A program made the position numbers and the translations under genes. From IMG/VR virus record IMGVR_UViG_3300006930_000006: DNA of 64,000 bases. One strand, written 5' to 3'. The notes beneath the pieces are model-generated. The model ran no database searches. It saw only the letters and a program-made list of their open reading frames with translations, and had not been told where the DNA came from. Position 1 is the stretch's first letter; every line of letters starts with the position of its first letter. Below, piece after piece: positions 1 through 64,000 of the stretch. Origin of the DNA: an uncultured virus (IMG/VR IMGVR_UViG_3300006930_000006). Taxonomy: Duplodnaviria; Heunggongvirae; Uroviricota; Caudoviricetes.

Positions 1-45
1 CCCGGAAAATCGATAAACGAAATTGTGGTAGCTACAAACATATCT

Positions 46-846
46 TTAAAAGATCTGCCAAGGTGAATCTGATACGAACCAGCCAGAAGGTTGTCCTTCC
101 ATCTTTTGCTCTAGTGATTTTGTAAGTAACCATTTTGGAAAGGTATAGACATCACCGGTATTACCACCAGACATAGATTTCGGTAAGAAGATTCTAACTC
201 TTTTACGTAGACTTGAAGCCCAACTGACTTCTATATCATAACCAACAGCTTTATCATTTTCCCAGACTATTTTAGCTGGTAACATTTTCTTATTATCTGC
301 TGAGACTTCTTCTTTTGATTTAACTGGTAAAGCATTGTCAAATACTTTTTGAGAAACTGTATTATTCTTTATCCATTTTGTTTGTACCCAGAATCTTTTA
401 CCTTTGGCTACAACTAAAGTTGCCTTATCCGTAGTATGCTCAACTTTATCTATCTTAACAGCGTTCTTATTATAGTCATTGATTGCATTAGTAACTTTGG
501 TACTTTGTGTATTTAAGAAAGTTAATAATTCTTTTAGAACTGATAAAACAGATACTTTAAGATTAGAATCTACTGGAGCACTAATATCTTTGTTGATACT
601 GTCTATAGTCTTATTAGTTAAGTTGATAACAACCTTTAAGTCAGATGCAACTTTACCGCTGCTGACGTCAGAAGGATCTAGGCTATTAATACTTTTCTGT
701 ATATTTGGTAGAAACTTGGCAATAAATCTAAAATAATCTGAAGCTAGTATCTTGCTATTAGAAAACTCTTTACCTTTAATGGTAGTGTCTATCTTCTGTA
801 ATATACCAGATACACTATCTTCTTTTAATACTCTTACTTTATACAT
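46..846 (-). CDS. Putative virion internal (head) protein with capsid-targeting-like leader
   Basis: N-terminus MYKVRVLKED is shared with other late ORFs; TATAAATA lies just upstream at 867-874. Confidence 0.5.
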   Translation of the reverse strand: MYKVRVLKEDSVSGILQKIDTTIKGKEFSNSKILASDYFRFIAKFLPNIQKSINSLDPSDVSSGKVASDLKVVINLTNKTIDSINKDISAPVDSNLKVSVLSVLKELLTFLNTQSTKVTNAINDYNKNAVKIDKVEHTTDKATLVVAKGKRFWVQTKWIKNNTVSQKVFDNALPVKSKEEVSADNKKMLPAKIVWENDKAVGYDIEVSWASSLRKRVRIFLPKSMSGGNTGDVYTFPKWLLTKSLEQKMEGQPSGWFVSDSPWQIF

Positions 847-866
847 TGTAAATACCTCTTTCTAAG

Positions 867-874
867 TATTTATA
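867..874 (-). promoter_or_regulatory. T4-type late promoter (gp55)
   Basis: Exact TATAAATA on minus strand, intergenic, about 20 nt upstream of ATG 846. Confidence 0.75.
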
Positions 875-878
875 AAAC

Positions 879-964
879 TGGTGGGAGAGGGTAGATTCGA
901 ACTACCGAAGTCCGAAGACGACAGATTTACAGTCTGTTGCATTTAACCGCTCTGCAACTCTCCC
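879..964 (-). tRNA. tRNA-Tyr(GTA)
   Basis: Reverse complement folds as a cloverleaf: GGGAGAG acceptor, ACAGA-CTGTAAA-TCTGT anticodon arm, long variable arm, GTTCGAATC T-loop, encoded CCA. Confidence 0.95.
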
Positions 965-971
965 TTGATAT

Positions 972-1451
972 CTAAGCAACTTTTGGTAAAGGACCGGTTA
1001 CCGGAGTATACTTAATATTCTCTTTTTTAGCATTATAGATTTGTCCTTCAAACATCGGTATTGGTATATTATGAGTCTCACCTGGTTTATATGCTAAAAT
1101 CGTGAAGGTGTCAATATAATTATGCACTGCTATATGAAGTTCCTTTGGTAGTAATATAAGATTACGAAACTCATTTGAGCCGCCACCGTGGATTGGGATC
1201 TTGTGATGGCAAGACCAAGATTCCGGACTTCTACCTGTTAATGCCATTAGTTTCATTTGCTCAGTAGATATACCAGCATCTATTAGTTCCTGTGTATGAT
1301 TATATACCAGATGCAAGATAAATCTAAAACGAACGAAGTTCTTATAGTGATTTCGTTTGGTTTTGCGCTCTTCTTCGGTTGCTACTGTATAATCAACAAA
1401 CTTTAAAGAAGAGTAAAAATTAAAACCATCAATATCTTCCCAGACCGACAT
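972..1451 (-). CDS. HNH endonuclease-family protein
   Basis: HHKIPIHGGGSNEFRNLILL...H...H beta-beta-alpha-metal motif. Confidence 0.8.
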   Translation of the reverse strand: MSVWEDIDGFNFYSSLKFVDYTVATEEERKTKRNHYKNFVRFRFILHLVYNHTQELIDAGISTEQMKLMALTGRSPESWSCHHKIPIHGGGSNEFRNLILLPKELHIAVHNYIDTFTILAYKPGETHNIPIPMFEGQIYNAKKENIKYTPVTGPLPKVA

Positions 1452-1912
1452 TATTTAACACCAGTAGATCCAAAACCACCGTTTCTATCTGTAGAACTAA
1501 GATCTTCTACCAATTCAAAGTTAACTGGTTTATATGATAAAATTACCATCTGTGCTATACGCATACCTTTTTCTACTTTGAAAGTCTCTGTACTACTGTT
1601 AAAAAGAATAATTCCGAGGGATCCACGGTAGTCGGAGTCCAATAATCCCGGCGAGTTCAGCACCGTAATACCATTTTTCAAAGCAAGACCAGATCTTGGT
1701 GTAATAAAAGCTAATAGATTTTCTGTACCAGCTGATAGATCTATAGCTATACCAGTATCAATTAGTTTTCGTTCCCAAGGTAAAATCAATGTATCATCGT
1801 GAGAATAAAGATCCAGACCAGCAGCACCACTGGTTCCATAAGTTGGGATCTGACTATCTTCGTATAGTTTCTTAACTTTTACTGGATAGACTTCATAGCA
1901 TTTATTTTCCAT
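1451..1912 (-). CDS. dut: dUTPase (trimeric)
   Basis: AGLDL, PRSGLA, GLLDSDYRG, RIAQ, RNGGFGSTG motifs. Confidence 0.97.
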   Translation of the reverse strand: MENKCYEVYPVKVKKLYEDSQIPTYGTSGAAGLDLYSHDDTLILPWERKLIDTGIAIDLSAGTENLLAFITPRSGLALKNGITVLNSPGLLDSDYRGSLGIILFNSSTETFKVEKGMRIAQMVILSYKPVNFELVEDLSSTDRNGGFGSTGVK

Positions 1913-2180
1913 TTAGTATCTCCTCTATGGCTTCTGTAATAGATTTTCTATTTACACCGTTATCTAATCGTTTAATTTCAACATCATTATTTATGAAGAT
2001 TAAAGTCGGCAGTGTTTTTACTTTATATAGGTCTACCATACTAGCCTTACTGGTATCCTCTATATCAATATATTCTATCTCAATAGATGGATACTTTTCT
2101 TTAATACCATCCAGAATCTTCATCTTTTCTATCATAACGCATTGACTACACCAGTCAGCACCAAACCTAAGTATTTTCAT
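1902..2180 (-). CDS. Thioredoxin-like protein
   Basis: FGADWCSQC CxxC motif and LPTLIF cis-Pro motif. Confidence 0.85.
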   Translation of the reverse strand: MKILRFGADWCSQCVMIEKMKILDGIKEKYPSIEIEYIDIEDTSKASMVDLYKVKTLPTLIFINNDVEIKRLDNGVNRKSITEAIEEILNGK

Positions 2181-2437
2181 AGTAACTCCTTTTCTACTAA
2201 TTCCAATAACCTTTCCATACTAGCTGCATAGAAAAACCAATGATTGTTCCACTCCGTATCCCAGACACCTAGTTCATATAAACTATTGTTTTTAATACAC
2301 AATTCTTTTTCTCTTGGATCTAAGTCTATTCCAGTTGATTTGATGTATTCTTCTAAGTCATCTGGTCTATGGGTATTATAATGTAGAGTATAGCTATATT
2401 CTTTTGGTATAATCTCATATAGTTCCATTTTATACCT

Positions 2438-2983
2438 CTAAAACCATTTCCATACAATTAATAATAAAGAAGCAAATATCATAGAAGCAACTATAGATCC
2501 AAAGAATACTGCATCTTTAAGCTTTTCATTAGCCTTGCATTCTTCTTCATATAAATTATTAATAATTCCGTGTCCATACTCACTTATTTGATATTTACTA
2601 ATAAGATTTTTATATTCTCTTTCTTTTTCTTCAAAGATAGCTTGTAGGTGTGCTTTGTCTTTTTGTAATTCACTAAAAGCAACTTTGGCAAAGTCTAATC
2701 TGTCATCTTTCTTAATACCAGTAATAACTTCAAGAGGATCTCTATCATAGGAACGAAGAATCTCATAATGCTTATTACCTGGTATACAATTATCTGTCAT
2801 AATTAATACTTGTGCTAAGTTATGTAATAATATATTCTTTTTATTTTCATACTGCTCTTTTTCTTCTTTTAGTCTAGCACTATACCGTTCGCAGATACCA
2901 GTCATAGAATTATTTAGCATTTTATATTTATCTTCCAATAACTTATATGCTTTTACGAGGTTATCTTCTGTTTGTTTAACCAT
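2438..2983 (-). CDS. Coiled-coil protein with C-terminal transmembrane anchor (paralogue of 26730..27314)
   Basis: Heptad-rich body, hydrophobic C-terminal helix ending VWKWF. Confidence 0.45.
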   Translation of the reverse strand: MVKQTEDNLVKAYKLLEDKYKMLNNSMTGICERYSARLKEEKEQYENKKNILLHNLAQVLIMTDNCIPGNKHYEILRSYDRDPLEVITGIKKDDRLDFAKVAFSELQKDKAHLQAIFEEKEREYKNLISKYQISEYGHGIINNLYEEECKANEKLKDAVFFGSIVASMIFASLLLIVWKWF

Positions 2984-3203
2984 TGTTTTATCCTTTCATA
3001 TTTTCTAGTTGTTGTTTAATGAGTTCTCTAGTTTTCTTTGGATCCATACCTTTATTAAGTTTCATAACTTCACCCATTAGATAGTTTATAAACTTGTTAT
3101 CGTGGTTATCTAATTGTTTCTTAAAGTCTGGTAGCATTCCATCTATTAGTTCTTGTTCTAACATTTTTATCCTTTCGTTAGGAAAAACACAATAGTTTCA
3201 CAT

Positions 3204-3695
3204 TTATTCATTAGGAAAAACACAAAACCAGTCTGGCTTCCCCCGTTTCGTCCAATCTGCTAGATGTGCTTTACCAAACTTATAATAGTTCCGATAAGCC
3301 ACCACAGGATCCGAATTCTTATACTCCTCTGGCATAGCTTGTGCTGGACTAGTAAATCCTATACAACTAATGTTCCGTGGAGTCAACTTTAATTTATCAT
3401 TTAATTTAGTATAGGTAAGATGCTCTTTACCATATCTGTAAGTGTATTCTTTACATAACTCTACGAATAGTCTATAAGTCCAGTCATAGTTTTCTTTTGA
3501 TTGTCTTACCCAGATAGCACACGGATGGTTCTTGTGTGTAGTTTTATAAAGATCCGTTGTTCCATCTAGTATATTATGCGCAGTGGATAGAAGTTGTGCG
3601 GTTTCCAACACAAGTTTCACGCAATGCCGATTGTTATGATACTGAGCACACTTTACTGGATCTGTGTCTAGGTAGAATATATTCACGATTACCAA
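3204..3695 (-). CDS. Pyrimidine-dimer DNA glycosylase / endonuclease V-like protein
   Basis: NIFYLD, VKLVLETAQLLSTAH, HKNHPCAIWVR, QAMP, AYRNYY motifs. Confidence 0.85.
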   Translation of the reverse strand: MVIVNIFYLDTDPVKCAQYHNNRHCVKLVLETAQLLSTAHNILDGTTDLYKTTHKNHPCAIWVRQSKENYDWTYRLFVELCKEYTYRYGKEHLTYTKLNDKLKLTPRNISCIGFTSPAQAMPEEYKNSDPVVAYRNYYKFGKAHLADWTKRGKPDWFCVFPNE

Positions 3696-4254
3696 GCTTT
3701 CGGATATGGGTATCTCTTGTTTCTACTATTCATAAAAGCAGATCTATCATAAGTTAGAACTGTTTCATTGGTTAGGTTCTTTACAACTTCTAATGATTTG
3801 AAAATACCATTATAAGAAAAGTCCTTCCAGCATTTATCAATCAATGGTAATAAGTCTGGGAATTGTATAGTATTGCTTAGTAATACAGAAGTTAGTTCTG
3901 GTCTTAGCATAATAACATAGATGAGACCATCTCTACGGTCATCATTTTTGAAAGCTTCTGAGTCACCGAATAGAATCTTTAGATAGTTCTGGTGTTTTTT
4001 GGTAACTTCTGATTTTTCTTTGTCAAACTTCTTTAGATTATCAACTACAGTATTAAAGTAAGCATCGTTCTTACCAATAACTACTGAGCAATATGCTAGA
4101 ATCTCAAGACGTTTATTAGGATGTCGTTCAATAAGCTTCTCTACAAATTCCGTGGTATTGTTAACCACGTAAGTAATCTCGTTCATAATATAGTCCTCCG
4201 TTCAAATTAAACCTAGTGGATACCTTTAACAGATATCCACCAGAAAGTCAAGTT

Positions 4255-4665
4255 TTATTTAATTGTTAGTTTAACCGGTTTCATCTCTTTTGGTAAAACA
4301 CGATCCACTTTAATTGTAAGAATACCATCAATCAATGTAATATCCTTAACTTCTATGAAAGCATCCAATACAAAAGTTCGTTCAAAATCACGCATAGCTA
4401 ATTCACGTAAACTATAAACGATATCATCTGGGGTACCATCTGTACCATTGCCGTAGACTACCAATTTTGTTTTGGAAGTACCGGGGATTGGTTCTTTTGA
4501 GATATGTATATCTTCTTTACTAAAACCAGCAACTGCGATTTCAATAAATCCACCGACAACTTTACCGTCTTCTTGAATAGTTGCGATATTAGTTGGGGGA
4601 TACTTTGCTGTTTGCCCTGGATAGTTTTGGCATAATGTTGATAAAAATAAGTCTTCTAATTGCAT
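4255..4665 (-). CDS. hsp20: Small heat shock protein (Hsp20/IbpA-like)
   Basis: YPPTNI, IEIAVAGF, LAMRDFERTF, DGILTI alpha-crystallin motifs. Confidence 0.92.
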   Translation of the reverse strand: MQLEDLFLSTLCQNYPGQTAKYPPTNIATIQEDGKVVGGFIEIAVAGFSKEDIHISKEPIPGTSKTKLVVYGNGTDGTPDDIVYSLRELAMRDFERTFVLDAFIEVKDITLIDGILTIKVDRVLPKEMKPVKLTIK

Positions 4666-4668
4666 TTT

Positions 4669-4790
4669 TAACTCCTTTATTAAGCAAGTTTATGTTATTG
4701 TAGACCCACTATGGCATCTACTTCTTTAGGGATAGGTCCCAATACTGGGACCTCCCCAAGGCGTCCGAATTGTCAGAAGCCTAATTGTAA
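4669..4790 (-). promoter_or_regulatory. ROSE-like RNA thermometer in the hsp20 5' leader
   Basis: AACUUGCUU-AAUA-AAGGAGUU hairpin sequesters the SD with a bulged G; two upstream hairpins at 4700-4721 and 4734-4753. Confidence 0.75.
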
Positions 4791-4792
4791 TT

Positions 4793-5359
4793 CTATTTAT
4801 AAAACAAATGGTCCCCAATCTGACTAATCAAAGTATAGTCTTTAGACCATTTTGGTTTTACATAATCAGCGTGATAAAACAAAGCATTTGATTGAGATCC
4901 TGTCTTGAGCATATATTCTGCTACTTTCATACATTGTTTAATTAGTTCTGGATCCTTCATATCTTCTTTAATACCATCGCACTTATAAGAAAACTGGCAT
5001 TTATTCAGAACCATTTCCCCGTATTCATCTGTTTCCCCCTGTTTAATAACTCCACAGATAGTATTTGGAAAGTTCTTATTATTCTTTCTATTCATAATAA
5101 CTGAAGCAACTGCCATCTTACCAGCAGTACTTTGATTTCCTGCTTCATAATAGATTGCCTCGGTTAGACAAAGTAATTCAGATCTATCATACTTCGGCAT
5201 TACTACTGAAGCTTCTGCTCTATGTATGATTTTATCAGATAAATTACTAGTTAACTTTAATGATGGTGAAATCAAGTAATCGTTCACCGGTTTAATATAG
5301 CTTAGCACCGTAATAATAGCTATAAAAACAAAAATCCTCCAGAGTGTAAATAGTCTCAT
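4793..5359 (-). CDS. Cell wall hydrolase (SleB/Hydrolase_2) with N-terminal membrane anchor
   Basis: CLTEAIYYEA, VASVIMNR, FPNTICGVI, CQFSY, ALFYHADYVKPKW, IGDHLFY; late promoter at 5393-5400. Confidence 0.92.
   Translation of the reverse strand: MRLFTLWRIFVFIAIITVLSYIKPVNDYLISPSLKLTSNLSDKIIHRAEASVVMPKYDRSELLCLTEAIYYEAGNQSTAGKMAVASVIMNRKNNKNFPNTICGVIKQGETDEYGEMVLNKCQFSYKCDGIKEDMKDPELIKQCMKVAEYMLKTGSQSNALFYHADYVKPKWSKDYTLISQIGDHLFYK
4794..4801 (-). promoter_or_regulatory. T4-type late promoter for hsp20
   Basis: TATAAATA immediately 5' of the structured leader. Confidence 0.6.
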
Positions 5360-5405
5360 CGGCTATTCCTTATTCTGTTTATCCTTACAACGTATTTATA
5401 AAAAT

Positions 5406-5441
5406 ACCGGCATAGACCGAAAGGATTAAATCTATGCCGGT
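5406..5441 (-). terminator. Stem-loop, probable terminator after the GapR-like gene
   Basis: ACCGGCATAGA...TCTATGCCGGT inverted repeat followed by a T-rich run on the minus strand. Confidence 0.65.
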
Positions 5442-5446
5442 TAGTA

Positions 5447-5674
5447 TTAGATACCCAACTCTTTCAAGTAAGTATCTAATAAACTATCTAGATTCTCTCT
5501 ATCTTCTGGTTTCATAGAACGAATCTTAAGTGCTTGTTTCATAACCTTTTTATCAAATCCCTTGGATTCTGCTTCTTTGAAAATATCATTGATATCTGAG
5601 CGAATAGACTTTGCTTGTTCTGATAAAGATTCTATACGTTCAAAATATGATTTTAATAAGTTTTGGTCTTCCAT
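5447..5674 (-). CDS. gapR: GapR / DUF2312 (T4 DsbA-like) DNA-binding protein
   Basis: LKSYFERIESL..., DIFKEAESKGFDKKVMKQ, LLDTYLKELG pattern. Confidence 0.85.
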   Translation of the reverse strand: MEDQNLLKSYFERIESLSEQAKSIRSDINDIFKEAESKGFDKKVMKQALKIRSMKPEDRENLDSLLDTYLKELGI

Positions 5675-5857
5675 AATTTACTTCCCTCTGTTTAGTTTTT
5701 TCACGATAGCTTTGACCTCTTCGGACATTGCTTTACTTTCCCCCTTATAATCCTTTTCTAATGCAAAAGTCAAGAAGGTTCTTAAAATAAAATTAAGTTC
5801 CCTTAGTTCTCTTACAATATCTTGTGGATAATTTGGTTCTTCTCTAATTTCTTCCAT

Positions 5858-6691
5858 TTAATCTTCCTCTACAATCTTATAGTTACTACTATCAGACATA
5901 AGTTCTTGCATTAACATCGCATTTATTGTGTGGTTTGAATTATTAGCTGTATATTTACCTATAATCGGGTATCCAGTAATATACAAGTCTCCAAGTGCAT
6001 CTGCAACTTTATGATATAAAAGCTCTTGTATAATATCTTCATTATACTTACCAGGACTTAGAATCTTATTATTCTTAAAGTCTACTATATTGGTATTATT
6101 GGAACCAGATCCACCAAGGCATCTACCAGATTTTATTAGACTTGGTATATCATCAACATTTACGAAAGTCTTAGCATTTAGAACTGCATTATCACCAATA
6201 GTCTCGTGATATCTATGACCCATAAATGTATAATCAATAATAAATCTATGATGAGCACTTAACTTTGCCATCTGGTTATCCATATTTATGGTAACATCTT
6301 TTAAGATTATTATATATTTTGAAGGTCCCAATACATCACGTATATTCAAATCATCTTCAATATACCCACTAATAGAACCATTAAGAATTGGTATTTCGGT
6401 AACTTTATCAGTTATCTCAATGGTTATACTATCTATACCGTGAAAGTGTAAAGCACCAAGTAAATGTTCAATAGTGTTAATTCTGATATCCTTATAAGCG
6501 ATATCTAAACTACCAATGGTGTTAACTACTTTACAATCACGTATATTAAATTCTTCGTGCTCCTGTGTAGCTTCACAATGGTAATAGAAATTGATACCTT
6601 GTTCTTTACCAGTGGTTAAATATATAATGTTATGAATACCACTATGTAAGCCTTCACCATCAATAACAGAATACAGATCTTGACTTCTCAT
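5858..6691 (-). CDS. lpxC: UDP-3-O-acyl-N-acetylglucosamine deacetylase homologue
   Basis: GEGLHSG, TIEHLLGAL, EIPILNGS, AKTF, LGGS, HKVADALGDL, SNH motifs. Confidence 0.88.
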   Translation of the reverse strand: MRSQDLYSVIDGEGLHSGIHNIIYLTTGKEQGINFYYHCEATQEHEEFNIRDCKVVNTIGSLDIAYKDIRINTIEHLLGALHFHGIDSITIEITDKVTEIPILNGSISGYIEDDLNIRDVLGPSKYIIILKDVTINMDNQMAKLSAHHRFIIDYTFMGHRYHETIGDNAVLNAKTFVNVDDIPSLIKSGRCLGGSGSNNTNIVDFKNNKILSPGKYNEDIIQELLYHKVADALGDLYITGYPIIGKYTANNSNHTINAMLMQELMSDSSNYKIVEED

Positions 6692-7425
6692 TATATCCTC
6701 CCAATAGTAAGATTATGTTCTCTAATTCTTTTATTATAATCTTCAACTGCTTTGTCTTTTAGTTTTGTCTTAACTAAATCACCAACTTCAAGTTCTGAGA
6801 TTTCTTTAAGATCCGTAACTAATTTATTCAATTCATCTTTTAACGACATAGTTTTCCTCTCATTTTCTTTAATTGCTTTTACCACTAAAGACTCGTATTT
6901 CTTACAATCATCTTGCCAGTCAAATCCTAGGTCTTTCTTAAATCTCCATAAGGATCCAAGGTATAATAGATTAGTATCCAACATATTACAATCAACATCT
7001 GATTTGACAATATACTTTACTAACATATCATAATTACTATTTGGAACTGGTGTTATACTAATTCTATGGGTCTTTGTTATAATATAGTAAACTGGAGTTC
7101 CAGGTTTTGCATTGGATTCTATTAACTCACGGTATCTATACCCAGTTACTGGTCCAATTAGTTTTTTAGCATTAATTGATAACTCTAATATCTGATGAGA
7201 ATCCGTTGGCATATCATAAACATAACACTTTGGCTCTAGCTTAATAATCTTCTCTCTGATTAGTTCTACCCAGTAAGCACGTCCAGATAGTAAGGTATAT
7301 TCTCTATCAATTACACCTTTTAGTTGGGCATTGCCGGCAGAATCTAAACTCTTGATAGGGTCTCTACCAAGTTCTTTTAGAACTTTATTGGCTATTTCCA
7401 ATGATGTTTTAGTCATCGTCTTCAT
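6691..7425 (-). CDS. Podovirus-type head-tail adaptor / tail tubular protein A-like homologue with C-terminal helical extension
   Basis: LEIANKVLKELG, W, YDMPTD, GTPVYY, ITPVP, VKY, LLYLGSLWRF pattern. Confidence 0.55.
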   Translation of the reverse strand: MKTMTKTSLEIANKVLKELGRDPIKSLDSAGNAQLKGVIDREYTLLSGRAYWVELIREKIIKLEPKCYVYDMPTDSHQILELSINAKKLIGPVTGYRYRELIESNAKPGTPVYYIITKTHRISITPVPNSNYDMLVKYIVKSDVDCNMLDTNLLYLGSLWRFKKDLGFDWQDDCKKYESLVVKAIKENERKTMSLKDELNKLVTDLKEISELEVGDLVKTKLKDKAVEDYNKRIREHNLTIGRI

Positions 7426-7635
7426 CTATAACTTTTTGCAGATTACTAATCTCATTTTCTGCGTTTAGTAATTCTGTTTGTAGTGCTTTAATATCACTAC
7501 TTAAACAATACTCAATATCTTCAAAGTTAGTTCTTAAATGCTTTCTGTCATAGTCAGTTAGTTCTTGTCCATCAACAATAAACTTTCTAAGAATTCTAGC
7601 ACTTTCATCATTAATACTCATTTTAACTTTCCTTT

Positions 7636-8472
7636 CTAAAAGTTCTGTAAATCTTCCAATAGTTTAACCATACCATTTGCCATAAAATACTCCATTAGAG
7701 TAGTTCTATTGCCTTTGGCTGGTTTACCATATTCTTCCATAATAGATAAACTAATGTCCGCAGGTATGCAAGACAAATCAATAAGTTTTTGATTTCTCTT
7801 AAAGTTTGCTTCTAAGTTATTGGTTTTACACCAGTTTTCTAATTGTTCTATACTTTCAATAGAAGCAAGAAACTTTGCTGTAATGGACTTTTGACGTTCC
7901 TTTATAATGAATACATTGTCGGAACTAAGTATATTTGGAATACCATCTGAGCTATCCCCTTTGATAATATGTTCTATTAGAAAAGCTTTTGGATTATCAA
8001 TTTTAATGAATTCTGAAGTTAACGGTGCATATTGTTTTACATTAGGTCCAAGCAACTGCCCAAAGTCTTTATCATTAGAAACTATAATGTGCTTACCGAA
8101 AGTAGTAGAAAGTGTTCCAATAATATCATCACCTTCTGCGGTTTCTACTTCTATAACCTTGTACGGGGACTTTTCTTTGAGAGCCAGTTTGATACTGTCC
8201 GACACACTAAATAAATAATTCCAATCCATACCAGAATCTTCACGACTTTTTTGCCTGTTGGCTTTATAATACTCATATACGCTCTTTCTCCAGTTCTTTT
8301 TACTATCACAACAAATAACAATTTCACCATATTCTTCGGACGAAAACTTCATTTTGATATTACGGATAGTATTAAAAACTATATGTGGTATCAAGTCTGG
8401 AGTGATTTCCGGTGTTCTGGCTGTAGCATAAGCTGTGCTATGAAATATCTGACTATAATCTACTAAAATCAT
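7636..8472 (-). CDS. rnh: T4-type RNase H (5'-3' flap exonuclease)
   Basis: ILVDYSQI, NWRK..Y.YYKANR, EGDDIIG, SNDKDF.QL, GDSSDGIPN, RNQKLIDL. Confidence 0.95.
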   Translation of the reverse strand: MILVDYSQIFHSTAYATARTPEITPDLIPHIVFNTIRNIKMKFSSEEYGEIVICCDSKKNWRKSVYEYYKANRQKSREDSGMDWNYLFSVSDSIKLALKEKSPYKVIEVETAEGDDIIGTLSTTFGKHIIVSNDKDFGQLLGPNVKQYAPLTSEFIKIDNPKAFLIEHIIKGDSSDGIPNILSSDNVFIIKERQKSITAKFLASIESIEQLENWCKTNNLEANFKRNQKLIDLSCIPADISLSIMEEYGKPAKGNRTTLMEYFMANGMVKLLEDLQNF

Positions 8473-8813
8473 TGATGGTTTCCTTTTTGTTTAATAGGGA
8501 CCAGTATCACTACCGGTCCCCGACTCAGGAGGGAGCCTGAATTAGTTTCTTTCTCTCTTAAAATCTTTTTTAATAAATTCCTGAATTGTATATACTGAAA
8601 AGTATAATGTATCAGGAACCACTTTATTGGATAATGTAATCCAATAACTATCTTGGTATATGTTATAGTTGATAACTACATATTCCATATTAGTTTTTCT
8701 TAAACGATTAAAGAACTTAGTTGGCATCTTGTTCAATATAAGATTTAGATGTTCTTTATTCTTAATTTCTGTTCTTGTTGTCATTGTAGTCTCCCTCTTT
8801 GTTGTTATGATAT

Positions 8814-8843
8814 GAATATAACATACTAAGAAAGAAAAGTCAA
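8814..8843 (-). promoter_or_regulatory. Sigma70-like early promoter
   Basis: TTGACT-17 bp-TATATT with TG extension. The same architecture recurs on the minus strand near 12280-12309, 22508-22536, 33336-33364, 33893-33921, 38817-38844 and 54211-54239, and on the plus strand at 57704 and 60259. Confidence 0.7.
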
Positions 8844-8846
8844 CTA

Positions 8847-9251
8847 TTATTTTAATAAATCTGCAAAACCTAACTTAGTGTTTGAATCTGCAAAGTAATC
8901 TAATGGCTGTCTAATAACTTGCTTACCATATTTCTTAGCAATTTCAGTTTCTCTTCTTACACCGTTAGACTTTTCCCAACCATCAAGAGTCACCAATAAG
9001 ACAAAATCACAATGTTTAATCATATAATCTTCATTGGCAGACCACACTTCCGGATTATCAAGCAACTTCTGCTTATCTTCTGGTAATGAGTTCTGTATAT
9101 AGCATCCCATTGCGATTGGACAATAGACTGGAAACTTATTGAGTAATAATACACTAGCAACTTTTGCAACGGCGGTCGCATTCTTTTGTCTAATTGCTGG
9201 ATCTTCGTTCCAGTAAGGACTTGCCAAGTATATGTAAGATTCTGTTAGCAT
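8847..9251 (-). CDS. DUF1937 / nucleoside 2-deoxyribosyltransferase-fold protein
   Basis: YLASPY, GWEKSNGVRRE.EIA motifs. Confidence 0.7.
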   Translation of the reverse strand: MLTESYIYLASPYWNEDPAIRQKNATAVAKVASVLLLNKFPVYCPIAMGCYIQNSLPEDKQKLLDNPEVWSANEDYMIKHCDFVLLVTLDGWEKSNGVRRETEIAKKYGKQVIRQPLDYFADSNTKLGFADLLK

Positions 9252-10971
9252 TTTGTGTCCTTTATCTCTTTTTTTATATTCTTGAGCATCATAGTATCAT
9301 ATTCAATAGAGTGTTTATGATTTGCTATATTAACTTCTAACTGCTCTTTTTTACTATTTAATTTACGAAGAGCATCCTTTTTAATTAGTTTTTCAAGGGC
9401 AACTTCATTTTTCTCTACTAAGAATCTTTCATCATCTTCTTCAAACCAATAACCACTTGTGAGCATATAACATACTCTATAATTATTATATTCTTTACCC
9501 ACAGAGTTAATACTGATATCTCGTTCAAAAGTAATTCTATTGATAGTGCTACTAACTGCCTTAATTTCATTAGCATAGCCATTAGCATAAAATACAGTAT
9601 CGCCGATGTTATGTTTTGTAGTAATTCCTTTTATTTCCATAGACTTATCCTTTCAATTTTTCTATTTCTTTTTCAATTTGTTTAAGCCTTTTGTTTTCAT
9701 ACTCAATATCATTTTTATGATTGTTTATATTGGTTTGTATCTGTTTCTTTTCTTTCTCAAGTTGTTGTTTACGGTGTTTCTTGATTAGTTTTTCTAATTT
9801 TTCCTTATTTTTCTCTACCAATATCTTTTTATCTTCTTCCCAAAAATACTTTCCATCTTCTGTGCCATATTGTATCTCAACACGGTTCTTTGGCTCACTA
9901 TTAAGTTCTGATATTTCTTCAACATTTATATAAGAAATTATAGTTTCTTTGACACCGTCAATGGTTTTAATGAATACCTTATCCCCGAGATTATATTTGG
10001 TTTCAATGCTTTTTGTTTTCATTCTTTACTCCGTCTAGATGCTAGTGATAATGATACCAATGTAATAATAAAAAATACTATAAATAATGCAATTACTGCG
10101 ATACCAGCATTATCAGTTTGGCTTTCTCCATAGTAAGATCTGCATAGCAAACTGTCGTCATTTTGTTTTATGCACTTAATATAACCAGGTTTTACATTTT
10201 TATTATCTAACTTAATTATATTATTTTCTTGTATATCCATTTTACCACTCATCATCTTCATTTTTTATTGCTTTTTGTATTTCTGGATCTGACTTTGACT
10301 TCTCAAATAATTCTTTTTCTTTTTTATCACGATCGTTATCATATCTTTCTGGAAAGTCTTTAACTGCCTTAAGAAATGCTTCTACAAATATCCGCATACA
10401 GGTCCTACAGTAGTCTCCGGCAATAGTCATTTCAAAACCAAGAGAATTTTCATCATCATAAGGTCTTGTATTATGACGCATATCAAAGTTGAATTGTCCT
10501 CTGTTATTATCCTTAATTGGACAGCCACAACCATCACAAGTATAAGAAATTACTTGTTTTTTAATTTCTTTTACAATTTCCATAGTCTTATCCTTTCAAT
10601 TTTTCTATTTCTTTTTCAAGTCGTACCAATTCTTCATTGTTTTCTTCTAAGGCTTTATTATATTTTTTATTAAGTTCAATGATACTACTCCTTAGATTCT
10701 CTAAATACATTAGACGAATAGCTTTATCACGATTACCAACTTCTTCTAAACTAGAGAATAACATATTATCACATTCTTTAACTTCTAGTTTATAGTTTCC
10801 TAGATTTACTGTATAAATTATTGTAATATCACGCATATCACCAATAAAGCTATTACAAACATCAATATCAACTTTTATGCTTATAATAGTACCTTCTATA
10901 ACAGCATCATCTTTTTTCAAGTAGACAGTGTCATCTAGATTAAACTTGGTCTTTACATCACTGAAATCCAT
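9245..10971 (-). other. Three paralogous early genes (9245..9640, 9645..10022, 10588..10971)
   Basis: Shared TK[HYF]N[IL][GD]D[TK]V[FY] start and KEI terminal coiled coil. Confidence 0.7.
9633..10619. repeat. 44-bp direct repeat (9633-9676 and 10576-10619, one mismatch)
   Basis: atttccatag[a/t]cttatcctttcaatttttctatttctttttcaa at both sites. Confidence 0.9.
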
Positions 10972-11130
10972 AATAAAACTACCTTTCTTCTATGATTTGC
11001 ACTAGTCTATAAACTTGATGTTTATATTTTTCCTTCATTAAAGTAATATAGTTCTTAGCTTCTTCTATATCTTTAAAGAAAGCTACTCTTCTCCAACTAT
11101 TACCACTTTGTTTTTGTAATTCAAACATAC

Positions 11131-12066
11131 TTAATCTACCTTTTCTGTTCTAAATAATATAATGTTTCTACCAGTCCTGCCAGTAACTTCTTGCGGAGTA
11201 CTATTGATACTTTCAAATAGTTTCCTTGCTGGCACCCTGGCTATTGTATTCATCTCATTTAGAACTTCGTTTACCTTGTTCTCTCTAATTGTTTTTCTAA
11301 AGGACTTCTCAGTATCATAATTAAGAATATCACAACGTAGAATTTCAAGTGTCATTCCTTCCTTAGCTACATATCTACTAAGCTTCCTATTATTCGTATC
11401 ATACACATAAAGCACCACGGAGTCAAATACTTTTTCAAGTTTCACTGATTTTAATTCTTGAAACTCTTTTAGATGCAAGGTATTCTTAATCTTTTGAAAT
11501 ACGGATAGCTCTTTCTTCTCTTGTGGATTTGTAAGCATCTTTGAAGCTTTAAGTATCTCAATTACTTTTGTATAGAATTCTTTAATATCATCAGCAATAT
11601 ACTCATCATTAATATCAACATTTAATTTTTCTAATGCAGTATCACGTGAATTTTTTGTGAATTCATCGATTTTTCGTTTGATATTTTCTATATTTTTGGT
11701 TCCAAGTAGAATCTCGTCCTCGATATACTGGTATAACATCAATTCCTTGCCCCTTTTCTTAACGACTGGTGGGGTCGAAATAACTTTTTGGTACATACCT
11801 AGCAGAACTTTCATCTTTGTATCACGATATTCGATATCTTCTGGTGATAATTGTGCACCAAATTCGGAAAGCATAAACAATTTACCCAAAGAACGGAATT
11901 CCCAGTCTGGTATCAAACTTAGATCTTCCTGCAATACTTTTTCGGTATGTTCTTTCATTGTAGAATAATCCAACTCGTTTAATGTATTCATACCTATTAA
12001 CTTATCAGTCTCGTAAGTAGATGATACATAGTGGATATTACTAAAATTATAGTTTAGTTGTTTCAT
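11131..12066 (-). CDS. Conserved hypothetical protein of T4-like phages
   Basis: YDTNNRKLSRYVA...YDTEKSFRKTIR...TGR C-terminal pattern recalled from T4-like phages. Confidence 0.5.
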   Translation of the reverse strand: MKQLNYNFSNIHYVSSTYETDKLIGMNTLNELDYSTMKEHTEKVLQEDLSLIPDWEFRSLGKLFMLSEFGAQLSPEDIEYRDTKMKVLLGMYQKVISTPPVVKKRGKELMLYQYIEDEILLGTKNIENIKRKIDEFTKNSRDTALEKLNVDINDEYIADDIKEFYTKVIEILKASKMLTNPQEKKELSVFQKIKNTLHLKEFQELKSVKLEKVFDSVVLYVYDTNNRKLSRYVAKEGMTLEILRCDILNYDTEKSFRKTIRENKVNEVLNEMNTIARVPARKLFESINSTPQEVTGRTGRNIILFRTEKVD

Positions 12067-12317
12067 TAGGAAGAACTTCGCTCATCTGTAATTTTTTGCC
12101 ATCTTTATCAACGACATAGCCATCTCTGGCATATAGTTCACTGATATAGAACTCTTTTAGATCCTTGGTTCTTTGTTTTGATTGCTCGGCTTTAGCAGAC
12201 TGTATTCTATTATATTCTTCATCTGTGATTATTTTAGCTAGTAACATTTTGGTTCCCTTTCCTATTAAGTTACTTTTCCTATATAACATAAACAAAACAA
12301 AAAGTCAATAGAAATCT

Positions 12318-12881
12318 TTACTGTAAATTATGCGCAGTTTTAGCTATATAATAAGCATCTATTAAATCTGACACTGGACTACCTGGTTCTTTCTTTTTAT
12401 AATCAAGCACTTGTATTAAATCTATCTTAGTTTCTTCTAGAAAGGCTTGGTAGATAAGATCCTTTTTGCCGGAGCCTTTGCCAGTAGCTAGTTTCTTTAT
12501 ATGTGTTGGGGATATTTCATCTGGTATGATATTTAATTGAGACCATAGTTTATATTTAAGTAGACCACAGTTCTCAGCTATATGGAATACTCTACCCATT
12601 GCTCCAAAGGCATAGTCTTCTAAAGCAATTCTTACGAGCTCTTTGTTTGGTATGTTTTCTTTTATGAAACTAATCATCTCATCAGCTATATTGGAATAAC
12701 GAATAATCTTGGTTGGATGCTCTGAGACTGATTTACAATAGATTGAATTAAGATAGCAGCCGTAGTACTTCTTGGTATTATTGAGTACTAGGAACTTGCA
12801 GTTAGAGAAAGAAAAACTATCACCGTGATGAATACAAATAGCTGGACTTGTTGTTGAATAATCTATACCGATTGCATACAT
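12318..12881 (-). CDS. RuvC-like (RNase H fold) nuclease / resolvase
   Basis: IGIDYS, LEDYAFG, IKKLATGKG, DLIDAYYIA; start at 12881 downstream of late promoter 12913-12920. Confidence 0.8.
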   Translation of the reverse strand: MYAIGIDYSTTSPAICIHHGDSFSFSNCKFLVLNNTKKYYGCYLNSIYCKSVSEHPTKIIRYSNIADEMISFIKENIPNKELVRIALEDYAFGAMGRVFHIAENCGLLKYKLWSQLNIIPDEISPTHIKKLATGKGSGKKDLIYQAFLEETKIDLIQVLDYKKKEPGSPVSDLIDAYYIAKTAHNLQ

Positions 12882-13015
12882 AATAAAAATACCTCCGTTG
12901 TTTCTACGAAGGTATTTATATTTCAAGGATTTTTTTGTTTCAAGTAGATGAAGTCAAGTTTTACAACTGGACAACAATAATTCATTTATATACTAATTCT
13001 TAGAATTGTCAAGAG

Positions 13016-16000
13016 TTATTTTATAACTAACTTAGATTCTTTTATAAATGCCTTTGCACTAATAAGTTTTGATAAATCAGAGTAGATTCCAGATAGATTC
13101 TTTACAAGTTGACTAACCTTAGGACTATTTGATTTTTCAAGTCTTTTAAGTATCTGGCTGATATTTGCTTTTAACCCATAAGCTTCGGATTCTGGTATAG
13201 ATTGTCCTTTACTTACTTTTGGTTGGATTACAGATATATAATCATTAGCAAAACTTAATAATTCACCACCAACTAGATCTCTATCTGACATTAGATTGCC
13301 AATAATAGTCTTATATGAGTTGAATAATCTAGCAAAGTCAGATTTGATATCTTCTTTTAGTACAACTTTAAACATATTTTATTCCTTATCATAAGTTGAA
13401 GCTTTAACAGATTTATATTCAGTATATTCGTCTTCTTTATCAGCTGACATATCACGCAGACTTTTAATTTTGGACTGCGCAGTATCACTATCAGGATAAG
13501 AGCCAAGGTTGGTTTCACTTACTTTGCGATACTTTTTAGCTATCACATAGTACTTTTCTGGTTCACCATCATTGGCTTCGTTTAAGAATCTATTAAAGCT
13601 TTTCATTGTTTTGCCTTTAATCTTTCTAATTCGTGTGATATAACGTCTCTATCAATCATTAAATTATATTGTCTTTGTGCAATATCAGTATAACTATTGA
13701 TATCTTTTTCTAATTTGTCTAGATTATTACTATTTATACCAGACTCCGTAAAAACATCATCTATATTATTTAATCTTGGTTGTAAGTTATGTAATCTACG
13801 AAATGGTGTTTCAAATCTGTATAGTATTCCTGAGTTCTTAATTATATCACGGTTATAATCTTCCCATATTCTTTTAATTTCTTCTAAGGAAACCTTGATA
13901 CTATTATACCAGGAACTTATATCGTGATAATTAAGATTACCAGTATTAAATATATGCTTGTCAAATATTTTAAGAACCTTATCAGAAGTCATATCGTTTA
14001 TACTTTTGTTTAACTTGGATCTTTCAGTTGTTAGTGTTTTCTTTATAGTTTCCAATTTTGACGCATTTTCTTTTTCAGATTTTAGATAATAATCAAGACT
14101 TGGTTTTGTACTAACTTCCTTTAATATCACTTTAAACATTTTTACTTAAATCCATATTTGTTCATAATAGACTTTACTTCTGCATCTAGTTTATTGGCTG
14201 CATTAAGTAAATCGTTTTGTATTTGTCTTGTTAGTACAGATAAATCCTTACCTTTTGCAACTAATTTATAAGGATTACCACCGATACTACCAAAGCAGCT
14301 AAGAATACAGTGTGCTTCAAAATCTTCTTTTGGATTAGCTGGTACCATCTCAATAGCTATACCACCACTGATATTATCAAAAGCAACTTTATCACCAGAT
14401 CTATGGGATTCTTTTATCATTGTTTTATCCTAATATGTTATAGTTACCGCTACGAGCAGCATCTAACACTTTATTTACTGAATTGATTAAACCACTTAGT
14501 AATCTTTGGTCTAATCTTAATTCACCTTGTAAATCAGGAGTTAGTTGATGACGTAAATCGTTTATTGCTTCTACAACAGCATTAACTTCTTTCATAACAC
14601 CACGACTTAAGCCTTTACTGCGAATTAAATACCAATTAGATGCTAATCTTTCAATAGCACCTTCAACAGTTTTAATTTGGTCTTTAGTAAACTTATGTGA
14701 TTTTGGATCTTTTTCTAAATCTTTTCTAATGTCGTATAAGTTACCACTAACATCTCTGTCTGTTAGTTTTAGAATTAAACCACTGATTTCATCTTTAAGA
14801 GATGCTTCATTAAGTTTGCTTTCACCTAAACCTTCGGCAGCCATTAATTTTGCTTTTAATGTTTTTGCTGCACTAGCTGGTCCTTTATTATTAGAAACCA
14901 AATAAGTTAATGTGCCAATAACATCTTTAAAATCAATCATAGCTCTATTGTTATACTTAGATGCTTTCATAATGTTGTTCCAGCCATTCTCTAAACGTGT
15001 TGAATAACCAGATAAAGAACCATATTTCATAGTTTCAATAATCTTTCTAACGTTTTTGTCCAAGGCCTTTAAGTTAGCAAGTATATCACCAGCTTCGTTA
15101 AGTTTGCCTTCTTTTAAAAATACTTTAAATGTTTTCATTGTTTTTATTCCTTATTTAATATACTTGTCGTCACTATAATCTTTATATTCTATAACAGCAT
15201 CTCTAATTGCTGCTAGTATTCTTGCTCTATTATATAGTATTTTATCTAATTTAACTAATTCCATACGTTGTTCATTAGTTACTAATTTTGGATTGAGGGC
15301 TTTATGTATATCTTTAACTTCTTCATTTACATCATCAATAAGTCTTGATATATGATTATAATCAACCGGCTTTAGAATTGCTTTTATAAAAGCACCTGTT
15401 TCAGTTGCTGATTTTATTGCAGAATCAAGAATTTGAGATGGTTTAATATCTTCTTTTAATAGAGTACTTTTTACCTTAAACATTTTATCTACGTCCTAAT
15501 CTACGCATTCTAATAACAGCTGCAACTTGTTCTGCGTTTAGAACTCTCGTTGGCACAATTTGTTCTTTTGGTGCTGGTGCAACTGGTTGTTGTACTTGTC
15601 TTGCTACTGGGGCAACTGGTGCTTCCACCGTATTTACCACAGCATCTTTTACTTCTGGAACTGACTTAACAATCTTATCTTCTACGATCTTATTGTCAAC
15701 TTTCTTGCCAGTTCTAATCTTATCATTTTTTGCCATATTATATTCCTTTTATTAATTTAATTATTTATATTTCATAATCAATGCCCAAGTATACAGCACT
15801 ATTCGTGTGCTGACAATCTACATATATAGTTCTTCTACCCGGACTCATAACTTTTGTAAATAACAATTTACCTTTTCTACCACCTTTCGGTATATTATAT
15901 TTACGTAAATCATCATTAAGGTAATTCTTAAAAGATATAGACTCTTGAGAAGATAATGAAATCACAGATTCTATATTGACATTCTGTGGAGAAACATCTC

Positions 16001-16115
16001 TTAATTTTTCTTCTAATTCAGAAACAGTCTTTATTTTATCATTAGTTTCTATATACTTAACTAGGGCAGTAGATTCTTTTAATACATTTTCTACTATACA
16101 TACCTTAAAAGACAT
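13016..16115 (-). other. Cluster of eight small late genes, mostly putative internal head proteins
   Basis: N-termini MFKVVLKED, MKSFNRFLNEA, MFKVILKEV, MIKES, MKTFKVFLKEG, MFKVKSTLLKED, MSFKV..LKES; TATAAATA at 15762-15769. Confidence 0.65.
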
Positions 16116-16116
16116 C

Positions 16117-18021
16117 TTATATTCCTTTTATTAAATTGTAGTAACCATAGCACTTCTCATTGTCGTGTAGTGGTATTAGACTAAACAATAATGATTTTGT
16201 AATGGTCTTTACATTTTCTAACTCTTCCCGTGTATTTCCATTTAGAAACTCACGTTCAAAAGCTTTACTAAAATTACTAATTACCATACTATTTATACTT
16301 CTTGAGTTTAGCACAAAATCATATCCTATTAAACTTTGGTATAACTTAGCATAGTCATATAACATATCTCCACCGATTGTCAACTCTTTTCCGACTTTAC
16401 CACGCATATCAATAAACTTTAGTTTGCCGTCGGGTGTCTTTATGATATTGGTAAGTACCGGATCCCCGTGGATTGTGCACTGTTTTCCAAGTTTCCTATC
16501 TTCGTATATATTTAGTTCTGCTATTAGATCTTTATAGACTACTTCGGATCCATCAAACTTATTATAACCTTCATATTCATTATATCTTTTCTTTAGTTTG
16601 TCCGTATAGTTAGAATAGATGTTTATCTTATCTTGGTTTGGGATACTGTGTATCGTTCTGAGCGCTTTAAAGACTTCTGCTATATCAGATTCTTTTAATA
16701 AACCATTGATATATAACTGAGAAAGTGTTAACCCTTGCACGTTTTCCATTATCAGAGTCTTTTCTTTTACTTCTGCGTTTGGAAAGTATTCACGTAGTTG
16801 TTCTGGTATATGTTGGTAATAGTATAACTCACCTTCAAAGTCCTTGGAAGTGCTTGTTTTAATTACCTTTTTGTCTTCTATTGTAAGATTATTAAAAGAT
16901 CTTGTATCAATCTTTAGATTATAATAACCAAGTTCTTTCTCTAAATCATTGAAAGCATCTATTGCCAAGTCATCTATGTAATAATGAGCATAAGGTTTAC
17001 CAAAGTGTAATTCGTGATAAGGTATACCAAACTTCTTTAGTGAGTCCTTGGTCAGTTCTCCAACTTCGGCAATTACTTTCTGCACGTCACCATTATGTGT
17101 TTTCATACGCCTTGCGGTATGTAGAATAATATAATGTCCTTGTAGATAAAGATTACGTAGAATACTAATGTTCTTTTCTATTGGCTTGCAAGTTGTATAG
17201 TCACCTTTTACTTCTGGTACCGTGAGTAAGGTATTGTCTATATCAAAGCAGAATCTCTTTTGTTCAAACTCTATACTATTGGAAAACAACTTTACTAGGT
17301 CTGGTGTTCCAAGACAAGAAAAGTTTGTTATTTCAATAGCTTTAATGGTTTCATCTGTTTCGGCAAGCATTCTACGGTAAACATCAGAAGTATAATACTC
17401 ACCTTTGGTCTTGTATTCATTATGTCTTAGAATAGCTTCTGTATTCAACATTAAGCCAAGTGCATTTCTGAATAGATACGCACCCACGCAAGCGTAGTCA
17501 CTTATCTTTTCTTTTTCTTTAATGCTGATAACTTCACCCGTAGAATTAGTAGATATATACGAATATATTGGATTTGGCGAAACATCTGTAAAATAAAATA
17601 TACCATTAGTGTTTTCTTTCTCAATGAAGTCCTTTGCTTTACCAATAATATCTTCTCTATGAAAAGTATCTCCGTCCAGCAATAAAACTGGTTCATTGTA
17701 AAGATTAGTAACTTTGTCTTTTAATTGTTGCGAATTGATTGCTATATTAACTGTCTCGGCAGCACCACGAGTCTGTTCTTTTAGTTCTATAAAAGTAAAC
17801 TTAATGTTTGGATATCTTAGATGAAGTCTATCTCTAAAGTTGAAACTGTTTAACTTTATATCATAAGGTATAACTAAAGTATCTGTTTCACCAACTTTAA
17901 GATTATCAATTAACCAATAGATAATCTCTTTACCACAGACTTTTACTAAAGGTTTTGGATAGTTGTATCCATTATCACGGAATCTTGTACCCAGGCCACC
18001 CATTGGTATTATAACAATCAT
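16117..18021 (-). CDS. Trifunctional nucleotidyltransferase + HAD phosphatase + APH/choline-kinase-like phosphotransferase
   Basis: IIPMGGLGTRF/PKPL/LLDGD; FDIDNTL/HTAR/KP/DD; HGDPVLTNI/FIDMRG/YDYAKL. Confidence 0.85.
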   Translation of the reverse strand: MIVIIPMGGLGTRFRDNGYNYPKPLVKVCGKEIIYWLIDNLKVGETDTLVIPYDIKLNSFNFRDRLHLRYPNIKFTFIELKEQTRGAAETVNIAINSQQLKDKVTNLYNEPVLLLDGDTFHREDIIGKAKDFIEKENTNGIFYFTDVSPNPIYSYISTNSTGEVISIKEKEKISDYACVGAYLFRNALGLMLNTEAILRHNEYKTKGEYYTSDVYRRMLAETDETIKAIEITNFSCLGTPDLVKLFSNSIEFEQKRFCFDIDNTLLTVPEVKGDYTTCKPIEKNISILRNLYLQGHYIILHTARRMKTHNGDVQKVIAEVGELTKDSLKKFGIPYHELHFGKPYAHYYIDDLAIDAFNDLEKELGYYNLKIDTRSFNNLTIEDKKVIKTSTSKDFEGELYYYQHIPEQLREYFPNAEVKEKTLIMENVQGLTLSQLYINGLLKESDIAEVFKALRTIHSIPNQDKINIYSNYTDKLKKRYNEYEGYNKFDGSEVVYKDLIAELNIYEDRKLGKQCTIHGDPVLTNIIKTPDGKLKFIDMRGKVGKELTIGGDMLYDYAKLYQSLIGYDFVLNSRSINSMVISNFSKAFEREFLNGNTREELENVKTITKSLLFSLIPLHDNEKCYGYYNLIKGI

Positions 18022-18033
18022 TTTATATCTCCG

Positions 18034-18492
18034 TTAGAATTTCACACTCTCATCAATCTTACCGGTGTTTCTTAATAATGTATAGATCTTACCAGTTATA
18101 ATCTCTTGCTTTCTTGATAACTCTTCTACTTGTTTGATATTCTTTAGATTATCAGCTTCTACCACAAGTATAAAATCTTTCATACGTGAGAAAAAGTGTC
18201 TTACTTCTGAAGCCCCTTTGAAAAAGTATTCATTGGCTTTACCGATATTGTTGGACTCAACTTTCTTATTAAAGTCCGAGATAGTATTGACATCATTCTT
18301 TATCCAGTAGTAAGAATTAGCAGTTGCTGGCACTTTTCTTAAATAATGTTCGTGGTCACGTGGATCCAGATTCTGTACTGCATAATCAAACTTTACCCAA
18401 GCCTCGGAGCAGATTCTATATAGTTCTCTCCACAGCACTTTTAAGTCAGCTTTGAGTTTCTCTTCATTATTATATTCTAAAAATGTTTGCAT
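18034..18492 (-). CDS. Putative internal head protein
   Basis: MQTFLEY leader resembles the T4 IP targeting peptide; late promoter TATAAATA at 18522-18529. Confidence 0.5.
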   Translation of the reverse strand: MQTFLEYNNEEKLKADLKVLWRELYRICSEAWVKFDYAVQNLDPRDHEHYLRKVPATANSYYWIKNDVNTISDFNKKVESNNIGKANEYFFKGASEVRHFFSRMKDFILVVEADNLKNIKQVEELSRKQEIITGKIYTLLRNTGKIDESVKF

Positions 18493-18530
18493 TATTTTAT
18501 TCCTTATAAATTACTTATATGTATTTATAA

Positions 18531-19313
18531 CTACAGCCATTTATCTCGCTCACGCATATTTGCAGACATCTGAGGAATCTGAGCAAAAGGAACCCCTACG
18601 AACTTACTACGAATAGTTTTATAAATTATTGGATATTCAATAACATAAAGGTTGGTCTTACAACGTAGATAATACTCGTATAGAAACTCTGGTGTAATCC
18701 AAGGTCTACAACGAATATCTCGTCTTAAAAATGGTCCTTTATATGGTGTCATCATACGTTCACGATGAGCATTATGCAAACTACTAACCAACCAGGTATA
18801 ATGGTCTGCATAAGCGGTTGCCTCTAAACCCCCAGCAATACATCCGTGGTCGTTTAGACCAGAGCACTGACTATGATTGGGTAAATAGATATGCCTTGGC
18901 TTGATATTGGATAACTGGAATCTAATCGGACAATCATAGATCTCATCTGGTCTGCCTATGTGTACAATATCAAACTTAAAGTTATTCTTTTTCTCATAGT
19001 TTATACGTAGATTATTGCAGATCTTTCTACCATAGGCTTGATGGAAGACATTTTCTGGTCTATCCATATCCGTTGGTAGATGACTACACCTAGCAACATC
19101 AGTAGAAAAGTCCTTGGTGTGCATAAACAAAAATGTGCAGTTCTCAAAACAAGATAAAACAGTATCTTCATCTTCTTTAGACAACTGGTCATTCCACAAG
19201 GTTAGAAAATAATGTGGTTGATATTCTGGACTATTCCAGGCTTCTTTAATACCCTTGGCACATTCTACAACTGTTCTTGGAGCACCAGATATCTGTACTG
19301 CTACGCTTACCAT
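18531..19313 (-). CDS. Putative glycosyltransferase-like protein (paralogue of 19579..20322)
   Basis: VAVQISGAPR, FDIVHIGRPD, GLNDH, PEFL pattern. Confidence 0.55.
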   Translation of the reverse strand: MVSVAVQISGAPRTVVECAKGIKEAWNSPEYQPHYFLTLWNDQLSKEDEDTVLSCFENCTFLFMHTKDFSTDVARCSHLPTDMDRPENVFHQAYGRKICNNLRINYEKKNNFKFDIVHIGRPDEIYDCPIRFQLSNIKPRHIYLPNHSQCSGLNDHGCIAGGLEATAYADHYTWLVSSLHNAHRERMMTPYKGPFLRRDIRCRPWITPEFLYEYYLRCKTNLYVIEYPIIYKTIRSKFVGVPFAQIPQMSANMRERDKWL

Positions 19314-19578
19314 TACTTCACCTCTTTATTAAACTTATCTATAGATAGAATCTTACCATATATGTATCTTTGTAATTCTACGGTATGACCCAATAAACCA
19401 CGCATTGCTTCTGTATCAGATACCGCATTGATATCTTTTGGTATATTCGTAAAGACACAGTTTTTCATTGTATTGAAAAAGTCAATCGCAGTCTTATGTC
19501 TAAAGCATCTTAAGTCCCAACTCTCATTTTTTGTTGATATCTTAATAACATAATGAGGAACTAGTTTATAAATTATTT

Positions 19579-20322
19579 TCATAGTACATTGTCTCTCCAA
19601 GCCGAATTGTCCTTTGGTATTTCACTAAAAGAAGCACCTATAAACTTACTCCGTAGTATTCTATACTGTATAGGCTTCTTTACTACTACTTGTTGCATAC
19701 TGTCAAGATATTGTCTTAATAGAAACTCCGGTGCTATCCAAAAGGATTCCGGATGCTGTATCTTGCTATACTTAGTATGACGCAATCTATTTATATCCAA
19801 TCTGCATAACCAATTATACCACTCACAATAATGGTCCATACCGTAAGCATTGCCAATAGCTATCTGGTCATTGAAGCCACTATAATGACCGAAGTCTGGT
19901 ATTATGATTAGATTCGGACGATGCAAAAGACCAGCATTTTCATTGATTGGTAAAGGTGCTCCATAAGTGTTATCTGTTCTAGTGCGAACTACAACATCGT
20001 ATTTCTTATGTTCTTGTTTTTCAATGGTTTTTCTTAGTTGATGACAAACAAAGGTGGAATATGCTTGTGGAAAGACATTACCCGGTTCGTATCTACCATA
20101 GTTATATTGCTTTTCTAGGTATGAGAAGTCTTTAACTGGTATAAAAGTATAGTAAACTTTATTGAATAGATTGATTATACGATCTTGTTCTTTAGGATCC
20201 TCTTCACCAACTATACATAGAAAAAAGTCGTATTCGTGATTTGGTTCCAGATTAGATAATAATACTGGTATACAGTGTTCTATGGTTCTCTTAGGACCGG
20301 ATATTTGAATAGCAACTTTCAT
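19579..20322 (-). CDS. Putative glycosyltransferase-like protein
   Basis: KVAIQISG, YDVVVRTRTD, GFNDQIAIG, PEFLL pattern. Confidence 0.6.
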   Translation of the reverse strand: MKVAIQISGPKRTIEHCIPVLLSNLEPNHEYDFFLCIVGEEDPKEQDRIINLFNKVYYTFIPVKDFSYLEKQYNYGRYEPGNVFPQAYSTFVCHQLRKTIEKQEHKKYDVVVRTRTDNTYGAPLPINENAGLLHRPNLIIIPDFGHYSGFNDQIAIGNAYGMDHYCEWYNWLCRLDINRLRHTKYSKIQHPESFWIAPEFLLRQYLDSMQQVVVKKPIQYRILRSKFIGASFSEIPKDNSAWRDNVL

Positions 20323-22349
20323 TTTTCTATTGTTTTTAAGAATTCTATTAGTTCTTCATAAGTTAGATGTTCTTTGACTATTTCGTTCACACTTCTTCCC
20401 TTGATAACATTGTAATATACTTCGGTAGAACTAAAGACTTCCATAACACCAACTTTGAATAATAGAACTTTTGTCAAATAAGAACCATCATCTCTGTATG
20501 CGAAATAAGAATTAACGTCAAACTTTATTTCTTTTCCCAAGCTATTGTTAAGTTTATTCATTAGGTCTCTAGCTAGATCTCCTTCAATAAAGTCTATTTT
20601 AAGATAACAATTATCGCATTCGTTGCAAAGTAATCTATATCTTTTTTGCTCAGCTTCATACTTTTTTAATAGTTCAATGTTCATTATTTTTCCAACTGTT
20701 TTTTCACGAATTCAATCATTTGTTCATAAGTTAGTCCAGAACCTAGCACAGTACCATAATTACCTTTAGTGACACTATAGAATAACGCACCGTCAAAACT
20801 ATCAATTATTTCTACTACACCAACTTTACCAAGGAATATCTTAGTTTCATAATCCCTATTTTCTAATTGTAAATAATAAGACATATTATCAAATTCTAAT
20901 TCTCCACCTAAGTCTTTATTTAGTTTATTGAATAATGCTAGCACAATCTCTTCTTCAAGTTCAGTGCTTTTCTTATGACACTTATTAATTTGTATTTGTA
21001 AGTTGTTGTATTCTTGAAGATTATCTCTATATTTTCTGAATAACTCAATTTCCATTATTCCCCCCAGTCATTGCCTGTTTTAGTTCTGCACCATACTGGC
21101 AATCAGACATCAGTTTATCTATTAGTTGGTCAAAGGTAAGAATACCTTTCTCATCATCATAGTAATTAATAATGCCTTTTTCTATAAAGCAATTTTCAGT
21201 AACCGTAATTATTATAGATCCCATTACTAAACCTATTGTTGTTCTAACATTACAATCATAATGGACAGAACCAAGACCAAGGGGGTTATTAGAAGTAATT
21301 TCAGTATCAGCAATGTCCCAATCTATATCGTAAGTATTACCACGGTCATTTAACGCATTGATTATCCTTTCAAATAGATTAGAAATCAGTAAACGTCGGA
21401 TATCTGGAATAGTATAGCGTGATATACGATATATATGGTCTTTACCATCATAATATACATAACGTTTGGCATCACTAAACCGTTTCTTATTATAATCTCT
21501 TTTGAATAAATTAAACATTTTTACGTCTCTTTCTTTTATCTTCTTGAAATACTTTAATCATATCTATTAACTCTTCATAAGATATGTTTTTATTATAACT
21601 AACTATAATATCAGATTTATTATAAATTACCAAGTCATACGTGATATTATTTAATTTTATATTCTCATCTATTCTATAAGTATCTGTACCAAGCTTAAAC
21701 AGTAATCTTATCTCTGCGTTGCTAATATACTGACAATACCTACGAGTGAATTCTACACATTTAGAATCTTTTAGTTGGGGTATTCCTACGGTTAGTCTCC
21801 GTATTGCATCTTCAACAATATCGTATTCCATACGGGTCTTTTCATCATATAATACTTTTATATTTTTAACCAAAAGCAAATACTTATCTAATTTCTCACG
21901 GTGTTGTTCCATTACTCTTGCTCCTTGCTTTCACATAGCTTTCTTTGGTCCTGTAATACTGCAATTAACTGTTCATAAGTCAAATTAGATTGACATTTAA
22001 TTACATCATTATAAGGTTCACCCGTATAATCACGACCAGTAGTAATAAAAGTTACCCAACCATAAGTTTCTTTATAGTGATTGTCAAGGTCAATCATTTT
22101 TTCTATTCTATATTTTTTATCATCTATATTGAATTGTAGAATAATAAATAGTATTTTTTTATAACTTATATCTATTCCTCTAAGTCGTTCATTTTGCTCT
22201 GCTAACCAGGCAACATCTCTCTTTAACTTTACAACGAAATCATCTATTAGTTCAGATCCAATGCGCCGTTTATCGGTATCCAATTTTAATATATTATTGT
22301 ACAATTCAATATAGTTATCTAGTTTTTCTTGATTTTCCATTTTATTCAC
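20319..22349 (-). other. Tandem array of five paralogous early hypothetical genes
   Basis: Shared C-terminal [LI][TS][YF][ED][EQ][LM]I motif; early promoter at about 22508-22536. Confidence 0.7.
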
Positions 22350-24315
22350 CTATTACCCAGTTTAACGCTTTTATTATACAATTAGAAAGTCTTTCTAGAG
22401 CAGTTTCTGGATCTTCACCAGCATTAACATCTAAAAAGACCCGTTTTATACACTTAAAAGCAATTTGTATTTCATTTAGTTCTAGTTGAGTCATCTTATA
22501 TATCTTTCTTATAACACATTAGACTGATATTGTCAACAATTATTTTAAGTAATTGATTTATTGTTCAATTTCCTTTGGTAGATGTTCTTCCTCTAGTTTT
22601 TTCATTGCAAGAGTTGCTTCTCTGAATAGATTGTCTATAGAATCGTTTTCACGTGTTCTATCCACAAAGACACAAGTATATCTGGTCTTTGTAAAATCTA
22701 TCTTTATAATAATCTTACCTTTGTGTTTTACGTTATAAAGATAAGCTATACAGTACATTTTAATCTGGTTGATGTTATACATTTTCTTTTTCCTTTAGTT
22801 TATTCCAACGTTCTGCTTCCATTGCTTTGTTATGCATTTTAATCCAGTCTTCCACACTTTGGATAGCAGGTTTTAGTCTTTTACACTCACTGGCTGCTAT
22901 AGTCAATAACTTTTTTCTCATATTTTCTAAAGCATAAGATTCGTCCTGGGAGGCACCCCTTGCTAATAGTTCATCTTCAGTCATTATTACTTCTTCGTCA
23001 TAATACGATAATAAGGTATATTTTACCGTATATTTTTCTTTATGTGTTACTAAATCAGTGCAATAACCAACCATACAATCTTTAATGAAATACTTATCTA
23101 ATCTTGAGAATAGATTGACATTGTCTTTTTCAAAGCAACTAACATTTGGTACATAAACATTTCTAGACGGTTTGAATACTATATGTCTACTAATGTCCTC
23201 CCCATAGTTAGTTCCTTTGGCAATGCAATCCCATAATTCATCTACCAGTTTTGGTCTAGTTTCACATTGAATAATCAATCTTTCTTTTAGATCTTTATAC
23301 TGGTGATACCAAGGTAGAGACGGCAAGTCTTCTTTTAATAACCAAAGATTAATATCAGACACTTCAACGACAACTTTATTATAGGTTTTAAGTGCTATTA
23401 GAATCTCTTGTAGAATTATGCCTACTTGCATAGAAGTGGCAGTAATCTTAGATTTATTGATTAACTCATAAGCATTTATGACTTTCTTATCTTCCATTGG
23501 TTAATAATCCTTTCATTTTTGCAATAGCTTCTTCTAATGTATCAAACTCACACTCGTTAACAATATATTGAATAGAAGTTGTGTCATAGGTAACAAACTT
23601 AATTTCTACATTTATAACTGGATTAGATACAATATCAATCGTAATACTGCGATAAGGACCATCAGGGTCTATATCGCTATATTCAATAGTTATATCTTCA
23701 CCAAGCTTTTCCTTAATAATCTTTATAAAAGCATTAATAAGATTGCAGTTATTCTCTGTTGATTTTCTATTAAGTTCACGATATCTTTCTTCTAATGTAT
23801 TATCAACTATAATATAGTCATTTAGTTCTTTTTGCACTTTTTTACCTTTCTAGTATTTAATAATTCTGGTTCTACTACCTTCTCAAATAGATATAAAAAA
23901 GATCCATTGGCAGTATAATGATTCCATTCAAGAATTTCATCACCAAAATAATTATTTGTTTCCCAACACTCAAGACTTAGTTTATGCAATAGAATACTTC
24001 TTTTCTTGGGTTCGTCTTTACAGTTTAGTTGTTTATCAATGTAATCAACACCAGCATCCCTCCAGTCCTTTCCATCCTTAATAGCACTCTTACAAGTTTC
24101 TATCAGTCCAGAAAAGAAAGCATCCAATTTGTGTATCTTTCTCTGTCTAAAGTATTCTCTAATCTTTCTCAGCATCTTGTTCTACTTCCAGTTGAAAATG
24201 AATAAGACTACCTTCGTCAACTCTTTTGACAATCTTATCTTCTGTATGCAGATCTACAATAAAGTTATAGATTGAGATATCATTGGTTAGATCTACCGTC
24301 TTTTCTAGAATATAT

Positions 24316-25389
24316 CTACTCATCTTTTTCCCCCAGTAAATACTTATTACTAATTACCTTGAAGGATTCTGCCCCAGTCATTGACTTAAAGACAACTCCT
24401 TCTTGTAAAACCATTTTGCCGTTATCAGGTCTTTTGAATTCCCCCTCGGCAAACTTCATAGTTTCTTCAAAACTGGTTAGCATATTATCAAGTCTTAAGT
24501 TATTGTCAACTTCAAACTTATCTGCATTAATATAACCAATAATTGGAACGTGTTCTAATCTAAGAGTATTATCTACTTGTACATTGTTTAGATATTGCAT
24601 TACAACACCTCTTTCTAATGGATTTAAGTATTCAAATCTATCAATATCAAAGATATTATATACATAGAAAGCTAATTCATAAAGTCCTTCTGGATTGCTT
24701 TGAATACCAGGACCACATAGTTCACCTTGTAAAGCTATGTTCTTTCCATAAGCACGAAGACGCTCTATAATACCATACTTCTTTACTGGGTAGCCATACT
24801 TGCCGGAATCTTCTGGATTGTACTTTAGTTCTATGTTCCTTGAGCATAAACCAAACTCACCATCTTTCAAATAATATGTAGCAGAAGAACCGTCCATCTT
24901 ACGTGTAATTTCATAAGCATCTAACTTATTGATTTTACTATATAAATTCTGCAATCTTTCACAATCTGAGCGTCTAAGAAAGCTAGGGAATAAGCTCTTT
25001 GCATTTTCTTGACCACTGATTTTAATGTATGGCTCATATAAACTAACACCAAGTTGCTCGGCCAGATCCTTAGTATAATCTAATTCTGGAAACTGATTTA
25101 CTGGTAAAGCTAATCCTTGTGAGATCTGTCCTTTTAGTTTAATTGTTTTAAGTCTATGACCACGAATACCATTGTTGAGTTTAATACCAGCTTTCATAAT
25201 AAAAGCAAATCTTGGTTCTGTCTCTGGTAGAAAAGAATCTATCTCAAAGTATAGACAATCATCCCCAACTTTGAAATCATCTTTATTAACTACGCAATAC
25301 CATTGTTCGACCTTGGCTTTTACAATTCTGTCTGCTCCTGGAATTGGTTCCAGAGCATCAATTTTACGCAAAGAAACTAATTGTCTCAT
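24316..25389 (-). CDS. ATP-dependent RNA ligase (DRB0094/Rnl5-like)
   Basis: N-terminal IPGADRI/YFEIDS/GQISQGL domain; KMDGSS, LQGELCG, EGVVFK, FKVISNKYLL. Confidence 0.9.
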   Translation of the reverse strand: MRQLVSLRKIDALEPIPGADRIVKAKVEQWYCVVNKDDFKVGDDCLYFEIDSFLPETEPRFAFIMKAGIKLNNGIRGHRLKTIKLKGQISQGLALPVNQFPELDYTKDLAEQLGVSLYEPYIKISGQENAKSLFPSFLRRSDCERLQNLYSKINKLDAYEITRKMDGSSATYYLKDGEFGLCSRNIELKYNPEDSGKYGYPVKKYGIIERLRAYGKNIALQGELCGPGIQSNPEGLYELAFYVYNIFDIDRFEYLNPLERGVVMQYLNNVQVDNTLRLEHVPIIGYINADKFEVDNNLRLDNMLTSFEETMKFAEGEFKRPDNGKMVLQEGVVFKSMTGAESFKVISNKYLLGEKDE

Positions 25390-25896
25390 ATTATAATCCT
25401 TTCTTTATTTTCTGTTACCTTCTAAAAACTTATATAATTGTTTTATTGACTTTACAACATATTTTTTATTATTTTCTTCTATTATATAATCGGGCTCCTC
25501 ATATAACCACCAGTAAATCAAATCACCACAAGCGAAATGCTCTGACATATAATCTATAATAGTACACGCTAAATCGGATCCAAGTTCCACTACAAAATGT
25601 CCATCACACATATCCTCAGACATAACTTTCTGAATATTACGTTGCTTGGTATGCAGTTTCTGTATTTCGGTAATGATACTTTCAAATTGCTTATAGTTCA
25701 TCTTTAGTGCCTTTCATTTTATCGGTGTAAAGATCTAAGTATTCAGCAGAAGATAGCATAATTGGACTATCTAGTGGTTTTGATGTTGTTGTATAGTATT
25801 CTTTCTCTTTATACTTTGCTAGTTCTGCTTCAAGTTTCTTTATCTTTTCATTTAAGTTATTGATTATATAATGATAATTCAATTCGTCCATAGTCT

Positions 25897-26736
25897 TTAC
25901 TCCCCAGTTGGTAGAATCGTGTAATCAATGAAAGCTTTATTATTGTTACTATAGATAACAGTATGCTCTGTTCCACCATACTTTTTGTCTTCTCTAATAT
26001 AGTAAGATCTGTGGTTCTTATTAATATCAGAAAATGCAACAATTTCACCAGTAAATACAAATTGCCCTTCATTTTTATAACAAATAACGGTTCTGCCTAT
26101 TGTAAAATCATCACGATTTGGTAATTCTGAATACTTCAGAATCTCTATATCTTTATAAGCAATAGCTATTGTGCTTATATTATTCTTAAGATCTCTATAA
26201 ATCATAAACACTGTTGAAGAAGCAGGGTATTTGTTAGTTATAATACCAAGCTGCCCAGTTTTTCTATCACGTATAATAGTTCCAAGTTTAATATCATCAA
26301 CATAGTAGACACTTGGTGGTAATGGTTTCCCACAGTTTTCTTTTTCCTTATATAATGGATTTAGTTTTGGATCCGTGTACATTTCTGGAACTTTTAGACC
26401 AGGTGATTTTGGTCTATCATCTTCACCAACACCTCTTAGAGTAAATGCACGCAAAGCTATAGCATTGAATATAACAGCATCTAAATGGTGCCCGTGTGGA
26501 TGTATAGGATCGTTATCCTCACCACACCACCATAAAGTAAGATGTCTCAATAAAGCCGCATAAGCTCTACCATATCTCCAACCATTTTCCCAGTTTCGGT
26601 CTTCATACTTCGCAGCACCTTCAGTGTAAGTCCTTGATAATGAAGTAATAACGTCCATCGGAAGCAAGTCCATACGAACTTTATCCTTATCGTCTTTCAC
26701 TGCACCTTTTTTAATGTCATAATTATCTTTTACCAT
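25897..26736 (-). CDS. dATP/dGTP diphosphohydrolase-like domain (DUF5664) with C-terminal extension
   Basis: KDDKDKVRMDLLP, GAAKYEDRNWENG, ALLRHL, HLDAVIFNA; likely start 26736. Confidence 0.8.
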   Translation of the reverse strand: MVKDNYDIKKGAVKDDKDKVRMDLLPMDVITSLSRTYTEGAAKYEDRNWENGWRYGRAYAALLRHLTLWWCGEDNDPIHPHGHHLDAVIFNAIALRAFTLRGVGEDDRPKSPGLKVPEMYTDPKLNPLYKEKENCGKPLPPSVYYVDDIKLGTIIRDRKTGQLGIITNKYPASSTVFMIYRDLKNNISTIAIAYKDIEILKYSELPNRDDFTIGRTVICYKNEGQFVFTGEIVAFSDINKNHRSYYIREDKKYGGTEHTVIYSNNNKAFIDYTILPTGE

Positions 26737-28176
26737 ACTATTCCCCATACTAATAATAAAATAATAACACACATAACCCCACCAGCAATATATGCACCAA
26801 GCTTAAAGTTATTAAACTTTTTTGATAGTTTGTTATATAATTTTGATGAAGTATCAATTTGATTGTCTATAAAGTTATTCAATCTCTTTATTTCATTCTT
26901 GTAAGTATACTCTAATGTGCCCTTTTCATATTCAAACTTTTTATCTAGCTTTTCCTTATAACGATTAATTGCATCTATAACTGTAGCAGCTTCACCAGCA
27001 GATTTCTTACGTAATATAGCATCGCTTGGATAGTAGTCTGGCATATTACTATCAAATAGTTTTTCCTTTGCAGGTTCATCAATTAAATCACAAAACTTAA
27101 TAATGTTCAGTAATTCAAACAATTTATTTTTAACAATAGTACAGTTATTGTTTGCTTCATTATATTTTTGAGAGTAATAATGTATAGAACTATCTTTTTT
27201 TAAGATAATATCTTTCATCTCAGCTTTATGTGCAGTTGTTAGACTTTCCTCAAGTATATCATACTTTTTCTTTAAAGCTGTATACCTATCTTGATAATCA
27301 CTTTTAACAACCATAATATAATCCTTTCTTAGAATAGAAAACTAAAGAAAATGCCAGCACTTACTGGTAAAATAAAACGTAAGAATACTGTTTTAATAAT
27401 GAATAGTTGGTGTTCACTAACAGATAACTTATGAATAATCTTGTTCTGATGTTCAATTAACTTTTCAGCTTCGTATACACGTTGCTTTAGATTCTCATAA
27501 ACTTCTTCCAATCCGTTATCTTCTTTTACGATCTTTTTTGGTCTACCCATTGTTTAGTTCCTTCCATTTGTTTATTAGAGTTGTAATACATAATACAAAA
27601 TCTTTATTCTGTAGCACTTCCGAGACAGATATACTTTCTGTTCTGTCTTCATACTTACACATATACAACCTATTATTAGAAATGTCAATAACAATCTTTA
27701 AGTCATTGTTTTCTATATAATTAAATTGTTCTTCTGATAAGTGTAGTTTCAAAGAATACGGTAATCTTGGATAGTCTGGCTTTCTTATCCAGCATTCCAA
27801 GCTACGAGTATTATCTTTTACCATTATAAAGTTCCTTGATGTATTCCTTACGGGCTAGAAGCTTCTTTGCTTCTCTTTCTTGCTCGGTTAAGTTTTCTTT
27901 ATCAATTTGCTTTAAGTCATTGATTAGTTTATTAAATAGTTCTTTCATTTTAAGTCTCCTTTTAGACATCTTTTGATTACTTCTTCCTCTTGTGGACAAC
28001 CATCACCAGAATCATTCCATTCAATAGCTTTAGCTGCTTTGGCAACCAAAAATAGGTGGTCACAAAATTGTTGTCTTAATTCTCTACTTGCACAATGACA
28101 ATCACCAGATAGTTTTATCTCGTGAGTTAGTATCACTATCTTTTCCCAAGCACGGTCATAATATCCACCACTCATT

Positions 28177-28689
28177 TTAATTTTCCTCTATCAATTCTGG
28201 ATTTTCGTGTATATTGCCGATTATTTCAAATGTTCTTTCTGTGCCGCAATTTGCTTCAGGTAATATAAATCCACTTATATGATTAGGACTAACTACCCAT
28301 CTAATGTGATGCAGTTCGTTAATTTCTTTATTTTCTCCGCACATAGGTCTATAAATTCCTTTTTCAAGTAAAATATCACCTTCGTAAATAAGTCTATCAT
28401 TTTTGTCCTTAAGACCGGTGCATTGTTCAATACAATCAGGTTCTAATGAGCAATAATCGAAATTATCACCTATAGAATTATCATCCAAGTAATCAATTAT
28501 CTCTTCAAGTTGGTCTCCTGTTAGTCCTAATTTTAATAATTTGTCTTTAGCAAATTCTTTGAAAAATACAACCACTCCGTAACCATCTATTGCAAGATTT
28601 TCTATATAGAAACCAACTTCTTTTTCATCACCATCATCTGTTGTATATGAAGCAGTAAACCAAGCACGAAACTTAAATCTATCACTCAT
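28177..28689 (-). CDS. YopX family protein
   Basis: FKFRAW, EQCTGLKDKN..LIYEGDI, EIIGNIHENPEL. Confidence 0.9.
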   Translation of the reverse strand: MSDRFKFRAWFTASYTTDDGDEKEVGFYIENLAIDGYGVVVFFKEFAKDKLLKLGLTGDQLEEIIDYLDDNSIGDNFDYCSLEPDCIEQCTGLKDKNDRLIYEGDILLEKGIYRPMCGENKEINELHHIRWVVSPNHISGFILPEANCGTERTFEIIGNIHENPELIEEN

Positions 28690-31268
28690 TTTCTTTTACT
28701 CCTCCAATCTTTCTCGTCTTGCTTGTATCGTATCAGTTGTAATAATTGCTTCTTTTTCAAAATCAAATAAATTGACACGCAATGAATCGTTCAAGTCATA
28801 ATCATAAGAGCAGCGTTTACGTATTTTACATAGACCAACAATATAATCATCTTTGGAAATATAATTTATATTATACTCATTTTCTTTATAAAAAACTATG
28901 TGTCCATATAATACTTTCGTCAATTCCTTAAATAATTCTTCCTTTTGTTTGATAATATCTTGCTCCTTAGCATAGAGTTCTTTAAGACTTTCATTTAATT
29001 TATAGTCAATGGCAATCGTCTCAGGTTCTTCTTTTGGAAGTGCCTTTTTACTTAAACATTTATCACATATCCAATCAGTGCATTCCTCTTCTTTCTTGGC
29101 TCTTTGCTCTAATCTTTCAGTTAGTTCTTTATTTTTCTCAACACCAAGACCAGTATGCCACCAGTCAGACATTGTCCTTTTATATTTTTTATGACACTCG
29201 CAACAGGTCAACTTATAATCTACCTTAGTAGTAGAACCACTGAAGTTTGTTCTTTGAATTATAGTATTCATTTTAATTTTCCTTTTCTCTTCTTGTCTCT
29301 GTAGTATCATTAGTAATAATCAATTCTTTGTTCATATCAGCAATCTTTATTTCTAATGGCTGGTCATCCGTACCTATCCAAGGAAATCTCATTAATAAAA
29401 CTGAGTAAGTATCCTTATCAAATCCACTTATTGTATATTCTTTTTCTTTATAGAGAACTATTCGTCCAGTAAACTTATTATGAAGTTCTTTAAGTACTCC
29501 ATCTCTTTCTTTATGAATTTCTTCATTTTTGATACGTATTGCTTCTACCTTGTTTAATAATTCATCTGGAACGGTACTAACAGGAATACAACCTATTTTT
29601 ACCCATTTGCAAGCACAATATGTCATTTTCTTTTATTCCTTTCTTGCTAGATTTTCTAGCATTGTTTTGAAACTATCTGTCATTTCCGTAATTAAATTGC
29701 AAGAGTCAAAATGTTTTTCCATTGCTTTTTTCAAACTTTCTTTAGCAAGTGCAATAGTTTCTGGTTCTTTACATAACTTTTTAGCTAATTCATATCCAGG
29801 ACGTTCTTCTCTGTCATACTTATCTGGCACAGAAAATAGATGAAAAAAATAAGAATCCTGCTTGCAAATAGCTTGGATTATATTCTGCTCCATCTTTTCT
29901 TTCATATCCGGATGTTCCTTCAGAAAGACATTACACATACTTTGCATTTGATAATACATATAGTTAGATAAATACTTATCCAAGTTATCTTCAAAGAACT
30001 TTTTTAACTGGCAAGCAAATTGATTTCTAATACCTTGCTTTAAGTCTTCCTCTGATATAAAATTGGCCATATCCCCTAAATCTACAGTTATTTTGATTTC
30101 AGTCATTGTTTATTCTCCATTTGATTGTTTTTCTAATGCAAGTCGTGCTTTTAATGCTGAGATAATTTCATTTCCGAATCTTTCCGCTAATACTCTTGAC
30201 CTACGAGCAGTAAGTTTTTCTGCTAATTCTTTTACAAGTGTCACTTCGGCTTTATATCTATGATTGTCGGCTATATCAGTATATTCAAATTCATAACGAA
30301 GAAACCTATCTCTTTCTACTCTTGTTTTCCCTAAAAAGGTTGCCCGGCAAATATGCCCAGTGTGTTGGTTATAATAAAACACATCGTCATATTTTTTGTA
30401 TTCTTCTATACTCATTTTGATACTCCTAATGCTATAAGATAAACCGGTGTTATTAGTAATAATGAAAAAAACAATGATATAATATGAGCTGCAAGTATAC
30501 CCAATAACAGTTCTTTAGGAGTCTCACATTTTTTATAATCACCACTATTAATACAACCAAAAACAAGCATCGCAGTTATAACACTTTCACTAATCAATAC
30601 ATAATATAAGTAAGTTTCAAACGGTATCATAGCCTTATTCCTTTCTATATAAACAACATTATAATTAAACATACTACAACTAAACTTAGATTAAGAGAAA
30701 CTAATCCATTAGCAAATGTATGCTCAACTGGATCGTCATAACTAGTAACCTTTGCTAGTATTAGTTGCAAAATCAATGCGATAGTTGCTAGGATATTAGT
30801 TGCCAAACAAGTATCGCAAAGAATGATAAACAGTGATAAAATCAATATAGCTATATCAATTAAGTAATTATCTATCTTATTCATTATCCACCTTTACTTT
30901 TATATTTCTCATTGTATATTCAATCTTCCAATCAGGTAAATCACAATTAATATCCATAGCTAACATATAATCAGCTTCTAACTTTTCTGCCAGTTTCTCA
31001 CGTAGTTCTTTTACTGTACTAAATTGAGTATCATAAAAATAATCACAACTAGCAAAATCATAATTGCCTACATAATACTTGCCAGTATCTTTATCATATA
31101 ATACCTCTATTCTGGTACTTGGTGATAAGATAAAAGTAAGATTAGGCAGAATTCTTACCTGACCAATTTTACGTCGTTTTAATGTTTTCTTTTTCATAAT
31201 ATATTCCTTTTTGTGTAGGGTTACACCAAAAACTCATTTCACCGCACTGAAATCGTAAATAAAGTGGT

Positions 31269-31802
31269 CTAGTGTGCGTTCTTTCCAGCTACCTTCGATA
31301 CCAGACAGGTCTTATAATACATCTTTAGTCGTTCTGCTTGTCTAGATTCTTCAGTAGATTCAATATCAAAATGTAAAAATAGTCTGTAAGTGGTTTCTGC
31401 TTCAACTAAGTCCTCTGGAAAGTCAGCAGCACTAGTAAGCTTTTTAGTATATGTAATTCTGATTGGTAATTCATTAGTTTCAAAAGTATCAATATAAACA
31501 TAACCATTTGAAATTGTGTAGTTATGTGGATAATTTGTTTTGGTATCTACATTGTCTACTTTGGTTAGTGTTCTACCACCACAAGATACTGATAGAATAG
31601 TTCCAACATCATTAGTAAGTTGTACACTATTCATAAAACCTTCTATTGTTTTGGTTAGAAAAGGCCAATTATAGTTATTATATAGCCCTTTTAAGGACTC
31701 ATTAAGTTTGGTTTCTACTAATCCTGGTGTGCAAATATCAGATTTGTTGCAGTATTGTAGGGTATCATTTAATTTTTTATTAAGTTTTTCAATTAGTTGC
31801 AT
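31269..31802 (-). CDS. Second divergent podovirus-type adaptor-like homologue
   Basis: LNESL..LY..YNWPFL, LSV, PHNYTI..GYVYI, IRITY, FPEDLV pattern; SD-preceded start at 31802. Confidence 0.45.
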   Translation of the reverse strand: MQLIEKLNKKLNDTLQYCNKSDICTPGLVETKLNESLKGLYNNYNWPFLTKTIEGFMNSVQLTNDVGTILSVSCGGRTLTKVDNVDTKTNYPHNYTISNGYVYIDTFETNELPIRITYTKKLTSAADFPEDLVEAETTYRLFLHFDIESTEESRQAERLKMYYKTCLVSKVAGKNAH

Positions 31803-32016
31803 AATATATTCCTTTTCTATGTTATTAAAAATCACGTGGTTTAAGTTCATCTGGAAATATAGTTAAGTACCTTTTTCCATTAATTGTATTGTAAGAGAAT
31901 TGTCCTAAGTCATAGAAACTAACACCGTTTTCACCATCACATATTGCAACATCAGTGTCGTCTGGATATTGTTTTAATTGCCTTAATAATTCTGATACTT
32001 TCATTTTAGTTCCTTG

Positions 32017-32430
32017 TTATACGATATGTTTAAATGTATGATAAGTTGCAGGGTCACACATTTTAATGATTGTTTTTTCAGGATTAGGAGGTACTTCACG
32101 CCTGTATCTACGTTCTGTTAGCTTTAAAAATAGTTTTTCGTCTACACCAACATATCTTGCGTACTTATTATTATCACGGTCAATATACACTGTTATATTT
32201 GAATCGCAGGTCACCCGTGTTAGTAATACAGTTTTCTTTTTATCAATACCACCAGTATGAGTAATAAACTTTGATACATCAGTATTCAAATTATTCATCA
32301 TAGTATTATAATCTTCTTTAGATAGATGTATGCGGCTAACAGTTTGATACTTAGTTATATTATAAGTTGGTGTATCTATAAGTTTATTCAAAAAATCTTC
32401 TAAATTAAGTGGTGCCGAAACAATGCGCAT
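32017..32430 (-). CDS. DUF6329-like hypothetical protein (paralogue of 15765..16115)
   Basis: LSKEDY...GG...VYID....YARYVG motif. Confidence 0.5.
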   Translation of the reverse strand: MRIVSAPLNLEDFLNKLIDTPTYNITKYQTVSRIHLSKEDYNTMMNNLNTDVSKFITHTGGIDKKKTVLLTRVTCDSNITVYIDRDNNKYARYVGVDEKLFLKLTERRYRREVPPNPEKTIIKMCDPATYHTFKHIV

Positions 32431-32980
32431 TTTACCCTCTTTATATTCCTGGGGAGGTTTTTACGCCTCCCCATATTGTTCTTACCAGTGAATTAAACAA
32501 TATAATAAAATAATAACAATGGAAATCATTGCAAATGCATCTGTCAAAAATTCCCAGTTAATACTTTTTTTAGGTTTTCTATATAACATTTTAGGTTCTC
32601 CCTCGTAGTTTTTTGTTTTACAATACAACCTTGTATTGCTTATAGTCATTAATATACACTATTTCAAAAATAAGTCAACAACTATTTTCAATTATTTTAT
32701 TAAGTCTTTGATTTTGCAAACAAGTTTTTTTCATTTGCTGGGATTTGATTGATTTCTATAACACTTTTGATTTCGGGGAACGTAAACTTTCTAAATGCAT
32801 CAAGTCCATCAATATCAATAATTTGATTAACATAACCAAGACTAACTATTTTACTACGAAGTTCCATTGGATAAGTGTTATAGACATTATTAACAGCTTT
32901 TCGCAAAGCTATTTTTTCCTCTGGTGTTTCGTTTTTGTATGTTATTCTAAAATTAAAGTATTTCATTGTTTTTTCACATA

Positions 32981-33011
32981 AAAAAAGGTCCGGCACTTTT
33001 GATACCGGACC
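32981..33011 (-). terminator. Intrinsic terminator
   Basis: GGTCCGG...CCGGACC stem followed by a T run on the minus strand. Confidence 0.75.
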
Positions 33012-33034
33012 CGTCTCTTAGGAAGACTAATAGT

Positions 33035-33280
33035 TTAGTATCTCATTGCAGCTAATCTTTTAATATCAGCCAATGTATACGATTTGTTAGGACCAACTCT
33101 GACAACTTTGGTAAAAGTAAATTCTCTTAACCAAGTTTTTTGATAGAAAGTTTTAATTGCAATACCTAAAAGATTTGCACAATCTTTAGTTGCATAAAAC
33201 TTTTGTTTATTCTTGGTTGCTAATGGGCTCATTGATTGAGCACGCTCTACCATACGTTTTGTCATTAAGTTATTTTTCAT
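33035..33280 (-). CDS. Small HTH DNA-binding protein
   Basis: YATKDCANLLGIAIKTFY helix-turn-helix-like segment; own early promoter. Confidence 0.5.
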   Translation of the reverse strand: MKNNLMTKRMVERAQSMSPLATKNKQKFYATKDCANLLGIAIKTFYQKTWLREFTFTKVVRVGPNKSYTLADIKRLAAMRY

Positions 33281-33554
33281 AATATAAACCTTTCTTATAT
33301 TGGTTGAGATACACCATTGCATCTCATAATTACCCTTATAATATACTATCTTTAATTTGTCAAATACTTTTTCAATTTATTTTATAACTTATTGATTTAA
33401 CAATTTAATAATAGCATTTTTGCTTAGTTTTACGATAGTTTTCTTCTTATTAGGAATAACACGTTGAGAATAGATCCTGGATTTACCACGGTAGAGAAGA
33501 TCTTGATTGATTTTGAGTATTTTCTTTTTCATAAGTATCTAGCTTTCAGAAAAA

Positions 33555-33630
33555 TGGAGCCCTCTGCAAGCTTTGCACTCGCGACCGATGGTTTACAAAA
33601 CCATTGCTCTACTAACTGAGCTAAGAGGGC
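33555..33630 (-). tRNA. tRNA-Thr(TGT) with atypical T-loop
   Basis: GCCCTCT acceptor, ATGGT-TTTGTAA-ACCAT anticodon arm, T-loop TGCAAAG, CCA. Confidence 0.9.
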
Positions 33631-33641
33631 ACATAAAAAAT

Positions 33642-33717
33642 TGGTAGCGGGTGTCAGATGTGCGCTGACGATCTTTTGGTTATGAGCCAAACGAGATAAC
33701 TACTTCTCCAACCCGCG
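33642..33717 (-). tRNA. tRNA-fMet(CAT) with atypical T-loop
   Basis: C1:A72 mismatch (CGCGGGT...ACCCGCT-ACCA), TTTGG-CTCATAA-CCAAA, T-loop CGCACAT. Confidence 0.85.
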
Positions 33718-33737
33718 ACAGTAATCATATTTATATT

Positions 33738-33815
33738 TGGTGGATGCTGTAAGATTCGAACTTACGACAACACCGTTATGAGCGGTGCGTTCTAACCGGG
33801 CTGAACTAAACATCC
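33738..33815 (-). tRNA. tRNA-CAT (Ile2 more likely than elongator Met)
   Basis: GGATGTT acceptor, CACCG-CTCATAA-CGGTG, canonical TTCGAAT, CCA. Confidence 0.88.
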
Positions 33816-33933
33816 ACAATTTTAGGGGATCCTGTTAGGTTAGTCTAAAGGATCCCCACACCATTTGATTGCAGTATCTGTCTGCAAAAACATATATAAC
33901 ATACTTGTTCTAGTTTGTCAACAACTTTTTTAA

Positions 33934-35553
33934 TTATATTGACATATTTTCTATATCTGCCGGTGTATCACTTGGTTTAGTAATAATAGTAACTTGAGTT
34001 GTTAGTACCAAGCTTGCTACAGAAGCAGCATTTTCCAAAGCAGTTCTTACAACTTTGGTTGGATCTATAATACCATTTTCTACTAGGTTAATAATATCCG
34101 TATTATCTGATGATACATTATATCCTAAAGCATTATCATTCTTTGCTAAAAGCACTTTAAGTAAATAAGTATCCTCTAGTCCAGCATTGATTAAAATCTG
34201 TCTAAATGGTTCTTTTAATGCTTTTCTAACAATATCAACACCTACTCTAAAATCTTCAGTTGAGTTTTCAATCACTAGTATTAAGTTCTCAGATGCATAT
34301 AATAAAGCAGTTCCACCACCAGGGACAATACCTTCTTCAACAGCAGCTCTGGTTGCGTGTAAAGCGTCGTCAACACGGTCTTTTCTTTCTTTAACTTCAA
34401 CTTCGGTAGCACCACCAACTCTAATGATAGCAACTCCACCTAACAGTTTTGCTAAGCGTTCTTGCAATTTCTCTTTTTCAAAGTCGGACTTGGATTCTGC
34501 GATCTGATTTTTGAGTAAATTACATCTAGATTCTACCTCTGTTCCATTACCACCAATAATAACAGTGTTTTCTTTATCTACTCTAATCTTATCACATTGT
34601 CCTAATTGTTCTACTGTGGTCTTTTCTAATGTCATACCGGATCCATCAGCAATCATAGTTCCACCAGTTAGAATAGCGATATCTTCAAGTATAGCTTTTC
34701 TATTGTCGCCGAAACTAGGTGCCTTTGCTACACAGATCTTTAATCCGTTCTTAATCTTATTCAGAACCAATGTTCCAATTACAGAGTTATCAATATCTTG
34801 GCAGATTACCATAAGAGGTCTGCCGGTCTTGATAATACCTTCTAATAGTGGTAATAAGCACTGGACACTGTCAATTCTTTTATCAGTTGCAAGAATATAT
34901 GGTTTATCTAATTCACAAGTCATTTTATCTACATTAGAAGAAAAGTAAGGTGATACCATTCCTTTATTGAATTGCATACCTTCAACAACTTCCATTTCAG
35001 TTTCTAATGATTTTGCTTCTTCTACTGTAATAACACCATACTCACCAACTTTGCTCATAGCCTCGGCAAGAATATCACCAATTTCTTTTTCACCATTGGC
35101 TGAGATAGTTCCTACTTGTGAGATCTCTTCTTTAGAACTAATTTTCTTACTACGTTTTTCTAATTCTTCCTTAACGTGTGCAACAGCTGACTCAATACCT
35201 TTCTTAATACCCATTGGTTTATAACCAGCACTAATAGCTTTTAGACCTTCCTTAATGATAGCATAACCTAATACGGTAGCAGTAGTAGTTCCGTCACCAG
35301 CAATATCATTGGTTTTGCTTGCAACTGATTTTAATAGTTGAGCACCAAGATTTTCAAAACGATTTTCTAATTCTATTTCTTTTGCAACAGATACACCATC
35401 TTTGGTAATTCTTGGAGCACCATAGGTCTGTTCTATTACGACATTACGTCCCTTTGGTCCAAGTGTTGCTTTTACGGCATCTGATAAAACTGTAATACCT
35501 TTATATAAGCTTTCTCTAGATGCGTCATTAAATTGTAGTTCTTTTATTTTCAT
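33934..35553 (-). CDS. groEL: Chaperonin GroEL (alphaproteobacterial type)
   Basis: TLGPKGRNV, ITKDGVSVA, GDGTTTATVL, QVGTISANG, KERKDRVDDALHATRAAVEEGIVPGGG; late promoter at 35620-35627. Confidence 0.98.
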   Translation of the reverse strand: MKIKELQFNDASRESLYKGITVLSDAVKATLGPKGRNVVIEQTYGAPRITKDGVSVAKEIELENRFENLGAQLLKSVASKTNDIAGDGTTTATVLGYAIIKEGLKAISAGYKPMGIKKGIESAVAHVKEELEKRSKKISSKEEISQVGTISANGEKEIGDILAEAMSKVGEYGVITVEEAKSLETEMEVVEGMQFNKGMVSPYFSSNVDKMTCELDKPYILATDKRIDSVQCLLPLLEGIIKTGRPLMVICQDIDNSVIGTLVLNKIKNGLKICVAKAPSFGDNRKAILEDIAILTGGTMIADGSGMTLEKTTVEQLGQCDKIRVDKENTVIIGGNGTEVESRCNLLKNQIAESKSDFEKEKLQERLAKLLGGVAIIRVGGATEVEVKERKDRVDDALHATRAAVEEGIVPGGGTALLYASENLILVIENSTEDFRVGVDIVRKALKEPFRQILINAGLEDTYLLKVLLAKNDNALGYNVSSDNTDIINLVENGIIDPTKVVRTALENAASVASLVLTTQVTIITKPSDTPADIENMSI

Positions 35554-35799
35554 ATTATCTCCTCGTAAGTTTCACTTTGGATCCTAGCATAACACTAGGA
35601 TCCGTTCCGTTAGTAATTTTATTTATAACTAAAGTTGATATTTAGATCTTTAGCTCTTTTTGTGGCAATCTCATACATATCTTTTAATGAATTGTCAAAC
35701 TCATTTTTGTTCTTTTCTGTTGGATCCGTTCTGTACACGTTTCTATTGAAGATTGTTCTAGCAATAGATTCTTGCAATTCAGCATTCATAAGTATTTGT

Positions 35800-37605
35800 T
35801 TAATCATTGTTTACCTCTAGTTTGTATGTATCCCGCATAACGAATTCAGTTGCTTTGCCTTCGTTCCAAGAAGCAACTGGGGTCAAATAACCAACTACAC
35901 GACTATATACTTCGGTATCTTTTCCACAATCTGGACATTTTTCTACTTTACCTTTTATATAACCGTGGTTTCTACAGATTGAAAATGTAGGTGTAATACT
36001 CAAGTATGGCAAGGAGTACTTGGTAAAACACCACTTTATAAATGATGGTATAGAAGACCAATCCGTAATCTCCTCACCAACAAAAGTATGCAACACCGTT
36101 CCACCGGTATATGCAGATTGTAATTCATTTTGATTTTCTAGAACCTGATAGATATCTTTACCACAGTTTACTGGCACTTGAGATGAGTTAGTATAGAATA
36201 GAACCAAGTCTTGTGTTCCATCATTGATACCAGTAGCAAAGTGTGCATTGGGTAATTCTCTATCCTTATTGGCTAATCTATATGAAGTTGACTCGGCAGG
36301 AGTTGCTTCAAGATTGTAATTGGTTCCAGTTTCTTCTTGAAATTCTAAGCACTTATTACGCATAAAGGCAAGAATCTCTAATGCTAGTTTCTTTCCCTCT
36401 TCGGTTGTAATATCAGATCTGCTAGGTAAAAAGTTAAGTAAGCATTCGTTCATACCAACCAATCCGATAGTTGAAAAGTGATTAGCAAAGTAAAAACCAG
36501 ACTTTTTCTTAATGTTCCGTAGATAAAATTGACTATACGGGTATAACCCGTTATCAGCTAACTCTTCAATTACTTTACGTTTTAGTTCTAAACTTTCTTT
36601 TGCAGTATCCATTACTTCTGCTAGCATAGTAAATAATTGTTCTTTGTTCTCGGCTTTATAACCAATCCTTGGTAGATTAATAGTTACTACACCAATGGAT
36701 CCGGTCAATGGTTTTGCACCGAATAAACCACCGTTGGAGTGATTTAACTTAGTAAGGTCAAGCCGGAGCCGGCAGCACATACTTAAAGCATCGTCTGCAG
36801 ATACAGAAGAATTGATATAATTAGCAAAGTAAGGTATACCGTACTTGGCAGTAATTCTCCATAGATCTTCCAATACTGGATTGTTCCAGTCAAAATCCTT
36901 GGTTATGTTGATAGTTGGTATAGGGAAAGTAAATACTCTACCATTGGCATCTCCTTCTGACAATACATCAAAAAGTGCCTTATTAAATGTATTCATTTCT
37001 TCTTGGTAATCAGCATAGGTATCTTCTAAGAATTCCCCACCGATTATAACTTGCTCGGTTTTCATAGAATTAGGTACCGTCAGATCCAGTGTGATATTGA
37101 AGAAAGGTGTTTGAAATCCAACACGAGTGCTCATATTCATCTGATAAACGAAGTTCTGTAGTTCTTGTCTTACTTGTTTATAAGACAAATTATCTGCTCT
37201 GATATATGGAGCTAGATAAGTATCAAAGTTACTTAGTGCTTGAGCACCAGAAGCTTCCCCCTGTAAAGTAAAGATAAAAGCTACTATTTGTCCTAATGCA
37301 GAACTAAAGTGTTTTGGTGGTTTTGCACATACTTTATAAGATACACCAGTAAATCCACAAGATAGAATATCATATAGATTCCATCCCATACAATAGCAGC
37401 TTAAAAGTCCTAAGTCGTGGATATGCATTTCTCCATTGTCATAAGCTTTCTTTATTCTATCTGTATATACTTTATCTAACCAGTATCTTTTTGAGTCTTC
37501 AGAAGATAGATAGTTATTAAGACCTTGTAATGAATAACCCATATTAGAGTTTTCTTTAACCTGCCAGTCTTTTCTTTTAAGGTATTTCTCAACTAATTCA
37601 GACAC
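35800..37605 (-). CDS. nrdD: Class III anaerobic ribonucleoside-triphosphate reductase
   Basis: HIHDL, FTFPIPT, SMCCRL, EATPAES, YTGGTVLH, CxxH/CxxC, YSRVVGY glycyl radical loop. Confidence 0.96.
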   Translation of the reverse strand: MSELVEKYLKRKDWQVKENSNMGYSLQGLNNYLSSEDSKRYWLDKVYTDRIKKAYDNGEMHIHDLGLLSCYCMGWNLYDILSCGFTGVSYKVCAKPPKHFSSALGQIVAFIFTLQGEASGAQALSNFDTYLAPYIRADNLSYKQVRQELQNFVYQMNMSTRVGFQTPFFNITLDLTVPNSMKTEQVIIGGEFLEDTYADYQEEMNTFNKALFDVLSEGDANGRVFTFPIPTINITKDFDWNNPVLEDLWRITAKYGIPYFANYINSSVSADDALSMCCRLRLDLTKLNHSNGGLFGAKPLTGSIGVVTINLPRIGYKAENKEQLFTMLAEVMDTAKESLELKRKVIEELADNGLYPYSQFYLRNIKKKSGFYFANHFSTIGLVGMNECLLNFLPSRSDITTEEGKKLALEILAFMRNKCLEFQEETGTNYNLEATPAESTSYRLANKDRELPNAHFATGINDGTQDLVLFYTNSSQVPVNCGKDIYQVLENQNELQSAYTGGTVLHTFVGEEITDWSSIPSFIKWCFTKYSLPYLSITPTFSICRNHGYIKGKVEKCPDCGKDTEVYSRVVGYLTPVASWNEGKATEFVMRDTYKLEVNND

Positions 37606-37758
37606 TTAATCATTCTCCTTTTGATTTTTTAGTTCTTCTATTAACTTTTGGCTTGAAATTATATAATCTTGTACTTTGGATTCTACCATCTTTAACTGCA
37701 TATCAAAAGAAGGCAACAACTCAACTTGATAAGATTGCATTGGAATTCCTCTTATAGA

Positions 37759-38790
37759 TTATAGGTTTATTTTTTTGAAACTATTAAACTTTAGCGTAGC
37801 ATTCATACTACTAAATGTAGAAGTATTTATAAGTTCTAGCACATCTTCAGCAGAATACCCAGATAGTATTAAGTCATTGATATCCTTAAAATTGTCCTTG
37901 GATTGCCAGATTACTATATTAAAATTATTTTTAATTATTTTTTCATAGATTTTGAGTACTTCTTTGTTCCTCGGTTCGTTATCCAATATCGCAACAACAT
38001 CAAGTCCATCACTATGTAGTTGTTCTACAATATCAAAAATACCAGAAGCACCTTGTGCAGATAAGCAATTTGGTATAAACATAGAATCAAACTGTCCTTC
38101 TACTACATATATTCTCTTTGTAAAATCTATTCTATCCAGACCAAAAACCATCTTTCTTTCAGAATTCAATGAGATAGTTATATACTTAAATCTTTCATCT
38201 ACTTTATTCAATGACCGACCAGCAAATCCAACGATTCTATTCTTCTCGTCTCGGCAAGGGATAACTATTCTTTCTTCATTGTCATTAAAGGTGGTAAACT
38301 TACCCGGAATAATAGTATTGACCCATCTACGAAAATCGGTTACATAGTATAATCTTTCATACCAATCCACTGGTATTTTTCTTTTGGATAGATATTCTTT
38401 GGCTTTATGTTCTGATTTTAATTCTGATACTTTATAGAGTTCGTGAAAGTCTACAGTTTTGACATCTTCCTCTTTAGGAATAACTGGTTCTTCTGTAGCA
38501 GTCTTCCAGCTTAAGTCATTGTTATTTTTGAATTTGTCATAATAGTATTGTTGTACCAGATCCGGTGCAACTTGTTTTAGAAAGGTTACTAGACCCATAG
38601 ATGCCGAGCAGTTGTGGCATTTATAGTTTATTTTGTCTTTTACCCGATAAAAGTAACCACGTGTTTTTAGTTTAGATGATTGAGAATCCCCGCATATTGG
38701 ACATCTGAAGTTCCACAGATAAGATTCTTTTCTCTTGAAATTGGATAGTCTTGTAGATACTATGCCAATATACTTTAAATCGGTTAACAT
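37759..38790 (-). CDS. gp61: DNA primase (T4 gp61)
   Basis: CPICGDS...CHNC zinc finger, RIVIP, GRS, VEGQFDSMF TOPRIM, DNEPRN, KDIND. Confidence 0.96.
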   Translation of the reverse strand: MLTDLKYIGIVSTRLSNFKRKESYLWNFRCPICGDSQSSKLKTRGYFYRVKDKINYKCHNCSASMGLVTFLKQVAPDLVQQYYYDKFKNNNDLSWKTATEEPVIPKEEDVKTVDFHELYKVSELKSEHKAKEYLSKRKIPVDWYERLYYVTDFRRWVNTIIPGKFTTFNDNEERIVIPCRDEKNRIVGFAGRSLNKVDERFKYITISLNSERKMVFGLDRIDFTKRIYVVEGQFDSMFIPNCLSAQGASGIFDIVEQLHSDGLDVVAILDNEPRNKEVLKIYEKIIKNNFNIVIWQSKDNFKDINDLILSGYSAEDVLELINTSTFSSMNATLKFNSFKKINL

Positions 38791-38844
38791 ATAGCAATCT
38801 CCTTCTAATTAAGTTGCTATAATATATCTAATTTAGAAAGTCAA

Positions 38845-39042
38845 TTACTTTTTATATTTTTCTCTTGCAAGGAATTCTTTGAAAGTATTCATCTCTGAGC
38901 ACTTTTTAAGGTATCCACTAGCAGCATCTGCTTTATTGAAGTCTTTTGCCACGTCTTGAGGAATACCTCTTTTCTTAGCAATGTCTGGATTATGAGCAGC
39001 TGCAGCCATTAATTTTGCTTGAGCACAACTTGTTGATGGCAT
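38845..39042 (-). CDS. Small conserved phage protein with C-terminal T4 IP-like peptide
   Basis: MPSTSCAQAKLMAAAAHNP...GIPQ.VAKDF pattern; C-terminal MNTFKEFL. Confidence 0.5.
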   Translation of the reverse strand: MPSTSCAQAKLMAAAAHNPDIAKKRGIPQDVAKDFNKADAASGYLKKCSEMNTFKEFLAREKYKK

Positions 39043-39043
39043 C

Positions 39044-39391
39044 TTACTTGTCCTTTTGTTGTTCGTAATAGTTCTTATATTCTTGTATAATCTGATATTG
39101 TAATCTTAAACGGGATTGCAACTTCTCGGCATTGATTGTTAGAGTCTCATAACTCTTTGGACTCATACCAATAATAGCAGGATCCTTTACAGTCTTCTTT
39201 AATTCTTTGAAAGTGTCTGCTTGGTTCTTTTCAGTAACTATAACCATCGGAAAGTATTCCAATGATAATGGAGCAGGATCCTTTATGTTTAATGGTTGTC
39301 TAGCTACGCATTCGGTGCCAGTAGAAGCACAAGAAGATAGTATGATACTACTTAAAGTAACTAGGGCAAACTTTATTGATAACTTTACCAT
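39044..39391 (-). CDS. Outer-membrane spanin (lipoprotein)
   Basis: Signal peptide with lipobox LSSC; overlaps the upstream i-spanin gene. Confidence 0.8.
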   Translation of the reverse strand: MVKLSIKFALVTLSSIILSSCASTGTECVARQPLNIKDPAPLSLEYFPMVIVTEKNQADTFKELKKTVKDPAIIGMSPKSYETLTINAEKLQSRLRLQYQIIQEYKNYYEQQKDK

Positions 39392-39806
39392 TTTTCTCGT
39401 CCTCTGTTAATTTTGCACCAGTTGCTAATTCTATGCAACGAATTCTTTGCTTTTCAGCTTCATTTAGTATTGTGGCAACCAAACCAGGTTTAGATGCTAC
39501 CATCGTTGCCCAGTCGTGTTCGTTGAATTTCTTACGCAAAGCTTCCAACGAAGCAGCTGCATCTTGATTTAATTGATTGAGATGGTCATTAGCTGTTCTT
39601 ATATCAGCCATATCTCTTTCTAAACCAGCTATCACTTTATTCTGATAATTTACGGTAGATTCTAATTTTGTGATATCTTCTTTTAATGATGTAATCTTAC
39701 CTTGTGACCATACATAATAACCATATACCAATCCAGCACAGGCTACAATCGCAAAAAAAGCCATAAACTTTGGCTTCTTTAGTAAACTAAGTATAATACC
39801 CAGCAT
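39348..39806 (-). CDS. Inner-membrane spanin
   Basis: N-terminal TM, long coiled coil, KPGLV and C-terminal Cys residues. Confidence 0.8.
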   Translation of the reverse strand: MLGIILSLLKKPKFMAFFAIVACAGLVYGYYVWSQGKITSLKEDITKLESTVNYQNKVIAGLERDMADIRTANDHLNQLNQDAAASLEALRKKFNEHDWATMVASKPGLVATILNEAEKQRIRCIELATGAKLTEDEKNGKVINKVCPSYFK

Positions 39807-39807
39807 A

Positions 39808-40576
39808 TTATCTTCCTTTTACAATTTCAAACTTTGAAGTGTTGCTACTCTTTACTTGCACTGGTCTAATTGGATTGCAATAATAATCAATCTCACCAGT
39901 ATAATACCAAGTACCTTCTCCCAGTCTAACCGGAACCACTATCTCAAAGTTCTTTTTATTACCAACAACAGTAAATCCACTAGTAGCATTATTGATATTT
40001 ATACCAACATTATCTGTAATGTTTAGTACATCTTGTCCACTGATTAAGTGCACAATTCTACCAAAGCGGCATTTACGGTACTCTTCTACATTATAGGCAA
40101 TTCTTACTGGCTCTTCTAATGTATAGGAGTCTTTTCTAGATTCCACCAGCACTTTAGCGACCGGTGAAGTATCAAAAAAGAAGAAGTAAAAGAACGCTAT
40201 CGTCATACTATAGATCCAGACTAAAGATACCCAAATCAAAATATGCGTGATACATCCTTTTAACTTATTACAAATGTTCATATTTCTACCTTATTATCAA
40301 CGAAAGTACCGCACCAACTACAGTAACTAATACTAAACCGATAAACCCGAATACTGCCAATTTTACTGGAGCGAACTCTTCTTTATTAACATAATCTTTA
40401 AGCAAATTCTCAACGTAAGCACATATACCGCTTACTTCTTTTCTGACTTCCCTTATTTCATTACGAAAGTTATCTCCACAAGTCTTTTCGGATTCTATAA
40501 TCCGATCTAAATTCTTTTCAAGGTTTTGGACCTTTTCTGCAAAGACCCCCAGTTTTACTTGAATATCTTCTGACAT
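39808..40576 (-). other. Two membrane proteins (39808..40281, 40286..40576), candidate holin/antiholin
   Basis: One TM each, directly upstream of the spanins in a late operon. Confidence 0.4.
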
Positions 40577-40579
40577 CAG

Positions 40580-41398
40580 TTACTTCCTTAAATATACCAT
40601 AGATCCGGTAGCTGAGTTTTTCAATATGATTGGCTTTCTTGGATTGCTTGTAGCAAACTCGTGAATAGCCTTGCCTAACTTGGAAGCACCAACAAAAGTC
40701 CTATACCACTTATTCTTTTCTTTTCCGTGCATACACTTTTGATAGATATCGTGCGGTACTTCAAAAACATCCGCATTAGCGAACTTGCTTCTCTTTACTA
40801 CATTACCAGTTAACCGATTGTCCACTATATCAACATTGCTTGTGGTAGTATCTTCAAGTAACTTCTTGTTTTCGTTCAAAAATTCGTCAAATTTCTTCAT
40901 TTCTAATTTCTCATCTATTGCGGTAAGATGCTTCTTCGTAAATACTTTACCACTGTATTTATAAATCTGTTCATTTAGTATATACGCACGTGAAGTAATA
41001 TCTTCATAGATCTTTATGGTTTTATTATTATATAGATAAGTTCCGGCACTAACTGTCTCAGGTGCTTTCTTATGTTCTAGACAAACTGAGATATATTGCT
41101 TCCCGAGAGCAGTTAGAAAAATACGTTCTACTTCATTAGGTTTCTGTTTGGTGTTTTCTGCAATAATGTATAAGTATGGAGCATAATAATGAAAGGTATT
41201 AAGATTGAATTCTTTATGTTCTATCAAATACTTAAGTTTAATTATACATTGGTCTACACGACTAAAGTATGTCTTCTCGGTTTCGGTTAGATTGCTTTTT
41301 AGCATTCTACCATTTTCGTTTATGATACCAGCTTTATAAGCAGGTATCTTCTTCCAAGATCCATTGATATTCTTAAACAAATTATATAAGTCACTCAT
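40580..41398 (-). CDS. Conserved T4-like late protein with L-x-E cleavage-like sites
   Basis: PAYKAGIINENG and FANADVFEV...KC..GK motifs; internal MKKFDEFLNE and LLED. Confidence 0.5.
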   Translation of the reverse strand: MSDLYNLFKNINGSWKKIPAYKAGIINENGRMLKSNLTETEKTYFSRVDQCIIKLKYLIEHKEFNLNTFHYYAPYLYIIAENTKQKPNEVERIFLTALGKQYISVCLEHKKAPETVSAGTYLYNNKTIKIYEDITSRAYILNEQIYKYSGKVFTKKHLTAIDEKLEMKKFDEFLNENKKLLEDTTTSNVDIVDNRLTGNVVKRSKFANADVFEVPHDIYQKCMHGKEKNKWYRTFVGASKLGKAIHEFATSNPRKPIILKNSATGSMVYLRK

Positions 41399-41399
41399 C

Positions 41400-41792
41400 T
41401 TATAATCTCTCTAGAACTTTCATTACAACATCATCAACCGGTATATCTCTTATATTGAGATTGTCCGGTACACCATAAACAACTTCTGGACACCTATCCA
41501 AATATACTAAAAAGGTCTTTAACAGATAATAATACTCTGGTAATACCTTAAAAAACAATAACCTAATAGGAACTACATCATCCGTAAATACATTGAAAAA
41601 GACAGTTATATGATTAAGAATAAGTCTTTCTCTTAAGTCACCATTGTTCTTATAACGATAAAATAACTTGTTTAGATACTGTGGGATATTAATATCACTA
41701 TTGACATTATTCCTACGGCAGATACCTACACTAAAATCATAATGCTTGATAGCATAATAAGTACAAGTTTCATTACTAAGAACTTCAAACAT
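41400..41792 (-). CDS. Conserved hypothetical protein of T4-like phages
   Basis: YAIKHY, LRERLILNHI...NVF, LLFFK, LKTFLVYL. Confidence 0.6.
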   Translation of the reverse strand: MFEVLSNETCTYYAIKHYDFSVGICRRNNVNSDINIPQYLNKLFYRYKNNGDLRERLILNHITVFFNVFTDDVVPIRLLFFKVLPEYYYLLKTFLVYLDRCPEVVYGVPDNLNIRDIPVDDVVMKVLERL

Positions 41793-41798
41793 TTTATC

Positions 41799-42191
41799 CT
41801 AAGATTCTATAAGTTCTACTACCACGTTATAATCTAACTTAGCACCATCTTTACGAAGATCTACTTGTTGACCTTGTACTTTTTGCATCTTTATATGGAC
41901 TTTAGCATCTTTAATTGGTAATTTAGAAGCAACCCATTGTAAGTTTGCAGTAAAATCATATTCATCTTTTTGTGCTTCTGGAAATGGTTCGGTGAATTCT
42001 AAACCAAAGAATCCTAAACGGTAACCTAATTTTTCAGATAGCTTTGTAGGGCAGCTTTGGAACGAACCACTAATTTGACCAAAGAACTTGTGTAGTTCAT
42101 CAGCAATAGCTGGTGGTAATTGATTACCAACCACTTCACCGAAACTCTCTTGAATAAGCTCGTGTTGTAGTTGATTAAATGTTTTTGTCAT
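41799..42191 (-). CDS. Putative head-associated protein with IP-like leader
   Basis: MTKTFNQL...LIQES; late promoter at 42227-42234. Confidence 0.45.
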   Translation of the reverse strand: MTKTFNQLQHELIQESFGEVVGNQLPPAIADELHKFFGQISGSFQSCPTKLSEKLGYRLGFFGLEFTEPFPEAQKDEYDFTANLQWVASKLPIKDAKVHIKMQKVQGQQVDLRKDGAKLDYNVVVELIES

Positions 42192-42225
42192 TTTAGACTC
42201 CTTTATATATTAAAATCTTATATAC

Positions 42226-42936
42226 TTATTTATACTGACTAAGAAAATGCTTTGTGGATCTTATCAATAGTTCTACTTGTAGACTATTAATACCAAAGAT
42301 GGATTTGTATCTATGAAAAAAGTAGCTATGTTTTTTTGTTATCTTCTCAGGTCTTTTTAATAGTTCCGTTGCCTTACTAATATCTTTGCAAAATAACATC
42401 AATTCACTTGCTACACTAAACCCATAAGCTTCTATCTCACATAACTCCGAATAGTATCTTTTATTCTCGGATCTAGTATGAAAGATATCACATACCCAGT
42501 TATTATACAGTTTTCTACTTTGCCTACGGTGGACCATTTCGTGTCCTAGTACCAGTATCAATTCGTTTATAAAGTACTCTATTCCATCTATATCAAAAAG
42601 AATAGCCTTATCCATTGGATTATGATGTATATTCAATGCGATAAAGTTCTCTTCTGGCTCATACTGACCGGATAGATTAAATCTTTGCTTCTCACAGGTC
42701 TTATCTTTTATTAGAAAGACATCTACACGTTTTAGAGTGTGTTGGATATTTTCTTTTAATATCTTTTTTAATGTTTTCAATGAGATAGGACCATAAGTCC
42801 GTTTGATAAGTAATGGATAGATAGATCTGAATAAACGTCTTTGTATATGGGGGTATTTTGCCGTAAAGATTACTGGTTGTCGTGTATTCTCTTGATTATT
42901 TGGCATAGCATCTCTTTTTCTGTATAATTGCGACAA
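42226..42936 (-). CDS. HEXXH metallopeptidase-like protein
   Basis: LGHEMVHRRQ and YY....EIEAYG motifs. Confidence 0.55.
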   Translation of the reverse strand: MSQLYRKRDAMPNNQENTRQPVIFTAKYPHIQRRLFRSIYPLLIKRTYGPISLKTLKKILKENIQHTLKRVDVFLIKDKTCEKQRFNLSGQYEPEENFIALNIHHNPMDKAILFDIDGIEYFINELILVLGHEMVHRRQSRKLYNNWVCDIFHTRSENKRYYSELCEIEAYGFSVASELMLFCKDISKATELLKRPEKITKKHSYFFHRYKSIFGINSLQVELLIRSTKHFLSQYK

Positions 42937-42946
42937 CCAGTATAAT

Positions 42947-43180
42947 TTAGTTAACTTTTAATTGTTCAACTAAACTAATAACATCTTTGACCGTTGTAAT
43001 ATGTTCAAGTTCTGCGTCTGGTATAATAATTCCGAATTGGTCTTCTAGTTTCATAGTCATTTCAACCATATCTAAACTATCAAAAGACAAAGATTCCAAT
43101 GTAGATTCTTCTGTAATAGTAGAACCTTCTGGACTTAATAACTTGATATTTTCTAATACTTGTTCTTTAATGATACTCAT
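42947..43180 (-). CDS. acpP: Acyl carrier protein
   Basis: DSLDMVEMTMKLEDQFGIIIPD..LEHITTVKD; phosphopantetheine Ser intact. Confidence 0.9.
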   Translation of the reverse strand: MSIIKEQVLENIKLLSPEGSTITEESTLESLSFDSLDMVEMTMKLEDQFGIIIPDAELEHITTVKDVISLVEQLKVN

Positions 43181-43181
43181 T

Positions 43182-43619
43182 CTATTTTTTTCCTAGTTCA
43201 TATTTTGACACTAACTTCCAGTTTGCCTTTTCGTTGTATGGTATTATCTTAATACCACGGGCACCTTCGGTTTCTTTTAATGTATAATTTTCACTAGGAA
43301 TAATACTGATTAGACCCCACTCAGCTAATAACTTAATAACACCATCGCGTCTTATTAAATCATTGTGGGTAAGTGTACATTCCTTTTTGTCCAAGAGAGT
43401 AAATAACTCTTTGAAATGTACAATAAAATACTTACTTTTTTCATTTACTTTTTTGTGTAATATGTGGCAAGATTGAGTTAATACCTTTTCTGCCTTTGAA
43501 GCTATACCAATACGTGTTAGAGTTTCACGTACTTTAAGAAAGCACTCTTCATCACTCAGTTCCACTTCCACCATCATCTCTGGTGTCCACATTACTATTT
43601 CGTCGTTTTCTACAAACAT
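43182..43619 (-). CDS. regA: Translational repressor RegA
   Basis: FLKVRETLTRIGIAS, QSCHILHK, IVHFKELF, W.LVSKY. Confidence 0.95.
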   Translation of the reverse strand: MFVENDEIVMWTPEMMVEVELSDEECFLKVRETLTRIGIASKAEKVLTQSCHILHKKVNEKSKYFIVHFKELFTLLDKKECTLTHNDLIRRDGVIKLLAEWGLISIIPSENYTLKETEGARGIKIIPYNEKANWKLVSKYELGKK

Positions 43620-43995
43620 TATCAGATATTCCTACATTATAAAAATCATTAAGTTCCTTCAAGTCTTCCTCAGATAAGAAAGTTAGCATCTCTCTTGCTC
43701 TGTTTATATTTACATTGAAGTATCTTGTTATATTATTTATATGAGCTTCTTTTTTGTCTGTCTTAAACCACTCACTACTGCGAAAACGACTTCTTACAAT
43801 GTTGAAATAAAAGTCATACTGGATCTTTTTTGGTAACTGCCAACAAATGTTCATTTCATTGGCATAGATGATAGTATCTGGAAAGAAACTCATAAATCTA
43901 TTTACCATAAATGGGTTATAATCTTTCTCTTCAAAATTATAAGCCTTCTTATAGGTTAGACTATTAATCATACTAAAGAGTTCATTTCCAGCCAT
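43552..43995 (-). CDS. gp62: Clamp loader small subunit (gp62)
   Basis: YNPFMVNR.MS.F.D, ANEMN, QYDFY; synteny with gp44/regA. Confidence 0.9.
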   Translation of the reverse strand: MAGNELFSMINSLTYKKAYNFEEKDYNPFMVNRFMSFFPDTIIYANEMNICWQLPKKIQYDFYFNIVRSRFRSSEWFKTDKKEAHINNITRYFNVNINRAREMLTFLSEEDLKELNDFYNVGISDNVCRKRRNSNVDTRDDGGSGTE

Positions 43996-45024
43996 ATTAT
44001 TAACCTTTCAAGTTTTTAATATAATCTAATGTATTTGCCAACTTAAAGAATCTATCATCACCAATTTTCATACCAGGAAAGCAACGCAAATCCATCAATG
44101 AAATACACATTTTATAAACACTACTATCAATACCTTTAACATCAGTATACTTGTCTTCTACACGAATATACTTTTTCTTATCTTTCTCTTCTACCATTTT
44201 TCTTACCTTTTCTTTTGTTTCAGTGTACCATTTTTGAAAAAAGACGAGCATTATCCCTCTCATATCTTTCTACACCAAATAACAGTTTAGACCACTTTTG
44301 TAAAGTCTTATAACCAAATCTGCGTTTTTCTTTGATTGTTAGTTTATCAATTATCTTAGTTTTGCTATCATAATCAATAATTATTCTTACTGGATTCTGT
44401 ACTCCCCGTGAAATGATTATAGAACCAGTAGACACATCTTTTATTCCTCTACAGAATATTGCTAACTCACCATCTTCCCCTAGATACCTTAGAACGGTGT
44501 CGTGCATAGAATCTAAATCGTTATCTACTGGTTCTTCATAATCCATCACTTATCTCCCAATCAAAGAAATATACGCAATCTGTTTCTTTTTAGATACTTT
44601 GGTTATATCTAACTTATTTACCTTGGCATCTTTTATAACTGTATCCAGTCTATATGAGCAATCGGTTTTACCAACTGGCTCAAACCAGAAATTGCCATTG
44701 GTCAAAGCAATTATAAAACCATCTTCGTTTCGTCCTTCTAGTCTTACAATCAATTTAACTAATATGTCAATCAATTTAAGCTTTAGACGGAGCATTATTT
44801 TTTAGCCTTTTTTGCTACTTTCTTTGGTGCTTTTTTAGCAGGTACAACTTCTTTAGTTTCTAAGATATATACCCTATCATAACCACGAAATACGAATTGT
44901 TCTTTCTTAACGAAAGGTCTTAATAACAAACCAAGAATAAACTCTTTTACTGGATTTGTTGTTTCTACTTCTACTAAATCAACTTTATTGTTAGACATCT
45001 TTATTTCCTTTTTTGTTGTTATTA

Positions 45025-45969
45025 CTAATTTACTTCTTTAAACTTAATACCTGTCATCACTTCTGTAAAGAAAGCCATTAAGTTTATTTCTTGGTCAGCC
45101 ACAAACGAAGACTTATATTGATATTCGTTTATAAGTAACCCAAGTGCTGGTATAGAACTTCTATCTACGGTTTCATAAGCAGAATCGTAAATCTGTCTTA
45201 AAATGATACCAACATCAGATAAATTGGATGCTGTCCATTTGCGAAGTTCTGTATAATTCTTTTTCCTTAATAAATCAATGATTTCATCAATTTTGGTGCT
45301 ATTAGTACTGGTTAGAATACCCGAATCTATTCTACCAAACTTAGCATATTTTTGAAGTTCGTTTAGAATTCTTCTATTGTCTGGATAATACTTTTTAATA
45401 AGTTCAACAAGTGCCGGGATTTCATATTCAACTTGTTCATCTTTTAATATGGTCTCTAGCCGTTTTACCAATTCAACCTTTAACTTCTTTTGTTCATCTT
45501 GTATAAAGATAAAGTCTACAGAAGAAAGTCTTGATTGTAATGGCTCAATAATTCTGTTTTTATAATTACAAGTAAAGATAAATCTACAAGTATTCGCGAA
45601 TTCGTCAATAAAAGCACGCATAGCAGATTGAGTAGTTGAAGTCAAGTTATCCGACTCATCTATAATAACTGCTTTTCTTCTACCATCAAAGGATACCGTG
45701 GAGCAAAATTGTCTTAATGTGTTTCTAATAACATCAATACCACGTTCTTCAGATCCATTGATAAAAATATATTCAAAATCAAGTTGGTCGCATAATGCTC
45801 TGGCAATAGTGGTCTTACCACAACCAGCGCCACCACTCAATAATAAGTGCGGGATATCATTTTTATCTACATAACTTTGGAATATCTGTTTGATATTCAA
45901 AGGTAAAATACAATCGTTCACATTTTTTGGTCTATACTTTTCAGTCCAGACCTTATTTTCAATTAACAT
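45025..45969 (-). CDS. gp44: Clamp loader large subunit (gp44)
   Basis: WTEKYRP, GGAGCGKT, IIDESD, LQSR. Confidence 0.96.
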   Translation of the reverse strand: MLIENKVWTEKYRPKNVNDCILPLNIKQIFQSYVDKNDIPHLLLSGGAGCGKTTIARALCDQLDFEYIFINGSEERGIDVIRNTLRQFCSTVSFDGRRKAVIIDESDNLTSTTQSAMRAFIDEFANTCRFIFTCNYKNRIIEPLQSRLSSVDFIFIQDEQKKLKVELVKRLETILKDEQVEYEIPALVELIKKYYPDNRRILNELQKYAKFGRIDSGILTSTNSTKIDEIIDLLRKKNYTELRKWTASNLSDVGIILRQIYDSAYETVDRSSIPALGLLINEYQYKSSFVADQEINLMAFFTEVMTGIKFKEVN

Positions 45970-45995
45970 AATATAACCTCTTCCCTATAAGACAC

Positions 45996-46018
45996 CGGGG
46001 TAGAGTTATTCTACCCCG
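45996..46018. terminator. Stem-loop between gp45 and gp44
   Basis: CGGGGTAGA...TCTACCCCG inverted repeat. Confidence 0.55.
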
Positions 46019-46032
46019 AATACTATATAATA

Positions 46033-46710
46033 CTATTCTTTACCGTATGAAGATCCGTTTTGTTCAATACCAATAAAGTATTGTTGAGTTGAAGTTGAGT
46101 TGTTAAGTTTTAACAAACCAGCTTTTGAGATTGATACAGAATAAGAATCTGGGATAAGTTTTAATAATTCTACTTTTACATAGAATTTGAAATCAACCCC
46201 TTGTGTATATTCACCAACTTCTAATGAGTAGTTATTGGTAGAATCCGTTGCTTTGTCAACAATTTTTAATACAACTTTACCATTTTCATTAGTAATTAAA
46301 ATATGTGGTAAGCCAAGGATACCAGCGAATTTTAGAATATCACCAAGTTGTTCTTTGGATAAATTAAAGTTAACTTCATAAGCAGGTTCGTTGATTTTCT
46401 TTGTTGCATATACAATAGATGCTTCAGCACAATAACCAATTTTAATGTTAGCTTTACCATCGGTCACCAATAAATGATTTTCATTAAAAGTAATGTCTGG
46501 TGCTTTGCAACTCGATAGAATACTTAAAAACAATGGTAAATCATAAAGAACTACCTTGTTTGGAAATACATCGTCAATAGCAGCATAAGAGATGATATTG
46601 CTTTCTTTGTTTTTAGTTTCCAATAGTTTAGTGTTAGCTTCAATTCTAATACCAGTATTGATTTGACTGTAGTTTTTTAGAATTGTTAGTGTTTTTTCTG
46701 TTAGTTTCAC
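46033..46710 (-). CDS. gp45: Sliding clamp (gp45)
   Basis: MKLTEKTLTILKNYSQIN, YDL..FL, LKLIP..Y.V; synteny. Confidence 0.93.
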   Translation of the reverse strand: MKLTEKTLTILKNYSQINTGIRIEANTKLLETKNKESNIISYAAIDDVFPNKVVLYDLPLFLSILSSCKAPDITFNENHLLVTDGKANIKIGYCAEASIVYATKKINEPAYEVNFNLSKEQLGDILKFAGILGLPHILITNENGKVVLKIVDKATDSTNNYSLEVGEYTQGVDFKFYVKVELLKLIPDSYSVSISKAGLLKLNNSTSTQQYFIGIEQNGSSYGKE

Positions 46711-47268
46711 GTTTCTCTCCGTTCTTTGTTATAACAAATTGGATATCACTATCCGTTTCTTAATGAGTATATACTACTCGTTAACCCTTTTGTAAAGCAC
46801 TTTTATAACATTATTTATGATATTGCTATAAAATGGATTGTGCGTTCTTAAAAAATAAGCTTCACACTTATTATAAGCAGAATTAAGTTCTGATACTTTT
46901 ACACAACCCCTTTGAATACTGTCAAATAAAGTTTGTATTTCTTTAATCACTTCCTCTTTGGTATAAGTGCCAGTACTTTTATTTTTTAACCCCGTATCCT
47001 CTACCAATGTGATAGAAGAATTATCTGTAAATGAATAGATACAGTATAGAATAGTATAATAATCGTCAATACCAAACTTTCTTGATAACTTAGTTGTGTG
47101 TTCTAAGGTTATATTAAAGATAGATCTTGTATTAGCTACTATACTTAGATGGTCACTATTATATATAATGTCAAGCAATACATAACAACCGTAGATACTA
47201 TCATATTCTAGTTTTTTTAACTCTTCATTAAAAAGTATTCTATTAACACGTTGTTTTAATGTCATAAT

Positions 47269-48825
47269 TTACCCCTTCTTATAGAACACAAATACTGGCT
47301 CATACTTATAGAACTTACCATCTAACTTGCAATGATTTTTATATGTTGGTAAACCAGTTTCTTTATCAACACCACTACCAGTTGGTTTTTGTGTCATAGC
47401 TGTTTTAATCTTACCTTTATATTCCATACCTAATTCATTAAGTATTCTAACAGTATCTTCTTCAAGTGGCAAATACTTACCATCAAAGGTAACCGCTGCA
47501 ATATTCCACAATAGGTATCTATTCGGGCGCAACCACTCATAACAAGTTGTCAAAGTAGGTTTCAGAAAACCCTCAACCCAGGCGTTATATTCTGGGAATT
47601 TCTTATGTGCTTGTGTTTCGCATTCACTATAAGCTTCCTTAGCAAAATATGGTGGACTTGTAAAGATTAAATCAATTTGACCTTTATATTTTTGAAACCG
47701 TTCTGATTTATGAATTTCTTCAGACCCCATTGTAAATATCTCATAAGTATTTTGAATCGCAAAGAACGGATTTGCCTTGGTTGTTCTCGTATTGATAAAA
47801 TCTGCTATCTGATGATACTTAGTATACAATGGTTCTGTTGTAATAACATTATCTGGATTAGGATCATTACCAATATAGTGCACTTTTCTATCATTTTTAA
47901 CACTCATAGCACCTGCGATACGACCACCCCAACCAGCACTTGGATCGTAGATATTAATAACTTCTTGGTCTTTGAATGATTCAGTAAACTTTTCGTATAG
48001 GTATTTTGCGCTTACAGGTGGATAATTTGTTGGAACTCTAATTGGACCAACTCTAAAGAATCTAAAACCACTAGGGAATATTCTTGCTTCGGCATCATAA
48101 TAACGAATATAATAAGTATCATATTCAGCACTTACTATACGTTTTGTTCTTTCTGGAACATTTAATTTACCAATTTCTTCTCTAGTGATGGTTAGAAAAC
48201 CTTCATTTTTGTTAGTTGTAATCGGTTGAAACCAGTATCCCTTTTTCTTTTCAGTCCAATATTCACGTGCTTCAAATTCATTTACCCAATCAGTAGCAGT
48301 TTTTGCAGTTGTAAATACAGCACCTTCTTTTATGTTTACAGACCAATTATACAAGCCGTCATTACGTATAATACTTTTGAAGTAATTGATCATACGTTCT
48401 AGATTGCTTTCTTCTGAGAATAATTGGTATACTGATTCACCATCTAGTTTATGTGAATCATTCATTTTAGTTTTTAATCTATTAAGAAACCATTGGTTGA
48501 TTCCATAACTGTGTGCCTTAGTATTTTTAAATACGTCCTTTTCACCAGTTAACTCATCAACTGTTTCAAATTGATAAACATCGATACCACTAACTTCATT
48601 TAATAACTCAACAACTTCATTTTCGGTGTAAGCTAATGTTGGTGGCAAATCTAATTTATCCCAGGCATAAACTATCTCTTTACGTACATCAATAGTCCAT
48701 TGTCTAAACTCATCATCATTTAACTTTAACAATTCATCAAAGGTAATGTTGATTTTTGAGTTTAGCAGATACTCATTTTTCTCAAAAAAGCCGTATTTGT
48801 TTAACATATTATATCTCTTTCTCAC
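47269..48825 (-). CDS. DNA amino-methyltransferase (m4C/m6A)
   Basis: YDPSAGWGGR SAM-binding motif and FTSPPYF catalytic motif. Confidence 0.85.
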   Translation of the reverse strand: MRKRYNMLNKYGFFEKNEYLLNSKINITFDELLKLNDDEFRQWTIDVRKEIVYAWDKLDLPPTLAYTENEVVELLNEVSGIDVYQFETVDELTGEKDVFKNTKAHSYGINQWFLNRLKTKMNDSHKLDGESVYQLFSEESNLERMINYFKSIIRNDGLYNWSVNIKEGAVFTTAKTATDWVNEFEAREYWTEKKKGYWFQPITTNKNEGFLTITREEIGKLNVPERTKRIVSAEYDTYYIRYYDAEARIFPSGFRFFRVGPIRVPTNYPPVSAKYLYEKFTESFKDQEVINIYDPSAGWGGRIAGAMSVKNDRKVHYIGNDPNPDNVITTEPLYTKYHQIADFINTRTTKANPFFAIQNTYEIFTMGSEEIHKSERFQKYKGQIDLIFTSPPYFAKEAYSECETQAHKKFPEYNAWVEGFLKPTLTTCYEWLRPNRYLLWNIAAVTFDGKYLPLEEDTVRILNELGMEYKGKIKTAMTQKPTGSGVDKETGLPTYKNHCKLDGKFYKYEPVFVFYKKG

Positions 48826-50519
48826 TTTATGTTGGTAAAACCATTTACTAACTGTACTTCAATAGCTCTTTCAAAGTTATCAAAAGCAGAACTATCTTTG
48901 TGCGTAATTATTATTGTATTAGTATTTTCCAATTTGTCAACTATATTTATTAGTTCCGTTGTAGCATTTGCATCTAAACTACCATCAAAAACTTCGTCCA
49001 TAATCAATAAATTGGTATTCTGAGTATTGCGATTTTTAGCAATCTCTCTCCAGGTAAACATTAAACTTAAATCAATTCTAGCTTTCTGTCCCTCTGAAAA
49101 GTTCTCGTAACTAAAAATATCACGATACCTTGACTTAATCTTTTCCTCAAAGTTTTCATCAAGAGTAAAGTTAACCGATAATCCAAACTTTGTCAAGTAC
49201 TCATTCATCAATTTATTAATTATTGGTATATACTTTTTAACAAGTTGATTTTTTACCCCAGAGTCACTAACCAAACTATTTACATAATCAAGATACTTCT
49301 TCTGCAAGACTAACTTATTCAGCACTTTTTCTTGTTCTTTAAGTTCTTCTTTTACTTTTTCCAAGTCATTTTTGTTTTCTTTCAACAACTTATCATTATT
49401 GTTTGGTTTTGATAACTCAACGTCTAACTGGAGTTTTAATCTATTTTGATAATTTATCTCGTTTTCATAGGCTGCAATGTCATTTTCTACTTTACTGTTT
49501 TCTCTTTCAACCAGTTCCCCTGCCCGTCTTTTTTCTAAAAGACCTTCTTTTTCGTTCTTTAATGTGTTAATTGAAACAGTTAACTCATCAATTTCAATCT
49601 TATAATTGGCAATAATACTAGTCCGATCCTTAATATCTTGTCCGCAAGTATTGCATTTTTCATTGTTCATAAAGAATTGCTGGTTCTTGTCCGTGGTCTT
49701 CAGTTTATATTCTAGTGTTGATAATTCCCTATCAAGAACTCCGATCCTATCAGATAACCCTTCTTTTGGTTCTGGTAATGGTTTTAATTTGGTCTTTAGA
49801 CTGTCAATTTGTATTAGATTCTTAGAAATGGTTTCTTCTATGGTTTTTATCTTATCTTTTAACTCAGAAGTATTCTTATCTTTAGTAACTTCCAGTGATT
49901 TAATAAAGTTTTCTATAAGTTTCTTTTTATCATTTAATTGATTGTTGGTTGCTTGTGAGTCTAGAACTTGTGTCTTATTGGTAGATATCTTTTCTTTAAG
50001 TACTTCTTTCATTTTAGAAAAGATTGATAAATCAAGGATATCTTCAATAATCTCTCTACGGTGTGCCAGTGGTAATCTCATAAATGGAATATAGTTGCCG
50101 GATCCTAGAACTACTAACTGCTGGAAAGACTTTTCATTAAGTCTAAGCACATTAGTTTCAAGATAGTTCTGAAAGTCCCGATTGTGGGATTCTTTGTCTA
50201 GTTCTTGTCCATTTACTATAATATCAAATACGGTTGGTTTAATACCTCTACGAATAGTATATTCTACATTATTTACAGTAAACTCAAGTTCTACCAAACA
50301 GTCCTTTTGATTGATTGAATTAATAATTTGAGATTTATTAACTGACTTATAAGGCTTATTGAATAGAGCAAAGTTTATAGCATCTAGAATAATAGCAGAC
50401 TTACCGCAGCCGTTACTACCAGATACTAAAGTCTTTCTGTGTGTATTCAAACTTATTTCAATAGGCCGATTACCTACCGAGAAGAAGTTCTTAACCGTTA
50501 CCTTCTTAAATACTATCAT
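48822..50519 (-). CDS. gp46: Recombination ATPase gp46 (Rad50/SbcC-like)
   Basis: KNFFSVGN, GSNGCGKS, CNTCGQ hook, FSEGQ, LIMDEVFD; start at 50519. Confidence 0.96.
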   Translation of the reverse strand: MIVFKKVTVKNFFSVGNRPIEISLNTHRKTLVSGSNGCGKSAIILDAINFALFNKPYKSVNKSQIINSINQKDCLVELEFTVNNVEYTIRRGIKPTVFDIIVNGQELDKESHNRDFQNYLETNVLRLNEKSFQQLVVLGSGNYIPFMRLPLAHRREIIEDILDLSIFSKMKEVLKEKISTNKTQVLDSQATNNQLNDKKKLIENFIKSLEVTKDKNTSELKDKIKTIEETISKNLIQIDSLKTKLKPLPEPKEGLSDRIGVLDRELSTLEYKLKTTDKNQQFFMNNEKCNTCGQDIKDRTSIIANYKIEIDELTVSINTLKNEKEGLLEKRRAGELVERENSKVENDIAAYENEINYQNRLKLQLDVELSKPNNNDKLLKENKNDLEKVKEELKEQEKVLNKLVLQKKYLDYVNSLVSDSGVKNQLVKKYIPIINKLMNEYLTKFGLSVNFTLDENFEEKIKSRYRDIFSYENFSEGQKARIDLSLMFTWREIAKNRNTQNTNLLIMDEVFDGSLDANATTELINIVDKLENTNTIIITHKDSSAFDNFERAIEVQLVNGFTNIK

Positions 50520-50764
50520 CTTTTGGTTCTTCTTTTGCTGGAGCAATAGCAGCGTCCAATTTTCTAACTGTATCAATAATTAGTTTGGTTGCATCGTCAT
50601 CACGAATATCAAGTAATGGAATAAAGCAAGAATATGCCCAGTTGATATTCTGGTTTGAAATAGTTATACCAGTTTCACTATTGATGGTTACGTTTAGATT
50701 TGGTTGATGTTCTTTTTCTTTATAACCTTCAATCATTAACTTTTGTACAAAAATAGTTTTCATT

Positions 50765-51772
50765 TTAGATTGTCTCCGCTTCTTGGTATATGTTAGTTAC
50801 TAATTTCTTTATAACGATTTTATCCAAAACCGTTTCACTTGCATCTATTACTTCTTTGATATATTGTAAAGTATCTACATTGTCAACATTTATTTCAACT
50901 TTTTCTAAAGAATTATCTGCATCGGATTCTATAACCGTAAGTTCCAACGGATTTTCATTATTTACATCAACTAACCATTTATCAAACTGTAATTGGTCAC
51001 GTTCAAACTTGGCATAAACTTTAACAATCTTATTCTTTACTGATACTGGTTCCATACCTTCTTCGTAAAAGATCTTACAGAATAATCTATGCTTATTCTC
51101 TACAAATTCTGCATTTTCTGTTTTAGTATCAAAGACATAGAATCCTTTTTTGGTTTGATAATCAGACCAAGTAATCTCATAAGGGGATCCAATATAATTC
51201 TTTCCGTGTAAATGATAATGTCCAGAATAGATCTGTCCGTATTTGGTAAGAATAGTATCTGACATACCAATTTCGGATTTTACTCCTGGACTGTATTCAT
51301 ATCCTTTTAACTCAAAGTGCCCGAATACAATCTTGGATTTAGATTGTTGAATAAAATCAATAGCATTCTGTTCGTTTATAATCCAAGGAATAAAGTCTAC
51401 TGGTAGGTCATCAAACTCTTTTGTGATAGGTTTATCTATTACATTAATGTTCTTATATAGATCCAAGATTTCTTTTAGGCTTGATACCACATTGGTATTC
51501 TTAAAATAGATATCGTGGTTACCCTCAATGATATCCATAGTAATTCCGTGCTTTTCTAACTTATCAAGGAATATGGTCTTTGTTTTATTTAATGTTAGAA
51601 AGTTTATATTCTTACGTTTATCAAAAAAGTCCCCGCAGTGTATTACTTGCTTGATATTATTCTTTTCTAAGTAATCAAAGAAGACCGTATAGAACTTATC
51701 AAAATAATCTAGCATACCCTGGTCGTCATTTTTAACACCAAAGTGAGTATCAGTTAGAACTGCTATCTTCAT
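50765..51772 (-). CDS. gp47: Recombination nuclease gp47 (Mre11/SbcD-like)
   Basis: TDTHFG, GDFFD, GNHD, GHFE, SGHYH; start at 51772. Confidence 0.96.
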   Translation of the reverse strand: MKIAVLTDTHFGVKNDDQGMLDYFDKFYTVFFDYLEKNNIKQVIHCGDFFDKRKNINFLTLNKTKTIFLDKLEKHGITMDIIEGNHDIYFKNTNVVSSLKEILDLYKNINVIDKPITKEFDDLPVDFIPWIINEQNAIDFIQQSKSKIVFGHFELKGYEYSPGVKSEIGMSDTILTKYGQIYSGHYHLHGKNYIGSPYEITWSDYQTKKGFYVFDTKTENAEFVENKHRLFCKIFYEEGMEPVSVKNKIVKVYAKFERDQLQFDKWLVDVNNENPLELTVIESDADNSLEKVEINVDNVDTLQYIKEVIDASETVLDKIVIKKLVTNIYQEAETI

Positions 51773-52274
51773 TGGATACCTCTTTTTTATCATTAGTCTC
51801 AATATAATTCTTGATAAACTCAACACAATCAAGGTTTATCTTTTTATAGTCATCGTGGTCTGATATGGTTACTAGACCGGATAAGAATTCGTTATCCTTC
51901 ATACACTCAACTTGGATATATCTTTGCTTCTTTTCTTTTTGAATATACCGAATAAAGGCATAGATGGCAATCTGAGTAAAGTAACTAAATGGTTCTTTAG
52001 ATTTGTTCGGGTCAAAGTTATTTACATATCTGATACATTGTTCTATGGCATAACCAATCATATCTTCGTTATAAGTATATCCACGAAACTTCCATAGTTT
52101 ACCTAGATTGGTGCAAATTAGAAGAATAGCCTTACCAATAGACTCTGGTACTCTTGGTAGTTCTTCATTTTTTTCTTTAGCTTCAAGCATCTTTTTATGG
52201 TAAATAACAAACTGTTGGTAGACTTTTTCTTTATCAAGGTAATTTCTACTTGTATCTTTTGGTGGTTTATTCAT
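51750..52274 (-). CDS. gp55: Late sigma factor gp55
   Basis: FRGYTYNEDMI, NFDPNKS..PFSYFTQI..YAFIR.IQKEKKQ. Confidence 0.96.
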   Translation of the reverse strand: MNKPPKDTSRNYLDKEKVYQQFVIYHKKMLEAKEKNEELPRVPESIGKAILLICTNLGKLWKFRGYTYNEDMIGYAIEQCIRYVNNFDPNKSKEPFSYFTQIAIYAFIRYIQKEKKQRYIQVECMKDNEFLSGLVTISDHDDYKKINLDCVEFIKNYIETNDKKEVSNEDSSSN

Positions 52275-53712
52275 TATCTGGCACTCTAATCTTCTTTATG
52301 TTATAATTATGTTTCTCTTCTGCATACATTTTAATACGTTCTATAAGGTGTTTCAAAGAAAAGTTCTTTCGTTTCGGTGTTCCTAAGTCGTCTGCGATAT
52401 CATATAAAGTTGCTACCTTGTCTTGATACTTTCTTAAAACACGTCCGATGCTTTGTAATACTTTAACACGGCTTTTATAAAAAGAGGCAAAGATAACATT
52501 GTGTAGATTCTTGATATTGATACCTTGCGAGAAAGTACCATAAGAAGCAACCAATATAACATCTTTATTCTTTTCCATATAAGCACGAATCTCTTCTCTT
52601 GGATCCACGTCTATTCCCCCGTCTATATAAAACACTTTGCGATCTGTATGTTCTTTTAATAAGTCATAAATTATCTTACCGTGTTCTATTCTAGTAAACA
52701 GTAATAAAGTATTTCCTTGTAATTGTAAAGCTAGATTTTTAATAAACTTGTTTCTTTGTTGATGTTGTAAAATATAGGTCATCTCTTCTTGATAATCCAT
52801 ATCTTGGACTAACTTACGATCCTTAGCAGGATATTCTAACAATAAGATATTGATATTTAATTTAGAAAGTATGTTATTGTCAATAGCATCTCTGGTCTTG
52901 GTAACTACTTTAATCGGTCCCATTAGTCCTTCTAATACCAACTGGTGTACATTACCTTTTTCTATATCTTTTAAAGTACCAGTAGTTCCAACACGAATAT
53001 ATGCACCTTCAAGATTCTCAAGTATTTTCTTGATGGACTTGGCATCTGCTCCGTGTGCTTCATCACAAACTACAGCCTGGAAGTCTTGAAAGTATTCTTT
53101 GGGTAATCTAAGTAAGGATTGATAAGTACTAATTGTAATAGATTTATCTGTTTCTTTCTCTTGTCCGGAGTAGATTTGATGTATATCTTTACCAATGGAA
53201 GGATCGTAGTCTATAAAGTCCTTGGTCATTTGTGATACTAATTGCACGGAAGGAACTATAATAAGTGTCTTTAGTTTGAATAACTTAACTATAAGATATA
53301 TAATCAATGACTTACCGGTGCCGGTTGGGGATACCAAAACTGCACGATGTTTATTAGCAACGTGATTAAGGGCATCTAATTGAAAATCGTATGGAGTTTT
53401 CTGTAGTTGTAGATTCTTTATGAAGTCATCGGTACTGATTGGATCTGGTTTAGAAAAGCCTTTGAAAGTAATTGGATAATCGTGTTCTTTGGCAAAAGCA
53501 TATAAATGATGTATTAGACCGGTGTATAGTTTACCTGTCTGAGCATTGAAAAGACGGATCTTACCGTCCCAGATTTTGTTCTTGAATAAAGGTGACCATC
53601 TAGCTGTTGGTGTAAAAAATGAAAAGTAATCTGATACTTCCATTATTACACAACGTTCTTCTATGGCTAACTTTGCCCAGACTTCATCTATTTTAGTTAC
53701 TGTTATCATCAA
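52267..53712 (-). CDS. uvsW: RNA-DNA/DNA-DNA helicase UvsW
   Basis: WDGKIRLF, SPTGTGKS, DEAH, TGT, GINIKNLHN, QSIGRVLR. Confidence 0.96.
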   Translation of the reverse strand: MMITVTKIDEVWAKLAIEERCVIMEVSDYFSFFTPTARWSPLFKNKIWDGKIRLFNAQTGKLYTGLIHHLYAFAKEHDYPITFKGFSKPDPISTDDFIKNLQLQKTPYDFQLDALNHVANKHRAVLVSPTGTGKSLIIYLIVKLFKLKTLIIVPSVQLVSQMTKDFIDYDPSIGKDIHQIYSGQEKETDKSITISTYQSLLRLPKEYFQDFQAVVCDEAHGADAKSIKKILENLEGAYIRVGTTGTLKDIEKGNVHQLVLEGLMGPIKVVTKTRDAIDNNILSKLNINILLLEYPAKDRKLVQDMDYQEEMTYILQHQQRNKFIKNLALQLQGNTLLLFTRIEHGKIIYDLLKEHTDRKVFYIDGGIDVDPREEIRAYMEKNKDVILVASYGTFSQGINIKNLHNVIFASFYKSRVKVLQSIGRVLRKYQDKVATLYDIADDLGTPKRKNFSLKHLIERIKMYAEEKHNYNIKKIRVPDNE

Positions 53713-53751
53713 AACCCGCCGGGGAGCAAATTAAATCGGTTATGCGAAGCA

Positions 53752-54192
53752 TTAGTTAACTCCATTAGTAAACTTTTGCCATTCAATCATCTTGGAGATC
53801 TGAAAACCTCTGTTCTGTATATGCTTAAGAATAGCTTCTGTACATTCTACTTTTTCTTTCTGTAAACCAAGAGCCAACTGTTCCTTGGATACCAGACTAT
53901 CTGCATTAAGATAAAGATCTGCATCTTGTCTTAAGACTTTGATATCCTGTGGTTCTTTTCTGTAATCTTCTACCGAACCTTGACCAAGATAGTATTGTCT
54001 TCTCTGTAAAAGCAATTTGTTATAACTATTTTGCATTTTAAGCAAAACTAGTTTCTCTGTACTGTGTATTTTTAGAAACTTAAGAAAGAGATCCGTGTTT
54101 TTCTTGGACTCCAATCCTAGGTCTTCTGATATTCTAAGTTCTTTCTCTGCTAAACTCTGAATATCTTCTAATTTCATTGATTCTAAAGCCAT
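53752..54192 (-). CDS. uvsY: Recombination mediator UvsY
   Basis: YYLG, YLNAD, NRGFQI..MIEW.KF..G; synteny. Confidence 0.9.
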   Translation of the reverse strand: MALESMKLEDIQSLAEKELRISEDLGLESKKNTDLFLKFLKIHSTEKLVLLKMQNSYNKLLLQRRQYYLGQGSVEDYRKEPQDIKVLRQDADLYLNADSLVSKEQLALGLQKEKVECTEAILKHIQNRGFQISKMIEWQKFTNGVN

Positions 54193-54270
54193 TTTCTACC
54201 TCTGAATAAACTTATAAATATGATTAGACTAAAAGTCAATAGTTATTTTGAAAAAAGATGAGGTTATTTA

Positions 54271-54741
54271 ATGAATAAGAATTACTTGAGTCCAAATGGA
54301 TTTAGACTGCATATTAATCATATTCCTGAAGTAAAGTTTATGATACAGTCTATCTCTCTACCAGCCTTGAAGGTAACTGGAATTGATATACAGAACTTTG
54401 GAGCATTTGGAATGAAAGCTCCAGGAGATAACTTTGACTTAGCGGACTTGACAGTTACTTTTATTGCAGATGAAGACTTGAAGACTTATGAAAGTATAAA
54501 ACTATGGATGGAAAACTGTGTATCAAGTAATAATAAATTGCAGATGAGATCTGATGCTCAACTTATTATTGAAACTAATGCTAAGAATCCTAACTTTGTA
54601 ATAACATTTACTAATCTATTTCCAACTTCTTTATCTGAATTGAAACTATCGTCGACTCTTTCTCCTGAAGAACCGATCATATTTACTTCTACTTTTGCTC
54701 TTACTGATAAGTTCTATATTGAAAGAAAAACTGTTGAATAG
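54271..54741 (+). CDS. gp3: Tail completion / sheath stabiliser (gp3-like, tail tube fold)
   Basis: NYLSPNGF, PGD, LTVTFIADEDL..Y..I..W, SDA.L, LFPTSLS; late promoter at 54213-54220. Confidence 0.85.
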   Translation: MNKNYLSPNGFRLHINHIPEVKFMIQSISLPALKVTGIDIQNFGAFGMKAPGDNFDLADLTVTFIADEDLKTYESIKLWMENCVSSNNKLQMRSDAQLIIETNAKNPNFVITFTNLFPTSLSELKLSSTLSPEEPIIFTSTFALTDKFYIERKTVE

Positions 54742-54899
54742 AATCATTGAAGATAAATATATTCATTTGAAGATTCTATTGAAGATAAGTCGATTTGAAT
54801 TTTCGATTTTGAATACTTTTTTGGAGAAAAAAAGGATAGATTTCAGGCCTTTTGATTTTTATCTAAATTATCAATACAAATTAATTTTGATTCATTAAA

Positions 54900-55205
54900 T
54901 TGTATTTTAATTTATTATATTGTATATTTAAGTCTTTGGCTTTCGCCAATCTTTAAATTGTATATTGTTGTTCAAATATAGTTTATATTATTTATTATCT
55001 ATTTGGCTTTCGCCATTTTATTGAATATATTATATATCATTTATTGATCGATTCAGTTTCTCACTCTTTCGCTTCGCACTCTCTCTTTTCGTTCTCTTCA
55101 TTGATCAATTCTTTGATCGTCTAATAGTCCAAATAGTATTCTGGTAATACCCAGAATTTGATTTTTTATTCTTTTTTTTAAAAATTGATGATTTTTGTTT
55201 GATTT
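54900..55205. other. Putative replication origin / DNA unwinding element
   Basis: ORF-free, very AT-rich, strongly strand-skewed; repeated TTGGCTTTCGCCA; GCTTCGC; three TGATC sites; near the gene-orientation switch. Confidence 0.45.
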
Positions 55206-55206
55206 T

Positions 55207-55860
55207 GTTGCGGTTATTCTTAAATTATCAGGTTCGTTGTTTTAACGGTGAAACTCTGTGCCGTTATCTGATATACAAATAGTTAGCATATTTTATCCTT
55301 TGATATGCTAAACAGTCTCGGTCAGTTATAAGAAATTTAAGAATTATGAGTATTCTTATAACCTATGTGGTTGCTATCCTTGCAGATGCCACAATCTTTT
55401 TTTGGAATCTCCATCCCCTTGGTATAATGCCCTTTGACTTTGTAAAGTACTTTTGGATAAATACTTTTACATAACTACGACACATTATTGAATAATACCA
55501 TTGACATTTACCGCTTCACTAAACCTATGTTGAATCCAATGTACATAAGTCTAGATCCACAGTAAGACCAGTCCTACTAATGGAGATACTTTTGATTTCA
55601 CATAGACTTCAACTCTTCAATTCTTGCTATGCGCTATAGAACTTGGACCGTTTGTCCAATGCTTCTGGGGGCTGACTCCCAAAAATAGTACTTTCGCACC
55701 AATCTATAGTATCCCGCAACGACCAGGCCTTTATGGACAGCTATTTATGCGTTCGCCGCCTTAGACGGTACGCAGTGCCTACATATTGCTCCTACTGCTG
55801 CGGATGCCTTTCCGGAAAAGGACTTTTTATTCGTGGTTCCGGTATGTCTTAAAACTTAAT
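55207..55860 (-). ncRNA. Large structured non-coding RNA (about 650 nt), family unassigned
   Basis: No ORF of 60 aa or more; more than 12 helices, many with G-U pairs only on the minus strand; GAAA tetraloop; long-range closing helix; dedicated promoters upstream. Confidence 0.75.
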
Positions 55861-55865
55861 ACTTA

Positions 55866-55951
55866 TATTTATACATATCATATAATCACTATTTAATCAT
55901 AAGTCAAGTCTTTTTTACAATTATTTTTAATCATACTTGAGCGTATTTATA
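55866..55951 (-). promoter_or_regulatory. Tandem early and late promoters driving the ncRNA
   Basis: TTGACT (55902-55907), 17 bp, TATATG (55879-55884); TATAAATA at 55866-55873 and 55944-55951. Confidence 0.75.
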
Positions 55952-56072
55952 CAAGTTGAAGTGCTTTTTCGGGGTACTTTCGAAAATAAATATTCTTCTT
56001 TAATAAAATCAAATAGTTAAGACGAAAGCCCCTTGGTTTCAGTGATAATATATATTAAATTATAGATTAAGC

Positions 56073-56106
56073 TTGACAATCTAAACGATAATATATATTA
56101 TAAATA
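56073..56106 (+). promoter_or_regulatory. Overlapping early-type and late promoters for the lysozyme operon
   Basis: TTGACA-17 bp-TATTAT and TATAAATA at 56099-56106. Confidence 0.7.
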
Positions 56107-56124
56107 CGGGCATAGAGGTAAAAG

Positions 56125-56580
56125 ATGAAAATATCAGATATTGGTCTAAAACTAATAAAACACTATGAGGGATTCTATCCTTCTACTTATCTTTGTCCAG
56201 CAAGAGTACCAACTATTGGTTATGGAACTACTCGTATCGGTGGTAAACCTATTCCAACCGGTATGGTAATTACAGAGCAGAAAGCATCTGGTTATCTAAT
56301 GGAAGAAGTTAATATGATTGAAAAACAATTAGTTAGCTGTATAAAAACTAGTTTATCACAAAACCAGTGGGATGCTATCTATTCTTTTGTTTATAACCTC
56401 GGAATAACCAATTTTTCAAAGAGTACATTATTAAAGTGTATTAACAAGAATAACTTTACACAAGCATCTACAGAGTTTCTTAAATGGAATAAAGCTGCTG
56501 GTAAAGAATTAAAAGGCTTGACAAATCGTAGAAGATCTGAAAGTATACTATTCTCAAGCAATAAACTAGAATTATTTTAG
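56125..56580 (+). CDS. Endolysin, GH24 lysozyme
   Basis: IKHYEG, YLCPA.VPTIGYGTT, SFVYNLG, STLLK, GLTNRR.SE. Confidence 0.95.
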   Translation: MKISDIGLKLIKHYEGFYPSTYLCPARVPTIGYGTTRIGGKPIPTGMVITEQKASGYLMEEVNMIEKQLVSCIKTSLSQNQWDAIYSFVYNLGITNFSKSTLLKCINKNNFTQASTEFLKWNKAAGKELKGLTNRRRSESILFSSNKLELF

Positions 56581-56589
56581 GAGTATAAA

Positions 56590-57163
56590 ATGTATAAAGT
56601 AAAATTAATAAATGAAGATAGTAATTTTAATAAATGGTTAGATACATTTATTGATGAAAAAGGTATTAATACAGATGAATCTTTCACAGTTGAAGGTAAA
56701 TCAGGAACCAATTTTATGACTATTGAAACTGTTATAGAAGCTATGAAAGCAACTTCAAGTGCAGAGCAAGGCCGTATTAAAGATATGCTAGTTAAGCTTG
56801 ATTTTCAAAATCAAAAAATAACACCATATCTAAAACACTTGGCACAAGCTATAGCACGATAAAGGTGATACAATGAAATTCGTGGTAAAAGAAGGCTTTA
56901 GAGTGCATTATGAAGAAACTGTCAATTTTTATTATGACTTACTTAAAGACTACTTAAAAAATGATACCTTTGTTTCTTCTCATCTTGCATTTGACCAAGG
57001 CACTTTAGAAGATATAATGACTGGGGTTGGACGTAATTATGATTTAGAAGAACTTTCCAATATGATTAGTTTTCTAAGATTTAAAGATCTTTCTTCTGAA
57101 AAGTATTATAATGCAATTCTTAAGAATAATAAGATAGAATCTATAGAACAAATTGATAGATAA
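56590..57163 (+). other. Two small genes with capsid-targeting-like leaders (56590..56862, 56873..57163)
   Basis: MYKVKLINED and MKFVVKEG starts, under the late promoter. Confidence 0.5.
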
Positions 57164-57791
57164 CGGGGGAATAATGGAGGACATAGTATATTTAATTGGT
57201 GGTGGTCCAAGTTTATCAACAGTTAATCTTAACTTATTAATGGATAAGGATATTGCCACAACCAATAATGCTTATAAACTATTCAAGAAGACGGTGCTTA
57301 GCCACTTCTCGGACTTTGTCTGGTGGACTTGGCATTATGAAAATCCAAAGTTTAAAGACCACGTTTTAGAAAATTACTGGACTTGCTCTGCACCTTATAA
57401 CGGTAATATCGGAGTTCCTTATAATGTTGAAATGTGGAGGAATTCTGGTGGTATTGAATATCAACATAAAGCTGGTGCTTATGGTCTTTATATGGAAACA
57501 AATAGAGTTGGTGGAGATAATGCTGGTCTTCAAGCACTTAATGTACTTATAAAAATGGGATATAAGAAGATTGCTTTAGTTGGTTTTGATATGAAACCAA
57601 CCAATGGTCATAATAACTGGCACGATGAGCATAAACGTTTTACTAATCCAGTTCGTTATTCACAGGTAATGATACCAAATTGGATAAATACGAAAAAAGA
57701 TATTGACAATCTAGGAATACAAGTTTATAACTGCAACCGAGACAGTGCCTTAACTTGTTTTGAGTATAGGGACTTAGAAACACTTATATAG
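57153..57791 (+). CDS. DUF115/MptE/Maf-like (GT42-related Rossmann) protein
   Basis: IGGGPSL, NNAY, DFVWW, NAG..ALN, GYKKIALVGFDM, WHDEH, VYNC..SAL.CF. Confidence 0.65.
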   Translation: MIDNGGIMEDIVYLIGGGPSLSTVNLNLLMDKDIATTNNAYKLFKKTVLSHFSDFVWWTWHYENPKFKDHVLENYWTCSAPYNGNIGVPYNVEMWRNSGGIEYQHKAGAYGLYMETNRVGGDNAGLQALNVLIKMGYKKIALVGFDMKPTNGHNNWHDEHKRFTNPVRYSQVMIPNWINTKKDIDNLGIQVYNCNRDSALTCFEYRDLETLI

Positions 57792-57802
57792 AAAGTTATA
57801 TT

Positions 57803-58756
57803 ATGCAAAAGTATTTACTAACACACTATGACCTAGACGGTATCGTGTGTCAAATGCTAGCTACTGAAGTTTACGGTAGATTTGATATGTCAAAAGCTAT
57901 GGGTCTTGTCAAACTAGATGGTGTTATAGAACAATTTTGTACACTAAAAACAAAAGAGACCGAGATCGTAATTACAGATCTTTGCCTTAGTAAAGACCAG
58001 CTTATTAAGATCTTTAAAGTGTTTGATAAGATTTACTTATATGACCATCATCAGAATTCAGAAGATTTCTATAAAAAATACTTAACCGCAAAGACACAAA
58101 AGTTCTTTATGAGCTGGAATAAAGATAAATGTGGTGCTAAGATTTTCTATGATGACCATATAGATACTTTTCCAAGTCTTATAAAATATGAGTCTCTAGT
58201 TAAGTATACCAATATCTTTGACCTATGGAAAAAAGATGATAGTGAAGATTGGGAAAACGCTGACGGACTAAACACATTATTCTGGAAGTATCACTCAAGA
58301 GACTTTATGAAAAGATTCTCAAATGGATTTAATGGTTTTAATGTTGACGAACAAGATTATATCATTGATTACAGCATCAAAGTTAAGCATTGTATTGAAA
58401 AACAAACAGAATACGCAGATGTAGGTAAAACTGGACTTATTTCAATATCTGATAACGTAGAAATACCTATTATGAATTATGTGCCGTATTATAAGCAAGG
58501 TTATAGATATTATTATTTTGTAAATAGGCCAACTGGTGAGTATTATAGCATCTCTATTAGAAGCAGACAAGAAAAAGTAAACTTGGGTAAACGTATTGAA
58601 TACTTAAAGGCAACGTATCCAGATATTATTCAATCCAGTGGTGGACACAGTGAAGCTTGTGGAATTACATTTATAAATAAAAATGTAAGTATAGATACAG
58701 TTCTTAAAACAATAGAACAAGTTTCAACACAGTTGGAGAGTGAAGATAATGCTTGA
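57803..58756 (+). CDS. DHH/DHHA1 phosphoesterase
   Basis: THYDLDG, ITDL, DHH, SIRS, GGHSEACG. Confidence 0.85.
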   Translation: MQKYLLTHYDLDGIVCQMLATEVYGRFDMSKAMGLVKLDGVIEQFCTLKTKETEIVITDLCLSKDQLIKIFKVFDKIYLYDHHQNSEDFYKKYLTAKTQKFFMSWNKDKCGAKIFYDDHIDTFPSLIKYESLVKYTNIFDLWKKDDSEDWENADGLNTLFWKYHSRDFMKRFSNGFNGFNVDEQDYIIDYSIKVKHCIEKQTEYADVGKTGLISISDNVEIPIMNYVPYYKQGYRYYYFVNRPTGEYYSISIRSRQEKVNLGKRIEYLKATYPDIIQSSGGHSEACGITFINKNVSIDTVLKTIEQVSTQLESEDNA

Positions 58757-59000
58757 TATAAACGATGCTGATTTTATTACCAGACAGGTAATAGATAAGT
58801 CCACAGACGATATTATGGAAATTATCAATAAAAAACACACAACTTATATAGAAGCTGTACTAATCTATGCTCAAGAAAACAATATGGATCTTGAAGTACT
58901 TAAAGATAACTTATCAGATGGTATTAAGAGTAAACTAGAATCTGAAGCTATTGATTTAAGACTATTAAAGAAACCAACAACATTTAGGTTTGATGTATGA
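58740..59000 (+). CDS. gp33: Late transcription coactivator gp33
   Basis: TYIEAVL.YAQEN.MD.E, IKSKLESEAIDLRLLK; synteny with gp59. Confidence 0.8.
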   Translation: MKIMLDINDADFITRQVIDKSTDDIMEIINKKHTTYIEAVLIYAQENNMDLEVLKDNLSDGIKSKLESEAIDLRLLKKPTTFRFDV

Positions 59001-59644
59001 TAAATCTTCCACAAATAACCAAACCAGTTATTATAATTGGTGGTGGTCCGTCATTAAAAGAAATTGATGTTAGTAAAATAGATACTGATAAGTATTTTAT
59101 AATGGGATTGAACTTTGCATATAAACTAATGCACTGTGACCATATACACTTCTCAGATCTTCCGTTTTACATTATGGCAGCAAGAGATCTTGTAAAATTA
59201 GAAAATACTACACTTAGTTCTACTGGTCATTTAGACTGGGAAGATATGCATATTGCTTATGGATATTGGGATAAAGCTGGGGTAAAGTACTATATGAACT
59301 TAACTCGTGACGAAGGAATAGATATGGATCCAGCACACGAAGATTATATCTGTGGTAATAACTCCGGTCACCAAGCAATTAATGTCGCTGCTAGATTAGG
59401 TGCAAAAGAGATTTACTTACTTGGATATGATATGAGTACCGGTAAGAATAACGAATCCGAGTGGCATAATGAAGCACCTTGTGAAAAATCGGCAATGGAT
59501 GTGCAGATAGAACGCTGGTTAAGAAAGTTTAGAACCACAGTAGAACCATTAGAAAAAGCAGGCATTAAAGTTTATAACTGCAATCCAGAAAGTGCTTTAG
59601 ATTGCTTTCCAAAAATAGGACCAGATATATTATATAGAAAGTGA
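58997..59644 (+). CDS. DUF115/MptE/Maf-like protein (paralogue of 57153..57791)
   Basis: IGGGPSL, NSGHQAINVA, GAKEIYLLGYDM, WHNE, VYNCNPESALDCF. Confidence 0.65.
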   Translation: MINLPQITKPVIIIGGGPSLKEIDVSKIDTDKYFIMGLNFAYKLMHCDHIHFSDLPFYIMAARDLVKLENTTLSSTGHLDWEDMHIAYGYWDKAGVKYYMNLTRDEGIDMDPAHEDYICGNNSGHQAINVAARLGAKEIYLLGYDMSTGKNNESEWHNEAPCEKSAMDVQIERWLRKFRTTVEPLEKAGIKVYNCNPESALDCFPKIGPDILYRK

Positions 59645-59651
59645 GTTTATT

Positions 59652-60248
59652 ATGGATGATGTAAATGCTTATGATGTATATGCTATATACTTTCCTTTGC
59701 GTATGCATTTTTCTTCTAGTTATGATTACTTTAAGTATCAAGGTAGAGTAAAGAGTATTCAAGATAAAGTAGCTTTTATTAATTCCAATAAGCAGAAGTA
59801 CTTTTTCTTTAGAGTAATGAAACTACATACTACAGTAGAAGATATTAAAATTGGCTTTATTGCTAACTTTCTTGAAAATGAAAAGTTCTTTATTTCAAAC
59901 TATGACCATAAGTTATTCATAGACTTAAAGAAAAAGTGGTCGGATCTATATGGTCATTTTAGAGAGAATCTAAAGTTTCTAAATAAAGTCGGTAATATCA
60001 CAGGTTTTAAGAACTATATTCTAAGTAGTGAGTTTATCAAAGACGTAATTGCCGGGGATATTAGTTTAGAAACTGTCATTATGCTGGATAAAGTATTCCA
60101 TTTTCTACCTAAACTTGCAGAAGATCCATTGTGGGAACTGGAACTTAAAAGAAAAGTTGAAAAGTATTATAACTTTCTTGAAGTTAGAGATGACCAATGC
60201 AAACTTATTGTAAAACAATTTTTTGATAATTTGAAGAAAGATTTCTAA
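59652..60248 (+). CDS. gp59: Helicase loader gp59
   Basis: Y..LRMHF...YDYFKYQG, ISLETV. Confidence 0.85.
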   Translation: MDDVNAYDVYAIYFPLRMHFSSSYDYFKYQGRVKSIQDKVAFINSNKQKYFFFRVMKLHTTVEDIKIGFIANFLENEKFFISNYDHKLFIDLKKKWSDLYGHFRENLKFLNKVGNITGFKNYILSSEFIKDVIAGDISLETVIMLDKVFHFLPKLAEDPLWELELKRKVEKYYNFLEVRDDQCKLIVKQFFDNLKKDF

Positions 60249-61474
60249 TAATAGTAATTGACTTTTCGGACTTAATGCCTTATATAGTAAATATGTTTTA
60301 TTACGAAAGGGGAAAATATGTTTATAGATGAAGTTTTTGTAGATAAAGTCAAAAAGTATCTACAATGTTATCCAAACCACAAAATCCAGATTAGATCCAA
60401 GTTCTGCCCGGACTTTGTTATAGAGAAAGAATTAAAACGAGATGTACCGTGTATGGTTCTAACTCAAGACAATCCAGCAATTCCTGGTAATATCATTAAG
60501 TTAGCATTTGAATATCCTCAGAAGATTATCTTTGACCTTGAAAAGTCCTTTGGTATCAATATGTTGAATAAGTTTGTTAGAGTAAATATACTTGACGAAC
60601 ATTATAAATCCATTGAAAAACACTGTCTTAATGACTTTATATACTGTAATTTAACAACTGATGTTTCTAATATGACATTAGATATAAATTATACACTATT
60701 TGAGAAAGAAGTACTTGACATTTTAGAACATAAGCATAATATAAAACTAGATGAATTAGATATAGACGAAGCACGTAGATATATTGGTTTAAGTGTATCA
60801 GCACTTAAAATATATTTGCATTGTGCTATTACTAATGCTATTGATAATATCATTATGAGTGAAAAGAATAAAAAATGATGGATCCAAAAGAAGTTGTAGT
60901 TAAGTATAAAGGTCTTAATGAATTGCTGGATCTTGCTAATGATATTAAGTATCTAGACTATCTTGAAACACTGGCAATAAATAATAATGCTAGAGTATTG
61001 AAAGAACCTAGTATAACTATTTCAATAGAAGACTATGAGCGTTTAGTTAATACCATTTCCGCTTATGAGTCTATACTTTTAGAAAATGGTATTGTATATC
61101 ATAAAGAAGGAGAAGAAAATGACTAAAAAAGAAAAACCATTTAAGTTATCCCCAACTTTCAATGCTTTGTGCATTAAACTGAAATCCATTAAAGATATGG
61201 ATATCACAGAAGAATCTAAGAAAAAGATGGTTGAAGATGCCAAACTTGAATATGTGAAAACAACAAACTACTAATAGGGGGAATAAGTGAGAATGAATGC
61301 TTGGACTTTATTAACAGCTATTTTTGTAGTGCTTAAATTGACTAATACGATTACTTGGTCTTGGTGGTGGGTATTATCGCCAGCTATTGTGCTTACTGTA
61401 TTGAGTTTTATGACTATTATACTTACTGTTATTGTAAAGTTATTAAAGAATGAAGATGGAGGACTAGAATTATA

Positions 61475-61744
61475 ATGATTAGACCGCATAAGAATAAAGT
61501 TTTAGTAAAATCTGCTATACAAGGTGAAGAGTTTAAGACCGAAGGAGGTATTATACTTGATAGCCCGAAAGACCAGATGTCAGAACGTGTTATTAAAGGA
61601 ACAGTAGAATCTATTGGTCCAGAGTGTAAGACTATTTTTGTTGGTGAAAATGTTATATTAGAACGTAAAACATTGATTGCTTTAACAGAAGATAGTATTA
61701 AGTATTATATCGTCAATGAAGATGATATTTTAGCAAGTTATTAA
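61475..61744 (+). CDS. groES: Co-chaperonin GroES
   Basis: IRP..NKVLV, KTEGGIIL, GTVESIGP, VGE.V, IVNEDDILA. Confidence 0.88.
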   Translation: MIRPHKNKVLVKSAIQGEEFKTEGGIILDSPKDQMSERVIKGTVESIGPECKTIFVGENVILERKTLIALTEDSIKYYIVNEDDILASY

Positions 61745-61755
61745 AGGAAAAACAA

Positions 61756-62058
61756 ATGACAGTAAAATTAGTAAAGTTAGCAAGTGCAGATGAAATCTTC
61801 TGTGAAGTAGAACATAATGACCATAAATCAACTTTAGTAAATCCAATCAGTTTAGTAAATACTCAAACTGGTATGGCATTTGCTAGATTCTTACCTTATG
61901 CAAAGTATGATACATCAATAGAAGTTCTAAGTTCTAATATCGTACTTGAGTTAGAAGTTGACATCCATTTAGAAAAAGCATATAACGAAGCTATTGAAAC
62001 TATTAGACGTCAGCAAGCTGGTCTAATCGTTCCAGAACAAAAGATTATCACTGAATAA
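61756..62058 (+). CDS. Conserved Sm-like protein of T4-like phages, usually upstream of gp43
   Basis: VKLVKLASADEIFCEV, NPISL, FLPY pattern. Confidence 0.5.
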   Translation: MTVKLVKLASADEIFCEVEHNDHKSTLVNPISLVNTQTGMAFARFLPYAKYDTSIEVLSSNIVLELEVDIHLEKAYNEAIETIRRQQAGLIVPEQKIITE

Positions 62059-62068
62059 AATTATAATC

Positions 62069-62094
62069 GGTAGACTGTAGAAATGCAGTCTACC
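62069..62094 (+). promoter_or_regulatory. Hairpin upstream of the gp43 SD (candidate autogenous operator)
   Basis: GGTAGACTGTA-GAAA-TGCAGTCTACC, no poly-T tail, just before the SD. Confidence 0.55.
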
Positions 62095-62111
62095 ATAACG
62101 GGGATACTATA

Positions 62112-64000
62112 ATGAACTTTTATATAAATTGCTTCGTAAAAGGTAATAATGTCTATTTAAGAGGTGTAGAAAATGGTAAAAGATTTTCAAGAATTATTAA
62201 GAATTATAAACCATATCTATTTGTAAAATCAAACAAAACAACAAGCAATTTATACAAGACTTTATATGACGAACCAGTCCAAAGAATGGATTTCAATAAT
62301 CTGTGGGATGCTAGAAACTATATAGAGCAATATAAAGGTACCAATGCAAAAATCTATGGCACAACCAACTTTGAAGAACAGTATATTAGTGAAGCTTATA
62401 AAGGACATATTACTTTTGACAGACAACATCTAAAAGTCTTCAACATAGATATTGAAACAGATATCAACGGTGGTTTTCCGGAACCAGCCTTAGCAAATAA
62501 TGCAATTACTGCTATAACAGTAAAAGATTCTAATAAAGGTAAGTTTTTCGTATTCGGTTGTAAAGACTATAATAACACCAATCCAAATGTTAAGTATGTT
62601 AAATGCCAAAATGAAAAACACTTATTAGAGAACTTTCTAAAACTCTGGACTTATGATTATCCAGATATTATTACAGGTTGGAATATAAGATTCTTTGATA
62701 TTCCATATATTATCAATAGGATAACAAAAGTACTTGGACCAGAACAAGCGAATAAATTGAGTGTCTGGGGGCAGATTACTAAGAAGACAATCTATGTTGC
62801 TAGTGACCCGTATGATTTACAAGAAATAGTTGGTATATCTTCTATGGATTATTTAGATCTATATAAGAAATATACATCAGGAAATAAGGAATCATATTCA
62901 TTAAACTCGATTGCAAATTATGAATTGGGGCAAGGTAAGATCGCATATACTGGATCATTGGATGATTTGTATGAAAGTGATTATCAGAAATTCATTGATT
63001 ATAATATACAAGATGTTAACCTCGTTGATTTAATTGATGAAAAAATGAAGTTGATAGATCTGCACTTAGATATGATGTATATTGCCAAAGCACCAAATAC
63101 GACAGTCTGCTATGGACCAGTTCGTTATTGGGAAATTTTACTCTACAATCATTTATTAGAAAAGAATATTGTAATCAATCCAAAAGATAAGAAAGAAGAT
63201 AAGTCTGAGCAGTATATTGGTGCTTATGTAAAAGAAACAACTCCTGGTTTATATAACTGGGTGGTTTCTTGTGATTTAGAATCTTTATATCCTTCTATTG
63301 TTATGCAATGGAACATTAGTCCAGAAACTTTGATAACTAGTGTGCCTGTAGAACTAGAAGCATTAACTTCTAAAGTAACTATTGATAAACTTGTCCACGA
63401 AGAGATTGACTTATCTTTACTTAAAAAGTATGATTATTCAATGACTGCCAATGGTGCTTTATATAGAAAAGATAAGTACGGTATTTTGCCAACTATCTTT
63501 AAAGAACTATTTGATGGCCGTAAGATTGCTAAAAAGGAAATGATTGAGTGCAAGAAGAAATTAGAAGTAGTAAAAGAACAACTATCACACGGTGAAACTA
63601 AAGAACTATTAAATGAAAAAGAAAGTCTAGTTAAGAAGATATCTGCTCTAAACAATAGACAGATGTGCTTGAAGATTTGTCTAAACTCTGCTTATGGTGC
63701 AATCGGTAATCAAGGCTTTGCTTATTATAATATCAAGAATGCTGTAGCTATTACAAGTAGTGGGCAAATGGTTATTAAAACCACTGAAAAAGAAACGAAT
63801 AAGATGCTAAATCAAAAGCTTAATACAAATCACGACTATGTGGTAGGTATTGATACTGACTCTGTTTATCTAGAATTAGAAAAATTCGTTGACCCCAAAT
63901 TAAGTATTGTCGAAAAAGTAAACTATTTAGATAAGTTTGCTGCTGATGAGTTAGAACCATTATTCCAAAGAACTTATCAACGGATGTTTGAATATACGAA
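62112..64000 (+). CDS. gp43: Family B DNA polymerase gp43 (partial, runs off the window)
   Basis: My translation from ATG 62112: YKPYLF, IDIET, GWNIRFFDIPY, DLESLYPS, KICLNSAYG, DTDS; absent from the ORF track because it has no stop in the window. Confidence 0.97.
   Translation, partial: MNFYINCFVKGNNVYLRGVENGKRFSRIIKNYKPYLFVKSNKTTSNLYKTLYDEPVQRMDFNNLWDARNYIEQYKGTNAKIYGTTNFEEQYISEAYKGHITFDRQHLKVFNIDIETDINGGFPEPALANNAITAITVKDSNKGKFFVFGCKDYNNTNPNVKYVKCQNEKHLLENFLKLWTYDYPDIITGWNIRFFDIPYIINRITKVLGPEQANKLSVWGQITKKTIYVASDPYDLQEIVGISSMDYLDLYKKYTSGNKESYSLNSIANYELGQGKIAYTGSLDDLYESDYQKFIDYNIQDVNLVDLIDEKMKLIDLHLDMMYIAKAPNTTVCYGPVRYWEILLYNHLLEKNIVINPKDKKEDKSEQYIGAYVKETTPGLYNWVVSCDLESLYPSIVMQWNISPETLITSVPVELEALTSKVTIDKLVHEEIDLSLLKKYDYSMTANGALYRKDKYGILPTIFKELFDGRKIAKKEMIECKKKLEVVKEQLSHGETKELLNEKESLVKKISALNNRQMCLKICLNSAYGAIGNQGFAYYNIKNAVAITSSGQMVIKTTEKETNKMLNQKLNTNHDYVVGIDTDSVYLELEKFVDPKLSIVEKVNYLDKFAADELEPLFQRTYQRMFEYT

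Follow-up and report, generated by a model that had tools for sequence, protein, structure and literature searches.

A candidate structured non-coding RNA gene behind late-type promoters in an uncultured T4-like phage

The genome of an uncultured, T4-like myovirus contains a clearly delimited non-coding island, which is a credible candidate for an orphan non-coding RNA (ncRNA) gene. Tentatively, and at a little short of an even chance, we favour the reading that this gap holds a late-transcribed gene on the minus strand for a structured RNA of ~0.7 kb with a role in trans. The first-pass annotation had offered either a new phage ncRNA or a replication primer. An ncRNA fits the lack of open reading frames (ORFs), the GC peak, the folding of the minus strand and the late boxes, all of them features of one sequence; the evidence does not tip towards the primer, nor does it speak decisively against it.

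We predict that a late apparatus of the gp55/gp33/gp45 type would start transcription at the TATAAATA box at 55873-55866, with a second box available at 55951-55944, and that the candidate RNA and the endolysin would be transcribed divergently, each from a late promoter. The RNA would cross a GC-enriched body of ~660 nt (55860 to ~55200), whose predicted fold consists of local hairpins in a row, a single long arm and a three-way junction. Its 3' end would fall within or close to the group of hairpins where transcription of the converging tail gene stops, giving a length of ~0.7 kb. Such an RNA may be stable and trans-acting, with a structural or regulatory function, and would be produced during assembly and lysis. 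Few viruses have been studied as thoroughly as the T4-like phages, and to our knowledge no ncRNA of ~0.7 kb is known in them; a search of the phage-ncRNA literature found none of this size in T4-like phages. If real, the gene would bring a large late-expressed RNA into the T4 paradigm and provide a new target for RNA structure work. Coordinates of the features are collected in Table 1.

Table 1. Features of the gap and of its surroundings (positions in the window; ncRNA and helix entries are predictions)
Feature	Position	Strand	Basis or remark
gp55 late sigma	51750-52274	minus	PHROG and Pfam scans
UvsW	52267-53712	minus	PHROG and Pfam scans
UvsY	53752-54192	minus	PHROG and Pfam scans
gp3/gp19-fold tail protein	54271-54741	plus	PHROG and Pfam scans
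Terminator-like hairpins ending the converging gp3/gp19-like gene	54936-49, 55003-16, 55138-57	plus	scan; 55003-16 from repeat D1
Candidate ncRNA body	55195..55860	minus	GC-enriched, ORF-free, folded
3' hairpins: 11-bp GGUUAUAAGAA stem, 9-bp UUAGCAUAU stem, AACGG/CCGUU	55235..55400	minus	stable on both strands
Strong hairpins AGUAGGAC/GUCUUACU and 12-bp CUAGACUUAUGU/ACAUAGGUUUAG	55519..55578	minus	pair probabilities 0.83, 0.96
Three-way junction CUAUAGA/UCUAUAG, three hairpins including GGUGC-GAAA-GUACU	55634..55709	minus	stem probability 0.50, GAAA hairpin 0.99
Long irregular arm, CCGCAGC/GUUGCGG	55714..55803	minus	MFE = centroid
Proximal late box TATAAATA, into gap	55866..55873	minus	motif
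Sigma-70-like TTGACT-17-TATATG	55879..55907	minus	9/12 matches; G at last -10 position
Upstream T4-type late box TATAAATA, into gap	55944..55951	minus	motif; inverted repeat I24
Cumulative skew minima	GC 55936, AT 56001	strandless	single V-shaped minimum over 108 kb
Divergent endolysin promoters TTGACA-17-TATTAT (11/12) and TATAAATA	56073..56106	plus	19 nt before ATG at 56125
GH24 endolysin	56125-56580	plus	PHROG and Pfam scans
gp33	58740-59000	plus	PHROG and Pfam scans

A non-coding island in an almost unsampled phage lineage

The window, that is, the whole stretch of 64,000 nt that was analysed, gives 108,318 nt of phage sequence when joined to G001. The phage is AT-rich, with a mean GC content of 0.318. 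Along with the genes of Table 1, PHROG and Pfam scans identified gp59, gp43, gp45, gp44/62, RegA, gp46/47 and gp61, as well as an RnlA-like RNA ligase, NrdD, GroEL/ES and Hsp20. The main-strand genes are all on the minus strand to the left of 54.2 kb and all on the plus strand to the right of 56.1 kb. The lineage is a deeply branching T4-like one and is almost unsampled. The closest relatives of UvsW and of the endolysin are ~50% identical, GroEL has 43 matching loci at 46-53% identity with the best matches in Patescibacteria, and 5.8 billion protein clusters contain no word-sharing relative of the gp3-like protein.

The gap between called genes extends from 54742 to 56124, flanked by the gp3/gp19-like tail gene and the endolysin. 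The first-pass annotation had described the region as unique in the window for its length without ORFs, and this is borne out: 54899-56121 (1223 nt) lacks any stop-to-stop frame of at least 60 aa, and no other part of the window does so over 350 nt or more. Over the 108,318 nt, just one other gap reaches 250 nt, namely the tRNA cluster at 33620-33933, and none of 80 UvsW-anchored loci of relatives has a comparable gap. Reading TGA, TAG or TAA as sense opens no frame of more than 129 codons on either strand. Pfam searches with 29 stop-to-stop pieces of the gap gave nothing credible (sub-threshold Cys-rich noise only), and tblastn with two gap pieces found no match in 50,697 phage records. The longest piece (58 aa) had three HMMER hits among 1.84 billion representatives; these were rejected as repeat-inflated chance, because all three were matched in 8-14 stretches each and both of the sequences fetched are tandem-repeat ORFs. 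The gap is without coding capacity, as a stand-alone ncRNA gene would be. Tandem repeats amount to four weak short arrays.

The GC content of the gap is an outlier. The 200-nt windows at 55601 and 55651 reach 0.475 and 0.485, ~4 sd above the mean (sd 0.037). No other part of the window or of the 108 kb is as GC-rich as the core at 55600-55850; the tRNA cluster is one of the regions that follow it in rank. A purine skew on the minus strand (G>C, A>T), which is typical of the sense strands of this phage, runs through the gap up to the promoters (55936-56001).

The phage DNA is found again in two IMG/VR contigs, with 100% and 99.99% identity across 8.4 kb, and also in the JGI record of one of these contigs and in two Logan assemblies. 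Two contigs of identical DNA came out of four sequencing runs, of which the two labelled as RNA contributed no more than a 31-nt and a 34-nt fragment of low likeness. At the sites of two of the runs the DNA depth of the phage is ~11x. The sequence turned up in none of the RNA runs, a result that weighs neither for nor against a transcript. Since the three other copies are 99.99-100% identical, they provide no covariation. Exact 17-21-mers searched in IMG/VR and JGI metagenomes recovered the same two contigs and six chance seeds that could not be extended, and blastn in distant mode found no homologue in 50,697 phage records and 72,556 plasmids.

Homologues were also sought in related phages, as the first-pass annotation had advised, and none came to light. 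Searches with nhmmer and blastn of 80 UvsW-anchored and 80 endolysin-anchored loci (160 in all) gave nothing similar, and BLAST against the whole contigs of 15 relatives gave 14-44-nt noise only. A covariance model, R1 (173 nt, 57 bp), searched in 16 contigs and 81 sources, retrieved itself and one match of 15.6 bits, in L068; the latter is spurious, lying antisense within a 353-aa ORF. We attribute the missing homologues to the nearly unsampled state of the lineage. In the phylum of the best GroEL match, 5, then 401 and 301 genomes returned only matches of 21-38 nt (E ~1e-3 per genome). A search for trans targets in the rest of the 108 kb found complementarity or identity of at most 15 nt (E 0.057), as expected by chance.

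Late promoters and the putative transcript

Two late boxes directed into the region had been noted at first pass, and both are there, with TATAAATA at 55873-55866 and 55951-55944 on the minus strand. The upstream box is a mirror image of the TATAAATACG box that precedes the endolysin, and beyond the two boxes lie ~1.7 kb without a minus-strand ORF. T4-like late promoters of the TATAAATA form are cited in PMC9004378. The late-transcription set is encoded by the phage itself, in the form of gp55, gp33 and gp45 homologues. The motif shows no overall enrichment in the window (22 seen, 18.4 +/- 4.4 expected). Ten of the 22 boxes sit 10-67 nt upstream of the start of a gene or tRNA on the same strand, and the genes behind such boxes include the gp3-like gene, the endolysin, gp33 and GroEL. 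By analogy with T4 late promoters, the 5' end of the candidate RNA would lie near 55860.

The case for early expression did not stand. A perfect sigma-70 promoter had been reported, and with it both early and late promoters and expression throughout infection. The string TTGACT-17-TATATG is present at 55907-55879, yet it matches the consensus at 9 of 12 positions, its -10 element is TATATG, with G at the invariant last position, and it was not called by a consensus sigma-70 scan, which found 11 sites against 11.9 expected. Expression both early and late is therefore unsupported, and the late boxes alone are credible. On the endolysin side, AT-rich inverted and direct repeats are found at 56045-56101.

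A terminator scan called three sites against 0.6 expected, two of them in the cluster at 54936-55157 and the third at 56167-83. The hairpins at 54936-49 and 55003-16 sit in a duplicated 36-nt module. Given the plus-strand hairpins at 54936-55157, transcripts of the tail gene are likely to end before the core. None of the three called terminator-like sites is on the minus strand; thus, we infer the 3' end of the candidate RNA, at about 55200-55130 and probably in the hairpin cluster of 54936-55157.

Predicted folding of the minus strand

All of the helix strings proposed at first pass are present on the minus strand where they had been placed. The local hairpins are robust, with pair probabilities of 0.83-0.99 in a partition function of the 676-nt RNA. 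For the CUAUAGA/UCUAUAG junction the strings are confirmed and the GAAA hairpin is near certain (0.99), with a stem probability of 0.50. The long-range pairings fared differently. The helix GUUGCGG/CCGCAAC, proposed to span 510 nt and to close an RNA of ~650 nt, has a mean pair probability of 0.00 in the same partition function, so the closed architecture is unsupported; local GUUGCGG/CCGCAGC pairing in the long arm competes with it. A second long-range helix, AUCUCCAU/AUGGAGAU, also has a probability of 0.00 in the 676-nt ensemble, although it appears in the minimum free energy structure of an isolated 236-nt piece.

Folded as 711 nt, the minus strand reaches -176.1 kcal/mol (z -1.91; 1 of 20 shuffles did equally well), the plus strand -151.1 (z -1.08, 3 of 20). 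Three sub-domains of the minus strand have z values of -1.76, -2.29 and -2.02, equalled by 8, 2 and 5 of 200 shuffles, respectively. In a second control with 150 dinucleotide shuffles per sub-domain, the values were -1.98, -2.62 and -2.19 on the minus strand vs +0.26, +0.75 and -1.37 on the plus strand. Ten 220-nt windows at a step of 60 nt were used so as not to choose boundaries; they gave a mean z of -1.63 on the minus strand (+0.10 to -3.46) and of -0.44 on the plus strand. In the five windows spanning 55390-55849 the minus strand ranges from -1.17 to -3.46 and the plus strand from -0.55 to +0.94. At 55150-55490 the hairpins are perfect palindromes, so that both strands are stable there.

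For background, 31 coding windows read on the sense strand have a z of -0.48 +/- 1.11, with two at -2 or below, one of them in the tRNA region. In a composition-regressed scan the core is no outlier (-0.3 to -2.4), and positions 5301-5401 and 8451 are stronger. The excess folding stability is real yet modest and window-dependent, and it is specific to the minus strand in 55390-55850. The shuffle comparison proposed at first pass is thus partly favourable: with z about -2 the minus strand beats its dinucleotide controls, but the margin is modest against the genome background and varies with the window. The polarity that had been deduced from G-U pairs is supported. The AGUAGGAC/GUCUUACU and CUAGACUUAUGU/ACAUAGGUUUAG hairpins each include G-U pairs, and on the plus strand these turn into A-C mismatches, which accounts for the strand asymmetry and agrees with the minus-specific excess. 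The fold of a single sequence is, as discussed in PMC8250186, no evidence of functional structure.

The modest folding signal would also suit a stretch without RNA function, either a spacer or a decayed relic of foreign DNA or of a dead mobile element, in which the boxes and hairpins are incidental or serve the neighbouring genes. The gap is lineage-specific, with nothing similar in any of the 80 UvsW-anchored or 80 endolysin-anchored loci, and TATAAATA is not enriched genome-wide, as this explanation would have it. We nevertheless hold it to be unlikely. Phage genomes are compact, yet this is the sole such gap in 108 kb; its GC maximum is unlike decayed AT-rich phage DNA; no protein remnant was found with Pfam (29 pieces) or tblastn (two pieces), the HMMER hits being tandem-repeat artefacts; and junk is not expected to fold in a strand-specific manner. 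For these reasons a spacer is disfavoured, and an ncRNA gene remains our preferred reading of the gap.

Known RNA families, replication origins and other large RNAs

Rfam 15 at gathering thresholds identified no family in the whole window except four tRNAs; ARAGORN reports three tRNAs in the window. At E<=10, searches of 54700-56200, 55380-55870 and 55100-55600 gave only chance hits far below threshold (STnc40, SNORD26, SNORA35, TUG1_4, Yfr10 and atoC). This Rfam comparison, which the first-pass annotation had called for, returned no ROOL, GOLLD, OLE, RNase P, tmRNA or intron match, and it excludes recognisable members of these families (group I and II introns included) and of the small ribozymes.

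A GC-rich, GNRA-capped, multi-helix architecture could in principle belong to an unrecognised self-splicing, self-cleaving or mobile RNA, or to a captured host RNA, that is too diverged for the models. T4-like phages carry group I introns, and marine lineages carry two-piece tmRNA and glnA riboswitches, as described in PMC9004378. We regard such an origin of the RNA as very improbable. For tmRNA, neither ARAGORN nor Rfam gave a candidate and the strict T-loop motif is absent from both strands; for RNase P RNA, there is no Rfam match at E<=10 and strict CR-I/CR-V patterns are absent on the minus strand, as is the 11-nt receptor motif on the minus strand of the gap. Introns and ribozymes are likewise without an Rfam match at E<=10, and no split gene flanks the gap: both neighbours, the gp3/gp19-like gene and the endolysin gene, are intact and on the other strand. 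The 401 genomes from the phylum that matches GroEL best gave nothing beyond noise of 21-38 nt.

The locus also has features of a replication origin. The GC and AT skews each have a single minimum over 108 kb where gene orientation switches, uvsY, uvsW, gp59 and gp43 flank the locus, and the RNA strand has G > C. Together with the AT-rich repeats near the endolysin, this would allow the divergent promoter region (55.87-56.12 kb) to be an origin, with the minus transcript as an R-loop or a structured primer for the leading strand. According to PMC3016281, oriE, oriF and oriG of T4 lie at transcriptional divergence and skew shifts, and oriF, at uvsY, depends on a promoter-driven R-loop that is later unwound by UvsW. 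The candidate resembles oriF and oriG in that its predicted transcript would be promoter-driven and would arise at a site of this kind, with uvsY and uvsW as neighbours. Gene orientation alone, however, would also give a skew minimum, and the 80 UvsW-anchored loci contain no comparable gap. The minimal T4 origins are ~100 bp, with a MotA-dependent middle promoter and an A+T-rich unwinding element (PMC3016281), unlike the late-type boxes and GC-rich body found here. No A+T-rich unwinding element was found directly behind a promoter of the early or middle type: the promoters that are credible belong to the late type, the sigma-70-like site being weak, and after ~30 nt of AT-rich sequence downstream of the promoters come the GC-richest 250 nt of the genome, reached within ~40 nt. 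Late promoters of T4 depend on ongoing replication. We therefore consider an origin improbable; were it one, replication initiation would have been located in an uncultured lineage. ColE1 RNA II, at about 550 nt, is also a structured primer, but the gap shows no sequence similarity to any of 72,556 plasmid records.

Taken as a late ncRNA gene, the candidate may be compared with the large ornate RNAs. GOLLD and ROOL occur in phages and prophages. Like ROOL (RF03087), GOLLD (RF01998) and OLE (RF01071), the candidate is in the ~0.6-0.8 kb class, has no ORF, and is predicted to have many helices and GNRA-capped hairpins. Unlike them, it belongs to no family, matches none of their models even at E<=10 and is located away from tRNAs, the nearest being 21 kb off. 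A kinship with these RNAs, implied at first pass, is accordingly reduced to a resemblance in size. Large ornate RNAs including GOLLD and ROOL are treated in PMC12286853. It is rather doubtful that the candidate is the first example of a new class of large structured RNAs (~0.7 kb) that are expressed from late promoters of the gp55 type, act in trans during the assembly and lysis phase, and possibly form an RNA-only scaffold like ROOL or GOLLD.

A long GC-rich intergenic region is a criterion for finding structured ncRNAs in the GC-IGR pipeline described in PMC8632094. The candidates of the Breaker laboratory obtained in this way were accepted only after comparative analysis, and the gap is known from one sequence; it shares with them that it is both the longest intergenic region of its genome and the one with the highest GC content.

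A parallel in gene setting is provided by Melnitz and pelagimyophage-like T4-like phages, for which PMC9004378 describes a two-piece tmRNA and a glnA riboswitch near gp33. The candidate differs from these in being neither a tmRNA nor a riboswitch by ARAGORN and Rfam, in lacking a T-loop on the minus strand, and in lying on the strand opposite to gp33. In common with them, it is a sizeable putative structured RNA gene of an aquatic T4-like phage, placed in the replication and late-transcription module, with gp33 here 2.8 kb off.

Skew minimum and gene-strand switch

The cumulative GC and AT skews, computed over the whole 108 kb formed by the window and G001 (a further contig of the same phage), share one V-shaped minimum, and at this point gene orientation changes from minus throughout to plus throughout. 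Given this coincidence, we consider the site a candidate replication origin or genome divergence point. Two paralogous genes with matches to a PHROG family annotated as alpha-2,3-sialyltransferase (phrog_4603) are located either side of the genes for a DHH phosphoesterase and gp33.

Features in the window, with positions and strand
Feature	Position	Strand
Folding peak	5301-5600	both
Intergenic gap	5360-5446	
Late-promoter box	5393-5400	
Folding peak	8451-8700	both
RnlA-like RNA ligase	24316-25389	-
Fourth tRNA	33645-33717	-
TATAAATA box	33728-33735	
GroEL	33934-35553	
Anaerobic ribonucleotide reductase (NrdD-like)	35800-37605	-
36-nt module, two copies	54928-55030	+
Hairpin loop	55290-55300	-
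Hairpin loop	55371-55381	-
Skew minimum	55936-56001	
phrog_4603 paralogue	57153-57791	+
phrog_4603 paralogue	58997-59644	+
GroES-like	61475-61744	

Host hints and records of the phage

Genes for GroEL and a GroES-like protein are encoded. The 43 bacterial GroEL loci closest to that of the phage share 46-53% identity with it, and many of them belong to Patescibacteria or to small MAGs labelled Gammaproteobacteria (one such Gammaproteobacteria-labelled MAG led to the same phylum sample as did a Patescibacteria genome). In view of where the phage was sampled (subsurface and freshwater), these matches are a possible hint at its host. The presence of an NrdD-like gene suggests that the host is anaerobic. 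Near-identical DNA covering the whole locus, with 0-1 differences in 8.4 kb, was identified in two IMG/VR contigs (L002 and L003) and two sequencing runs (X1 and X2). These records trace to two studies, one of 2017 labelled subsurface and one of 2025 labelled freshwater, which may be non-independent.

Folding signals, a fourth tRNA and hairpin loops

The top local folding signals of the window (z of -3 to -4, composition-regressed) are two peaks that occur on both strands and overlap short intergenic gaps; they are probably bidirectional terminators. A late-promoter box lies inside one intergenic gap in the region of the first peak. A fourth tRNA was called with Rfam (48.2 bits) but is absent from the ARAGORN output, and a TATAAATA box is positioned 11 nt upstream of it.

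In the ORF-free gap, a 36-nt module is present in two copies, 67 nt apart. Each contains the hairpin TTGGC-TTTC-GCCA(A). Taken on the plus strand it looks like a terminator; taken on the minus strand it is a hairpin with a GAAA tetraloop. By rough estimate, the overall GGA count is close to the expectation from composition. The motifs AAGGAUA and AAAGGAUAA are exposed in two hairpin loops, at 55371-55381 and 55290-55300; GGA within a hairpin loop is the binding format of CsrA/RsmA.
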